Origin: Scyliorhinus canicula
Lineage: Eukaryota
Assembly: GCF_902713615.1 (NCBI RefSeq)
Contig: NC_052157.1
Location: 130,491,425-130,555,424 of the forward strand
Length of the DNA: 64,000 nt
Direction: 5' to 3'
Part shown: positions 1 through 64,000 of the stretch, in pieces
How positions within the stretch are numbered: the first letter of the stretch is position 1
Layout: the number at the start of each line of letters is the position of its first letter
Translations under genes and position numbers: made by a program
The notes under the pieces: model-generated
The model's input: only the letters and a program-made list of their open reading frames with translations
Told to the model about the DNA's origin: nothing
Database searches by the model: none

Positions 1-204
1 GTATTTTCTGAATTGAACAATGTTAAGTTAGTTTATGAGATGGTTCTTGGCTGCAATTCCAGAATCAGATACACATCAATTGAGAAGTTCCATATTTCGA
101 AAGAGAAGTGGTGGGTGAAAACTATCTTTTGAGGTTGAGACCCCGGAGTAAGTTATTAACTTACAGCTGACTCCAAATTAAAATACTACGCTGCTGTAGC
201 TGAC

Positions 205-249
205 CTGTAAGACCACACCCATGAGGCTATCAGTATTCTGGAATAGCAT
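205..249 (-). CDS. MYO19: Candidate first coding exon of myosin XIX (exon 268->205, coding MLFQNTDSLMGVVLQ, phase 0)
   Basis: Minus strand shows acceptor ttttttttacttag before 268, ATG at 249-247, 15 open codons, then CAG|gtcagc donor. Assignment rests on synteny (MYO19 is head-to-head with PIGW in vertebrates) and loose resemblance to the human N-terminus MLQQ. No motor-domain sequence is in the window. Confidence 0.45.
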
Positions 250-1164
250 CTCCTCGGAGTATCCAGTGCTAAGTAAAAAAAATTTGAAAAACACTGGTCT
301 AAATGCATACCACAAGAGCAAATACAAAAATTAAAAAAGTTACAACTGTCGAAAGTTGCTGGAGTGAAATTCATGCACTGCAGCGAAGGAATTGCTCACA
401 AGCCTGAACAGTAACTTTAAAATATATATTGTGGCTGCTCTGAGTCACTTCTAGCTTGCTGCGGCCCACTCTGAAACAATTTCTATAATCCTACGAATGA
501 TAACATGACAGTTTTCAACAGGGTGGAGTTAGACACAAAACTCTGTTTAAGGGCTTGACTGTCACCGTAAAGTCAGATACAAGATGATCCAAACAGACTT
601 AGTAAGGGAGACAATCCCATTTGTGCCGTTTCAGAGCGAGGTCAATGGCACAACATTATTGCCATGCCTGCCAAGAATTTAATGGCTCAACTATCACCTT
701 CAGAAAAAAATTTGCCCTTCAACTCTATGACGCCTTTTAATTGACTGGTTATTTCCACTGTAAAGCCAAGTTTAATAGATGTACATAATTTTCAACATAC
801 TTCAAATGGTTCTTTAAACTATGAGTGTATGTCCATGTTGAATTCAATCAGCATTGTAAGAGGAAACATCAAACTATTCAAAAATCAATAGCACACACAA
901 TACTATCAGAAAGATTGTATTTGTGCACCTTTTCCAACTTCAAGACGCCCTACAGCATTTTAGAGCAAATCAAGTGCAATTGAAGTTCAGTCATAATTGC
1001 CATACATGTGATTTCAAATTACCAGTTTACGGTTGGCAATGTTTCTATAATCCAACGTCTACCATCCTTCTATACCAGTTTCCTCTTTTTCAACCTTTCC
1101 ACATGTTTAAAAAAGCAGTTTATACAGAAGGTAGGGAAAGTGTACCGTGCAATGGCATGCATGA

Positions 1165-1502
1165 GGGCAGCCCGGTAGCATGGTGGTTAGCATAAATGCT
1201 TCACGGCTCCAGGGTCCCAGGTTCAATTCCCGGCTGGGTCACTGTCTGTGCGGAGTCTGCACGTCCTCCCCGTGTGTACGTAGGTTTCCTCCGGGTGCTC
1301 CGGTTTCCTCCCACAGTCCAAAGATGTGCGGGTTAGGTGGATTGGCCATGCTAAATTGCCCGGTGTCCTAATAGTAAGGTTAAGGGGGGAGTTGTTGGGT
1401 TACGGGTATAGGGTGGATACGTGGGTTTGAGTAGGGTGATCATTGCTCAGCACAACATCGAGGGCCGAAGGGCCTGTTCTGTGCTGTTCTATTCTATTCT
1501 AT
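1165..1502 (+). mobile_element. tRNA-derived V-SINE (HE1-like), long form with CR1-type tail
   Basis: tRNA-like A/B boxes, V-domain (gggtttcctccgggtgctccggtttcctcccacagtccaaagatgtg), tail gggccgaagggcctgttctgtgctg+(ttcta)n; near-identical to 28227-28572 and 48523-48864. Confidence 0.9.
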
Positions 1503-1560
1503 TGACCTTGTGATGATCATTCCTGCAGTCCCTAAATTCTGCACTCAAACCTCCTACTAG

Positions 1561-1870
1561 AATCATAGAATTTACAGTGCATTTGGCCCATCGAGACTAC
1601 ACCAGTCCCCGAAAGAGGACCCTATATAAGATCACCGCTCCACCCTATCCCCGTAACCCCATCTAACTTTTGGACACTATGGGGCAATTTACCGTGACCA
1701 ATCCACCTTACCCGTACATCTTTGGACTATGGGAGGAAACCGGACCACCCAGGACACCCACACAGACACGGGGTGAACGTGCAAACTCCGCAGTGACTCA
1801 GCAGGGAATTGAACCCGGGCCCCTGGCACTGTTAAGCAGTAGTGCTAACCACTGTGCTATCCTGCTGCCC
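1561..1870 (-). mobile_element. Older V-SINE (HE1-like) copy
   Basis: Reverse-strand head, V-domain and CR1-like tail. Confidence 0.8.
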
Positions 1871-4620
1871 ACCTTGTCCCTAACTCCCCAAACACATACT
1901 ACTCTTTCCCAGTCTCCCCACCCACCATCTCCTCTATCCCGTCCACCCCACCTGCCATCCCCTCAACCCACAGTCCACCCTGCCCACTATCCCCTCTACC
2001 CAGAGATCCCCCATCTACTCTCTACCCAGTCTCTCCTGCTCATCTTCCCTCTACACCAGTCCCAACAACCCCCAGCCCCCCGCCTACTATCCCCTCTACC
2101 CCATCCCCCCACCCACCATCCCCTCTACCCCAGCCCCCCACCCACCATCCCCTCTACCCCAGCCCCCCGCCCACCCACCATCCCCTAACCCCCTCACCAT
2201 CCCCTAACCCCCCCACCATCCCCTCGACCTCCAGCCCCCCCACCATTCCCTATACCCCCAGCACCACCACCCCCTCTAACCCCAGCACCACCACCCACCA
2301 TCCCCTCTACCCCAGCCCCCCACCCACCATCCCCTAACCCCCCAGCAATCCCCCCACCATCCCCTCGATCTCCAACCCCCCTCCCACCATTCCCTCTACC
2401 ACAGCACCACTACCCACCATCTCCTCTACTCCAGCCCCCTCCCACCATCCCCTTGACCCCAGCACCACCGCCCACCATCTACTCTACCCCAGCCCCCCAC
2501 CATCCCCTAACCCCCCCCCCAGCAATCCCCTCGATCTCCAGCCCCCCCCACCATTCCCTCTACCCCCAACACCACCAACCACCATCTCCTCTACCCCATC
2601 CCCTCCCACCATCCCCTTGACCCCCAGCACCACCACCCACCATCTCCTCTACCCGCAGCCTCCTCCCACCATCCCCTTGACCCCCAGCACCACCCACCAT
2701 CTCCTCTACCCTCAGCCCACCATCCACTGCCCCCAGTCCCCCCACCCACCACCCACCATCTCCTCTACCCTCAGCCCACCATCCACTGCCCCCAGTCCCC
2801 CCACCCACCACCCACTGCCCCTCCGCCCACTGTCCCCTCGACCTCGTACCGCCTGCCCGCCATCCCCTCTACCTTCCCTCCACCCTCAGCCCCCTACCCT
2901 CAGCCCCCCTCCTCTACCCTAAGCCCCCCCTCCTCTACCCTCAGCCCCCCCTCCTCTACCCTCAGCCCCCCTCCTCTACCCTCAGCCCCCCCCTCCTCTA
3001 CCCTCAGCCCACCCCTCCTCTACCCTCAGCCCACCCCTCCTCTACCCTCAGCCCCCCCCTCCTCTACCCTCAGCCCCCCTCCTCTACCCTCAGCCCCCCC
3101 TCCTCTACCCTCAGCCCCCCCTCCTGCTCACCCTCAGCCCCCCCTCCTCTACCCTCAGCCCCCCTCCTCCTCTACCCTCAGCTCCCCCCTCCTCCTCTAC
3201 CCTCAGCTCCCCCCCTCCTCCTCTACCCTCAGCTCCCCCCTCCTCCTCAACCCTCAGCTCCCCCCTCCTCCTCTACCCTCAGCTCCCCCCTCCTCCTCCT
3301 CTACCCTCAGCTCCCCCTCCTCTACCCTCAGCTCTCCCCCCCCAGCTCTCCTCCCCAAGCTCTCACCCCCCAGCTCTCTTCCCCCCCCCCCCCCCACCAG
3401 CTCCCCCCAGCTCTCCTCCCCCGTTCTCTCCTCCCCCCCAAAACTCTCTCCTCTCCCCCCCCCCCTCTCTCCTCTTCCCCCCCCACTCTCTCCTCTCCCC
3501 CCCTCTCATCCTCTCCCCCCCCCACTCTCTTCCTCTCCCCCCCTCTCTCCTCTCTCCCCGCCCCCACCTCTCCTCTCTCCCCGCCCCCACCTCTCCTCTC
3601 CCCCCACTCTCTCCTCCCCCCCCCACTCTCTCTCCTCCCCCCCCCACTCTCTCCTCTCCCCCCCCCACTCTTCCTCTCCCCCCCCCACTCTCTCCTCTCC
3701 CCCCCCCACTCTCTCCTCCCCCCTCTCTCCTCTCTCCCCCCACTCTCTCCTCTCCCCCCCCCTCTCTCCTCTCCCCCTCTCTCTCTCCTCTCCCCCTCAC
3801 TCTCTCCTCTCCCCCCCCACTCTCTCCTCTCCCCCCCCACTCTCTCCTCTCCTCCCCCCCACTCTCTCCTCTCCTCCCCCCCCACTCTCTCCTCTCCCCC
3901 CCCCACTCTCTCCTCCCCCCCCCACTCTCTCCTCTCCCCCCCCCCCCACCTCTCTCCTCTCCCCCCCCCACTCTCTCCTCTCCCCCCCCCCACTCTCTCC
4001 TCTCCCCCCCCCCCACTCTCTCCTCTCCCCCCCCCCCCACTCTCTCCTCTCCCCCCCCCCACTCTCTCCTCTCCCCCCCCCCACTCTCTCCTCTCCCCCC
4101 CCCACTCTCTCCTCTCCCCCCCCCACTCTCTCCTCTCCCCCCCCTACTCTCTCCTCTCCCCCCCCCACTCTCTCCTCTCCCCCCCCCCACTCTCTCCTCT
4201 CCCCCCCCCCACTCTCTCCTCTCCCCCCCCCCCCCACTCTCTCCTCTCCCCCCCCCCCACTCTCTCCTCTCCCCCCCCCCACTCTCTCCTCTCCCCCCCC
4301 CCCCACTCTCTCCTCTCCCCCCCCACTCTCTCCTCTCCCCCCCCCCACTCTCTCCTCTCCCCCCCCACTCTCTCCTCTCCCCCTCACTCTCTCCTCTCCC
4401 CCCCCCACTCTCTCCTCTCCCCCCCCCCCCACTCTCTCCTCTCCCCCCCCCCCCACTCTCTCCTCTCCCCCCCCCCACTCTCTCCTCTCCCCCCCCCCCA
4501 CTCTCTCCTCTCCCCCCCCCCCCCCACTCTCTCCTCTCCCCCCCCCCACTCTCTCCTCTCCCCCCCCCACTCTCTCCTCTCCCCTCTCCCCCCCCCACTC
4601 TCTCCTCTCCCCCCCCCCCA
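1870..4620. repeat. ~2.7-kb C-rich low-complexity/tandem array with three successive unit types
   Basis: Units ~cccaccatcccctctaccccagc (1915-2830), ~ctcctctaccctcagccccccc (2880-3360), ~(c)n-actctctcctct (3400-4620). Confidence 0.95.
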
Positions 4621-4679
4621 ATACCATCGCTTCTACCCCAAAACCTCCTCTGCTCCAGTCAGCCCCTGACCCCCAATCC

Positions 4680-5100
4680 ACTCTCTGCCGTCCCTCCAGC
4701 GGGTCGGCAGCCGCCGCTCTTACCCGGCACCGTGCCGCGGAGGAGGGAGCTCTGCAGTGGGCGACAGTCTCCGGCAGCTCCCGGCGAGGGTGGATGGTGG
4801 AAGCGGCCATTCCCGCTCTCCATCCCCGGCTGCTCTCGCGGGATCTGGCGGCTGCACCCGTCTGCCTGACCTTTCACCCCGGTCTCCGCCAGGCCCGGAG
4901 CGGGCGGAAGCGGGAAGCCGGGAATCCGGCCGCCTGTGGACTGCCCCCTCGGTGTGTGAGCTGGGCCGCGGCCTGGTCGTGAACAACAGTGAGAACACCT
5001 GGCTGGTAAAACTGAGAGAAACAATCCTCATCCGAGTGGTTTTAGCGCTGGCGGCGGGGTGACTTTGATCTTTATTTCAGCCGTCTGGCGCTCACCGAAT
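4680..5100. promoter_or_regulatory. CpG-island bidirectional promoter shared by MYO19 (-) and PIGW (+)
   Basis: Dense CpG; tandem ETS-like GGAAG sites (cgggcggaagcgggaagccgggaat, ~4901-4925); minus-strand donor CGG|gtaaga at 4724/4723; possible plus-strand donor gtgagc near 4956. Confidence 0.75.
4724..4850 (-). other. MYO19: Probable non-coding exon 1 of MYO19 (5' end approximate)
   Basis: Strong donor CCGG|GTAAGA on the minus strand inside the CpG island; synteny. Confidence 0.45.
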
Positions 5101-5596
5101 GAAACCTGTTCTTGGGGGTGGCCCACACTGGGAACCCCCCAGACCTGCCTTTCTGCCTCCAGCTCCTCACAGGGTAACTGCTCAGTTTCTCCCTCACAGA
5201 AAGACAGCAAGTGGCTGCCTTGCCCAATGTCCAGGAACTCAGGAGTAACTTCTTTTGGACAAGGATCTGCGACTAAGGCCAAACAGGAGGATGCCTTTTA
5301 AAACGCACCTGAGACAAGGATGTTACAGGATTCCGCTTCAAAACTTGTTTGATCCAAAAAAAATCCCCTGCTGACCCAACAGAAATAACCCAACCTAATT
5401 TTAGGCAGAAAATGCAAGCAGAACACTGAAAATACTCAGCCTCTGTGAAGAGACAGCAGTTTACATTTCGGGTGGATGGCCCTTGCTTGAATGGTTGATA
5501 AATCAATTGCATACCCACGTTTGTTTTTCCAATAACCTATTACCAAACCCAACACAGCACCAGATGTCTTTTCAAGAAAAATTATCTAATCCTAAT

Positions 5597-7123
5597 ATGG
5601 CGCAGAAAGAAGTCAAAGAAGCATTTATCAGTAACCTAAGTGGCACTACGCTGGCTGAGAATTTATTGGGTTTAATTCTGTCTGCATTATGTGTCACCTG
5701 CCGAGGACTGATATTAATGTACTTTGTTGGACCAAGTGGTGTCTCATCGTGGAAAAGACTCCTGTTGATTGATTTTATTATGCTGGTGGCCTCTCTTGTC
5801 TTGTCCTGCACGGTTTTGTCAGATGTACTTCATTGGGTGGTGCTGGTTCTAGCAGCTGTACTTGTCCTATCTGTGGTTCAGATATACAATCAAAGAAAAC
5901 GGTATTCCCATCAAAACTTAAAAGAAGTCATAGGATCTTTTTATGAAACCAGTTTGGATATGAATTACATTCCCTTTGTCACTTTGTTTCGGGTCTTTGT
6001 TAACATAAAGACTGGCATCAGCATTCTAGCTGTGGACTTTCCAATTTTCCCAAGACGCTATGCTAAAGCTGAAACATATGGGACTGGAATTATGGATTTT
6101 GGAGTGGCAGCTTTCGTTTTTGCAAATGCCCTTGTTTCTCCTGAAGCTCGACAGAGGACCAAAAATATATCACTTTCCAAATTTAGTTTTGTGATTAAAC
6201 AGATCATAGCAGTTTGGCCTTTAGTTTTCTTGGGATTTGCTCGTCTAATAAGCATTAAAGCAGTGGACTATCATGAGCACATATCTGAATATGGTTTACA
6301 TTGGAACTTCTTTTTCACACTGGCAATAGTTAGGATCCTGTCATCTTTTCTTTTGATTTTATGCCCTGTTAGAAGTTCTTGGATCTTGTCAGCGAGCATC
6401 GCCATTGGTTATCAATTGCTTCTTGAAACTACAAATCTGAAGCAATTTATATTGCATGGAAGTGATGGAAAAGACACCAGGATTGGGTTCATTAATGCCA
6501 ACAGAGAAGGACTCTTTTCATTGCTTGGATACTTAGCTGTTTACATGGCTGGTGTACAGACTGGTGTTTACATAATGAAGAAGAGGACATTGGTCGTAGA
6601 CTGGATAAAAGTGCAAGGTTTCCTTTTGATGAGCTTTTTGATATTGTGGCTGCTACTGCATGTGTGTGAGGCTCTCACAGAGCACGTATCTCGCCGGATG
6701 GCCAACCTGAGTTTTGTTTTATGGACAGTCGGGCAGAGTTTGTTCTTTCTGATGATTTACATGCTGGCCGATCTTGTTTTGGTATTTGTCAAAGTTATTT
6801 CAGGGATTTCTAATGTGCCAAGTTCATGGAACATTTTACTAGGTTCTTCCCAACATGAGAAGGATAAGACTTTATTAAAAAACAGTCCTTTCAAAAAGGT
6901 GGATAAAACCACTGTACATTTTTGTCTTATTGAAGCTGTAAGCAGAAACCAACTGCTGTTTTTCCTGCAATCTAACATCTTGACTGGTTTGGTGAATCTT
7001 ATAATAGATACTGTTCACAGTAACTCATTTGTTTCCTTATTTGTAATTGTGCTTTATATGTTCTGTAACTGTTTCATTGTCTACATTTTACACATCAATG
7101 ATATTACTTTAAAGTTTTGGTGA
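5597..7123 (+). CDS. PIGW: GPI inositol acyltransferase PIG-W (GWT1 family), single coding exon, 508 aa
   Basis: Motifs KEAFISNLSGTT, ILAVDFPIFPRRYAKAETYGTGIMDFGV, EYGLHWNFFFT, NANREG, VSRRMANL and terminal KFW match vertebrate PIGW. ATG 5597 (aatATGG) aligns with the orthologous start; an in-frame ATG at 5564 could add 11 aa. Candidate acceptors aacacag/caccag at ~5557-5563. Confidence 0.97.
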   Translation: MAQKEVKEAFISNLSGTTLAENLLGLILSALCVTCRGLILMYFVGPSGVSSWKRLLLIDFIMLVASLVLSCTVLSDVLHWVVLVLAAVLVLSVVQIYNQRKRYSHQNLKEVIGSFYETSLDMNYIPFVTLFRVFVNIKTGISILAVDFPIFPRRYAKAETYGTGIMDFGVAAFVFANALVSPEARQRTKNISLSKFSFVIKQIIAVWPLVFLGFARLISIKAVDYHEHISEYGLHWNFFFTLAIVRILSSFLLILCPVRSSWILSASIAIGYQLLLETTNLKQFILHGSDGKDTRIGFINANREGLFSLLGYLAVYMAGVQTGVYIMKKRTLVVDWIKVQGFLLMSFLILWLLLHVCEALTEHVSRRMANLSFVLWTVGQSLFFLMIYMLADLVLVFVKVISGISNVPSSWNILLGSSQHEKDKTLLKNSPFKKVDKTTVHFCLIEAVSRNQLLFFLQSNILTGLVNLIIDTVHSNSFVSLFVIVLYMFCNCFIVYILHINDITLKFW

Positions 7124-7294
7124 TTTGCTGTTTCCATGATTCACTTTCACCAAAGTAAAACCATTCTGTCAGTGTAGTGCAGGGATCAGAGTTCATGCAC
7201 TTCAATAATTACACCTCACATAATTTAAACCATTTAAATCTCTGCAGGTGTAGGATTTATCTGCCTGTTATTATTCTGCTTATTCTCTGCAGAA

Positions 7295-7300
7295 AATAAA
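7295..7300 (+). terminator. Candidate PIGW polyadenylation signal AATAAA
   Basis: First canonical hexamer downstream of the stop codon. Confidence 0.4.
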
Positions 7301-7867
7301 GCAAATATTAGATGATGCGGAAAGTGTACTAGCTAAGAAGGGGCACTATATTCTGGTCAAATGTGAAATTGTGTGTACTTTTGTGTGCATATGCTAATTT
7401 CCTCATTTCAGTCATAGTGCATCATTAGCAGATACACTCAAAAGGGCAAGACAATTCCAGGTCACATTTGCATATGTTTTTGCAGCTAACTTTCAGGTGG
7501 TATTGGTGAAAGGGTTGGAGTGGACAAATTAAACTTTTTAATCTGAGATGGTGCATGGAATAGAGACTAAGAATGGTCAGGAAAGAAAATGTATATTTTT
7601 TTAAAGTAGTAAAATGGATAAACTTTTGCACGTAACAAAAAAAAAATCTTATTTACATGAGAAGTAAAAGGTCTTAATCTTAATGCTCATTCTGGTTTTC
7701 ATTATGCAGTCTGTGTGACTAATATATGTTCTTTATAAAATAACTGCTGTAACAACTATCCACATTAAAATAGTGATCCAGAAATACACGTCTGTCTGTT
7801 TATTTACATATACAAAAATATGAGCCTTCAACCATGTTTTACATTGTGCTTGTTACTTGGCCAATTG

Positions 7868-8079
7868 TTTTTTAATTTAGAGAACCCAATATTTTTTTTC
7901 CAATTAAGGGGCAATTTAGCAAGGCCAATCCACCTACGCTGCACATCTTTGGGTTGTGGGGGTGAGACCCATGCGGACATGAGAATGTGCAAACTCCACA
8001 CGGACAGTGACCCGGGGCTGTGATCGGACCCGGGTCCTCGGTGCCGTGATGCAGCGGTGCTAGCTACTGTGCCACTCTG
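7868..8079 (-). mobile_element. Short-form V-SINE with A-rich tail
   Basis: Internally deleted body (cccccacaacccaaagatgtgcag); imperfect TSD ttacttggccaattgt / ttactttaccaattgt. Confidence 0.85.
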
Positions 8080-9757
8080 TTACTTTACCAATTGTACAGA
8101 CAACTGCTTTTACATTTTGTAGCACTTTCTGCTGTGTTATTGCAGTCATAATGTTGAATATTTCAGATATCCCCATGTCATCTCTGAGAGAAATACCTTA
8201 CATTATCATTTCCTTTGATTTCTACTGCAGTTCTTACAGTAGGAAAGTGGAAGATCCCAAAATATGTTCGAACAGGTGTTAAAAAGGGATATTATTAAAG
8301 AATTAGAGAGCTGTTATAAGGAAATACTTTCACAAATATTTCCTGTCTCTAACTCGTCTCAAAGCAGCACTTGAAACTGTAAGGCCCTGCCAAAGAAATT
8401 TAGAAGAGTATTATTATTTTTGTTTCATGCTTTGTTTTATAATGTCCCTGCAAAGTGCCTAGGGATGTTTCATTATATTAAAGGCACTACACAAACGCAA
8501 GTTTTTGTTGTTGTTATTGCTTGCTTTCTTTGTATTTCTCTTATCAAATTGCTTTTGCGCAGAATTGGTGAAGTGTACAATATAACTTTTATTTTCCCTT
8601 GACTTTTTTTTTTGAAGAGATAATGCATCCGAAATATGTTCAAGCAGCAAAAATGATCTTTAATTAAATAAGCCTTTAAATTAATGTTGATGAATTAGCT
8701 TCTTGTTGTGATACCTTGTTGATTATAAGTGCAGTGGTTATTTTAAAAAGTTCTGAAATTGCTACATGATCAAAAAAGTATTACAATTGCGAAACTTCAA
8801 TTGCAACTATACTTCCAACTTATAGTAGATCTTGCCTCACGCAAGTATTAACCAATTTAACAAATTGCTTCTAATGTATTCCTGATGTGACAGGTTGTAG
8901 ATTTGTGTCTGAAATTTCTCGACAAAGAGGCAAGAGGTATTTAGCACATGCACTTGCCTATTCCAAAATAACTGGTTACAAATATGATTGGCAGCAGCCT
9001 TCTTGGATCAACATGGTTGTGTTGTGAAGTTCAAAGCAAAAATTAAAAGTTGCTTGTATTTGAATTAAAGTTTACAGTCCAAATTGGGCATTAATCGATT
9101 GCAACCCCTAGGTTAGAACAATCAGTCAGATCCAACTGAAAGTACAAAATACAGCCTCTATTTAAATTAGTCATCCGTAGAAGTATCTTGGGGAGGGTTA
9201 ATGGAGAAATCAGTAAAATAATGACTTAATACTCGGTTCTGATGAACTGGGTCATCAAAGGTTTAGCTTATATTTTCCTTTATTGAATCCTAATCAATAT
9301 ACTAATTATTCAAAACATTTTCTGTATTTGAAACCTTGAAACAGGCAACTAGAAATTGTTATTGGTCATAATAGTCAAATCAAGGGCATAATCGTTGCTT
9401 GAAAATAAATGTGCCCACTATTTTAACATGAATAGCATGTGTTAATTGTTCATCATCTTATATTACCTACCGTATTTAGTAGCATGTATTGCTATTGAAT
9501 TTAAAAGTCAAGTTATTCCTTTGATTTCCCAGATAAACATGGAGAATTAATTTTTTGTTTTCAAGTTGATCTGACGGACTGCCATAGCCATGGATTTCAA
9601 TCTATTATTGTTGGTTTATTACTGTCACTTCTCCTATTTTATTCTAGATGTCAAGTGCTCTAACCTGGAAAGTGTACGGTGTGATTTCTACGATAAATAA
9701 TAGTATGCATAAAAAAGCCTGAAAACATTTTTCTATGTGAAGGACCGAAGATAATCA

Positions 9758-9975
9758 AATAAAAGCAAAATACTGCGGAGGCTGGAAATCTGAAATAAAA
9801 ACACTGCTGGATCAACTCAGCAGGTCTGGCAGCATCTATGGAGAGAATCAGAGTTAACGTTTCAGATCTAAATGATCCTTCTACAGAACTGAAGCAAGGT
9901 AGATATGTACAGAATTATATGGTTGGAAAGGAGGTGGGGCAGAATGGAAGACCAGGGATAGGTCTAATATGGACA
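9758..9975 (-). mobile_element. Penelope-like element terminal fragment
   Basis: ctcagcaggtctggcagcatctatggagagaatcagagttaacgtttcag resembles fish/shark Penelope termini; degenerate hammerhead core on the minus strand. Confidence 0.6.
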
Positions 9976-9979
9976 AGTT

Positions 9980-10274
9980 AGTAGCACAGTGGTTAGCACT
10001 GGGACCATGGCGCTGAAGACCCGGGTTCGATCCCGGCCCTGGGTCACTGTCCGTATGGAGTTTGCATTCTCCCCGATTCATTTCAATTAAGGGGCAATTT
10101 AGCGTGGCCAATCCACCTATCTTGCACATTTTTGGGTTGGTGGGGGCGAAACCCACGCAAACACGGGGAGAATATGCAGACTCCACACGGACAGTGACCC
10201 AGAGCCGGAATCGAACCCGGGACCTCGGCGCCGTGAGGCAGCAGTGCTAACCCACTGTGCCACAGTGCTGCCCT
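9980..10274. mobile_element. Two V-SINEs tail-to-tail (+ truncated 9980-10075; - short form 10080-10274)
   Basis: SINE head read on both strands. Confidence 0.85.
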
Positions 10275-10883
10275 ATGTTCTCTCTCTCGTAATCCCATCT
10301 GTATTTCTGTCTTCGTTGTGCTTTCTCTGCATCATTTAAATCTATATTTTCTGCTTTATACTCACTGGATTACACCAAGAATGCCTCAGTGAGGATTCTT
10401 TAATCTGATCAATTGAAGAGTCAACCTGTTTCTTGCCACCTTCACAAATCTTGGTGCCATAATGGAGAAGGTTACAGACTCAGGGAAATCTCCAATGACA
10501 AGACATGAAAAGTCTGTCATGGCTTTCAGTATGGTGAATGGCAATGCCTTTACTGAGAGCAAAATACAGACCAATGTTCCTATATGGTTTCATCTAGTTG
10601 CTGTTTAGGTGTAATTACATTGTTTAGGCACAAGGTGGAGATTTATTATATTTTCACAACAATTCATTTCCCCCTCCACATTGCATAACTGCAGAAACTG
10701 TCTTGAAGCTCAGCTTCAATGAGCATGCTTCACTATTCCATATGCAACTAAGTTATTGTATCATTATTCCAAATATTCCAGATGCGTCTCCATCAACAAA
10801 AAATACCTGATTAGAAGACAGTTCATTTTGGTGAATTGAAGATGGATTCCATCAAAGTTGGTAGGCAAAACTAAGTTGACAAT

Positions 10884-11158
10884 AACATAGAACATACAGT
10901 GCAGAAGGAGGCCATTTGGCCCATCGAGTCTGCACCGACCCACTTAAGCCCTCACTTCCACCCTATCCCTGTAACCCAGTAACCCCTCCTAACCTTTTGG
11001 GGGCAATTTATCATGGCCAATCCACCTAACCTGCAAATCTTTGGACTGTGGGAGGAAACCGGAGCACCCAGAGGAAAACTCCCACAGACAGTGACCCAGC
11101 AGGGAATCGAACCTGGGACCCTGGCGCTGTGAAGCCACTTGTGCTACCATGCTGCCCT
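10884..11158 (-). mobile_element. V-SINE, long form
   Basis: Reverse head, V-domain and CR1-type tail (catagaacatacagtgcagaaggaggcc). Confidence 0.85.
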
Positions 11159-11419
11159 AATGGGAGGCCATTAAAGAGGAGATGCTTTGAGAATAGTATA
11201 GGCACATTGTGCTGGGAGTGGGGGGAGGCTGTTGGTTAAGGAAGGTTACCCAACACTAAGAGTGAGGTGACTGAAGAGATAGAAGTTAAAACTCGAGGAG
11301 AAAATTAGGTTTATAAATATCTAATGTTCATAATACAGCAAAAAAAAACAAGGATTACAAAGAATTTTTTTTAAAAAAAGTAATAAGGGACAGAAATACT
11401 GTCAGAATACATTATTTGG

Positions 11420-12692
11420 CCAACGTGCTTCACGATGATGGAATTGCAGTCGGCGGAAAATCGTGCGTCATTTTCATGGTTTTTGTTTTTTACATTTTTT
11501 TTTAGAGTACCCAATTATTGTTTTCCAATTGAGGGTAAATTTAGCGTGGCCATTCCACCTAGCCTGCACATCTTTGGGTTGTGGGAGTGAGACCCATGCA
11601 GACATGAGGAGATCGAGCCCGGTCATCAACACTGTGAGGCAGCAGTGTTAACCATTGTGCTGCCATAGGATTTTATTATCATTAATTGCTTGGACACTTC
11701 GTGGTCTACCCCTCCACGATGCTCTTAGGCGGAAGTCTCACAAGCGTGAAATATTGCAAGTATTTACAAGCAGGGTTTGGGCACCTTGGCTGTTGAGGTG
11801 GTGTGGGAGGCAAAAAAAACTCTTAAAAGCCTCAAAAATTGTCAGGCTTGTTGGGGGGTGGCTGTCCGGGCTGGGGGCAGTGACGGAACAACTTTGTGCC
11901 AAGTCCGTAGATTCAGGGTGGCCGCTCTGGATCAGGGTGGTCTGCAACCGCCACTGCTGCAGTATGTTGGTTTGGTGTTACATACAAGCTCCTGGTTGCT
12001 CACACTACTGGGCACTGCCTGTGCCCTTTAAATGCTCAGAGAACTCTGCCAACCTGCACGCCCCAGCTTCTTCATCAAAGGAATGGGTGTGGCCAAGCTC
12101 AATCAGGGACTCGCCAGGTGTTGGCACTCCTCAGAAGTGCTGCCCGCTGCAGAGGAAGCAGGGAATCAGCAGAGCTCACTCCAATAGACACCGTGACCTT
12201 TGGAACTTTCCCTGACTCTCTGACCCTCAGGGCAGAGGCCTCACCAGTGACCCCCACCCTTCTGGATCACCAGCTGTTTCCTCCTGGTTGAGGCTGGCAG
12301 AGCTAACTGCCTCTGCCACCATCTCCCAGGCACTGTTCAGGAGAGCAGGCTTGAGTCTGCAACCCACGCTGGGGTAGAAGGTGACCTTCCTCTCCCCACG
12401 GGCATGGAGCTATGAGTCCACCTCAAACTCCCAAATGCGGGGAGACAGGTCTTTTGTGAACCATTTTTGTGGCTGCAGTGAGTTTGTGGTAAGTGGAACG
12501 CTTAAAAACAGCTTCAGCTGCCAGGCTCTTTGGCGCTAACTCCGGCCCCGGCGGTTACAACGTTAAAATTCGTGTTTGTCTATTGGCATGTCCTGACTTG
12601 CTAACCGAATAGTGTCCCCAACGAAGGTGCATTTCACACGCTATTCGATCCCACCAGCAACACTCAGTCTCCCAAACGGAGAATTCCAGCCA
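11420..12692 (-). mobile_element. Decayed Harbinger/PIF derivative with Myb/SANT-like remnant; SINE nested at ~11495-11665
   Basis: Terminus ggagaattccagcc, with subterminal sequence shared with 41425-41533; GC-rich Myb-like remnant at ~12200-12470. Confidence 0.55.
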
Positions 12693-12764
12693 ATATATAA
12701 TAAAAGGGTCGACAAAGGAAGGATGGGGTTTGCAGGTGACACAAATCATAGACATAGTTTTCTA

Positions 12765-14170
12765 TTTATTCTTTCATAGTCTTCACTGGCAAGACTAACA
12801 TCTGTTGGTCATCCTTAATTGCCTTGAGAAAGTGATGGTGAGCTGTCTTCTTGGACCATTGAACTCCACGTGGTACGCATATTCTTGCAGTGCTGTTAGA
12901 AAGGGAGTTCCAGGACTTTGTTCCAGCGATAGTGAAGGAACGGAGATGTAGTTCCAAGTCAGGATGGTGTGTGACTTGGAGGGGAACTTGCAGGTGGTTA
13001 TGTTCCCTTGTGTCTGCTGCCCTCAACTTTATAGTTGGTAGAGGCCATGGGTTTAGGGTTAGCCTCCAGAATTGACCTGGAGTTTGCAGGAATGAAAATC
13101 AATATCCAAGACATTGCTGCGTGTACAATCCTGGAACAAAATCAGCAGGACATTAAAAAAAATTGTTTTTAAAAATATTTTGAACATTTCTGTCTAGCAG
13201 ATAAAAAATATTGAAAATGGTGGGCTAAAAAGGATGATTGGCTGTGCATCACAACGATGGATGTGTTAGCTGCCGAATGCCTGGAGCATTGAGAGGTGCG
13301 GGTGGGGGGCAAGACATGTGATGAAATCTCCAGGAATACGTTCAATCACAGTTGACAAACACAGGTTTGGAAGGAACTGTCAAAGGATTCTCAGTGAGAA
13401 TACTGCTGCTACTTTGCGTCAGTGGTAGAGGGAATTAATGTTCATGTGGTGATGGGGTGCCAATCAAGCAGGCATGCTTTGTCCTTGATCATGTTGAGCT
13501 TCTTAATTTTCCAGGAAAGTGGAGATTATTACCACACTCCAGACTTGTGCCTTGTCAACTATGGACAGGCTTTGGGGTGTGAGGAGATGGCTTACCTGCC
13601 TCAGAATTCCTAGTCTCTGACTTGCTCTTGTAGCCACAGGAGTTGTAGATGGTTGGTCCAATAATGTGACTGGTTCAGTTCAGTTTCTGGTCAATGGTAA
13701 CCCCTAGGATCTTGCTAGTGAGGGATTCAGCGATGGTATTGCCATTGAACATCAAGGGATTCTCTCCTGTTGGAGATACTCATTACCTGGCACTTGTGTG
13801 GCTCAAATTCTACTTGCCACTTATCCGAACAAACCTCATTGTTGTCCAGGTATTGCAGCATATAGACATGGATTCCTTCAGTATCTGGGGAGTTGAAATT
13901 GATACTGAACATTATGCGAACATTCCCATTCTGACCTTCTATTGGAAGGAGGGTAATTGATGCAGCAAATGAAGATGGTTAAGCCTAGGGCACTGTCCTG
14001 AGGAACATTTGCAGAGATGTCTTGGGACTAAAATGATTTGCCTCCAACCAAACCATCTTCCTTTGTGCTAGGTACGACTGCAACCAATGGAGAGTTTTCC
14101 TGTTGATTCTCGTTGACTTCAACTTTGCTCAGATTCCTTGATGTCACACTTGGTCAAATCCTGCCTTGAC
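12765..14170 (-). mobile_element. CR1 LINE ORF2 3' fragment(s)
   Basis: Translations SFTIAGTKSWNSL and DKWQVEFEPHKCQVMSIS are typical of the CR1 RT C-terminus. Confidence 0.8.
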
Positions 14171-14855
14171 TAGAGTGCGACCTGAACAGAGTGCTGGAAG
14201 TTTGGTGAGTTGAGGGAGTTGGTTAGAAGGGGGAGGATGTGTTCCTTTGCTTTTATAAAAACTTTTTCACCCTGTAGGAATTGGTTCTGACACTACTGTA
14301 AGGCAAAGAAGGTAGCTGTTTAGTGAATATCTGGTAAGTGATTAAGGTCTATTCTATTTCTAAGTTTTAAAATAGCACAGGAACTGGTGGTAAGTTTAAT
14401 GAATTGCATAAAATGAAAATAAGTATTTGAATAAAATAATTAAGTCGATGATTAAAATGCTTTCTGAATGGCTGGATCCGTGATAAGTCTCAGCTGCAGC
14501 TTTTGGGAGCTCCTGAATGCCATTGTGATTCAGGACAAACAAGTCTGTGGGAAAAGTTTAAGGCTCAAGAAACTTCAGCTCAGATTCATTTGAGCTGGAG
14601 GCTGAGCCGCAGAGACTGCAACACATCAGGGAGGGGGAAAGTTATCTGGACTCTTTGCACCAGGAGCTGGTCACACAACGTAGGATAAGATCGTCTGATC
14701 CGGAGCGGCTGTGGCGGTAGCAGCAGTTTGTCAGGCAGAGTCTGCTTTAAAGGCCTCATCATGACCGAGACCAGCTTCCCGTCCACCAGCGGGGACTGAA
14801 TATTGTTCTAAATCTGTGTCTTGCCCTGAGCCAGTATTTCACCCACCTGTGAGCA

Positions 14856-15650
14856 ATGAATTTTGAAGAGGATTTGATGCCCAGGCAATTGCCTGTGGAT
14901 GACTGGGATACCATTGAAGACTTTGACCCTAGTGTGCCACCCAGAACACCCCAAGAATACTTGAAAAGAGTCCAGATTGAAGCATCAAGATGTCCTGAAG
15001 TAGTAGTGGCAAAGATTAACCCAAAAAAGTTGAAAATGAATCAGACTGTGAATATTTCACTATCTGGATGTCAACCTGCCCCTGCCGGATATTCTCCCAG
15101 TCTCCGATGGCAGCAGCAGCAAGTAGCTAATTTTTCAATCCTTCGACAGAGTATAGCTAAACACAGGGAGCATTGGAAGTCTCAGCCCTTGGACAATAAC
15201 GTCATGCTGCCAACACTTAATGATGAAGAAGGATGGAAAAAGTTCTGTCTTGGACAAAAATTGTACTTGGGTTCATCTGTATTACCAATCATGAATGAGC
15301 CCGATAACCCAGGCATTGACTACATTCAGGTGGGACTTCCTCCTTTGTTGAGTATTGTCAGCAGAATGAGTCAGCCCACTGTATTTAACACCCTGGAATA
15401 TCTAATTATCTGGTTTGGAGATAAAAAGTTATATCCAGAATTAGGCAGATGGTTATATGCATTGTTAGCCTGCATAGAGAAGCCATTGCTACCTGAGGCT
15501 CATTCTCTTAATCGACAACTGGCTAGAAGATGTTCAGTGGTTCGTGCTAAGCTAGAAAGTCCAGAAGATACAGAATTGCCAGCAGTGAATTTGCTGATTT
15601 GTTTAGTTGCCAGGTATTTTGAACAGAGTGACCTCGCAGATAATGACTGA
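14856..15650 (+). CDS. GEMIN2: Gemin2 (SMN-interacting protein 1), open 264-aa ORF within the retrocopy
   Basis: [86 protein letters not shown] match vertebrate GEMIN2 end to end. Confidence 0.92.
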
Positions 15651-15841
15651 TGTGGTTTACAGTCTGGACTAAGAATTCTAGCTATAATTTTCAACATTGT
15701 TTATTTTAGCACCTTTACTTTTTTTTCTGGCACAAACTTAATATCTTTAATTTTTTTGAGGATATTAAACCATCTTGCAGGAGAATATTTAGGTCTGTGA
15801 GATGAAATGAATTAAAGATTAAAACCTAATTGTGTCAAGTA

Positions 15842-16076
15842 AAGGGCAGCACGGTGGCCTAGTGGTTAGCACAACCGCCTCACGGCGCTGAGGTCCCAGG
15901 TTGGATCCCGGCTCTGGGTCACTGTCTGTGCGGAGTTTGCACATTCTCCCCGTGTCTGCGTGGGTTTCGCCCCCACAACCCAAAAATGTGCAGAGTAGGT
16001 GGATTGGCCATGCTAAATTGCCCCTTAATTGGAAAAAATAATTGGCTAATCTAAATTTTTAAAAAAATAAAATAAA
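15842..16076 (+). mobile_element. Short-form V-SINE in the GEMIN2 retrocopy 3'UTR
   Basis: 14-bp TSD aattgtgtcaagta at 15828-15841 and 16077-16090; A-rich tail. Confidence 0.93.
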
Positions 16077-17971
16077 AATTGTGTCAAGTAGCTTTGTTTT
16101 AAATAAATCATTTGACTATTATTGAAAAAAAAAGATCGTCTGATCTGGAAAGTGGTTACAGGTAAGGGGACCCAGAGGGCAGGAGTCGCAGCCTCTGCAA
16201 TTGTCCAACAGGTTTGAGGTTCCTTCAGCTTGTTTGGGTGAGACTGGAGGGCTGCAGGATGGATGAGCTGACTGACCATGGCACAGTGGTACAGGGAGCC
16301 ATCCAAGTGAGGGAAGCAAAATGGAATATAGTGGTAGTATCGTGGAGGATTGACACTGTTCGCTGCAGCAAAGAGCGAGAGTCCAGAAGAATATGTTGGC
16401 TGTCTGGTTGCCAGGATTTGGGACATCTGCTCAGGGCTGGGGAGGAAATTGCAGTTGGAGAGGGAGAGGATCCAGTTGCCGTGGTCCACGTAGCTACCAA
16501 CAACGTAGGCAGGATGAGGAAGGAGGTATTGCATAATCAGTATGAGGAGCTCGGCAAGAAATTAAGCAGAACCTCAAACGTAACAATTTCTAGATTATTA
16601 CCTGAGCCACGTGCAAATTGGCGTAATGTAAAGGACACTGCTGATTGTAAATGCCAAGCTGTTCAAATCCCAAAAGGGAAACTTGAAACAACTACTTTCA
16701 ACTGTGTATGCAATTTGTGTAGTATGAGAGGTTTACAATCTAGAAAATGATGTCCCCATCTCTTTGATGATTTTAATAAAGTAAATATTTATTAAGAAAT
16801 AGAACAAACAACAATTATGTAAACCAGAAGTACACTGAATTAAGATTATGGCTTTACACAGTAACACTACTTTAAACAGATCCAAACAATCTTAATTACC
16901 TTCAGCTATAACTCTCCCCAATCTGTTCCACAACAACTTTCACGCAATTCAGCGGAGTTGAGTTAAAGTCCATTGAATGGCATGTTTAGCGGGATGTTTC
17001 TCAGCGCCTGTAGCACCAAGAAACATCCCACTATTCAACGGCACTTTGCTGCTTTTTGACCTCGGAGATTCTCTCCGCCGAGGCCGCACTTAGATCGGGG
17101 CGGCATCTTGTCTAGCTGCCTTGATCTCCCCCCCTTTCACCCCCATTTTTGCCCCCAACCCCTTATACCCTCCTAACCTTGGGAAGGGTCCTGGGAACTC
17201 CCCTCACACCTCTCTACCTGGTAAGGTTGCTCTCCCCCCCCCCCCCCCACCCCCGGACCGGATCCCTGGCAGTGCCAAACTTGCACCTGAGCACTCTGGC
17301 ATTTCCAGCCTGGCAGTGTCATCTGGGCACCCTGTAATTGACAGGAGGGAGAGCCAGGGTGCCACCCTGCCCTGTCCTCAACCATGGCCTCAGGAACCCC
17401 CCCCCCCCCCCTCCCGCCCAGGTGCCGTTACGACTGGTCCATGTTTGTGTGGACAAATACTAAATGGCACCCTGGCGAGGTCCCCCAGGCACAGCCATTG
17501 AGTCCCGGGCGCTGGGTGAATCCTACAAACGTATATTTAAATGAGCCATACGGCCTCGTCCTGACACCAAGTCGGGTGTGCCAATGCCGCTGAATCGTGC
17601 CCTTTATAGCTTTTAAAATCTATAAACATCCAGCCACTGTTACCACACGGAGCTTTTTTTTTGTTTCTTGGGGTTGCTTCTGAGGTAAATCCCCAGCTTA
17701 CTTTTCAAATCAGGCTTCATTCACACACACACTGCTTTCCGAGGGGTAAATAGCTACTCCTGCTGTTGGCTGAGATCTAAAAAAAAAACAGCCCCCTACA
17801 GTTTTCTGTATCCCCTTAAATATGTTTTTTTCTTTTTGATCTCTTCCTTATCTGATCTACATTCTTTAGAACTGCCTTGAACCAGACTTAATTGCCTTCA
17901 TCACTTTATTTTAGATTTTTGAGTTTAAAAGCTAAATAAACTCACCTTGCTTCTCTTCCTTTGAATCCTTA

Positions 17972-18122
17972 ATGAAATGAAATGAAATGAAAATCGCTTA
18001 TTGTCACAAGTAGGCTTCAAATGAAGTTACTGTGAAAAGCCCCTAGTCGCCACATTCCTCACAGCCCCCATAACCCCACTTAACAGTACATCTTTGGACT
18101 GTGGGAGGAAACTGGAGCACCC
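17972..18122 (-). mobile_element. SINE fragment with gcctacttgtgacaataagcgatttt(cattt)n tail
   Basis: Same tail as 46985-47170. Confidence 0.75.
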
Positions 18123-19888
18123 ATTATTACTAAATTGTCTCAAATAAACATCTGTTTGCAGAGTTGCTAGGGTCATTAACATATCAAATGCTTCCATTCG
18201 TAACGTTCACCCTGTCCCTGCCTTACTTATCTTACTCACATATTGCCACAGTTTAAAGTATATGACCAGAACATAATCAACAGAATATATTCCGATTTCT
18301 TGGATTTCACCGATATTTTCGAGACATCTCCCTTTTTTGAAAAATGAATCATCATAATTTTAAAAGATGGTCTAATCTTTTCCAGTGTTTCCTGCTATTC
18401 CTTACTTTTTCTAACTTATATACTATTACATTACAGGCATGTAATGTATACGCCAAAGCTTCATTATAAATAAAGTTCCACAGGTTTCAAATGTCCAATC
18501 TTCTTCACAATTAAAACTTTTGACATCTTTGATTTATTTTATAAATTTAAAGCGGCCAATTCTTTTCTTTCCAATTAAGGGGCAATTTAGCGTGGCCAAT
18601 CCACTTACCCTGCACATCTTTGGGTTGTGGGGGTGAGACCCACGCAGACACGGGGAGAATGTGCAAACCCCACACGGACAGTGACCCAGAGCCGGGATCG
18701 AACCTGGGTCCTCGGCACCGTGCGGCAGCAGTGTTAACCACTAACTTAAATCCTTGATATTGCTTCCATAATTATGTTTTATTTTCTGCCACATATATAA
18801 CTTTTAAGTTAAATGGTTGTAATAAGAGGTTCCATTGAAACAGTCTGGTATTCCGATCACTTTTCCAAAAACCGCAATGGATTGTGGAGCACCTAGATGA
18901 TCATCTCTGATGAATTTTTGGCAGCATAAACCTCAAAATGTTTCCGTGCCAAAACAAAACTCAGCGGATGGAATCGTACCAGAATTTGGCAACGGGTCAA
19001 ACTCACACAGAAAACTGGCGTGGACTCTCCAGTTGCACAGACCAGTTTTCTCACGGAATCTTCAGTCCCCTTGCCAAAAGAAACTGAGTGGGATTAGTTG
19101 GTGGTATGCTGGAACCTCTTAGAGCCAGGAACCAGCTCCAAACAGATCGGTGTACCCTGACCAGAACTGCAGCCAAACAGCCATCAGTCGATGGGATCGA
19201 GGGAACCCCTCGACTGCTTCACGCCTGGCGAAATCTCTTGTAAACCTCGCTGACGTCACGTCATGTCAGTAAGCTATGAATATTTAGTGAGGGGGGATCA
19301 TTTAGCTGGGGACCTGCTAATAATATTTAAGCACATTCAAGTTTATTAAAATGAGGTTCAATCTCGTGACATTGCCGGCCAGGAGCGGGGAAAATTGGGA
19401 TACGCGATTTCTCTGGCGAGAATTGCGTTTCCCGATTCTCGCCATTTTCCTGCTCTCCCGTGGGCTCAAGATTTGCCCAGTGTTTCCTTCTCGACCGTAG
19501 AGTATTTCTGTTAATGACTGTTTACTTTTCTTTATCCCACAGGCTTTTCGATACCTTTGTTGTCATCTTGCAAGAACATAGCACCAATGACAATATCACT
19601 TGCACCAATAGCCAATTTAAACTATTTGGCATCACTGGGTGTTGCTAAAAGTGCCAACACAGATTTTAGATTTCTGAATGCATTTTGACACTCTACTGTC
19701 CAGTTAAGCTTCTTTTTCTTTTTTAAAATTTCAGTTAATGGAGCCACGCTGCTTTAGTTTGGCACAAACCTCCTGCAAAATCCACTCATGTCCAGAAATT
19801 GCAGAACTTCCCTCTTTGTTGGAGGCTCTGGGAATTCTCGTGGACAATCTGACGATGTCCAATAGTATAGTCAAAATATGTGACTTGA

Positions 19889-20079
19889 GGGCAGCACCTG
19901 ACACAGTGGTTAGCCCTGCATCCCAAGGCGCCGAGGACCCCGGGTTTGAATCCCGGCCCTGGGTCACTGTCCGTGTGGAGTTTGCACATTCTCCCCGTGT
20001 CTGTGTGGGTTTCACCTCCACAATCCAAAGATGTGTCGGTTAGGTGGATTGGCCACGCTAAAATGCGTGGAGAAAAAAT
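19889..20079 (+). mobile_element. Short-form V-SINE
   Basis: Imperfect TSD aatatgtgacttg / aatatgtgccttg. Confidence 0.85.
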
Positions 20080-21036
20080 AATATGTGCCTTGTGCTTTTC
20101 TGAACTCACTATTTTGCTAAGTTAACTACCAAATTAGCTTCTTGCAAGCAATTGAATGGTTCTTTCAAATGCTGTTAATGCTCCTCCTAACACTGACTAA
20201 ATATCATTAAATCATCAATGTATGCAACACAATAACTCAGGCCATCAATAATCCTATTCATCAGCCTCTGGAAAGTTGCTGCTGCATTTTTTCATTTAAA
20301 TGGCTTGAGCTTGAACTGATAAAATCCATTTGGGGTTACAAATGCTGAAATCTCCATTACCCTTTCCAATATAAGTATTTGACAATATCAAAGAACAAAG
20401 AAAAGTACAGAACAGGATCAAGCCCTTCGGCCCTCCAAGCCTATGCCGACCATGCTGCCCGTCAAAACTAAAATCTTCTACACTTCCTGGGTCCGTATCC
20501 CTCTATTTCCATCCTATTCATGTATTTGTCAAGATGCCCCTTAAATGTCACTATCCTTTCAGCAAGTCAGATTTTGTGATGAACTTTGACTGTCCCACTT
20601 TCTCAAAGCAGACTTCCAACCGTGAAATAAGGCATGGGTCTGCTTTAGTTGCCACATTCACCGTTCGACAGTCCACATACAGCCTTTGTGATCCATTTGG
20701 CTTTGGTACCATCACAATACGTGAACTCTAATCACTACAACTCAATTCAAAAGAGTAATATTTGAGCACAAGTTCAATTTCTTTTTGCACCAATGATAAT
20801 CTTACTGGATTCAACCTGTAAAGATTTGCTTTCTTGGAACAGATTTTCCTACATCTACACCTATCATGCATGGCTTTTCCAAAATTATCTCCACAGATAG
20901 TTCTAGATGTCTGCAATAGCTTTCTCAATTCAGTTCCATTTATATCTGGAAGTTAACTCTAAAATTCATTCAAAGCTTTCAGCACTTCCTTATTATCCAA
21001 TTGAATTTGAGACAAATCACTTTCAGAAGCTTCTAA

Positions 21037-21330
21037 CATAATAATAATCTTTATTGTCACAAGTAGGCTTACATTAACACTGCAATGAAGTTACTGTGAA
21101 AATTCCTGAGTCGCCTCATTCCGGTGCCTGTTCGGGTACAGAGAGGGATAATTCAGAATGTCCAATTCACCTTACAGCACGTCTTTCGGGACTTGGGGGA
21201 GGAAACCGGAGGAAACCCACGCAGACACGGGGAGAACGCGCAGACTCCTCACAGACAGTGACCCAGGCTGGGAATCGAACCTGGGTTCCTATGAAGCAAC
21301 AATGCTAACCACTGTGCTACCGTGCTGCCC
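21037..21330 (-). mobile_element. V-SINE with third tail type (cacagtaacttcattgcagtgttaatgtaagcctacttgtgacaataaagattatt)
   Basis: Same head and V-domain, different 3' tail; also at 33486-33712 (-) and 63450-63625 (+). Confidence 0.8.
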
Positions 21331-22099
21331 TGTTTTGGTGTGTGTGTATAGAGGGTGGGGGGGGGGGAGTTAAAGTGGGGAGTTGGGAATTAGTTCCTAG
21401 TTAACCAGTAGTTTTTGCTGCATAGTTCATTATAGTTGTTATAAATAAAGAGTACAAACCGGGTGACTGTAATTATTGGGCAGCCATGGGCCAAAGACCT
21501 GAGGTCCTGAAAAAATATCTTTATTTCAGATGATGGTTTTTAGCATACCTTTCTTCACAGCAAGTTTGCATCCTAGAATGATCTTCTCTGTAGATTCATT
21601 CATCCAGGTTCTCTGTAGTTTAGAACATACTGCACTCACAGGCTTTCTGGAGAGAGATGCCACTCATAGGTTTTCTGGAGAAATATAGCATTCACAGCAG
21701 GTTTTCTGGAGATATAAATGGTAAGATCTCCCTCTGTGCTGCCAGAATAAAAACTGAAACCCCTTTTGACTCTGAAAAGCATTCCTCTTGGACAGGATCC
21801 AATCACCACCTGTTACCAAGCGCAGTACAGCCTTTTGACCCAATTCATTGGCCACCAACCAATCAATCAAACCAAGTCCTGGCCCATCTTTCCCACTGAT
21901 GCCGACAAGTCTGGGGTCTCCTGTTCAAACCAGCACAGGCTAGCAAAATTATGTCTCCTGTAACTTCTGGATTCTTCTGCTTGAATTAAAGATACAGGCT
22001 GCTTGTCTTAAAGAGACAAGTCAATTAATCATCCATAGATCAAAATAAGAACGGCAAAGTAAAAGGGGAATAAACATGAAGGATCCTTACACCGCCAAA

Positions 22100-22445
22100 A
22101 TCCATGTCCTCTGCCACTGAGGCACAGTAGTAGCCACGGGTACCATCGACAAGCACCTTCCAAACCTACAATCCCTACCACCTGCTAGGACAAGGGCAGC
22201 AGACACATGGGAACATCACCACCTGAAAATTCCTCTCCAAGCCACACACCATCCTGACTTGGAACTATGTCGCCATTCCTTCACTGTTGCTGGATCAAAG
22301 ACCTGGAACTCAGTCCCGAACAGCACTGTGGGTGTACCTACACCACAAGGACTACAATTGCTCAAGAAGGCAGCCACCTTCTCAAGGCCAGTTAGGGGTG
22401 GGCAATGAAAATGCTGACCTTGCCAATGATGCTACATCTCATGAA
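22100..22445 (+). mobile_element. CR1 LINE 3' end
   Basis: Homologous, in reverse orientation, to 12780-13050. Confidence 0.7.
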
Positions 22446-25400
22446 AAAATTAAATAGAAGAAATGTCTGCTAATCTATTACAGGATGTTGGATAAGCAAT
22501 CTAATAATTTAGCACCAGAGGAGTCGAGGGAACTGATGATGAGGTAAAGGTTGATTTAGTCAACATAAATTTGAAACTAAAGCTGTTTTAATTAAGATGT
22601 CACCAAAGGACAGTATGTAGGTGAGAAATAGAAGCAAGACAACGATAGATTGTTGGGGGATACCAGACAAGGAAATCTCCATAATGTGCTGGCAGACTAT
22701 TCAGTTGGCTCAGCATAGGAATATTTCAATTTACTTTAAAGAAACTCATAAAAAGTGCCAAGATAGAGTGGAATAACAGGTAAGTAGATTCTTGGAAAAG
22801 GTTCTTGAGAATCATGTCCAGTGCAAAATAGTTTAATGATCCACCATGACCCCATTTTGCACTCCTATCCCAGCAATCCTGCCCCACAAAGCCTGCTCAC
22901 AGTAAACTTTCAATAGTAATAAAACAAATCGAACTCCAGTCAGGGTTCTACCCTCTGTCTGTAGGATAATTATGGACGACAAAGACCATCTAACCCAGTT
23001 CATCTTATCTATCCCAGAATGACATACGAACATATGTATCGGGAGCAAGAGCTTGCTCTGCTATTTGATAAGATTTTCGACATTATTCCAGTGTGACTAC
23101 AAATCCAAAGTACATAACTGGATGTAAATGCATCTGTGACATAGTGAAGGGTGCTGTATAAATGTAGGGTTTGTCTTTCTTTCATTACACTGCATACAGT
23201 CATTACAATCCCTGACCACACTCCAACATTTGCTCGGATACCAGTCAGGAACCCCAATCACTTTTTTTTAATTTGTAAAACTGTGAGGAAAGGAGTGATT
23301 CCACGCACAAAAGGGATATGATGTATTTCAACAAACTTCATCATTAAAACAATATAAAGCAATCTTAGCACCACAGAAATATAGCTTACAATTACCAGTT
23401 AGATTATGCTTAACAATATAAGTACACACTTTAACTTCTAACTGATACCTTCTCTATCTCCAATCAAGCAAAACCCATCACTGGTCAAAAATCACTTTTC
23501 AATAAAGTTAGCAAACACAGGATTACTTGCCATTCTCTGGGTGGAAAGTTATGTGAAAGACTGCTTGAGGAGAGAGATCCTTTCAGTAAACAGACTGCAG
23601 ATTCCTGTCTGACAGATTAATGTTGAATCTGACAGCCTCCTGCAAACGCTGTTGCTCATCACAGCTTCCAAAAACTAAACTAAAACTACTGTCTGGTACA
23701 GACCTGGCTCCTCCCATTACTTGCATCATCTTTAACCTACTCAAATCCCATAGCCTACTTACTTAAGTTTAAACACAATGCCTCTAATTATCTACACCCC
23801 AGAAATCATAACAAAAACTTAATAGGGCTCTCCTTGTAAACATAAGCATGGCTTGAAAGAATAATGATCTCACTTTTACGGAGGGTGCAATTCACCCAAA
23901 AACTGACAAAGTGTTATTTGGGCGAGTTTGGCGTGGTGTTTTGTGCCGGCTGTAATGGCGAGATTCTGATCTGTATTCATCCGCACAGTGCAAAAATCGA
24001 GCCCCCACCTGAATCTCACCATGCCTGGCTCCCATGCCTTCTGATTTGCCCCACTTGCGCTTCAGCTGCTTGCTACTTACAAGGGGTAACTGCTTTAAAA
24101 TGCTCCCTCAGCACTCACTCCCAGTCAAGATACGTGAATGGTAGCGCCGAGACCTGCACCTTGCTTTGGGTATGCTGACCTGGCCAGGCTTCTCTGTGGC
24201 ATGGATTCGAGGCAGGATTCCCTCTTGCCCCGAGGGGTTTGCAGAACCAGCAGCACAGCAAGAAATGCCACCTGGGAGGCAATGTAGTGGCAGCTGCAGT
24301 AAGTGCAGGCAGCATGACCAGGAGGGCTGCCGTCCGTGTAGAAAGAATATGAATAACCTCCTACGGGTTGTAAGGGTAAGTTACCACATCCCTGCTGGCA
24401 ATAGTCCCACCTGCCGATAAGAAGAGGGAAAGGGTGCAGACGGGGGGGGGGGGGGGGGGGGGGGCAGAATCCCAGAGGTCTGAGTTGTCACCCCCTATGA
24501 GGACCGGATGCTGAAGATCGCATGGTTACCCAAGGAGAGAGCAGTGGCCGACAACTTGCAACAGGGATGTGAGGATCCACTGCTCCTCCATCCAGAAGAC
24601 CTGCCTAAGGTGAGTTTTTGATGTCCCACAAAATTATCCTTCCCTTTCACTGACCACATGTCCATTGTCTTGCAGGGTCACTATCTGATGAAGCCAGGCC
24701 ATCCAGAATCACTGCCTCCCCGCTACCCCAGAAGATACCTCGCTGGAGAGCTCCAAGGATAACACCGGCAATGCGTCACAGCTATCATCCACACCTTCCA
24801 CCAGCACAGAGACACACACCTCAGTGGCTGACGTTAGTAGATAGGCTTTGGGGGCACAATCTGGTGAGCACCACACAGTTGCTGATACACATCAGGTGGA
24901 GGCAGGAACACTGAAGGGAGACAGCAGTCGGAGGTCTGCTGGATCTCGGGACTTAGCTGGGTCCCAACCAGATGCCGAGCTTCTGGACAATGTTCTCCCA
25001 GAGCTGATGAAGATGATAGAACACAGCCGTGCCATTAGGAGGGGTGTCAGTGACATTCCAGCGACTGAAGGAGTCCCAAAGCCTTCAGGTACAGGAGATG
25101 GCGCTGGCATTGTGTGACACCCAGGCCAATACTGTTAGGGTGGGGACCGCAGTGGAAAATCTGGAGAATAAAGTCTGCGCCTCGAGTGGTGGTGTCGAGG
25201 CGTTGCTCAGTCTGTGTCGACCATGGCTGAGGGCCTCAACATCATGTCTCATTCTTTGAACAGCATAACCCAGATACCCGTGCCCCCACCCCACCCACTC
25301 CCAATGGCACAGTGATCTAAGATCAAAAGCCCCCGATGCAGACTATGTCATGAGGATGGGAGTGAGCGGGCTGTCAGCAGAAAGACAGGAGTCACACCTA

Positions 25401-26183
25401 ATCCGAACCTGAGGAGCACCAGAGCACTTCTCACAGCAAGTGGTCATCACTCTCCCTCTTTGTACAGGGACTCACTGACGGTGCCAACACAGGCCCGTCA
25501 CCCTGGAATGATGTTAGATAGATCCTTGGAGGGGGGAAACACTGTAGTCAGGGAAGGGAAATAGGATGTGGGGGAGGGGTGTGTTGAGCTCACGGGCACA
25601 GGTTTGTCTGAGGAGACTCTCGAGATGCTGAGGGCCTCCTGGTCCTCCCTTGCATGTCGGACCCTTGCCGCCGCCAGTCGTCCAGCATCCGCGGGTTCAT
25701 CTTCCAGCCCCTTCTGGTCCTCAGATGGGGCCAAATGTTCCTCCTCGTCCAGCAGATCATCCCACTGCTGATCCAGATTGTGGAGGGCACAGCAGACCAC
25801 TCCAAAGCGAGAGACCCTCTGGGTGTGTACAGTAAAGTCCCGCCAGAGTAGGCCAGGCAGCGGAACTGCATTTTGAGCAGCCTGATGCACTGCTCAATGA
25901 CAGCACCGGTGGCAGTGTGGGCTTCATTATAGGGCTTCATTTTAACAGGTCTTCTCCTCGGTCTCAGCCATGACCGTAGTGGGTATCCCTTGTCCCCCAC
26001 GAGCCAACACCGATTCTGGGGTGGTCCTTGAAAACACTGGGGATCTCAGAATGCTCCAGGATGTAGCTGCCATGTACGCTCCCAGGATAGCATGCACACA
26101 CTAGCATGATCCAGAGGCAGTAGTCACACAGGATCTGAACATTCATGGAGTGGAACCACTTCTTGTTAATATAGGGCACTCCC

Positions 26184-26415
26184 GGGCAGCACGGTGGCAC
26201 AGTGGTTAGCATTGCTGCCTACGACGCTGAGGACCCGGGTTCGAATCCCGGCCCTGGGTCAATGTCCGTATGGAGTTTGCACATTCTCCCCGTGTCTGCG
26301 TAGGTTTCACCCCCACAACCCAAAGATGTGCAGGGTAGGTAGATTGGCCACTCTAAATTGCCCCTTAATTGGAAAAAATAATTGGGTACTCTAAATTTAC
26401 AAAATAAAAAATAAA
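26184..26415 (+). mobile_element. Short-form V-SINE inserted in the Harbinger transposase
   Basis: 16-bp TSD aatatagggcactccc at 26168-26183 and 26416-26431. Confidence 0.93.
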
Positions 26416-26533
26416 AATATAGGGCACTCCCTCATGCCCCGGTGCTCGCAGGGTGACATGCATGCCATCGATGGCACCCTGGACATAGGGTACCCGGCAT
26501 TGGTAGCAAATCCTACAGCCCGGGCATCTTGGT

Positions 26534-27582
26534 CATTGTGTCAGGTGCCTTTTTTGGGAGGAGTACTAAATGACACCCGTGTGACTTCTCGCCGGGGAGT
26601 CGGGTGACTCCAGGAGGCCGCTGCATTCAATCTCTCTAATGAGATTGAAAAGAATGCACATTCGGCTTAATGACCTTCTCGTCATTTTTGGGGAGATCCG
26701 GATTGGGAGCGGGCCGGGTGATATAGTCGGATGCCTGGACATACAGAACATCAGTCACCTCCCGAATGCAACTATGGAATACCAAACAAGTCCTCGCTTG
26801 AGCCCTGGAATGACCAGGTGGTGTAGAAATTTAAGCCTGTGGTGACCGTCTTGGCCACCGGGTGCAGGTGCCATGTCCACAAGGGCGTGGCACAGGTGCC
26901 GCATTGTCTCTTTGTTGAGATGCAGTTTTCTCCAACATATTCTGTCCATCAGCTCGCTGGAGGACCAACGAGTCCTGTACACCTTGGCACATTGCTGGAC
27001 TCCCCTTCTGGCTCCCTCCTCAGCCTAATGGTGGCGGGTCTTGAGGGTGTGCGATGGAGCCCTGCTCATGTGGTGCAGCCTCCAGGCTGCATTGCTCTTG
27101 CTGTCTTCTTCAGCCTCTTCCCGCCTTGGGTGCGACAAGCACAACGAGGGCAGCCTCTGCGGGATCGACCCCTGCAATCACTTTTGTATCTGGAAGGAAT
27201 TGGAGGTGAGAGACCGACAAATAGGTCTTCATCCCGGTGACCCCCGATCTGGACCCCTCCAGTCCCCCAAACAATCCCAAACCACCCCTCCCCCCCCACC
27301 CCCTCAGACAGCCCTGGTCATCAGCTTTGGTGCCCTTGAGCTACATGCTGGTAAATGGAAACGGCTACTCAAGGCCTCGCTTGCCCTCAGTAGCCATTGT
27401 GTCAGGTGCCTTTTTTGGGAGGAGTACTAAATGACACCCGTGTGACTTCTCGCCGGGGAGTCGGGTGACTCCAGGAGGCCGCTGCATTCAATCTCTCTAA
27501 TGAGATTGAAAAGAATGCACATTCGGCTTAATGACCTTCTCGTCATTTTTGGGGAGATCCGGATTGGGAGCGGGCCGGGTGA
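26534..27582. repeat. Identical 188-bp direct repeat (26534-26721 and 27395-27582)
   Basis: No mismatches found by eye; both copies give the same ORF translation. Confidence 0.95.
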
Positions 27583-27800
27583 ATAGCAAAATGGTTTGCA
27601 CACAGTGAGAATTTCATTACTGACCTTTCCCACTATTCACCCGGTGCAACACAGTCGGCGTTAGGCACAACAAGGTGGGAAAATCGGGCCCGACATCTTA
27701 ATTGCACTTTATGCAGCCACAAAGTCTGTCTATCTTTTGAACCAGGATTTACAAATAATATTGCTGCAGCAGATACATGCACACCCTAACCCAGGCTTTT

Positions 27801-28007
27801 TTAAAGTTTAATTTTTATCAATTAAGGGGCAATTTAGCGTGGCCAATCCACCTACCCTGCACATTTTTGGGTTGTGGGGGTGAGACCCAGGCAGACAAAG
27901 GGAGAATGTACAAACTCCACAGGGACGGTGACCCAGGGCTGAGATCTAACCCGGGTCCTCGGTGCCGTGAGACTGCAATGTTAAACACTGTGCCACCGTG
28001 CTGCCCT
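27801..28007 (-). mobile_element. Short-form V-SINE
   Basis: TSD acccaggctttt at 27789-27800 and 28011-28022. Confidence 0.9.
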
Positions 28008-28226
28008 CATACCCAGGCTTTTAAAACCATTACTGCAACAAATAGATAGCATACAATATATATACCAAGTTATTACATTCATTACACAGTGGACAGAGTA
28101 ACTGCAGCAATGGTGAAATTGGAGGCTCAATGCTAGTTTTGTAAGAATAATTAAGGCTAGAGCAATTAATTGATGTTAAGAAAGTGGCTACAAAGAGATA
28201 ACTACATTTACAAAACATTTACAAAA

Positions 28227-28572
28227 GGGCAGCACGGTAGCACGGTGGTTAGCATAAATGCTTCACAGCTCCAGGGTCCCAGGTTCGATTCCCGGCTGGG
28301 TCACTGTCTGTGTGGAGTCTGCACGTCCTCCCCGTGTGTGCGTGGGTTTCCTCCGGGTGCTCCGGTTTCCTCCCACAGTCCAAAGATGTGCAGTTAGGTG
28401 GATTGGCCATGCTAAATTGCACGTAGTGTCCTAAAAAAAAAGTAAGGTTAAGGGGGGGGTTGTTGGGTTACGGGTATAGGGTGGATACGTGGGTTTGAGT
28501 AGGGTGATCATTGCTCGGCACAACATCGAGGGCCGAAGGGCCTGTTCTGTGCTGTACTGTTCTATGTTCTAT
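28227..28572 (+). mobile_element. Young long-form V-SINE
   Basis: Near-identical to 1165-1502 and 48523-48864. Confidence 0.9.
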
Positions 28573-29206
28573 GTAATTCAACAATGTAGCTAACCTCCCC
28601 CAAAGTTCCTCAACCACCCCCAGCCTCTCCAACACACCCACCAACTCCCCCTCTAAAAACCCTCCAAACCCCATTCTAACCTCCTCCCAAGCATCCCCAT
28701 AACCTCTCCCCAATCCACCATCCTCCCCTCTGACCCATCCCCCCACATCCCTTGCATTCCTCCGCACACACACACAGCATACAAACGTTCTAATAATCTA
28801 GCATTTCTCAAGCACGAACACCCTCAGTTTCTCTGCTGCTGCAGAATTGGGGCAGATGTGTGATTTTCTGGCCGGCTTTTGAAAAAAACCACATTGGAAT
28901 CGTAATGCAGCACAGTAACTCAGTGAAATTGACATGACACTGACAGACTGGTTTTAAAGAGTCAGAAATCTCAGTCTTACAGATGTTTTCTTTTAAAAGT
29001 CTGATTTCAGGGCTGCAGTCCTTGCTGCTCAGTGTGGACGATAAGAAACTCAATTTAAAACTGAGCCCTGCCCCCACCCGCCCAGGCCCCAACCTCTGGA
29101 CCGAAGCCACAGAGCTTGGTACCATCTGCAGCCCCCTCTCCCGGGCCTTGCACCTCCTCCTCCCCCACAACCTGACCTGACTACTCCCCAACCCAATTGC
29201 CCTGCC

Positions 29207-32200
29207 TGTCGTAAACCACTGTAGTGTATAATATGTGTATTGTGGTAAATGGCCACTGTATTATATGAAATGTGGTCAACTACTGCCCGATGGCTCCGCC
29301 TCCCCTCGAGCCCGGTATAAAGGTGCTGGTCTCCGCCTCTGCCCCAGTTCGGGATCTGAGGCCAGGAGTCTTTCTGTTTAGTTTATTAAAGTCTCAGTTA
29401 CGTTCACCACTCGTCGTGTGTTCATTGATGGCATATCTTATTTAATAAACTAAACCTCTAAGATGAATTCATCACTCAAGCCTGATTGCATGGAGCTGAA
29501 CCCACAGGCAGCCGATGCCACTGCAACATTCGAGCACTGGCTAAGCTGCTTCGAAGCTTACCTCGGATCCTTCACCGGAGACTTCACTGACCTCCAAAAG
29601 AAGCAGATCCTCCACGCAAGGGTGAGCCCGCAAGTCTTTCTTCTCATCAGGGACTCCCCCTCATATACGGAGGCGATAATGCTGCTGAAGGGACAATATG
29701 TAAAGTCTGTAAACGAGGTGTATGCTAGGCACCTTCTTGCCACAGACGACAATGCCCTGGCTAGGAATCACTAGCAGAATTCCTGCGTGCCTTGCGGGTA
29801 CACTGCCGGAACTGTGACTGGGTTATCGGCTACCCAACACGTGGAGCTGTTGATTAGGGACGCTTATGTCGCAGGCATGAAGCCAAACTACATCCACCAG
29901 CGATTGCTAGAAGGGGGTACACTCGGCCTCCCAGAGACAGTGCAGCTCTCAAACTCACTGGAGATGGCCTTCCAGAACATGGAGGCCTACACCTCCGACC
30001 GTGCGGCACCCTCGTGGACCTAGTGGGCGCCGTCATCGTCCAACCCGGGTGCGGTGCAAGCCTGTGCCGCGCAGCAGCCCGCCAATGCTGGAAGCCCAAA
30101 GTGCCTCTTTTGCGGCCAGGGTAATCATCCCAGACAACGCTGCCCTGCACGGAACACAATGGGTGTTGCAATGGGTGTGGGAGGAAGGGCCACTTTGCGA
30201 AAGCCTGCCAGGCCCGATCTCTCCCTACAGCTTCTAGGCCCAGCAGCACTGCCTGCTGCCTGTCGGGGCCGCTCCCAGCTGGGGGCGCCACCCGCCATGT
30301 GCGACCCGTGGGTGCCGCCATCTTTAACGCCATCTTGTACTCCACCCGCCACGCGCGACCCATGGGGGCTGCCATCTTGGGACCACTTTGCAGCCTCCCG
30401 GTAGACCTGTTCACCCGATCGTACGCTGGCTGTCGCTACCTCCGACTGGCCTACCCATCACCTTCCAAGGCTCGCCTCCATCACGTTCGACCAGTCCCGG
30501 CCTCATCACCTCACAAAATCTACGAAGACCGTCTGGATCAAAGGGCATGAGATGGCCTGTCTTTACGACTCCAGGAGCACAGACAGCTTTATACACCCAG
30601 ATACGGTAAGGCGCTGCTCCCTCCCAATTTTACCCGCGACCCAGAAAATCTCCCTGGCTTCCGGATCCCATGCAGTAGAAATTGGGGGTACTTTGTCGCG
30701 ACCCTTAATGTACAAGGCGTAGAGTACGCTAACTTCAAACTCTACGTCCTTCCCCATCTCTGCACTGCCCTATTACTGGGGCTCGACTTCCAGTGCCACC
30801 TCCAAAGCCTTACTTTAAAGTTTGGTGGACCCCTGCCCCCCCACTCACCGTCCGTAGCCTCGTGACCCATAAGGTCGCCCCACCCTCCCTCTTCGCTAAC
30901 CTCACCCCGGACTGTAAGCCCATCGCTACTAGGAGCAGACGATACAGTGCCCGGGACAGGACCTTTATCAGGTGGGAGGTCCAGCGATTCCTGCGAAAGG
31001 GGATCATTGAGGCTAGTACCATCCCCTGGAGAGTCCAACTGGTGGTCGTCAAGACTGGGGAGAAGCACCGGATGGGCATCGACTACAGTCAGACCATCAA
31101 CCTGTACACGCAGCTCGATGCGTAGCCCCTCCCCCGCATATCTGACATGGTCAACCAGATTGTGCAGTATCGAGTCTTCTTCACAGTTGACTTGAAGTCC
31201 GCATACCACCAGCTCCCTATCTGCCCGGAGGACCACCAATTCACTGCCTTCGAGGCAGATGGGTGCCTCTACCACTTCCTCAGGGTTCCCTTCAGCGTCA
31301 CCAATCAGGTCTCAGTCTTCCAACGAGAAATGGACTGAATGGTTGCCCAGTACGGGCTGCGGGCCACGTTCCCGTACTTAGATAACATCACCATCTGCGG
31401 CCATGACCAGCAGGACCATGAGGAAAACCTCCAGCACTTCCTCCACACCACTAAACTCCTGAACCTACAGTAAGGAAAAATGCGTTTTCCGTACAACCCG
31501 CCAAGCCATCCTTGGCTATGTTGTGGAAAACGATCCTATGGCCCGACCCCAACCGCATGCACCCCCTCCTGGAACTCCCCCTCCCCCCTGCCCCAAGGAC
31601 CTGAAGAGATGCCTGGGGTTCTTCTCTTACTATACCCAGTGGGTCCCAATTATGTGGACAAGGCCCGTCCACTTATTAAATCCACCATTTTTCCCCTGAC
31701 GGCTGAGGCCCGTCTGGCCTTCAACCGCATCAAGGCAGATATTGCCAAAGCCGCAATGCACTCTGTGAACAAATCCATTCCGTTCCAGGTGGAGAATCAG
31801 GCGGGCAGGCCCGTGGCTTTCTTCTCCTGTACCCTCCATGCCTCCGGAATTCGACAGTCCTCCGTCGAAAAGGAAGCCCAAACCATTGTGGAAGCTGTGC
31901 GACATTGGAGGCATTACCTGGCTGGCAGGTGATTCACTCTCCTCACTGACCAACGGTCAGTTGCCTTCATGTTTAACAATACACAGCGGGGCAAGATCAA
32001 GAACAAGATTCTGAGGTGGAGGATCGAGCTCTCCACCTACAACTATGATATCGTGTATCAACTCGGGAAGCTCAATGAGCCCCCAGATGCCCTATCCCGC
32101 GGTACATGTGCCAGCGCACAAGTAGACTGACTTCGGGCCCTCCACAATGACCTCTGTCACCCAGGTTCACCCGTTTTTTTCACTTTATCACAACTTTCAA

Positions 32201-32506
32201 CCTGCCTTACTCCATCAAGGAGGTCAGGATCGTGACCAGGGACTGCCAGGTCTGCGCAGAGTGCAAATCGCACTTCTTTCAGCCAGACAGGGCGCACCTG
32301 GTAAAGGCCTCTCGCCCCTTTGAGCGCCTCAGCATCGACTTCAAAGGGCCCCTCCCCTCCACTGACCATAACGTGTACTTCCTCAACGTGTTTGACGAAT
32401 ACTCAAGATTCCCCTTTGCCATCCCATGCCCTGACATGACCTCTGCCACCATCACCAAGGCCCTGCACAGTCTTTTCACCTTGCTCGAGTTCCCCACCTG
32501 CATCGA
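29207..32506 (+). mobile_element. Gypsy LTR retrotransposon A, 3'-truncated: 5' LTR (~29207-29439), gag, PR, RT, RNase H, partial integrase, all disrupted
   Basis: LTR with TATAAA 29316-29321 and ATTAAA 29385-29390; gag ATG 29463 and Cys-knuckle CLFCGQGNHPRQRC; RT DYSQTIN..QLDA, VDLKSAYHQ, PYLDNITICG; RNase H SVEKEAQ.IVEAVRHWRHYL; integrase FERLSIDFKGPLP. Confidence 0.9.
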
Positions 32507-32937
32507 CGTAACTGGGTTCAACTGTGATGTCATGCTATATGATAGAAGATATAAGACAGTTACTGTTTAGCTGCATAGGTGAACAGTGGCCATTTGGGTA
32601 AGGTACTAGAGGGGAACAGGCTCCTTTGGAATCATAAGCAAGGGTCAATACCTTCAACAGGGATGAAAGAAAACTGAGAAAAACATTTTTAGTAGCAAAA
32701 ATACAGTGAATGGAATATCATTGACAAAGATCCATCCCATTGACTCGCTATTGTAGCTCTTGCCAAATTTAATTCTCTTATCATTTAGGAAATACATTCA
32801 GTGTCACAGGTGAGATATCTCAGGAGATACACAAAGTGCAGTATAAATCTTTATATTATGCAGTGTTTTGCTCAGAAATAAATCGGCTAGGCCACCTTTT
32901 GCATAAATTCTATCTGAACTGCATTGTCATGCAACCA

Positions 32938-32959
32938 TGACGTCAGTAACCAAGGCAAC
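32938..32959. promoter_or_regulatory. Abutting full CRE (TGACGTCA) and RFX X-box (GTAACCAAGGCAAC)
   Basis: Consensus matches at 32938-32945 and 32946-32959 in apparently non-repeat DNA; function not shown. Confidence 0.4.
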
Positions 32960-34177
32960 ACTACTTTAGATCCACAAGCACTGTCCTCAGCTGAAAACTA
33001 CAATTTATGCTTGTTTTATTCTTTCTACAAGGAGGAGCACAAAGCAACCAATACGTGTGAGCAAATAACATATACTCACCAACATCCAAAATAATGTTCA
33101 ACATTCAGGATTCTCGACAATGTGCACGCAGATTCCACAAATAAAGTACCATAAAACCATATAAATTGGACAACATTCTCAATAACTTTATTGCTTCCGT
33201 GGTGGCTCAGCTCTTTTACCCAGACAATTGTTAAGTCGTACAAATCTCAAAGGTCGGACCAGCAATTAGTACTGGGTTTGCTTATTTTAGGTAGGGCGAC
33301 AGTGGGGGAACTAAAATTGGTCCAGTGGGAAGGAAAGTTTGGCGAGTTCCTCCTCTATCCCTGAAGCTTGCTGGATGTACTAATACCAGATATCAGGTGG
33401 CAACAGGAATTATCTCTGATGCCTGTCATAAAGGAAATATTCTAGCCACATGAATGTTGTTATCAAGAATTACCTAACAAATGGTAATAATAATAATTAA
33501 CTTTATTATTGTCACAAGTAGGCTTACATTAACACCGCAGTGAAGTTACTGTGAAAATCCCCTAGTTGCCACACCGACACCTATTCAAATACACTGAGGA
33601 AGAATTCAGAATGTCCAATTCGCCTAATAAACACGACTTTCGGGACTTGTGGGAGGAAACCGGAGCACCCGGAGGAAACTCACACAGACATGGGGAGAAT
33701 GTACAGACTCCACCAGGGCAATTATGAATCAATGGAGAAAAGGGGAACATTTTGACGATGGTGGTCGTTACAAATTTAAAGTTATATTTTGGGATTGTCT
33801 CTTTATTTCAAGGAAAAATGAGGAATGAAGAGGTTGTGTGGCTTTGTTGCTATGGGGATATTAGTGTCCAAGTCGACTTACTGGATAGAATGTGCAAGAG
33901 GCAAGGGCATTTGTGATGATTGTAGGTAGACTATTGGTCTCCAAGTCTCATATAGCGGTATTAGGAATGTCAGATTCTATAAACGGTTACACCTTAAACT
34001 GTCTGTTCAATTCCTTGATAGGATGGAGTTGGGGGTCTAGTAGATAGCTAACCTGGATAGATACATGGACCATCTGTTTCACATTACCATAGAGATGGTC
34101 CCATTAACAAGATCATCCTTTGGGCTATCAGGAAGTCAAAGGCCAATACGTCAGCCTCTCTCCCCAACTGCACTCCT

Positions 34178-35977
34178 GGATCCTCCCCTTCCAAGTTGAA
34201 AGCAATGCATCAGACGTCGCTCTGGCCGCCACCCTCAACCAGGCAGGCAGGCCCGTGGCATTCTTTTCACGCACCCTCCATGCCTCCGAAATTTGGCACT
34301 CCTCCGTCGAGAAGGAGGCCCAAGCCACCGTAGAAGCTGTGCGGCATTGGAGGCATCACCTAGCCGGTATGAGATTCACTTTCTTCACTGACCGACGGTC
34401 GGTTGCCTTCATGTTCAATAACACACAGTGGGGCAAGATCAAAAATGATAAAATCTTGAGGTGGAGGATCGAGCTCTCCACCTTTAACTACGAGATTTTG
34501 TATCGCCCCGGTAAGCTCAACGAGCCCCCCGATGCCCTATCCCGAGGTACATGCGCCAGCGCACAAGTGGACCTACTCCGGACCCTACACGGGTCACCCG
34601 GTTCTTTCACTTCATAAAGGCCCGCAATCTGCCCTACTCCATTGAGGAGGTCAGGGCTATCACCAGAGACCGCCAGGTCTGCTCGGAGTGCAAACCACAC
34701 TTCTACCGGCCAGACCGAGCGCTCCTAGTGAAGGCCTACCGCCCCTTTGAACGCCTCAGCGTGGATTTCAAAGGGCACCTCCCCTCCACCGACCGAAACA
34801 CGCACTTCCGTAACGTGGTCGACGAATATTCCAGATTCCTCTTCGCTGTCCCATTCCCGATATGACGTCTGCCACCGTCATCAAAGCACTCAAAACCATC
34901 TTCGCCCTGTTCGGTTTCCCCGCCAACATCAACAGCGACCGGGGATCCTTCTTTATCAGTGATGAGCTGCATCAGTACCTGCTCAGCAAGGGCATTGCCT
35001 TGAGCAGGACGACCAGCTACAACCCCCGGAGAAACAGGCAGGTGAAGAGGGCGAACGGGACAATCTGGAAGGCCGTCCAGCTGGCCCTACGGTCCAAAAG
35101 TCTCCCAGTCTCCCACTGGCAGGAGGTCCTCCCTGACGTCCTTCACTCCATCCGATCGCTACTTTGCACTGCAACTAATGCAACCCCCCATGAACGTCTC
35201 CTTGCCTTCCCCAGGAAGTCCACCTCCGGGGTTTTGCTCCCAACGTGGCTGACAGCTCCAGGACCCGTTCTCCTCCGCAAGCACGTGCGGCTCCACAAGG
35301 TGGACCCGTTGGTCGAGTGGGTACAGCTACTCCATGCAAACCCGCAGTACGCTTATGTAGCGTACCCCTTCGGCCACCAAGACACAGTCTCCCTCAGGGA
35401 CCTGGCACCAGCTGGTTCCCCACCCCCGCCCCCCATCTGCCCGGGCACTATCCTTCCTTCCCCCAAGCGCACCTCACCACAGCCCCCGCTCCAGGATGAT
35501 CCGTCCTCCCCTTGGTCCCACCTGGGGATGAAGATGAGGTCTAAAAGCTCCCGGAGTCACCGGCGACCGAGCCGGCATCTGCATCGCCACCGGGACTGCG
35601 GCGCTCACAACGGAGGATCAAGGCACCCGACTGGCTGAATTTGTGAACTTTCCCCAAAATGTACACTTTAAAATGCTCACATACATGTAACTAGTTTTTC
35701 CACCACCCCCGCTGGACTCTTTTTTAACAGGGGGTGAATGTGGTAGTCACCACTGTTTGTACATATCACATACATGAGATGTAATACGGTAAGGCTCCTG
35801 TACTACAGGTGCAGGGTAGATTCCTGCCTGCTGGCTTCGCCCAGTAGGCGGAGTATAAATGTGTGTGCTCACCGAGCTTCAGCCATTTCGGCAGCAGCTG
35901 CAGGAGGCTATACATCTCTGCTTAATAAAGCCTCGATTACACTCTGCTATCGTCTCATCATAATTGATAGTGCCTCA
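34178..35977 (+). mobile_element. Gypsy LTR retrotransposon B, 5'-truncated: RNase H, integrase, PPT, 3' LTR 35739-35977
   Basis: FQVESNASDVALAATLNQAGRPVAFFSRTL; integrase core SDRGSFF..RTTSYNPR.N.QVKRANG; PPT aacagggggtgaa 35726-35738; LTR TG...CA with TATAAA and AATAAA 35924-35929. Confidence 0.9.
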
Positions 35978-38900
35978 AACTGGAACTCTTACTCCAAATC
36001 TCCCAACTCCGCAAACCTACGTCCCACGAACAAGTCCCTAAAACACTATCCCCACCCGCGCCCACACCCTGAACGTGGAATCTAACCTTGCTGGGATAAA
36101 CATGAGTGGCACAATTGGTGCCCACAGTGACATACCCTCCATTTTAAAATGTTGCCTGCACTGATTCCACATTCTGAACAATGAAACCACCACCGGGCTC
36201 ATGGAGTACCTAGTCAGCGAGAAAGAAAGAGGCGATAGTACAGTGCCCTCAATCACGTCCCTCGACACAAGGTCTCCTCCATCCACTCCCACACCAACTT
36301 CTCCTCCACAGCCTACAGCCCAGTAATAATTCAGTAATCTTAGCAGTGCCACCCCCCCCCCCCCCCCCTTTCCGCCTGTCCTTCTCCAAAAACACCCTCC
36401 TAATCCAGGATACCTTACCCACCCATATAAACCCCCAAATCATCCTATTCATCCTTCTAAATAAAGATTTAGACACAAGAATTAGGAGATTCTGAAAAAT
36501 GAAGAAAAACATCAACAAAACCATCATCTTTACTGTCTGGACCTTCCCAGCAAAAGCGGAAGAATATCCCGCCTCTTAAATTCCTCCTTCACCCCCACCA
36601 CCAAGTTGGCCAAATTCAACTGATGCAATTGGGCCCAATTATGCATGACCCGTATACCCAAATATCGAAAATCCGACTTGACCAGCCGAAATAGCTACTT
36701 CTCCAAACCCCTCCCCTGCATCTGAGCATTGACCGGGAACATCTCGCTCTTTCCTACGTTGTGCTTATACCCTTAAAATGACCCAAACTCCGCCAATATC
36801 CCATAAGCCAATCAATACTGTCCATCAATTTGTGACGTATAACAACAGGTCGTTTGCATACAGGGAGGCCTGGTGCTCCACCCCTCCTTTCAATATCCCT
36901 CCACACCCCAGAAGCCCTCGGCGCCATCGCCAAAGGCTTGATCGCCATGAAAAAGCAACGGAAACAACGGACACCCCTACCTTGTTCCCTGGTGCAGACG
37001 GAAATATCCTGAGCTAATATTATTTGTACGAACACTTGCTATGGGAGCCCTGTACAACAACCTAATCCAATCCACAAATCCCTGCCCAAAACCAAAACAT
37101 CCGAACAAATAATACCACTCAACCCGGTCAAACGCCTTCTCCGCATCCACAGATACTATCATCTTCGTTTCCTGACGCCTGAGGGCATCATAATCACAAT
37201 TAACAGCCTCGTAATGTTAGCAGAAAACTGCTGGCCCTTCACAAAGCCCCCACTTGGTCCTCGTTCATCACCACCGGCCCACAACTCTCCATGCACATCG
37301 GCAGCAACTTAGCTAACAGCTTTGCATCTATATTCAATGATATTGGACAACGCGATCCACACTCGTCTGGGTCCTTATCCTTCAAAATAAGTGAAATTGA
37401 TGCTCGTGTCAATGTGAGGGGAAGCTCCCTTTTTCCAACCGACTCGTTAAACATATCCACTAAAAGAGACCCAATTGTGTAACAAATTGTTTACAGGATT
37501 CCCTTGGGAACCTGACCGGACCTGGGCCTTCCCAGATTGCATCGAACTCATGCACCCTATCACTTCCCCCAGTCCAATCAGGGCACCAGACCCCTTCCTC
37601 TCCTCCACCACCAGAAAGCCCAAGCCATCCAAAAACTGCCTCATGCCCGAGTCTCTCAGCGACCCCCTCCCCACCCGAACCGCCTCATGCCTGAGTCTCT
37701 CAGCGACCCCCTCCCCACCCGAACAGCCTCATGCCTGAGTCTCTCAGTGACCCCCTCCCCACCCGAACCGCCTTATGCCCGAGTCTCTCAGCGACCCCCT
37801 CCCCACCTGAACCCTTCATCGGTTGATTATGGGAAGCTTTTAATACTATTCTTGATCCTAGGTTGGATTGGTCATGCTCCAATGCGATGGCTAGAGAATT
37901 GTTGGGTTTATGGAGCAGATGGAAGGTGTGGACCTGTGAGGTTTGGTAGGCCAGGGATGAAGGAATTTTCATTCTTTTCTCACATTCAACGGATATATTC
38001 CCAGATTGACTTTTGTCATGGACAAGACATTATTGGCGGGGGAGATTGGGACGAACTACTTGACAATTGAACCCTTCATCCACCCAATCTCCTTTGCTGC
38101 CACCTGCTGCTGAAACTGTTGTGCAAGCAACCGACTGGCCTTCTACCATATTTGTACAGTGCCCCCAAAGGAACTGCCCCACCGCCTTCCCCATAGACAT
38201 AAGTTCGAACTCCATCTGAAGCTTCTTCCTCTCCTTCAACAACACCTCCTCAGAGGCTGCTGAGTACCTCCAATCCACCACCAGGCCTCGAACGATCTCT
38301 GCCTTTCCAACTGTTCCACCTTATCCCTATACACCTGGATCAAAATAAACTCCCCCTAATTACCACCTTCAGCATCTCCCACAGCACTGAGGCAGAGACC
38401 TCCTCACTTTCATTGAGCTCAACGTAAATGCGTATTGCCACCCCTATCTTTTAAAAAATCTCCTTATCAGCGAACAACCCCGTGTTCAGCCTCCACTGCG
38501 GTCGCTGGTAACCCTCATTCTCTACATACAGGTGCACAAGATGCGGTGCATGATCCGACACCTCGATTGTCAAGTAGTTCATCCCAATCACCCGCGCCAA
38601 TAATGGCTTGTCCATGACAAAAGTCAATCTGGGAATACATTCAATGAACATGAGAAAAGAATGAAAATTCCTTCATACCTGGCCTACCAAACCTCACAGG
38701 TCCACACCTTTCATAAGCTCCATAAACCCCAACAATTCTCTAGCCATCGCCGACACCTTCAAAGACTTGGGGCATGACCGATCCAACCTAGGATTAAGAA
38801 TAGTATTAAAAGCTTCCCATAATCAACCGATGCACGTCATATTCCGGAACCTTCGGCAGCACCCTCTTCACAAAATCTACATCATCCAGTTGGGGGCATA

Positions 38901-40443
38901 GATGTTCACCAACACTACAGGCGCACACTCCAGACCCCCAATCACCATTACATACCTACTCCCTGGATTGCCCACTATGTTGCGAGCCAAAAGTAATCAG
39001 CACCGCAACCCCCCTCGCCTTCAAATCTATCCCTGAATGAGACACCTGCCCTACCCAACCTTTCCTCAACCTCGCCTGATTCACAACCCTCAGATGCATC
39101 TCTTGTACAAACATCTGCCTTCAAATTCTTTAAGTGGATGACAACACAGGAGCTCTTGATCAACCCATTCAGTCCCTACCATTCCAAGAGACCAGTCTGG
39201 TCGGAGGGTTCCAAGCCCCCCCCCCACCACCCTGATCAGCCATTTCCACATTTCAATGGACTCCTCCAGGCCCATGTCCCACCCACCTCTGGGTCCCCTC
39301 AAGGTGGCTGCCGCCTTCCCTCCAGCCAACTGCTCCACAACTACACCTTCAACGTCAGCAACTCACACCTCTCCCCCATCCCAAACACAAAATGTCCCAC
39401 CTCCCCAAGCTCACTATCCATACTCCAGGCCACAACCAAAAGACCAGCACCACCCGAAAACCCAACCCCCTTCCCTCCCTCTTCACGGCTCTAACCCCCA
39501 CTTCACTTCCGTTACCTAACCTACCTGATACCAGGATGACCCCTACCTGTGGCAAAAGACCAACTCTGTACCAAAGCACCCTTCCACCCCCCGCCCCACC
39601 CAACCCCTATGCCACACCAAGACCCCCACTCCCCCCACCCTTCCCTCACCACCCCTCTCTCTCGCGTTACCACCAAGTCCCAAACATTTTTATATTAGAA
39701 ACACTACTACCCTGAACGCAAGGCGGCAAAAAAGATATAAAACTCTACTTTTACACAATTAACTATACAGCGTGGATAGTATAAACAAAACCAAACATAA
39801 CAATCTTGCGCAAAAGCATACAGTCTCCCACTCCCCACCCCCGAGTACAACACCTCCAGTCTGTTGCGCAGGCGAACCCAACCTAAACCCAATGTTCTCA
39901 AACATCTTCCAACCCATGGTCTCTTAAGAAGTTGCTTGCTACCTTCAGTGTGTCAAAGCCATGCTCCTGCCCCTTATACATGACTCACAGACGATCAGGA
40001 TACAGCACCTCAAGCCATACCTTGTTCCGGAATAGGGCTGCCTTGACCCTATTAAACCCAGCCCACCACTGGCCAGCCCTGCTCCCGAGTTTTGGTAGAT
40101 ACGGACCGTATGGTCATCCTAGATGCACTCACGCTCTTCTTAGCCCACCTCAAAATCCTCCTCTTGTCTGAGTCTTGCCTCACAATGATCGCCATCGGCA
40201 GCTCAACCACTTTCGGCTTGCTCCTCAACGACCTGTGCACCCGATCCAGTTCATACTTCGTGGCCTGCGTTTTCTCAATCCCTTCAGGCAGCCCCACAAT
40301 CCTCAGGTTCTGCCTCCTCGAATGGTTCTCCAGGTTATCGGCCTTCTCCTTCTCACTGCTGAGTGCTGCCTGTGTCCTTTGAATGCTCAGAGAGCCTCTG
40401 GTGATCTGTGTGCCCGCCCAGGCCGCCCCTCTGGAAACCCTCA
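35978..40443 (-). mobile_element. Decayed L1-clade LINE (ORF1, endonuclease, RT)
   Basis: ORF1 LENHSRRQNLRIVGLPEGIE..LDRVHRSL; endonuclease SDHAP..WRLNT; RT NIDAKLLAKL, SVDAEKAFDRVEW, YFRLHQGTR. Confidence 0.9.
37638..37813. repeat. 44-bp tandem repeat x4 inside the L1
   Basis: gcctcatgcccgagtctctcagcgaccccctccccacccgaacc starting at 37638, 37682, 37726 and 37770. Confidence 0.95.
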
Positions 40444-40503
40444 TTACGGCAAAATTAAAGAAAGGGGAAATAAGAGAATAAACAGGAAGGACCCTCTTAC
40501 TCT

Positions 40504-41399
40504 TGTAGCCACCTGGGATGGCCACTTCCAGAATACAAAATGGACGCTCGCAAAGAATATAGGGAACTGTGGACAATGCTAGAAAACAAGCAGGCACAGA
40601 GCCTGAATGTATATTTGGGAAACAGCTCCCAGACGGAATTGAAACTATGGGTCAATTAGCATATTGATGCCCATCTCCGGGAAACAAAGGAATGACACAG
40701 ATAGTTGATACTGTTGCAGACATCCCGGCACCAGTTCCCCAACCGAAAAGCACAAACAAAGCAAGGCCAACGGCCACCTAAGACACGCCCAGCCATCAGG
40801 GCACCCACCCCTTTGTGATCAAGAAGCGGCCCAATTAATTGGGGCCAAGTTTAAGGTCCGGCTAAAAGCGCGGGAAGCCCCTCCGGGTATAAGAAGGAAA
40901 TGAAATGAAATGAAAAAAAAATGAAAAATGAAATGAAAGGAACCCCCCACTAGAGAATCGCTCTCTTGGAATTAACTCTCAAAGCGGAGAGACCCTTCCA
41001 CCAGCTGCATCAGAAGCAAGTAAGTTCAAAGTCAATGCTCGCTACCAGGCGGACGACCTTAGCTGTTTTCCTGTACCTCTTCGAACCCAACAACCTCAGA
41101 TCCGAACAACGCCCATTGTTCGTCTGACTGAGTGGGCACCCGAAGTTAAGTATAGGCGTTAGCGTTAGAGATAGTTTAGTTTGTAGTACTTTGTGCATGT
41201 GTAGATCCTACTGTGTGTGTAAATAAATAGTATTGACTTTGAACTAACTAACTGGTGTATTGGCTCTTTGATCAGTATTCGGGTTTGAACCTTGTGGCGG
41301 TGTCGAGAGATACCTGGCGACTTTAAAGCAAACATAATTAGGATTAAGGAAGGCGACCATATTGACTGCCATATTTATAACCAAATAAATATAGCAACA
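40504..41399 (+). mobile_element. Solo LTR (896 bp)
   Basis: TGTAGC...GCAACA termini; 4-bp TSD ctct (40500-40503, 41400-41403); internal CCAAT, TATAA and AATAAA. Confidence 0.8.
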
Positions 41400-41784
41400 C
41401 TCTCAATTCATGCTGAGTGCTGGCCTATTTGCATGTCCTGATTTGCTTACCGAATAGCACCCCCAACAGCAGTGTGAATCGCAAGCCAGTCTCAGCAGGA
41501 CCTCTTAGTCTACCAAATGGAGAATTCCGGCCATAATTTGACACAGTTTTGAGTAATCTATTCGCACATAAACTGGCTACCCTTAGCCTCTCTGGCAAAC
41601 AATGTTTCCATCATTTTCCCTCCTGTACTAATATCAATAGATTATCTTCCTTCTCATTTATCTTCCTTCACTGGATCTTGCCTCACAAAGATTTTCATTT
41701 GTGCAATTTGCCTCTCCTTTGAAGATATCTCTTGTTTCCTTCACATCCATTTTAACTAACTACGACTCAAATTCAATGTAGTCT

Positions 41785-42120
41785 GTTCCGATGTAAGGCT
41801 GTCCCTAATGATCAGGAATGACTGTCTTCCACGCTGATTCAATGGGTTCTGAAATGGCTCACAAGTCCAATATGCATTATGCAGGCTCTGCCACATATGA
41901 GACAGGTGGTGCTTGGATGGTCAGGTAGATGCATTTCTTGGAAGTTTATGTGTTTTCTCTGATGCCTCGACCGCCTCTGTCTGCTCCCAATGAGGCCTCT
42001 TGATATGTTCAGTGCCTTCCCGAATGAACTTTCACCATGATGGTCAGTCACAGTCCAGGGACGCCCCATGAGTCAGCTGAAATGTTTGACCTCTTGGAGG
42101 ATGTGCTGAGGACATGACCT
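41785..42120 (-). mobile_element. RTE-clade LINE 3' end
   Basis: C-terminal CLICGRACIMHIGLVSHFRTH zinc-finger motif. Confidence 0.7.
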
Positions 42121-42342
42121 CTAATGTACTGCCACTAGTTCCAGTTAGGCACCTATTTTGTTAATTGCTAAATATTGGGGAGCTGGTCCCGGTTAGCAAA
42201 TCTACTGCTGTGCACAACTTCACCAGTCAAAGCTCCGAGAACAGACAGAAAGAATCTGACTTCATTTATAAACTGTGAGCAGCTGTCCTCTACTGAAAAG
42301 GGAAAATTAACATTTACGTATGTGTACATAGGAAATGTCAGC

Positions 42343-43228
42343 TAGGACTCAATTGGTAGCATTCTTGCCTCTGAGTCAGAGATTGTTGGATAAAATCCCA
42401 TTTCGGTGTCGAGAGTGCAAAATAGAATATAATCCCATAGAATCCCTACAGTGCAGAAGGAGGCCGTTCGGTCCATCGAGTCTGCACCAACCCTCCGAAA
42501 AGCACTCTAACTAGAATCATGCCTCCGCCCTAACCCCGTAACCGTACCTAACCTTTTGGGGCAATTTAGCATGGCCAATCCATCTAACCTGCACATCTTT
42601 AGACTGTGGGAAGAAACTGGAGCACCTGGAGGAAACCCACACAGACACGGGGAGAACGTGCAAACTCCACACAGTCAATCAAGGCTGGAATTCAATACAG
42701 TGCCCTGGCACTGAAAGCAGCAGTGCTAACACTGTGCTGCCCTATCTAGGCTAACATTCCAGTACCATAGAACCATTGGAATTCCTATAGTGCAGAAGGA
42801 GGCCATTCGGCCCAAAGGGTCTGCACCGACCCTCTGAAAGAGCACCCTATCCCCGTAATCCCACCCAATTTGCACACTAAGGGGCAATTTAGCATAACCA
42901 ATCCACCTAACCTGTACATCTTTGGACTGTGGGGAGAGACCGGAGCACCCAGAGGAAACCCATGCAGACACGGGGAGAAAGTGCAAACTCCACACAGTTA
43001 CCCAAGGCCGGAAATTGAACCCGATTTCCTGGTGCTGTGAGGCAGCAGTGCCAACCGCTGTGCCCCCGTGCTATGGAGTGTTTCACTGTTGGATGTGTAG
43101 ATGGGATGTTAAACTGAGAACCCACCTGCCTTGTCAGGTGGATGCAAAGGATCATAGGGTACTAATCACAGAAGAGAGTGGGTGTTCTCTCTGGTGCCTT
43201 GACTAATATCTTTCTCTTCAACTAACAC
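42343..43228 (+). mobile_element. Old DeuSINE-like (SacSINE1-like) element interrupted by two minus-strand V-SINEs (42422-42743, 42766-43070)
   Basis: Head ggtagcattcttgcctctgagtcagag and Deu-domain-like gatgttaaactgagaaccc..caggtggatgcaaaggatc. Confidence 0.55.
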
Positions 43229-43861
43229 CTACTCTGACATGCACCTTTTTCTCTGACCTCCTGACTTATGCTTTCCCTGCTGGCCTGGAAGGAATGTATC
43301 TCCACACACATGATCAGTTTGGAAACTCCTCAACCTATTAATAGCGCAGCATGTCCTAATCAGTGACCTTCTGTATGTTGCTGATGATGGTGCTGCACTG
43401 GTTGACCAGACAGAAGGCCAGCTCCAAAAGCTCATGGGCATCTGTCTCATGTTCCCCTTCACCATCAATGTCAAGAGAATGGAACAGGGTCTCTGCCGGT
43501 GATCAGATTCAACAACAAGCCACTGGAATCAGTCAGAGAATTCTGATACTTTGGGTCTATAGTGGCAGAAAGCCTGTCTTTTGACGAAGAGCTCAGCACA
43601 TATAGTGGATAGGCAGTGTGACGAATGCAGGATTTTAGATATATTGGATTCTAAACATTTGGAAATTTAAGGGTTAAAAGTCTGGGTTAGAGGGTGTTTG
43701 ACTGCAGTAGTCATTTAAAAAAAAAAGATTAATGCCTTGGCATTGCCCACAGTATGTCTCCCTGGCACGTCAGCATGATGTTGTCACGTTGCGGTGCGGG
43801 GGTGGGGGGTGGGGGAACATGCCACAGAGCTGGAGGTTACCACATAAAGCAATTAATTATA

Positions 43862-46800
43862 TTGTTATGCCACCCTGGGCAAGTGCGCGGTCAATTCCAG
43901 CCCCACATGCCCCAGAGTCACAACACAAGTGAATTAATCAATAATTCTTATAAAAAATTCCAAAATCTTGGTTGCCCAATAATTAAAGTCACCAGGATTG
44001 TAATTTGAACCACAATTACAGTTTATTTAGGACCAGATTAATAGTAAAATACACAGCAGATACAGTTGGTTAAATATTAATAAGTATCTGACTCCGAATA
44101 TAACTTGCCTCGCCCCCACTCTTTACATACACAAGACAAACAAACAGAATGGGGGGGGGGGGGGGTGGTGGTTAGAGGGAAACATGTAAATGAAAGAGAA
44201 GAGTCTTTGCTTTAGATGATGGGCCCATGCAGGCTTTCTCCACACTGAGCTTGAGAATCATAGCCTGTACTCACAATTTTCCTGGTGAGACAGAGGGCTG
44301 AATTCTCCGCCATGCCGTGCCACATTTCCGTTTCACCCTGCCGGCAGGATGCTCCGTTACGCTGGCTGGTCAATGGGGTTCCCATTGTGGGGCATCCCAC
44401 GCCGTCGGGAAACCCCTGGGCTGCCGGCAAAATGGAGCATCCCGCTGGTGGAGAATCCAGCCCAACGTCCCTGTTTCATCAGGCTTTGCTCTCAGTTCGT
44501 GGTCTGGTTCAGTACCCGTTTTCAGGAATCCAACACCCACAGGTTTATTGGAGAGAGAGAGAGAGAGAGTTGGCTGGACCTTTTTGGTGAAGTTTATTAG
44601 CAGTTTTCTGGAGAGGATTTTTCTTGCTCTTTTATCTCCGTTGACAGAATTAAAAATGAAACTAAAATACAACCTCGTGGCTCTCAAAAGCATTGCAGAG
44701 GTATAATATCCAATCATCACTTGTTACTGGGTAGAGCATGGCCTTCTGGGCTCATATATTGGCCACCAGCCAAATCAAAGAGTTCCTCCCCTAAAAGAAT
44801 GAAACTACAGGGGAAGGAGGTTTTGTTATGAAATATGCAAAACATAAATCAAACACATATCCATCCCCAGTATACAATTTCTCTTCCCAGTCTCTACATT
44901 GGTAACTAGTCAGCCCTTAAACACATGCATCCACAATCACATTATCCTTTCCGAGGCGATGTACAATTTGAACATTGAACAGTTGTAATAATAAACGCCA
45001 ACAAAATAATCTTATGTTCCGGGTCTTAAACTTCTCAATAATCGCAGTGGATTATGGTCTGGAAAAGTCCAGGGCGGCCAGCACCAATTTGTCCTCCAAC
45101 ATGGCCGTCAATCTCTCAAACTGTACGTGGCATCTGTGGACCATAGTGGTTTCGCTTGCCTCTGCAACATGTCCAACATGCATTGTATTTCAGTCTCTAA
45201 CTGAGCTAGCCTCTGTGGGTTTAGTTGAGAGGAATGTGGCTTTATTGGTTCAGAGTTTATTATATCTATACCATGATTAGCTAACAGAGTGCCCCCTAGT
45301 GTTTCCCTATAGCTGTCTCTACTGTTTCAGTATCTTGTCTGATGCAGTCAGTCTTTTCTGATTGTCAAATTTTGAGGATCTCCTCGAACTAAACTGCAAG
45401 CAGTATTGTCAATGTGGGGAGAAATATTTGGTTCATTTTTAACCAATAAACATTATTCAACCTTACCAACTTTACATTATCCCTTGTCCTTCACGTGTTT
45501 ACCTTCAGCAACAAGTGCAGCTGAGGGTTCAATCCTCTCAGAGTTGGTTGAACATAAGAACATAAGAACTAGGAGCAGGAGTAGGCCATCTGGCCCCTCG
45601 AGCCTGCACCGCCATTCAATGAGATCATGGCTGATCTTTTGTGGACTCAGCTCCACTTTCCGGCCCGAACACCATAACCCTTAATCCCTTTATTCTTCAA
45701 AAAACTATCTATCTTTACCTTAAAAACATGTAATGAAGGAGCCTCAACTGCTTCACTGGGCAAGGAATTCCATAGATTCAAAGGTTGACTTTATATGCAC
45801 CATTCATTGTGTTACAGTTTTTATCTCCTCATCTGATTTTTTGTAATCATAGCTCTTATCCTTGTTTTGTAATACGGACTGAAACAATTTGTACTTTTCA
45901 GATTTCAATTGTTCTTTTTTACTTTCAGAATCAGAGAATGGCACATTATTGACTCTATGAACATTTTGGATTTGTTAACAGATTCGGTGGTAGAACCACC
46001 ACCTGGTTCTCCATCCACCTCCTCTTAGTTTTAAAAAGGAATTATTAGGGCAGCACGGTGGCACAGTGGTTAGCATTGCTGCCTACGGCACTGAGGACCT
46101 GGGTTCGAATCCCGGCCCTGGGTCACTGTCCGTGTGGAGTTTGCACATTCTCCCCGTGTCTGCGTGGGTTTCACCCCCACAACCCAAAGATGTGCAGGGT
46201 AGGGGGATTGGCCACGCTAAATTGCCCCTTAATTAGAAAAAATAATTGGGTACTCTAAATTTATTTTAAAAAAGCAATTATTTACTGATATACTGATAAA
46301 AGAAGCTATCTGATTTTTTTTATCTCGAAGTGGCACTGTAGACTTGTACAAGGATGTGGGTTAACCAGCCGTTCATTTGATATCGCTTCACAGTCCTCAC
46401 TGTCCCCGTTCTGACTAACTGATGCCACACTATCATGTATATTTTCCTTCAAAGCAGGCACGCTCTGGGAAATATTTGCATCTGAATGGCAATGGGTTTA
46501 TAAGGGGCAGTAGCAAATTACTTTAAGAAAAGCCCAATTCATTTTCTTCTTCTAATGTGCTGCTTCTTTCGAGCTTTGGAAGAATTACTTGACATTTGTT
46601 CAAGAGCAGTTAGTGAAGGGTCTAATCGATAACAGCTTTATCATTAGTTCATAATCAGAACCGAGATTGAATTCAGAATTCTCGCCCTACTCTTCGTCAC
46701 TGTCTTTACACTCCTCTTTCTTATGGTCACCTTTGGTTTTCGAATTCTCAGAATCTGGTTCTCTACTAGATTTTATCTTTGACAACCCCCTCTGAGGAAT

Positions 46801-47590
46801 TATTTCCATAGAGATAATTTCATCAGTATCAACTGAGTCAGATTAATTAACATTGCGATTGATATGGGAACAACATCTTTCCACATTTCCTCTTCCTTTG
46901 AGTCATTTACTGGCCAATGAGATTTCCTAACTACCACATGCCATACCGTTGGCATTTCGTATGCTATCTGCAATACTTCCTTCGGACTCTCTGTTTAGCA
47001 CACTGGGCTAAATTGCTGGCTTTTAAAGCAGACCCAGGCAGGCCAGCAGCACGGTTCAATTCCCGTACCAGCCTCCCCGAACAGGCGCCAAAATGTGGCG
47101 ACTAGGGGCCTTTCACAGTAATTTCATTTGAAGCCTACTTGTGACAATAAGCGATTTTCATTTCATTTTTCTGTAATCACGGTGAAGCTACAATCTTCAC
47201 TCCTGCCAAATCATTTCCCAAAAGTAAGTCCACTCCTTCCAGTCTGACAACTACTCGATCTGACACAAAATCACACTTCAGTTGTACTTTATACAATAGA
47301 ACTGGGATACAATCTCCACCTATCCTCTTCACCACTACCTCAGCTTCATTAACTTTCTGGAGGGAAAGCCAAATCCTTCTCCAATACAAGAGTTTGAGTA
47401 GCACCTGTGGCCCATAAGATAGTTATGGTTTGGCTACACCAGCTGATGAAAGCCGCTGTTCTACCCCTTGGACAAAAACCTGCAAGTCTCTCATCTACCT
47501 CATTCGTCACACCTGTTCCCACAGCAGTGTTTACCTCAGGTCTCCCAGGTCCAGTTAAAGCTACAGTCTACCTTGTAGAATTCTCTACTT
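43862..47590 (-). mobile_element. Highly decayed Gypsy/Gmr1-type LTR-element remnant with nested MITE, CR1 tail (45550-45780) and SINEs (46048-46270, 46985-47170)
   Basis: Protease-region peptide GVDLLLGNDLAG at 47177-47404, similar to the element at 58380-58640; LTR-like end near 43862. Confidence 0.5.
44295..44463. mobile_element. Harbinger-type MITE (169 bp)
   Basis: 14-bp TIRs gggctgaattctcc / ggagaatccagccc (1 mismatch). Confidence 0.8.
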
Positions 47591-47759
47591 TTGTTCCAGA
47601 TTACAGGAGGATATAGACGGGCTGGTCAGATGGGCTGTTCAGTGGCAAATGGAATTCAATCCGGATAGGTATGAGGTGACGCACTTGGGCAGGACAAACA
47701 AGGCAATGGAATATGTGATAAACGGTCGGACCCTGGGAAGCACCAAAGATCAGAGCGAC

Positions 47760-48402
47760 TGTCATGGGAATGTCCCTTTAAAAAAGGTTTTTGTCTGATC
47801 ACATGGCTTCAGTGATGTCATTTTGTGGGTGGAGCTGAGCTGTTTTTGGTTTCGCTTTCATGTTTGGCTGCTGTGGACTTAGACGAAGAACAGACGTGTT
47901 TTGGCCTGTATCTCTCTACTTTAACTTTAAATATCTGTTCCAGTAAAAATCACCTTGGTGGTGGCTTTAGATATAGTTTGCTTTCCGGAAGGGTTTACAC
48001 CCGCTGGTGAGATGGGGTCAGAATCTCAGGAGAAGGCAGTCTTATTCAAGTGAGAAAGCAGAGTGCTGGGCCATGCCCTGAAAAGGGGTTTTTGGGTTAT
48101 GGGATTTTATTTTTGAATTGGAACAGTTAAGGGGGAATTCATTAAGTGTTAGACATAAGTTACTACAGATGTGGGATGTCTTTATGTTTGTAATTGATAC
48201 AAATTCTTGCTGTGTGTTTCTATAAATGTTAACTAAGTTCTTAGAATAAATTTTATTTTGATTAAAGTGCCTAGGAAGGCTGTTGAATCACACCTGAAGG
48301 GAAGGCTCGTGTGCTCTCCCTAGCCAAATAAACAAAAATGTTATAGGTCAGGTGAACTCCATAACACACTTTGGAGTTTTTTTAAAACCCTGGCCCATAA
48401 TG
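47760..48402 (+). mobile_element. Solo LTR related to the Gmr1-type LTRs at 56277 and 61432
   Basis: tgtcatg start, shared agtgatgtca..gggtggagctg and ggtcaggtgaactc..cctggcccataa end; degenerate TSD gcgac/gggac. Confidence 0.8.
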
Positions 48403-48522
48403 GGGACCTTGGCATGCATGTACATCGGCCTCTTAAGGCAGCAGAGCAGGTAGGTAAAGTGATTGAGAAGGCATATAATATACTTGCCTTTATTAGTCAA
48501 GGCATAGAGTTTAAGAACAAGG

Positions 48523-48864
48523 AGGCAGCAGGGTAGCATGGTGGTTAGCATAAATGCTTCACAGCTCCAGGGTCCCAGGTTCGATTCCCGGCTGGGTCAC
48601 TGTCTGTGTGGAGTCTGCACGTCCTCCCCCTGTGTGCGTGGGTTTCCGCCGGGTGCTCCGGTTTCCTCCCACAGTCCAAAGATGTGCGGGTTAGGTGGAT
48701 TGGCCATGCTAAATTGCCCGTAGTGTCCTAATAAATGTAAGGTTAAGGGGGGGGTTGGGTTACGGGTATAGGGTGGATATGTGGGTTTGAGTAGGGTGAT
48801 CATGGCTCGGCACAACATTGAGGGCCGAAGGGCCTGTTCTGTGCTGTACTGTTCTATGTTCTAT
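48523..48864 (+). mobile_element. Young long-form V-SINE
   Basis: Near-identical to 28227-28572. Confidence 0.9.
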
Positions 48865-50276
48865 GAGGTTATTTTGAAACTGTATAAAACATAGGTTATG
48901 CCACAGCTAAAGTATTGTGTGCAGTTCTGGAATCCACATTATAGGAGGGGTGTGACAGCACTGGAAAGGGTGCAGAGGAGATTTACCAGGACTGGAGAGT
49001 TTTAGTTATGCAGAGAGGTTGGATAGACTTGGATTGTTTTCCTTGGAGAAGAGGAGATGGGGGTTATGATTGAGATATATAAAATTATGAGGGTCATAGA
49101 TAATGTAGACAGGAAGAAACGTTTCTCCTTGGTAGAGGGATCAATGACCATGGGACATAAATTTAAGGTTAGGGGCAAGAGGTTTAGAGGGGCTATGAGG
49201 AAAAGCATCCTCAAAAGGGTGTGGGAGACTGGAACTCGCTGCCTGCAAGGGTGGTGGAGGCAGAGACCCCCATAACATTTAAAAAGTATTTAGATGTGCA
49301 CTTGAGACAACAAGGCATATAAGGCTGTGGGCCAAGTGCTGGGAAATTGGATTAGAATAGTTTGGTGGTTGTTTTTGACCGGCACAGACTTGATGGGCTC
49401 AAAGGCCTTTACAGTGCTGTTTGACTTTAAGGGAATAGACAGGGAATAATCAAGGAGGAAAGGAAAGACCCGTACAATATTAAAATCCATTCGAATTCAT
49501 GGTAATCAGGTTCACGCCCAAATGGGGAATGAACCTGACACATTACTGGCAGAGAGAGCGGGGAAGATCTCAAACCGAGATCTCACCAGTGCAAATCCTG
49601 TTATGGCCCTCTCGTGAAATTTCGTACCTAATTCTTTTTTTCCAATTATGGGGCAATTTAGCATGACCAATTAATCTACCCTGCATATCTTCTTGGGTTG
49701 TGGGGGTGAGACCCATGCAGACAGGGGGAGAATGCAAACTCCACATGGAGAGCGACCTGGGGCCGGGATCGAACCCGGGTCCTCAGCGCCATGAGGCAGC
49801 AGTGCTAACCATTGTGCCACCATGATGCCCCCACTCGTGAAATTTAGCGGCCATAACGGGATTTTTGCCTGTGGCGAATGGACCCAAAAAATCACGCCCA
49901 TGGTTTCAGAAGCTCCAAAGTTCTCCAAACAAGGAGTCAGCTGAGACCATCCCGCAACACCAACAACGATCAATTTCAGGTGCGTCACTTCTGACAAACT
50001 TTGCCTTTCCAGAATCAGCTTGTTCAGCCGTCGAAAGAAGTACAGCAAACAATTTCATATGACATCACCGATGTTGAGTCTGCATTCACATCTCTGTTGC
50101 AGCTGGAAGAATGCCAATCTTGACAAATACGCTATTCTTCAACCAACACCCAATGACACATTTTTATCATCACAGAATTGTTACGACACAGGAGGCCCAT
50201 CGTGTCTGTACCGGATTGTTGTTTGCATCCTGCTGTGCAAATATTGGTTGCTGTATTACAAATGACTACAGTTCAT

Positions 50277-52740
50277 TGAAACATAGGAACAGGAGTAGGC
50301 CATTAAGCCCCTTGAGCCTGCTCTGCCATTCAATGAGATCATGGTTTATCAATGGCATAACTGTATATACCGGCCTTTGTTCCATATCCCTTAATACCTT
50401 AAAATTAACAAGTAATCTAGCATCAATTGTTTTTTTCTGGAAGAGAGTTCCAAATCTCTACCACCCTTTGAGTGTAGAAGTGCTTCCTAACATCTCTCCT
50501 GAATGGTCTGGCCCTAATTTTTAGACTATGCCCCTAGTTCTAAAATCTCCAACCAGTGGAAACTGTTAATCTTTATCAATCCTGCCTTTTCCCGTTAATA
50601 ATTTAAAGACTTTAATCCCATCACCTCTTAATCTTCTAAATTCTAGAGAAAACAGGCTAATTTGTTTAATATCTCCTCATAACTTAACCCCTGAAGTCCA
50701 AATATCATTCTTGTAAACCTACATCACACTCTCTCTAAGGCCAAAATATCCTTCCTAAGGTTCCCAGATCACAGTATTCAAAATGGGGTCTCACCAGGAT
50801 TTTGTAAAGCTGCAGCATAACCTCTGTGTCCTTATACTCCAGTCCTTCAAATATAAAGATCAGCATTCCATTAGCCTTCTTTATTACTTTCTGAATTTGT
50901 TCATGGCATTTTAATGATCTATGCACCTGAACCCCCAGGTCTCTTTGGACATTCGCTCAATTTAGCTTCATACCATCTGGAAAGTACCCCAATCTATCCT
51001 TTTTTTGGCCCAAAATGGATAACCTCACACCTGCTTACATTGAAACCCATCTGCCATTTTTGTAAGCCCTTTTAGTTTTATGCTGTCCCCTATCTCTTTA
51101 ATTATCCATGGCTGTTAGGGCAGCACAGTGGCCCAATGGTTAGCACTGCTGCCTATGGCGTTGAGGACTGAGGTTTGATCCCAGCCCTGGGTCACTGTCT
51201 GTGTGGAGTTTGCACATTCTCCCCATGTCTGCGTGGATTTCACCCACACAACCCAAAGATGTGCAGGTTAGGTGGATTGGCCACGCTAAATTGCCCCTTA
51301 ATTGGACAAAAATAATTGGGTACTCTAAATTTATTTCTATGTTTAATCCATGGCTGTTTTTTTCTGTGAAATTAAGCTTTTTCCTCTCAGGGGTACAAAC
51401 TGGTTCTGTATTGCATTAAATGTTTCTTTAAACATATTTCACTGCTCTTCAGTAGTTTTACCCATTAGCAGATTTTCCCAGATTACTGTGGACAGTCTCT
51501 CTCTGGGAGGCATGGTGGCACAGTGGTTAGCACTGCTACCTCACAGCTCCAGGGACCCGGATTCAATTCCGCTCTCGGGTGACTGTCTGTGTGGAGTTTG
51601 CGCGTTCTCCCTGTGTCTGTGTGGGTTTCCTCCGGGGGCTCCTGTTTTCTCCCACAGTCCAAAGAAGTGCGGGTTAGGTGGATTGGCCATGCTAAATTGC
51701 CCCTTAGTATGCAAAAAAAAGTTAGGAGGGGTTCTAGGAATAGGGTGGGGTGTGTGGCTTACGTATGGTGCTCTTTCCAAGGGCCATTGCAGACTCGATG
51801 GGCCGAATGGCCTCCTTCTGCACTTTAAATTCTATGATCTCATTCAAGTCGGCCTTACGTAAATCTAAAATTCCAGTAACTGATTTCTGCTTTTCACATT
51901 CAAACATTACATTGAACTCGGGCATGTTATGATCACTATTTGATTAATGTTTACACACAATTAGGTTATTAATTAAATCCGACTCATTACTAAATCCAAT
52001 ATTACTTGTCTCTTGTTGCATCCAGGACATACTGCTGTAGGAAATTATCCTTGACACACTCCAGAAATTCAATACTTTCTGACAGGTGCTTGATTGTGTC
52101 TCCCAACCCATGTTAAAGTTAAAATTCCCCATTAATACTACTTTGCCTTTACGACACACTTGGCTCATTTCTGCATTTATACAAACTAGTTAGGACTTCC
52201 GAGTTGCTACCGGGGGTCTATAGACAACACCTATTAGAGTTCTAGATATTTTTCTGTTTCTCAGTTCCACCCACAAGATATCTACTGGCTGCTTTCCCTT
52301 AATTTTATCCTCTCACCAATTAATGAATTGTTTCTAATTAGTAAGGCTACCCCCCCCCCCCGCCCCCTCCGCCAGACCTCCATTTTCCCCATCTGTCCTG
52401 TAAATCTTACAATCCTGCATATTAAGTTCCCAGTTCTGACCATCCACAGCCACGTCTCAGTGATGGTTACTATATCATTTGATTTGTGCAGCTCCAATTT
52501 ATTCCTTACATTCTGTGCATTTGTATGTAGAACTCTTATGTGGGCCATAGTCTTGAACCTGCCTCTCAGCACAGATGCTTTATTCACCTGTTTACTATTT
52601 CTCTCTTCTGGTTTAAACAATATACTTATTAGTTTTGACATTACCTGCCATACCTTAAGTAGGATTCCTGACTGTTTCTTTACTCTTTGTCCTGTGACTT
52701 GTTTTTTGAAACGGTCTAGAAAAAGAAACAAGCACCTCGC
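50277..52740 (-). mobile_element. CR1 LINE (endonuclease and RT fragments) with nested SINEs (51118-51340, TSD atccatggctgtt; 51504-51838)
   Basis: HTNAQNVRNKL..DIVTITETWL; VLMGNFNF; KKANGML.FI..LEYKDTEVMLQLYKILVRPH. Confidence 0.85.
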
Positions 52741-52756
52741 TCCCTCCTTACCAAAG

Positions 52757-53373
52757 TCCCTCAGTCACCAAACACCCAACTTCAAAACCCTACTGCAACC
52801 CACCCCCCCCCATCAAACTCCCTCAGTCACCAAACTCCCCTCAGCACCCTACTGCAACCCCCCTCACCAAACTCCCTCAGTCACCAAACTCCCCTCAGTA
52901 CCCTACTGCAACCCCCCTCACCAAACTCCCTCAGCCACCAAACACCCAACCTCAGCATCCTACTGCAACCCCCCCTCACCAAACTCCCTCAGCCCACCAC
53001 ACTCCCAACCTCAGCACCCTGCTGCAGCCCCCCCTCACCAAACTCCCTCAGCCCACCACACTCCCAACCTCAGCATCCTACTGCAACCCCCCCTCACCAA
53101 ACTCCCTCAGCCCACCACACTCCCAACCTCAGCATCCTACTGCAACCCCCCCTCACCAAACTCCCTCAGCCCACCACACTCCCAACCTCAGCACCCTGCT
53201 GCAGCCCCCCCTCACCAAACTCCCTCAGTCACCAAACTCCCAACCTCAGTACCCTACTGCAACCCCCCTCAGCCACCAAACACCCAACCTCAGCATCCTA
53301 CTGCAACCCCCCCCTCACTCACCAAACTCCCTCAGCCCACCACACTCCCAACCTCAGCACCCTGCTGCAGCCC
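52757..53373. repeat. C/A-rich minisatellite, ~59-bp unit
   Basis: ccccctcaccaaactccctcagcccaccacactcccaacctcagcatcctactgcaacc recurring at 52971, 53030 and 53089. Confidence 0.92.
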
Positions 53374-53499
53374 AAGGCGGTACTCCCAGCCCAGATCTGG
53401 TTCAGGGCCACCTGAACTTCAGGATGCCCTGTGCCAGTGAACCAATCTTTCCTCTTACGCACTCCAGACAAGGAGGTTTATTGGCACCAATTGGGGGGG

Positions 53500-54680
53500 G
53501 GGGGGGGGCTTCCTGCGGCCTCCTCAAGCAGGGTTGGTCGACAGGGATTATTATTATTTGGTGTGGGCCGACCGGATGACAAGGCTGGATGGAGCCTGCG
53601 CAAGGGAGGGAGTGGGCGAGCGTGCTCGTGCGTGCGCGGCTCCCTCCCCTCGGTCAGGCTGGTCGGAACTACTTTCAGCAGTGGGAGGAGGGTGGCGGAT
53701 GTTGAATCTGTCGCCACGTCCCTGCCCCGCCCCCCCCCCCCCTCCCTTTTGCCCGCGGCGGGGGGGGGAGGGAAGGCGGAAAACTGCCTGCTCAACAGTA
53801 GAGCGTTAATATAAATACACGCACGCGCATCAGACAATCGTCGCGCGCGAGAGGAATGTGAATCGGGAGCGTGAAAGGCGGCGGGCGGAGGGTCTGACTG
53901 AGGCGGGAGGAAGGCGTCGCCCAGGGCGGGGGTGGGGGGGGGGCATTAAAAGGGAAGGACCTATTTTCTCGGGGCGGATGGCGGCGGCGCTGTGGCTGTG
54001 ACGCGCTCCATTTTTATTCGAATATTTTGGTGGAGGCAGAGGGAGAGGGAGCTGAGTTTGCGGAGAGAGAGAGGGGAGTCAACGCCTTGTCCCGGCCCGA
54101 GTTGCAGCGCCATTCCCCCACCGACTGGAAGCCGCCCTTCGACAGGCCCTCCTCCCCGATCGCCATCAGCTGTTTAAATTCAATCGGAGCGGGAGGATTT
54201 GGCCGCAGCCCCGCGGGGGGAGGGTCAGTCAGTCAGTCAGTCAGTCAGTGGCGGTTGGTGCTGTCAGCCTCTTCCTTCCCCCCCGTCCCTCTCTCCCTCC
54301 CTCGGTGTTGACATGGCGCGACTGGTGGCCGTTTGCAGAGACGGCGAGGAAGAGTTTCCCTTCGAGAAGCGGCAGATCCCGCTCTACATCGATGACACCC
54401 TGACGGTGAGTGGGGAGCCGCCCGCGTTGGGTGGGCTGGGTTGGGCAAAGGCCAGGCCGCGGGGCCCGGCCGACTACCTCCAAGCGGGGGCCTTCGGGCT
54501 TTCCTACCGCCTCTCTCGCACTAGGCCCCTGGCGTCTGAGCGCAGTCGCACTTCTCTTTCCCTCCTTGAGGGCACGGTGGGGGCAGCAGCAGCCCCTGGG
54601 CCCACTAGGCCCGGCGCCTGCAGTGAAATGTCGCCTCTGTCTCTCGGCTCAGCCTGCCCTTTTCTCCGCTCGGGCCTCCC
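53500..54680 (+). promoter_or_regulatory. CpG-island promoter/5'UTR of GGNBP2
   Basis: Dense CpG, GC boxes, YY1-like CCATTTT near 54008, (cagt)n at 54226-54249. Confidence 0.8.
54313..54405 (+). CDS. GGNBP2: First coding exon of gametogenetin-binding protein 2 (ZNF403); gene continues beyond the window
   Basis: MARLVAVCRDGEEEFPFEKRQIPLYIDDTLT is nearly identical to the vertebrate GGNBP2 N-terminus; 93 nt then ACG|GTGAGT donor; syntenic with PIGW. Confidence 0.96.
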
Positions 54681-56841
54681 AACTTACTAAGTTCTGAAGT
54701 GCGCCAATTTATCCTGTATTTAAAAATAAAATAAAAAAATTCCCAAGTTCAAATACAGATTTTTGCACAAATGCAGATTGTTACATCATCCCTTTCTAAT
54801 GTAAAAAAAATATGAATTCGCTCAATTCCACTCTTGTGTATGAGATGACCAGATTTGTTTTGCATTCTGGTTTAACTTTTTAAAGCACGGTGTTTTCAGA
54901 TATCGCTTTTTTTTTGGTTTTCCGCCTTCAAAATTTCAATTTCCCAGTACACATATTTTCGGATTGCGTTTCTGCCTCCTGCATAATGATATTTGAGTGG
55001 GACAGAATTGCCTTGTTAAAAAAAAAAAATTGCCGCGTTAGATGCCATTAAATTGGAGTTTACAAATATGTGATTGTGTGGAATTATTTTAGTTGAATTT
55101 ACATGAGGTAAGATTATGCAAATTATTTGGTCAGGGCAACTACTTGTACTCATTTTGGCTAACCTTGTACCATTTATATGCAATATGCCATACAGATTTA
55201 GTGTATTGTGCCAACAGATCGTTAAAGGGTATTCGTGGTCTTCCAAGCCTTTTCTCTCCTTTCAAAAGTATTATGTCAAATTGGGTTTTCTAAACTTGCT
55301 TTGAGAGTGATGGCAGGGTATTTGATTATGGAGGCTATCACAGCTGAAATTGACTATTGTCAAGTACATTCAGTTTCCATCCAAATGGCTGGATAATGGT
55401 GCGATGGGTTACCATTTCACCCCTTCTGCTGCCTTCCCTGACAGAAAATATTAACTCTGGCTAGTTGTGATCCCTGAGTGCTAGTTCAATAATTACTGTC
55501 GGTCACCCGCCCCTCTAGTTTGCATGTCTTGGAATGTGCTTGATGTCTTGATGTGCGAGGGAAGAGAGGTACAAACCATTTTCTGAAGAAACACCTCACT
55601 TTTTAGAATTTTTGTTATATATTACAGTATTGTTGGCTGAAAAATAAATGAATGATTGCTTTATTTCACAGGTGTGCACAATACCGTTGTCATCTATTCC
55701 TGATATTCCTTTTAGTTTGATTTGCTGCATAACTTCACACTTGGCAAACCTTCAAACCTATGACATGTATAGATTTACGCGGTTAAGGTGATGGCGTAAA
55801 TTATCACAATGAATGCATATACAGAATGATTCAGAAGTGTTAATCAATATGCTTTTTTAATTCTTTAATGAGAAATGGACATTGCTGGCTACGCCAGCAT
55901 TTACTAACCCAGAGAATGTGGCAATGTGTTACCTTCATGCAGTCCAGGTGCTGTTAGGAGGAGAGTTTAGGATTTTGACCGAGTGGCAGTGAAGAATGGT
56001 TTTGTTGTATGGTGGTGACTTGGAGAAGCACTTGTGTTCTCATGTACCTGCTGTCACCATGTCCTTCTATGTGAAGAGGTTGTCGGTTTTCAAAGTTGTG
56101 TTGAAAGAACCTTGGTGAGTTGCTGCAATGCATCTGATAAATGGTGCACACTGCTGCCACTGTCAGTGGTGGAGGGAGTGAACGTTTAATGTGGTGGATG
56201 GGGTCCTAACCAAGTGGGCTGCTTTGCCCTGGATGATATTGAGCTTCTTGTGTTGGAGCTGCACTTTTGGGCAAGTTGTCATGAGTACCTTTAAGAAATG
56301 GGTGTTTATCAGTGATGTCAGTGTGGGTGGAGCTGGGCTGTATCAGTTTTTTTACTTTTGTTTTAGGCTGTTTGCTGCAGGTTTGTTTGGTTTTCAGAGT
56401 TGGAGCTGAAGCCAGACAAAGCAGCTGTACTGCTGTTCTCTCTGCCATAAAAAGACTATCTCTTAATCATTTGGTGAATTCAGAATTATAAATATTCTCC
56501 ATAGTGAATGTAAACCTAATGTGCTTCTGTTAAAAGGTGTTTCTTTTGTCTTTTGGATGTTGTTTGGGAAGTTGTTATTAAGGATTACTTGGTGTTGTAT
56601 TCTTTGGGGGTTGTATTTGATTTGATGGTTGCTAAGATGTTCACTGTTTTAAAAATGTCAACTTGAGTATATAGAATAACCATTGTTTTGCTTTTTAAAA
56701 AAAAAACAAACTTCCATTTCTGCTGTACCACACCTGTAGAGTGGGCTGTGTGCTCCCCATACCATAAGCTATTAAAAGTTGTGGGTCAGGTGAACTCAAT
56801 GATGCGCTTTAGGGTTCTCTAGACCCTGGCCCATAATAAAT

Positions 56842-56859
56842 TGGGGGCTCGAGGGGGAT
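56842..56859 (+). promoter_or_regulatory. Primer-binding site, tRNA-Pro type
   Basis: TGGGGGCTCGAGGGGGAT versus canonical TGGGGGCTCGTCCGGGAT, 3 nt after the LTR end. Confidence 0.8.
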
Positions 56860-59800
56860 AAAAGTCTGTCTATCGGATTGGCTTAGTGAACTTAAAGACA
56901 GTGAGGGGTGAGCATATTGTGGTTGCATTTCAGGTGTGGTATCCTAGTTTAAGTGGGGAGTGTCTTGTGGACAATGGCTCTTTCACAGGCTCTGAAGTTT
57001 TTTGGGGGTGGAGACGGTCACACAAAGTACCTTACAGACTGTTAGATTTGGCAAAAACATTGCAGTTAAAATTACCTGACAATGCGAAAGGATGAGGTAA
57101 TTATAGCGGTGGCTAAGCATTTAAAGTTGCACGAGATATAGTTTTGACTCATTGGAAATGGCAAAAATTCAGTTACAAATTAAACAAATGGAATATGAGA
57201 GAGAATTAAAGCAGCTTGAATACGAAAGAGAGGAAAAAGAAAGAGATAGAGGAAAAAGAAAAGGAGAAAAAAAGAATAGCCCGAGCAGGAGGAAAGAAAT
57301 AAATAGCCCTAGCATAGCAGAACATAGCAGAAAGGGAGATACAGATCAGTGGAAAAGATAAAGAGAGAGTTTGAATTTCAGAAAATGTCAGTTAAAATTG
57401 GCAGACGTAAAGTTGGATGATAGTGATGAGGAAGTGATGAGGATAGTGAGAAAGAGCATCATAGTCGAAGGCTTGGTGGGGATCTATTTAAATATGTCCA
57501 AGCATTGCCAAGGTTTGACGAGAAGGAGGTAGAAGGCTTTTTCATTTCATTTGAGAAGACAGCTGAACAAATGAAATGGCCACAGGGCATGTGGGTTTTA
57601 CTGATTCTAACAAAACTGATGGGTAGGGCTAGTGAAGTGTTTGCATCACTACTGGAGGAGGTATCTGGGACTTATGAGGAGGTGAAAAAATCCATTTTAG
57701 GTGCATGTGAACGAGTGCCTACAGACACAGGTTTAGAAACCTTTAAGGAAAGAATTTGGTCAAACCCACATGGAGTTTGAAAGGATCAAACAGAGCAATT
57801 TTGATAGGTGTTAAGGGCTTTGAAAATAGACCAAACGTATGAAGCTCTCAGAGAAATTATGTTTTTGGAGGAGTTTTTTAAAAACTCAATTCGTTATGTA
57901 GTGAGAACTCGTGTGGAAGAGCAGAGGGTTAAGACCTCTGAGGTTAGCAGCAGACATGGCAGATGATTATGAATTTGTTTATAAAGCTTGGTTTCCAACA
58001 TCAGTTTCAGCCTGTGAGGGATAGAAACTGGGGACATGAGAAATACTCGAGTGGTAAAAGTAAAGGTGATCTGATGGGAGATAATAAGGAGTGTACCTCA
58101 AATTAAAAAAGAAATCCAGGAGGGTGGAAGGGACATGAAAAGTTTCAAATGTTTTCACTGTAATAAACTAGGGCATGTAAAGTCAGTGTTGGTGGTTGAA
58201 GAAAAACACTGGGAAGGCTGATGTGGTAAAACAGAAAAGCCCAAGAGAAGTGAAGGAGGTGCAAACGATTGTACAGCCTGATCAAGAGGTGATAAGAAGG
58301 TGCCAGATCTCTTTAAAGAATTTACTTCTGTGGGTAAAGTTTACTCGTGTATCAGGAGAAGCAGGTAAAGAAGTCACAATTTTAAGAGATACAGGAGCTA
58401 GTAAATCTTTAATGGTATGAGATGAGGAGTTGTGTAGCTTGGTAAGAATGTTGCCAGAAAAGGTGGTAATATGTGGAATTCAGGGTGAGGGGAGTTGTGT
58501 TCCATAATACAAGGCAAGGTTGGAAAGTCCAGTGAAGAGTGGTGAAGTGATAGTAGGCGTAATGGAGAAACTATCTTGTCCAGAAATACAGATTATCTTG
58601 GGTAATATAGCTGGAGCGCAGGTGGGAGTTGCGCCTACTGTAGTTGATAAGCCTGCGGAAAATCAGACAACTGAAGTGTTGAAGGACGAATATCCTGGGA
58701 TTTTTCCGGATTATGTAGTAACAAGGTTGCAAAGTCACAGGCTAAGACTAGGAGAAATCAAAGAGTGAAGATGAAGTGCAGTTATCGCAAATTACTTTTG
58801 ATCAGATGGTTGAAAAAGAACAACAACAGGTGGAGGATGAGGCGGATACTTTTAGTTCAGGAAAATTGGCGGAGTTACAACAAGATGTAGAAATAAAATG
58901 GAAGTGGAATCTGAGTGTATACCAGAATGTTATTACCCTAAAAGTGATGTCTTGATGAGAAAAGGGAGACCTTTACATATGCAGGTGGATGAAAAGTGGG
59001 CAGAAGTTCATCAAGTAGAATTGCCGGTAGGGTATAGAAAGGAGGTTGCGAGTTGCACATGAGGTACCAGTGGGAGGTCATTTGGGAATAGGGGAAACTC
59101 AAGCTAAAATCCAGAAACATTTTTATTGGCCTGGGCTACATAAAAATGTCGTTAAATTTTGTTAATCATATCACACATGTCAAGTAATAGGGAAATCGCA
59201 AGCAGTGATAAAACCAGCGCCCTTAATACCCATTCCAGCATTTGAGGAACCTTTTACAAGGGTCCTAATTGATTGTGTAGGAGCGTTTCTTAAAACAAAA
59301 AGTGGAAATCCATATCTTTTGACTATAATGGATGTCTACTAGGTTTTCAGAGGCCATTCCAGTACGTAATATTACAGCTAAAACGATTGTGGAGGAGTTA
59401 CTTAAATTCTTTACTAGATATGAACTACCCAGAGATATACAATCGGATCAAGGATCAAATTTTACCTCCCGGTTATTCAAAAGAAGTTATGGATAGTTTA
59501 GGAATAAAACAATTTAAATCCAGAATCGCAAGGAGCGTTAGAAAGGTGGCATAAGACATTAAAGACAATGTTGAGGGTGTATTGTCAAGATTATCCATAG
59601 GATTGGGATAAAGGAATTCCATTCGTACTGTTTGCAATTAGGGATGCACCAAATGAGTAAAATTTAGTCCTTTTGAACTAATTTTAGGTCATGAGGTAAG
59701 AGGACCACTTAAATTGATTTAAGGAAAAATTGGTGAGTGAGAACTCAACTTGCATTATTGACATTATTGGATTATGTGTCAAATTTTATGGAACGATTAA

Positions 59801-61590
59801 ATAGAGCCGGTGAATTGGCTAGACAACATTTAAAAGTTGCGCAAAATGTGGTGAAACGGGTAGCGGACAAGAAATCCAAAGTTCGTAGTTTTGCCTGTGG
59901 AGATAAATTTTAGTACTGTTACCAGTGGTAGGTGAACCTTTAAAAGCTAGGTTTTGTGGACCGTATCAGATTGAAAGGAAATTTAAGTGAGGTGAATTAT
60001 GTGATTAAAAACGCCGGATAGAAGGAGAACTGTCATGTGAATATGCTTTAAAGGGGAAGGAGAGAAGAGGAGGATGTTTTAATGATTCTAACTCATTTAC
60101 GAACCAGTGATGAACCAAATCCAGATGACTGTGAATTTGACATTCCTCAAATTAAATTGGAAAACTAGGATATTCATAAAAATTGGGATAAATTGTTGAG
60201 TTACCTTCCAGAGTAAAAACGGACTGACCTGAAAGAGTCATTGATATCACATGGGCAAGTTTGTAGAGAAACATTGGGAAGTACTAAAATGGCTATACAC
60301 GATGTAGATGTGGAAAATGCTGTTCCAATCAAACAACATCCATATAGACTTAACCCGTGCCAATTTTAAAGGGTTAACAAAGAGATTGAGAGTATGCTTA
60401 AAAATGGCATAATTGAAGTGGGTTTCGGCCAACTGAGCTCACCTATAGTGATGGTACCAAAACCAGACGGTACCCAACGGTTGTGTGTGGACTATAGAAA
60501 GGTTAATGCAGTTACAAGAACTGACTCATCCTATCCCACTTTTGGAGGATTGCATTGAGAAAGTGGGACAATCCGTTTCTATTTCCAAACTGGATTTACT
60601 TGAAGGTTACTGGCAGGTACCTTTTATCTGAAAGGGCGAAGTAGATTTGAGCTTTTGTGACTCCAGATGGTATGTATCAATTCAAAGTTATGCCATTTGG
60701 CATGAAAAACGCCACAGCCACATTTCAACGGTTAACTAACAATCGTTTCAGGATTACCCAATTGTGCGGTATACATCAACGATCTGGTATTTTCAGCCAG
60801 ACATGGACAGAACATTTGAAACATCTGATGGAGTTATTCGATCGACTTCAGGAGGCTGGTTTGGTGATAAACCTAGCCAAAAGTGACTTTAGAAAAGCCC
60901 AAGTCACTTTCCTTGGCCATACAATCGGACAGGGTCCAATGGGCACACGGGATGGTTATTGAGGAGTTTTCAATACCCTCAAGACGAAGGGAAATAAATG
61001 CAATTTCTTGGCAAGAGTGGATTTGATCGAACATTTGTGAACTTTTTGTAGCGTGGTTGCTCCACTGATAGACTTGCTGAAGAAACGGCGGAAATTTCAG
61101 TGGACAGCGGACTTTCAACAGGCATTTGACTGCCTGAAAGCTGTGATAACCAATGCTTCACATTGAACTGAAGTATCTGACTTTAAAGAGAAATGCCATG
61201 GCGTAGAGAAATGGACGATCGTGCAGAGACCTTCTTGTTCCAAGAGACTGTCAGTCGAGAAGGATTCCAGTTGGAGAAAGAAAATGGACTATATTATCCT
61301 TAATTGCGTGTGTTGTTTTTTGAAACGGAAAAAGTATATTTACTGTCTGCATTTCTTAAAGGATAGTGAAAGTTGAAACTGAAACCATCTTGAAGTTGGT
61401 GGTTTATTTTTTTCTGGGGGGGGGGGGAAGATGTCATGTGAGAGTACCTTTAAGAAATGGGTGTTTTTCAGTGATGTCAGTGAAGGTGGATCTGGGCTGT
61501 CTGTCAGCTTTTTGCTTTCGTTTTAGGCTGTTTGCTGCAGGGTGTTTTTGTTTCGTTTTCAGAGTTGGAGCTGGAGACAAAGCAGCTGTA

Positions 61591-61836
61591 CAGTAGTCCC
61601 CCGTTATACCGCGCTCCGCAATACCGTGGTTCGCGATATACCGCGGGGGGGCTTATGGACCCCAACTGTCAGTTGTGTCAATTTCAGCGGCCGGCTCACT
61701 TTGATCCGGAGAGGGAAGCTGCTCTCTCACTGAAACAATCAGCCGGCCGCTGAAATTGACACTGCCGGCTGCTCTCCCTCCAATCAGAAATATTAAAACT
61801 TAAAAGTTGGATTTGCGTTATAAAGGGGGACTACTG
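61591..61836. mobile_element. Tc1/mariner-type (pogo/Tigger-like) MITE in the 3' LTR
   Basis: TA TSD (61589-90, 61837-38); TIR cagtagtccccc; internal perfect 22-bp inverted repeat 61675-61696 / 61741-61762. Confidence 0.9.
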
Positions 61837-64000
61837 TACTACTGTTCCCTCTGCCATAAAAAGACTATCTCTTAATCATTTGGTGAATTCAGAATTATAA
61901 ATGTTCTCCGCAGTGAATGTAAACCTAATGTGCTTCTGTTAAAAGGTGTTTTCTTTTGTCTTCTGGATGTTGTTTGGGAAGTTATTAAGGATTACTTAGT
62001 GTTGTATTATTTGGGGGTTGTATTTGAATTGATGGTTGCTAAGATGTTCACTGTATGGTTTTTAAAAAGGTTAACTTGAGTTCATAGAATAAACATTGTT
62101 TTGTTTTAAACAAATGCTTTTCCATTTCTGCTGTACCGCACGTGTTGAGTGAGCCGTGTGCTCCCCATACCACCATACCACAATCTATTAAAAGTTGTGT
62201 GTCAGGTGAACTATAGAATTTACAGTGCAGAAGGATGCTATTCAGCACATCGAGTCTGCACCGGCCCTTGGAAAGGGCACCCCACCCCAAGCCCACACCT
62301 CCATGTTCTCTAAACCCTTGCTCATAACAAGTGGAGAGTATTCCATTACACTCCTGGAATGTGCCTTGAAGATGGTGGAGAGGCCCTGCAGAGTCGGGAT
62401 GCGAGTTATACTCTTGGAGGATTCCTAACCTCTGACCTGCTCGTGTAGCCACAGTAGTTATATGGCTTGTCCACTACTATGTCTGGTCAATGGTAACCCC
62501 CAGGATGTTGATAGTTAGGAATTCAGCAATAGTAATGACGTTGTGTGTCTCTGTTTGAAATGGTTATTGCCTGCACTTGTGTGACATAAATGTTACTTGC
62601 CTCTTACTGCACATGAATATAGGTTTCTTCAGTGTCTGAGTAGTCATTAATCGTACTGAACATTGTGTGATCATCAATGAACATCTTCACTTTCGATATT
62701 CTGATGGCGGAGGTCGGGGGTGGCATGTTATGGGGGGGGGGGGGGGGGAAGATCATTGAAGCAGGTGAAGACAGCTGGGCCTCAGACAGGGACTCCTGCA
62801 GTGATGCTCTGAAACGGAGGTGATACTTTCACAGCAATTTGTGTAGTGCCTTTAATGTCAGAAAATATTCCAAGGCACTTCATGTGAGTAAAACGGCAGT
62901 GAGCCATCAGAAATGGGGCAAAGGTGTCGTCAGAGGCAAGTTCATTTTTTAAATATTTCATTTAAAAAATATATAGCATTTTTTATACAGCTTTTTAAAA
63001 AAAAAATATAGCAGAAGGCAATGAAAAAGTTTGAGGAAGGAATTCCAGATTGTGACCAAGGCATCTTAAAGTTGTCGATGATGAGTTGAATAAAATTTGA
63101 GATGCTAGTGTTGGAAAGGAGCTGTTGCAGCTGGAGAGAGCACAGAAGTGGGGAAGGGCAAGGCCATAAAGGAATTTGTAAACCGCATGAGAGTTTAAGT
63201 TTACACAGTTTGGAGTCAGCAGGCATGAGGGTGATGGTTCAGCAAGGTCTCGTACAAATTTGCAGAGGGTTGGAGGCAAATTGAAATAGTCATCTAGAGA
63301 TAACCATGGAAGTGATGCGGGTTTCAGCAGAAGATGGGTTAAGGCTGTGGCGGAGCCAGGGGCAATGTTAAGAGGATAGAAATGTAGCCTAAGTTATGTA
63401 TATTGGGTTGGATACTCATCACCGGATCACATTGAGCACCGGCTGGTTCAGCGGCGAATAATTGCAGTCCCGAAAGACTGTTTGGTGAATTGGACATCTA
63501 GAATTGTTCCCTCAGTGCACCCAAACAAGTGCCAGAGTGTGGCGACTAGGGGATTTTCGCAGTAACTTCATTGCAGTGTTAATGTAAGCCTACTTATGAC
63601 ACAGATTATTATTATTATTATTGTTATTGTTGTAATGGATGGGGTTGGCGGCTAGGGAACAAAACTTGTGGCAGGGACCAACGGCAACAGCTTCAGTTTT
63701 CCCAATATTTAATTGTAGGAAATTTCTGCTCATCCAATACTGGTGTCAGAAAAGTAGTGTGATAAGTTATCAAGAGAGGTTGTTGCGAGGGGCTGGACTG
63801 CAGGATTGGGTAGAAAAGCCCATGTGTTGATGCTGTGGCTGGATAGATGATAACGGAACCAGATGAGTGCAATCCACCCAGCTGGATAACGGGTGTGGTT
63901 TTGGAGGAGGATGGTGATCAACTGTCAAGGGCAGTAAATGCATCAAAATATGAAGAGGGATGGTTTATCTTTGTCACAGTAATATTGGAAACAGTACGAT

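What the first reader, a model, noticed from the sequence alone, without database searches (positions are those of the whole stretch)
14687..16145. Full-length GEMIN2 retrocopy with an intact ORF and perfect TSD inside a CR1 ORF1
Seen: intronless 264-aa ORF, CpG-retaining 5'UTR, 3'UTR, AATAAA, A-tail and a perfect 14-bp TSD. The insertion is in sense orientation ~500 bp downstream of a CR1 5' region that could supply a promoter. Known: vertebrate GEMIN2 (SMN complex) is multi-exon and not part of this synteny block, and poly(A) plus a ~14-bp TSD is the L1 retroposition signature. Inference: recent L1-type retroposition of a cellular mRNA in a shark, giving either a nascent retrogene or a young pseudogene. 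HSLNRQ instead of the conserved HSLIRQ hints at relaxed constraint.
Basis: partly seen in the sequence, partly recalled or inferred. Interest (0 to 1): 0.7.

Follow-up and report, generated by a model that had tools for sequence, protein, structure and literature searches.

The report
Processed GEMIN2 retrocopy in catshark
This is an intron-free copy of the snRNP-assembly gene GEMIN2 that was reverse-transcribed from its mRNA into a decayed LINE in the small-spotted catshark; its reading frame is still open, but its protein is changing faster than a constrained gene should, so it is an ordinary processed retrocopy and most likely a young pseudogene.

Summary
Window 14687-16145 (Scyliorhinus canicula, GCA_902713615.2) holds a full-length GEMIN2 cDNA. 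It has a 155-nt 5'UTR and a 264-aa SIP1/Gemin2 ORF (14856-15650). All nine introns of the shark gene are absent. The 3'UTR runs to the conserved AATAAA, followed by 7-9 A. A perfect 14-bp target-site duplication (TSD) bounds the insert. It sits inside a decayed esterase-type LINE ORF1, 7.7 kb downstream of PIGW.

New here:
- The 3'UTR carries a later SINE with its own 14-bp TSD; that site is empty in Chiloscyllium.
- The exact protein is already an NCBI/UniRef gene model.
- The copy has 9-10 lineage-specific replacements against 2 in S. torazame GEMIN2. Three of them hit positions at least 99% conserved in 116 vertebrate orthologues.
- Its ML end branch is 5.6 times longer than that of S. torazame.

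These results point to relaxed constraint. About 14 neutral changes leave the frame free of stop codons half the time, so an open frame is weak evidence of function.

CR1 as opposed to L2 is not shown. The scan has noted other retrocopies in this genome. Low interest.

The parts
14687..14700 (+). 5' copy of the target-site duplication AAGATCGTCTGATC
   Evidence: Identical to 16132-16145. The target context GGAT/AAGA gives a bottom-strand nick site CTT/AT, loosely like the L1 endonuclease TTTT/AA site (inference).
14701..14855 (+). 5'UTR of the retroposed GEMIN2 mRNA. It holds a 12-codon uORF (14761-14799) and an in-frame TGA two codons before the ATG.
   Evidence: Sequence. Six CpG, observed/expected 0.51. 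It does not align to the Chiloscyllium exon that holds the ATG beyond about 4 nt upstream of it, as expected for a separate non-coding first exon (inference).
14856..15650 (+). Intact intronless GEMIN2 ORF, 264 aa plus stop
   Evidence: The exact protein is in NCBI/UniRef/nr as a single 795-bp CDS. It is 95.5% identical to S. torazame GEMIN2 X2. Nine parental intron positions are fused.
15651..15841 (+). Proximal 3'UTR, up to and including the first copy of the SINE's TSD (15828-15841)
   Evidence: Aligns colinearly with the Chiloscyllium 3'UTR.
15842..16076 (+). tRNA-derived SINE with an A-rich tail, inserted in the 3'UTR and flanked by AATTGTGTCAAGTA (15828-15841 and 16077-16090)
   Evidence: One search found the 14-bp direct repeat. 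The Chiloscyllium 3'UTR runs across the site without the SINE. The tRNA-derived call comes from reading the 5' end and was not tested.
16077..16124 (+). Distal 3'UTR with the poly(A) signal AATAAA at 16102-16107; the cleavage site lies 17 nt after it
   Evidence: The signal and the spacing are conserved in Chiloscyllium.
16125..16133 (+). Remnant poly(A) tail: 9 A, the last two shared with the TSD
16132..16145 (+). 3' copy of the target-site duplication
14468..14686 (+). Host element, left part: start of a decayed LINE ORF1 (ATG at 14468, Cys-rich N-terminus, coiled-coil-like stretch) with stops and frameshifts
   Evidence: Three-frame reading of the rebuilt empty site. The reading ...QELVTQRRIRSSD | PKWLQVRG... 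runs on across the insertion point. The resemblance to LINE ORF1 architecture is from memory.
16146..16640 (+). Host element, right part: esterase (SGNH-like) domain of the same LINE ORF1. The element ends near 16640 and no RT follows.
   Evidence: ORF 16214-16750 matches PDB 4c1b 'ORF1-encoded protein' around the HVxTN motif at E 0.027. Atlas nearest clusters are SGNH/GDSL esterases of chordates, score 0.93. No Pfam hit and no protein hit at 1e-5.

Best explanation
A spliced, polyadenylated GEMIN2 mRNA of the Scyliorhinus lineage was copied into the genome by target-primed reverse transcription, using a LINE with relaxed poly(A) recognition (L1 type). The endonuclease nicked the bottom strand at CTT/AT. 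The poly(A) tail primed cDNA synthesis, and the staggered second nick gave the 14-bp duplication. The insertion split the ORF1 of an older, already decaying esterase-type LINE, 7.7 kb downstream of PIGW. Since then the copy has gathered about ten amino-acid replacements with no regard to conservation, has lost most of its A-tail, and carries a SINE in its 3'UTR. It is most likely a processed pseudogene, or at best a copy under weak constraint, whose frame is still open by chance. NCBI's pipeline calls it a protein-coding gene because the frame is open.

Shown: the cDNA origin, the TSD, the host LINE and the accelerated protein change.

Inferred: the L1-type enzyme, the lack of function and the existence of the parent.
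For: - cDNA structure: nine intron positions of the 10-exon Chiloscyllium gene are fused. The full 3'UTR reaches the conserved AATAAA and is followed by an A run. The TSD is a perfect 14 bp. The LINE ORF1 reading runs on across the rebuilt empty site.
- Non-syntenic place: the neighbour is PIGW/GWT1.
- Relaxed constraint: 9 private replacements against 2 in S. torazame with Mustelus, Chiloscyllium or Hemiscyllium as outgroup, chi2 4.45, p 0.035. D55N, F161L and I219N hit columns at least 99% conserved in 116 orthologues, with residues never seen there. Only 1 of 116 orthologues has as many private changes of this kind, and the mean is 0.27. Three of ten changes at such columns matches the 23-41% of columns that are that conserved, as expected if changes fall at random. 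The ML end branch is 0.038 against 0.0068 for S. torazame.
- An open frame is weak evidence: with about 14 random substitutions the frame stays free of stops in about 51% of simulations.
- Background: L1 mobilises mRNAs through poly(A), whereas CR1/L2-type LINEs need their own 3' end (PMC3747384).
Against: - The frame is intact over 264 codons, with no indel. Once indels are counted I estimate 0.1-0.25 probability under neutrality; this estimate is mine and was not simulated.
- The exact binomial form of the rate test is only p 0.065, and it weakens with Heptranchias or Stegostoma as outgroup.
- Some of the ten replacements may lie in the S. canicula parental gene itself, which I could not see.
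- Eighteen transcriptome-sized runs from 7 studies hold 0.67-0.72 of the copy's 31-mers. This could mean the copy itself is transcribed.
- Branch-specific dN/dS could not be computed. The pairwise omega against Chiloscyllium is 0.116, but it mostly reflects shared history as a working gene.
Confidence: 0.6

Rival explanations
1. It is a working retrogene: the same retroposition event, but the copy is transcribed (from the LINE 5' region upstream, a nearby CpG-rich stretch or read-through) and makes a Gemin2 paralogue. That paralogue would be under weaker or shifted selection, for example in the germ line.
For: - Intact 264-codon frame with start, stop and no indel.
- Full 5'UTR with CpG observed/expected 0.51.
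- Sense orientation, 230 bp downstream of the LINE ORF1 start.
- NCBI models it as a protein-coding gene.
- RNA-sized runs hold about 0.7 of its 31-mers.
- Six of the ten replacements put in residues that other vertebrates use at that position.
Against: - Three replacements hit near-invariant, structurally ordered positions: human D72, F176 and I234, which lie within the modelled segments of 5XJL.
- The end branch is 5.6 times longer than that of S. torazame.
- The host LINE is decayed, so a working promoter is doubtful.
- The 0.72 ceiling of shared words is what a parental mRNA differing at about 10-12 sites would give: 0.76 if only the ten replacement sites differ.
- The exact protein is on no Logan contig in the collection. 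This is weak evidence, because the S. torazame X2 isoform also gave no record, and isoforms other than a gene's longest are not kept.
Confidence: 0.27
2. Replacement: S. canicula has lost the multi-exon GEMIN2, and this retrocopy is now its only GEMIN2 gene.
For: - I could not retrieve any S. canicula multi-exon GEMIN2. Fourteen members of the 90% cluster stayed hidden.
- Many RNA-sized runs hold most of the copy's words.
Against: - GEMIN2 is a conserved core SMN-complex gene, from established knowledge of the snRNP assembly pathway. A sole copy would be expected to stay under strong purifying selection. This one instead has three changes at positions invariant across vertebrates and a long branch.
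- If this were the only copy, RNA and DNA runs should hold nearly all of its words. They plateau at 0.72-0.77 across 7 studies.
- All other sharks examined keep the multi-exon gene.
Confidence: 0.08
3. Artefact: cDNA contamination or a mis-assembly put a GEMIN2 transcript into the contig.
For: None specific.
Against: - The perfect TSD and the host LINE ORF1 that runs on across the empty site are marks of true integration.
- The protein differs from that of the closest shark at 12 positions.
- A SINE with its own TSD lies inside.
- DNA-sized runs from at least two samples and two studies hold 0.65-0.77 of the words.
Confidence: 0.02

Closest known systems
L1-mediated processed pseudogenes and retrocopies of vertebrate mRNAs
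   Same: A full-length spliced mRNA copy with all introns removed, ending at the native poly(A) site, with an A-tail, a 14-bp TSD and an A-starting target site, at a new locus without the parental promoter (mechanism as reviewed in PMC3747384).
   Different: The host is a shark, where CR1/L2-type LINEs are the common kind (my own knowledge) and the responsible L1-type element was not identified here. The A-tail is only 7-9 nt. The frame is still open.
Vertebrate GEMIN2 (SIP1; Pfam PF04938; human structures 5XJL and 2LEH)
   Same: Matches the whole family profile. The alignment with human Gemin2 covers residues 5-263. In the tree it is sister to S. torazame GEMIN2 with 99/97 support.
   Different: It has no introns and sits at a different locus. 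Three replacements (D55N, F161L, I219N) fall at positions at least 99% conserved in 116 orthologues.
Esterase-type ORF1 of CR1/L2-group LINEs (zebrafish ZfL2-1 ORF1p esterase, PDB 4C1B)
   Same: The flanking ORF carries the HVxTN(D/N) block and matches 4c1b over 51 residues. Atlas neighbours are SGNH esterases of chordates.
   Different: The match is weak (E 0.027). The copy has stops and frameshifts and gives no Pfam or protein-database hit. No RT is present to tell CR1 from L2.

Membership tests
Processed (L1-type) retrocopy | All parental introns are absent, at exact exon-exon joints | tested here: met
   Nine GT/AG intron positions of the Chiloscyllium gene map to unbroken sequence in the window.
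Processed (L1-type) retrocopy | Ends at the mRNA's own polyadenylation site, followed by an A-tail | tested here: met
   AATAAA at 16102-16107 aligns with the Chiloscyllium signal. An A run of 9 starts 17 nt later. The tail is short.
Processed (L1-type) retrocopy | Target-site duplication flanks the insert, and the host sequence runs on once the insert is removed | tested here: met
   14/14 TSD. The LINE ORF1 reading continues across the rebuilt empty site.
Processed (L1-type) retrocopy | An intron-containing parental gene lies elsewhere in the same genome | not testable with these tools
Other sharks have the multi-exon gene.
Processed (L1-type) retrocopy | Made by an L1-clade reverse transcriptase active in this lineage | not tested
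   Inferred from the poly(A) plus TSD signature and from PMC3747384. The ORFs I scanned with Pfam held no L1 domain, but that scan covered only a few ORFs of the window.
Functional retrogene | Intact reading frame | tested here: met
   264 codons, no stop, no indel against orthologues.
Functional retrogene | Purifying selection on the copy's own branch | tested here: inconclusive
   Branch dN/dS cannot be computed without the parental or S. torazame CDS. Protein-level tests point the other way: 9 against 2 replacements (p 0.035, or 0.065 by the exact test), 3 hits at near-invariant columns, and an end branch 5.6 times longer.
Functional retrogene | Transcription of the copy itself, shown by copy-specific bases in RNA | not testable with these tools
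The word shares of 0.67-0.72 in RNA-sized runs cannot separate copy from parent.
Gemin2/SIP1 (PF04938) | Full-length match to the family profile | tested here: met
   E 4.8e-60, profile positions 2-215 of 215. Human Gemin2 chains match at E 3.6e-122.
Gemin2/SIP1 (PF04938) | Keeps the residues that are invariant in vertebrate orthologues | tested here: not met
   D55N and F161L fall at columns that are 100% conserved, and I219N at a 99% column. The new residues are never seen in 116 orthologues.
CR1 LINE (host element) | ORF1 with an esterase domain, as in CR1/L2-group LINEs | tested here: inconclusive
   Weak match to PDB 4c1b (E 0.027). Atlas neighbours are SGNH esterase clusters at 0.93. No Pfam hit.
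CR1 LINE (host element) | RT domain that groups with the CR1 clade | not testable with these tools
   The fragment ends near 16640 with no ORF2, and the window holds no other copy.

The most novel reading that the evidence does not exclude
The copy is a transcribed, translated Gemin2 paralogue, a shark retrogene born by L1-type retroposition and driven from the 5' end of a CR1/L2-type LINE. Its changes at otherwise invariant Gemin2 positions would reflect a shifted or dominant-interfering role in Sm-core assembly. In the extreme case, it has replaced the multi-exon parent.
Probability: 0.15. Interest if true: 0.45.

Novelty: new member of a known kind. Interest (0 to 1): 0.2.

Why it matters
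It is a clean, datable example showing that mRNA retroposition of the L1 type (poly(A) plus a 14-bp TSD) has operated in the catshark lineage. The SINE inside it carries the same signature, an A-rich tail and a 14-bp TSD. It also shows that an open-frame retrocopy is filed as a protein-coding gene in the public annotation, although its protein shows signs of decay. That matters for gene counts and orthology calls in shark genomes. Beyond that it is an ordinary retrocopy. It would become interesting only if copy-specific transcripts and purifying selection were shown.

Tried and rejected
Local BLAST used the pieces beside them or masked them.
- Parent in S. canicula: two cluster listings showed the same 15 of 29 members. 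A search with the C-terminal 115 aa, meant to surface partial shark proteins, found only other vertebrates and some exon-bearing ORFs that resemble the human sequence. The scan's own notes hold nothing, by word or by sequence.
- CDS of closer sharks: S. torazame X2 and Mustelus X3 are not on record. The Mustelus X1 locus comes without DNA. Only Chiloscyllium gave DNA, so branch dN/dS was not possible.
- Papers: searches for GEMIN2 retrogenes, for catshark retrocopies and for 'gem-associated protein 2-like' found nothing on sharks.
- LINE clade: no protein homologues at 1e-5, and no second copy in the window.
- Rejected: cDNA contamination or mis-assembly, because of the TSD, the host sequence that runs on across the site, and the internal SINE.
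- Rejected as evidence of function: the pairwise omega of 0.116 against Chiloscyllium, because dS of 0.44 is almost all shared history.
- Rejected as evidence of silence: the absence of the exact protein from Logan contigs. The look-up of the S. torazame X2 isoform also found nothing, though only a gene's longest product is kept.
Full report
WHAT IS THERE

The window comes from Scyliorhinus canicula, assembly GCA_902713615.2, on a 165-Mb contig. Between 14687 and 16145 lies a complete GEMIN2 cDNA on the + strand. Its parts, in order, are:
- 5' TSD AAGATCGTCTGATC at 14687-14700.
- 5'UTR at 14701-14855, with a 12-codon uORF at 14761-14799 and an in-frame TGA two codons before the ATG.
- ORF at 14856-15650, 264 aa.
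- 3'UTR at 15651-16124, interrupted by a 235-bp SINE at 15842-16076.
- AATAAA at 16102-16107.
- An A run of nine at 16125-16133.
- The 3' TSD at 16132-16145.

The three bases after each TSD copy are CGG and TGG. The duplication may therefore have been 17 bp, with one CpG decayed since.

The ORF matches Pfam SIP1/Gemin2 over the whole profile (E 4.8e-60) and matches human Gemin2 chains of PDB 5XJL at E 3.6e-122.

IS IT A RETROCOPY?

Yes. The Chiloscyllium punctatum GEMIN2 gene could be fetched with its introns (L001). I rebuilt its 264-aa CDS from 10 exons with canonical GT/AG borders, spread over about 33 kb. The Mustelus asterias gene spans 42 kb. The window sequence aligns to all ten exons in order. 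The nine intron positions fall at window 14974, 15059, 15149, 15209, 15329, 15374, 15443, 15554 and 15613, where the sequence is unbroken.

With the SINE taken out, the 3'UTR aligns colinearly with the Chiloscyllium 3'UTR, through the SINE insertion site and the AATAAA, down to the cleavage region. The copy therefore ends at the gene's own poly(A) site.

Removing the TSD-bounded segment restores a continuous reading of the host element (...QELVTQRRIRSSD | PKWLQVRG...).

The locus is not the GEMIN2 neighbourhood. The only other gene called within 10 kb is a single-exon PIGW/GWT1 gene at 5564-7123. The window holds no second GEMIN2-like stretch.

Together these features are the standard marks of target-primed reverse transcription of a cellular mRNA by a LINE that recognises poly(A), that is, the L1 type. 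CR1/L2-type LINEs need their own 3' end (PMC3747384). The enzyme itself was not identified. That step is inference.

THE HOST ELEMENT

The flanks read as a LINE ORF1. An ATG at 14468 is followed by a Cys-rich start and a coiled-coil-like stretch on the left. On the right is an esterase-like domain (16214-16750) with the HVATNN block. Three results bear on its identity:
- It gives a weak match to PDB 4c1b, 'ORF1-encoded protein' (E 0.027).
- Its nearest ESM-Atlas clusters are SGNH/GDSL esterases of chordates (0.93).
- It has stops and frameshifts, no Pfam hit and no protein-database hit at 1e-5, and it stops near 16640 without an ORF2.

'Esterase-type ORF1 of the CR1/L2 group' is therefore reasonable. 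'CR1' is not shown. A working promoter in this decayed copy is speculation.

GENE OR PSEUDOGENE?

The exact protein is already in NCBI nr and UniRef, as a single-exon CDS. The public annotation thus treats it as a gene.

Its closest listed relative is S. torazame GEMIN2 X2, with 95.5% identity and 12 differences. I placed those differences using other sharks as outgroups. Nine or ten are private to the catshark copy: D55N, F79Y, D122N, V157I, F161L, I219N, A228V, N235S, S242P and probably A179T. Two are private to S. torazame.

- Tajima's relative-rate test gives chi2 4.45, p 0.035 (exact binomial 0.065) with Mustelus, Chiloscyllium or Hemiscyllium as outgroup. It is weaker with Heptranchias or Stegostoma.
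- In an ML tree the copy is sister to S. torazame (99/97), with an end branch of 0.038 against 0.0068.
- D55N, F161L and I219N fall in columns that are 100%, 100% and 99% conserved in 116 vertebrate orthologues, and the new residues are never seen there. Only one of the 116 other sequences has three or more private changes of that kind. The mean is 0.27.
- These three positions correspond to human D72, F176 and I234, all inside the ordered parts of the 5XJL model.
- Three of ten changes at near-invariant columns is about what random placement predicts, since 23% of columns are invariant and 41% are at least 95% conserved. It is not what a constrained gene shows.

An open frame says little. Ten replacements imply about 14 substitutions in the CDS if evolution was neutral, and simulated neutral change leaves the frame free of stops about half the time. 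Allowing for indels, I estimate 0.1-0.25; this figure is my own and was not simulated.

The pairwise omega against Chiloscyllium is 0.116 (dS 0.44). That figure measures the long shared history as a working gene, not the copy's own branch.

WHAT COULD NOT BE SETTLED

No reads were seen, and those letters were kept out of every later search.

The S. canicula parental gene could not be retrieved, and no CDS of a close relative was available. Branch dN/dS is therefore missing.

The run index shows that 18 transcriptome-sized runs from 7 studies hold 0.67-0.72 of the 31-mers of 14702-15840, with a sharp ceiling at 0.72. DNA-sized runs hold 0.65-0.77 of the whole stretch. If the RNA runs held only a parental mRNA that differs from the copy at just the ten replacement sites, the share would be 0.76. 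With a full neutral complement of silent and UTR changes it would be 0.46-0.65. The ceiling therefore fits 'the parent is expressed and differs at about 10-12 sites', and it speaks against 'this is the only GEMIN2'. It is indirect, though, and does not exclude transcription of the copy.

AGE

The replacements, the perfect 14-bp TSD with a possible single CpG decay next to it, six CpGs kept in the 5'UTR (observed/expected 0.51 against 0.23 in the flank) and the shrunken A-tail all fit about 1-1.5% neutral divergence. The copy is not brand-new but young.

The SINE in the 3'UTR has a perfect 14-bp TSD and is absent from Chiloscyllium. Whether it entered the parental 3'UTR before retroposition or the copy afterwards is open.

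VERDICT

This is a textbook processed retrocopy, most likely a young pseudogene with a still-open frame (0.6). A weakly constrained retrogene is the main rival (0.27), and replacement of the parent is a long shot (0.08). The scan has noted other retrocopies in this genome (SYCP1 and TPR), which fits ongoing or recent mRNA retroposition in the catshark. Interest is low.

Noticed in passing
window 15842-16076 (TSD copies at 15828-15841 and 16077-16090): A SINE that reads as tRNA-derived, with an A-rich tail and a perfect 14-bp TSD (AATTGTGTCAAGTA), sits in the retrocopy's 3'UTR. Its target site also starts with AA after a T, like the GEMIN2 insertion, so the same L1-type machinery may move this SINE family. 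Similar SINE tails lie in two Chiloscyllium GEMIN2 introns (L001 7798-7843 and 12889-12939).
   Followed up: partly
window 5483-7123 (+); NCBI CDS 5564-7123: Intact single-exon PIGW/GWT1 gene (Pfam GWT1, E 8e-132; NCBI product 519 aa), 7.7 kb upstream of the retrocopy on the same strand.
   Followed up: partly
window 14761-14799: A 12-codon upstream ORF (MTETSFPSTSGD*) in the retroposed 5'UTR. S. torazame isoforms X1/X3 are predicted with a 23-aa N-terminal extension read from the matching first exon (P0003). That extension may be a read-through of the 5'UTR and not real coding sequence.
   Followed up: no
window 34862-35638 (+): ORF with a partial integrase core domain (rve, E 2.2e-07), probably part of the Gypsy-type element that another first-reader note places near 29316-29465.
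   Followed up: no
window 13603-13823 and 62418-62606: A 220-bp stretch just upstream of the LINE fragment recurs at 69% identity near the end of the window. It is an unnamed dispersed repeat.
   Followed up: no
window 16640-16790: The LINE ORF1 fragment breaks off near 16640 and runs into AT-rich sequence with an AATAAA-like signal (…ttttaataaagtaaatatttatt…). A 5'-only LINE fragment is unusual, so there may have been a later deletion or another insertion here.
   Followed up: no

Follow-up and report, generated by a model that had tools for sequence, protein, structure and literature searches.

A non-chromovirus Ty3/gypsy clade in Scyliorhinus canicula that probably primes reverse transcription with the first nucleotides of its own RNA

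The stretch of DNA analysed here, called the window, comprises 64,000 nt of contig NC_052157.1 of Scyliorhinus canicula (positions 130,491,425 to 130,555,424 of the forward strand), a host with a genome of 4.2 Gb. Its central part contains the remnants of elements of two LTR retrotransposon families, A and B, the features of which are collected in Table 1. The bounds of the family A LTR were set by comparison with other copies of the family, in which the terminal CA is followed by one spacer base and then by the leader; the window copy shows CT and one extra base at this place. Between 56300 and 61400 the window also carries a decayed Gmr1-like element (family C), with the integrase (IN) ahead of the reverse transcriptase (RT) and a TGG-type primer binding site (PBS) at 56842, where an earlier note on this DNA had placed a tRNA-type PBS; many relatives of this element are present in the genome (L226-L235). 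Long C-rich tandem arrays (units of ~21 nt) and a 59-nt tandem repeat occupy 2000-5000 and 52765-53400. Dispersed repeats resembling tRNA-derived SINEs were seen at 15844-16059, 26184-26399, 46048-46263 and elsewhere.

Table 1. Features of the family A and family B elements, in window coordinates
Feature	Position	Strand	Basis or remark
5′ LTR, family A (Ty3/gypsy)	29207..29438 (end approximate)	+	TG start; other copies end in CA
TATA box (TATAAA)	29316..29321	+	Sequence
Initiator	29344..29350	+	Predicted +1 = A29346; TATA-initiator spacing, matched independently by inverted-tract end points
Predicted 45-nt self-primer, +1 to +45	29346..29390	+	Inferred from captured-primer insertions
Leader-pairing arm, 3′ end = ATTAAA hexamer (29385-29390)	29376..29390	+	Sequence, conservation
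Predicted second helix (first three bases downstream of the arm opposite 29430-29432, close to where U5 ends)	29391..29432	+	Folding prediction, without shuffle control
Predicted cleavage point	29390/29391	+	Folding prediction, without shuffle control
Leader arm at PBS position, no TGG	29441..29455	+	Sequence
Broken gag-PR-RT-RH-IN remnant (stops, frameshifts), gag ATG at 29463; truncated in IN near 32510, no 3′ LTR	29463..32510	+	
Family B element, 3′ half: RH-IN remnant, polypurine tract ending at 35738	34100..35738	+	
Family B 3′ LTR	35739..35977	+	TATA at 35854, predicted +1 at 35885, AATAAA of the arm ends at 35929

The leader arm of the family A copy is the exact reverse complement of the LTR arm (15 of 15 positions), and no TGG-initiated PBS follows the LTR. 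Both observations had been made in the earlier note, and both hold beyond the window. Among 30 family A loci, which are the best 30 of 40 scored and include the window's own, the arm is retained in 29, the remaining one (L006) being rearranged, and TGG was found at the leader start in none of the 30. An LTR variant with an extra 5′ segment ahead of the usual LTR start occurs in this family (L011, L022, L028, L161, L162 and L173). The additional tctt/aaga pairing that had been proposed did not stand as a conserved feature: it needs T29369, a base private to the window copy, since the other listed copies and nearly all RNA reads have G at this position. The 126-nt region taken as a whole folds no better than its shuffles (z −1.2), so that the case for the stem is one of conservation. 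For family B, the predicted counterpart was recovered in 10 of the 11 gag-adjoining LTRs present among 30 LTR loci, five of which contain the exact predicted 14-mer.

An alignment of 21 copies of the two families, free of gaps across R, provides 15 pairs and 315 arm/leader cells. Arm and leader stay paired across the two families: 97.5% of the cells are paired, against 32-50% in slid controls. None of 500 shuffles reached the observed number of paired cells or the observed covariation score, both of which are inflated by the relatedness of the copies; seven of the 15 pairs are changed on both sides, a count that is not above the shuffles (291/500). An architecture motif that fixes only six pairs matched the genome 8,401 times, compared with 13 matches for the backwards control. 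In the first 30 of these matches, which were looked at more closely and two of which are not elements, the nine unconstrained pairs average 7.7 with the arm of the same locus versus 4.5 across loci. Many more families of the same architecture reside in this genome (L236-L265); a short helix-forming CAGCTG motif recurs in them at about +6 to +16 of the predicted primer, and several of the captured tracts described below end there.

The same arrangement was found in other hosts. The nearest named RT homologues come from catsharks and rays, and homologues were found in sharks and rays, whipworm, corals and anemones, damselfly and sea cucumber, most of them as single gag-pol frames of ~1,200 aa with two Cys/His knuckles. 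The set from other hosts consists of 88 loci taken from metagenomes and from animal-like contigs in bacterial bins; 52 loci include the gag start, 50 of them with enough upstream DNA, and for many loci the LTR ends were checked against the 3′ LTR. A perfect stem of at least 12 bp (12-19 bp) is present in 39 of the 50 loci, where shuffled sequences reached a maximum of 11, and in 21 of the 24 clusters formed at 75% gag identity, with letters that differ from those of the shark families. One of the three other clusters has 9 bp in place and two are contigs with short upstream DNA. The stem begins one base past the CA of the LTR (two in L113), the arm end mostly reads AA/RCC (the stroke marking the end) and the leader measures only 15-46 nt to the gag ATG. 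The pairing is also specific, since arm and leader of the same family form 15.0 bp on average compared with 3.9 bp for cross-family combinations (24 families), only 2 of 552 of which reach 12 bp. Of 33 loci folded, 32 form the cis stem with pair probabilities exceeding 0.8. Folding also predicted, without a shuffle control, a helix starting right after the arm in 25 of the 33; a conserved U5-leader helix beyond the PBS was not seen in these 33 loci. Relatives were not found among viral contigs. Loci L061-L068 lie on contigs of bacterial metagenome-assembled genomes that carry animal-type retrotransposons, several amid satellite repeats, and are likely to represent host contamination of the bacterial bins.

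The location of the arm within the transcript was predicted from promoter motifs. In both families an initiator A is found 30-31 nt after the TATA box, at a distance of exactly 44 nt from the end of the arm further downstream. This spacing puts the arm at +31 to +45, in agreement with the earlier estimate of ~30 nt inside the predicted transcript. In 23 of the first 30 motif matches an initiator occurs at the arm end minus 44 (0 to +2), and in 23 of 30 a TATA box lies at −28 to −32 relative to that point. Outside this genome, TATA and initiator with the same spacing were found in 1 of 26 folded loci (L129) and TATA alone in L140, so that support for the 45-nt length is confined to the families of this host. 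RNA reads mapped neither the start nor the poly(A) site of family A, and those of family B displayed no joint, no start and no poly(A) pile-up. Given that most non-shark loci have no TATA/initiator at the arm end minus 44, a classical Tf1 geometry may hold in some hosts: the RNA would start at the arm, the primer would be only ~15 nt long and the clade would represent another Tf1-type self-primer. The fixed TATA/initiator distance in 23 of 30 loci makes this an improbable account, as do the inverted tracts of this genome, which continue for 30 nt beyond the arm before they end at the initiator.

These inverted tracts belong to 39 aberrant loci in which LTR, spacer and PBS are followed directly by the reverse complement of R. 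Family A contributes 18 of these chimeras after a DNA search (nine loci were first found by pattern) and family B 21; backwards controls for both patterns gave none. Nineteen candidates were examined in family A, of which L179 was dropped as no chimera, and one more candidate lies outside the count. In 16 of the 39 the inverted sequence runs through U3 to the LTR start, forming palindromes of ~420 bp. Four of the 16 have exact 5-bp target duplications and two have duplications with 4 of 5 bases, the others being without a clear left end or duplication. Palindromes of this kind (L163, L166, L167, L168, L175, L207 and others), each of whose two ends is an LTR start and which are flanked by 5-bp target duplications, are likely to be integrated fold-back plus-strand strong-stop DNA.

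The other 23 chimeras stop close to the predicted start of transcription: 13 at −1 to +3, nine at +6 to +19 and one at −12, so that 22 of 23 stop at or inside the start when the 13 at −1 to +3 are counted as such. The position of L197, one of these 13, was assigned by eye; taken at −10, to which the script extended it by way of a gag microhomology, it would leave 12. The 13 stops have a binomial probability of ~1e-15 under uniform stopping over 165 positions (+19 to the LTR start) and of 6e-5 if stopping is uniform within R alone. Most of the 23 then switch into gag or pol, often at short microhomology; in L172 the gag-to-RT sequence is inverted after the captured tract. Both LTRs lie within the fetched DNA for 16 of the 23, and 11 of these are flanked by an exact 5-bp duplication (that of L170 read by eye), two by one with 4 of 5 bases and three by none. 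The presence of target duplications at two-LTR chimeras indicates that they were made before integration. The captured tracts differ from their own LTR at 1.63 non-CpG positions versus 2.69 when LTRs are swapped (19 loci, 0 of 5000 permutations; L161, L197, L173 and L191 were left out for indels or short tracts), which shows that they come from the same subfamily, though not necessarily in cis. A strand-switch joint from 29390 to 29437, leading from the arm end into inverted U5, was also present among the RNA reads of two stranded runs (9 and 3 reads) and was considered as direct proof of priming. This was rejected, because the same joint exists as DNA and the loose read ends match the flanks of L159 (by eye); the reads are therefore attributed to transcription reading through a fold-back insertion and carry no weight here. 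The L159 fold-back insertion is transcribed in RNA runs X20-X22.

The chimeras fit plus-strand synthesis along a retained self-primer of ~45 nt. According to the reading preferred here, to which a probability of about 0.7 is assigned, the front end is that of a non-chromovirus Ty3/gypsy element in which the PBS is paired to an arm within the element's LTR and the 5′-terminal ~45 nt of the element's RNA serve as primer, the cut being likely just after the poly(A) hexamer. Transcription would start at the initiator ~31 nt after TATA, a motif prediction with which the fossil end points agree, and nucleotides +31 to +45 would pair with the leader one base past the LTR, as sequence and covariation indicate. 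The RNA would then be cut after +45, at the junction with the second short helix, a position set by where the pairing stops, the next base being mismatched. By analogy with Tf1, the cut would most probably be made by the RNase H of the element; an Rfam search returned nothing near the gathering score and thus no known ribozyme. RT would extend the cut 3′ end into U5, and the first strand transfer would rely on the portion of R that extends from +46 to the poly(A) site. The primer would stay attached, the plus strand normally copying its last 15-16 nt as PBS. In this way every cycle would renew the PBS as a copy of the arm, and covariation would be expected mechanically. If the plus strand sometimes ran to the cap and jumped into internal sequence, the 23 chimeras would result, and if the PBS end of the plus strand folded back on its own arm, the 16 palindromic ones. 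Chimeras could also arise when an intact RNA is co-packaged and the PBS end of the plus strand anneals to its arm and is extended along it as far as the cap. On this route +1 would still be mapped and the pairing still used, but the chimeras would not identify the RNA that primes.

A primer taken from the element's own R, whether cut in cis, supplied in trans or drawn from the 3′ R, is very probable overall. The tRNA-independent primer from R that had been postulated is well supported by the covariation and by captured tracts ending at the predicted +1. In the trans version, nucleotides +1 to +45 would come from a short transcript ended at the poly(A) site of the 5′ LTR or of a solo LTR, co-packaged, annealed to the PBS and trimmed to the end of the duplex. 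A hexamer located 40 nt from the cap and the very large number of LTR copies (more than 2,500 and more than 3,100 first-look candidates in the searches of the two families) would favour such transcripts, and all the chimera data are compatible with them. This origin is nevertheless unlikely, as the captured tracts match the LTR subfamily of their own locus, folding strongly favours the cis stem and the conserved AA/RCC junction, together with the second helix, suggests a recognised structure in cis. That the genomic RNA supplies the primer from its 3′ R, after cutting or trimming back to the hexamer, has the least probability of all: the same arm is present in the 3′ R and 16 of the 39 chimeras extend through U3, but the sharp stop at +1 would be unexplained, and the chimeras that cross U3 go no further than the end of the LTR, as fold-back of plus-strand strong-stop DNA explains.

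The position of the poly(A) signal gives the stem a second possible meaning. The hexamer (AATAAA or ATTAAA) ends the arm in both window families and in 16 of the 22 clusters with a stem, is missing in five and mixed in one; in L063/L065, L072, L075 and L123 (four loci, two clusters by one count) it lies in an unpaired loop. HIV-1 and other retroviruses possess a 5′ poly(A) hairpin whose stem, close to the 5′ end, conceals the hexamer. Contrary to that hairpin, the partner of the arm here occupies the PBS position and thus is not part of the LTR, and some families do without the hexamer. An account in which the stem mainly masks the 5′ poly(A) signal, an unrecognised host RNA primes and the chimeras derive from plus-strand ends annealed to the arm of intact RNA would be in keeping with the frequent hexamer and with a partner located outside the LTR. 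It is hardly probable, considering that the stem is kept in the five clusters whose arm has no hexamer, that some hexamers are unpaired, that the leader arm begins one base past the LTR, where a primer must end, and that leaders differ by family, so no single host RNA fits. Because five of 22 clusters have no hexamer in the arm, poly(A) masking is not required; what stays constant is that the PBS position is paired. That masking of the 5′ signal is a real second role of the stem under self-priming, possibly as a side benefit, is open to considerable doubt. Promoter-proximal suppression could silence a 5′ poly(A) site without a stem.

The elements show Ty3/gypsy features, namely TG..CA LTRs, a polypurine tract, the order PR-RT-RH-IN and a short target duplication, and the best PDB match of the RT is the Ty3 RT; the Gag profile had no PDB match. 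Chromo family profiles detected a chromodomain in none of 40 full-length polyproteins. This sets the clade apart from Tf1/sushi elements, which are chromoviruses with the primer at the 5′ end of the RNA, held in a pretzel of flanking helices (PMC10085805). On the two features tested, the chromodomain and a paired self-primer located at the very 5′ terminus of the RNA, the clade falls outside Tf1/sushi, its arm being predicted at +31 to +45. It shares short LTRs and marine invertebrate and fish hosts with the Mag A/B/C, Cigr-1, MolGy, CsRn1 and Gmr1 clades (PMC6238403, PMC2582038, PMC3601003). CsRn1 elements have a tRNA-Trp PBS and a CHCC Gag motif (PMC2582038), whereas the present clade has no TGG PBS and two C-x2-C..H..C knuckles in Gag, and Gmr1 elements carry IN before RT (PMC6238403, PMC2582038, PMC3601003), whereas IN follows RT-RH here. 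In a quick RT tree of 45 rows (L067 and L068, having no RT, were left out) the shark rows nest among invertebrate-type rows, apart from the Gmr1-like sequences that served as the only outgroup. As Tf1, sushi, Mag and Cigr-1 references are not among the rows, the clade is left unnamed; it may be Cigr-1 or one of the MolGy clades, and we take the two Gag knuckles to recall the Mag lineage. An RVT_1 profile search of this genome gave 150 matches. A DUF4939 profile search of it for a sushi-type comparator found no match, and the SH3_Tf2-1 profile matches considered for the same role proved to be family C, that is, Gmr1-like.

To our knowledge, self-priming has been shown only for fission-yeast Tf1 and is assumed for its chromovirus kin and for some plant copia elements. 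Tf1 and Tf2 use no tRNA: the PBS pairs with the 5′ end of their own RNA, which RT cleaves and extends (PMC10085805, PMC4600332, PMC5341516), and the ends of Tf1 cDNA retain PBS DNA (PMC11042837). The present clade likewise has a PBS complementary to its own RNA and no TGG, and the helix predicted right after its arm resembles one flank of the Tf1 pretzel; it is likely, by analogy, to work as Tf1 does. It differs in that the paired arm is at predicted +31 to +45 and not at the extreme 5′ end, usually ends on a poly(A) hexamer, and is found in elements with a short leader, a two-knuckle Gag and no chromodomain. Self-priming has also been predicted for the plant TAR copia elements (Houba, Osr-1) and for Tcn1, and for 12% of the plant elements surveyed, on the same criterion of an LTR sequence complementary to the first bases past the 5′ LTR (PMC6317226). 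These belong to other lineages and other hosts, and the passages devoted to them give no primer length, poly(A) link or captured-primer insertions (PMC6317226). Among the papers searched, Repbase entries (which may note self-priming for families of this kind) lying outside the search, none dealt with self-priming in a non-chromovirus clade of animal Gypsy elements, with an arm that the hexamer terminates or with insertions of captured primers.

A broader proposal can be made tentatively, at rather less than even odds: an animal Gypsy clade extending from corals to sharks would have evolved self-priming independently of Tf1/sushi, with a capped primer of ~45 nt that is cut behind the hexamer and never removed, a helix that also hides the 5′ poly(A) signal and copying errors that map the primer start to the base. 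Self-priming in a separate and abundant animal clade (more than 8,000 matching sites in this genome), with a geometry in which the primer is long, the arm internal and the hexamer the place of the cut, would bear on the question, posed in PMC3601003, of whether hairpin priming is an ancestral trait or one that has arisen repeatedly. Captured-primer insertions offer a readout, from sequence alone, of primer start and length for any family suspected of self-priming. PBS finders based on tRNAs would miss or misjudge the clade, and its members should escape silencing by 3′ tRNA fragments.
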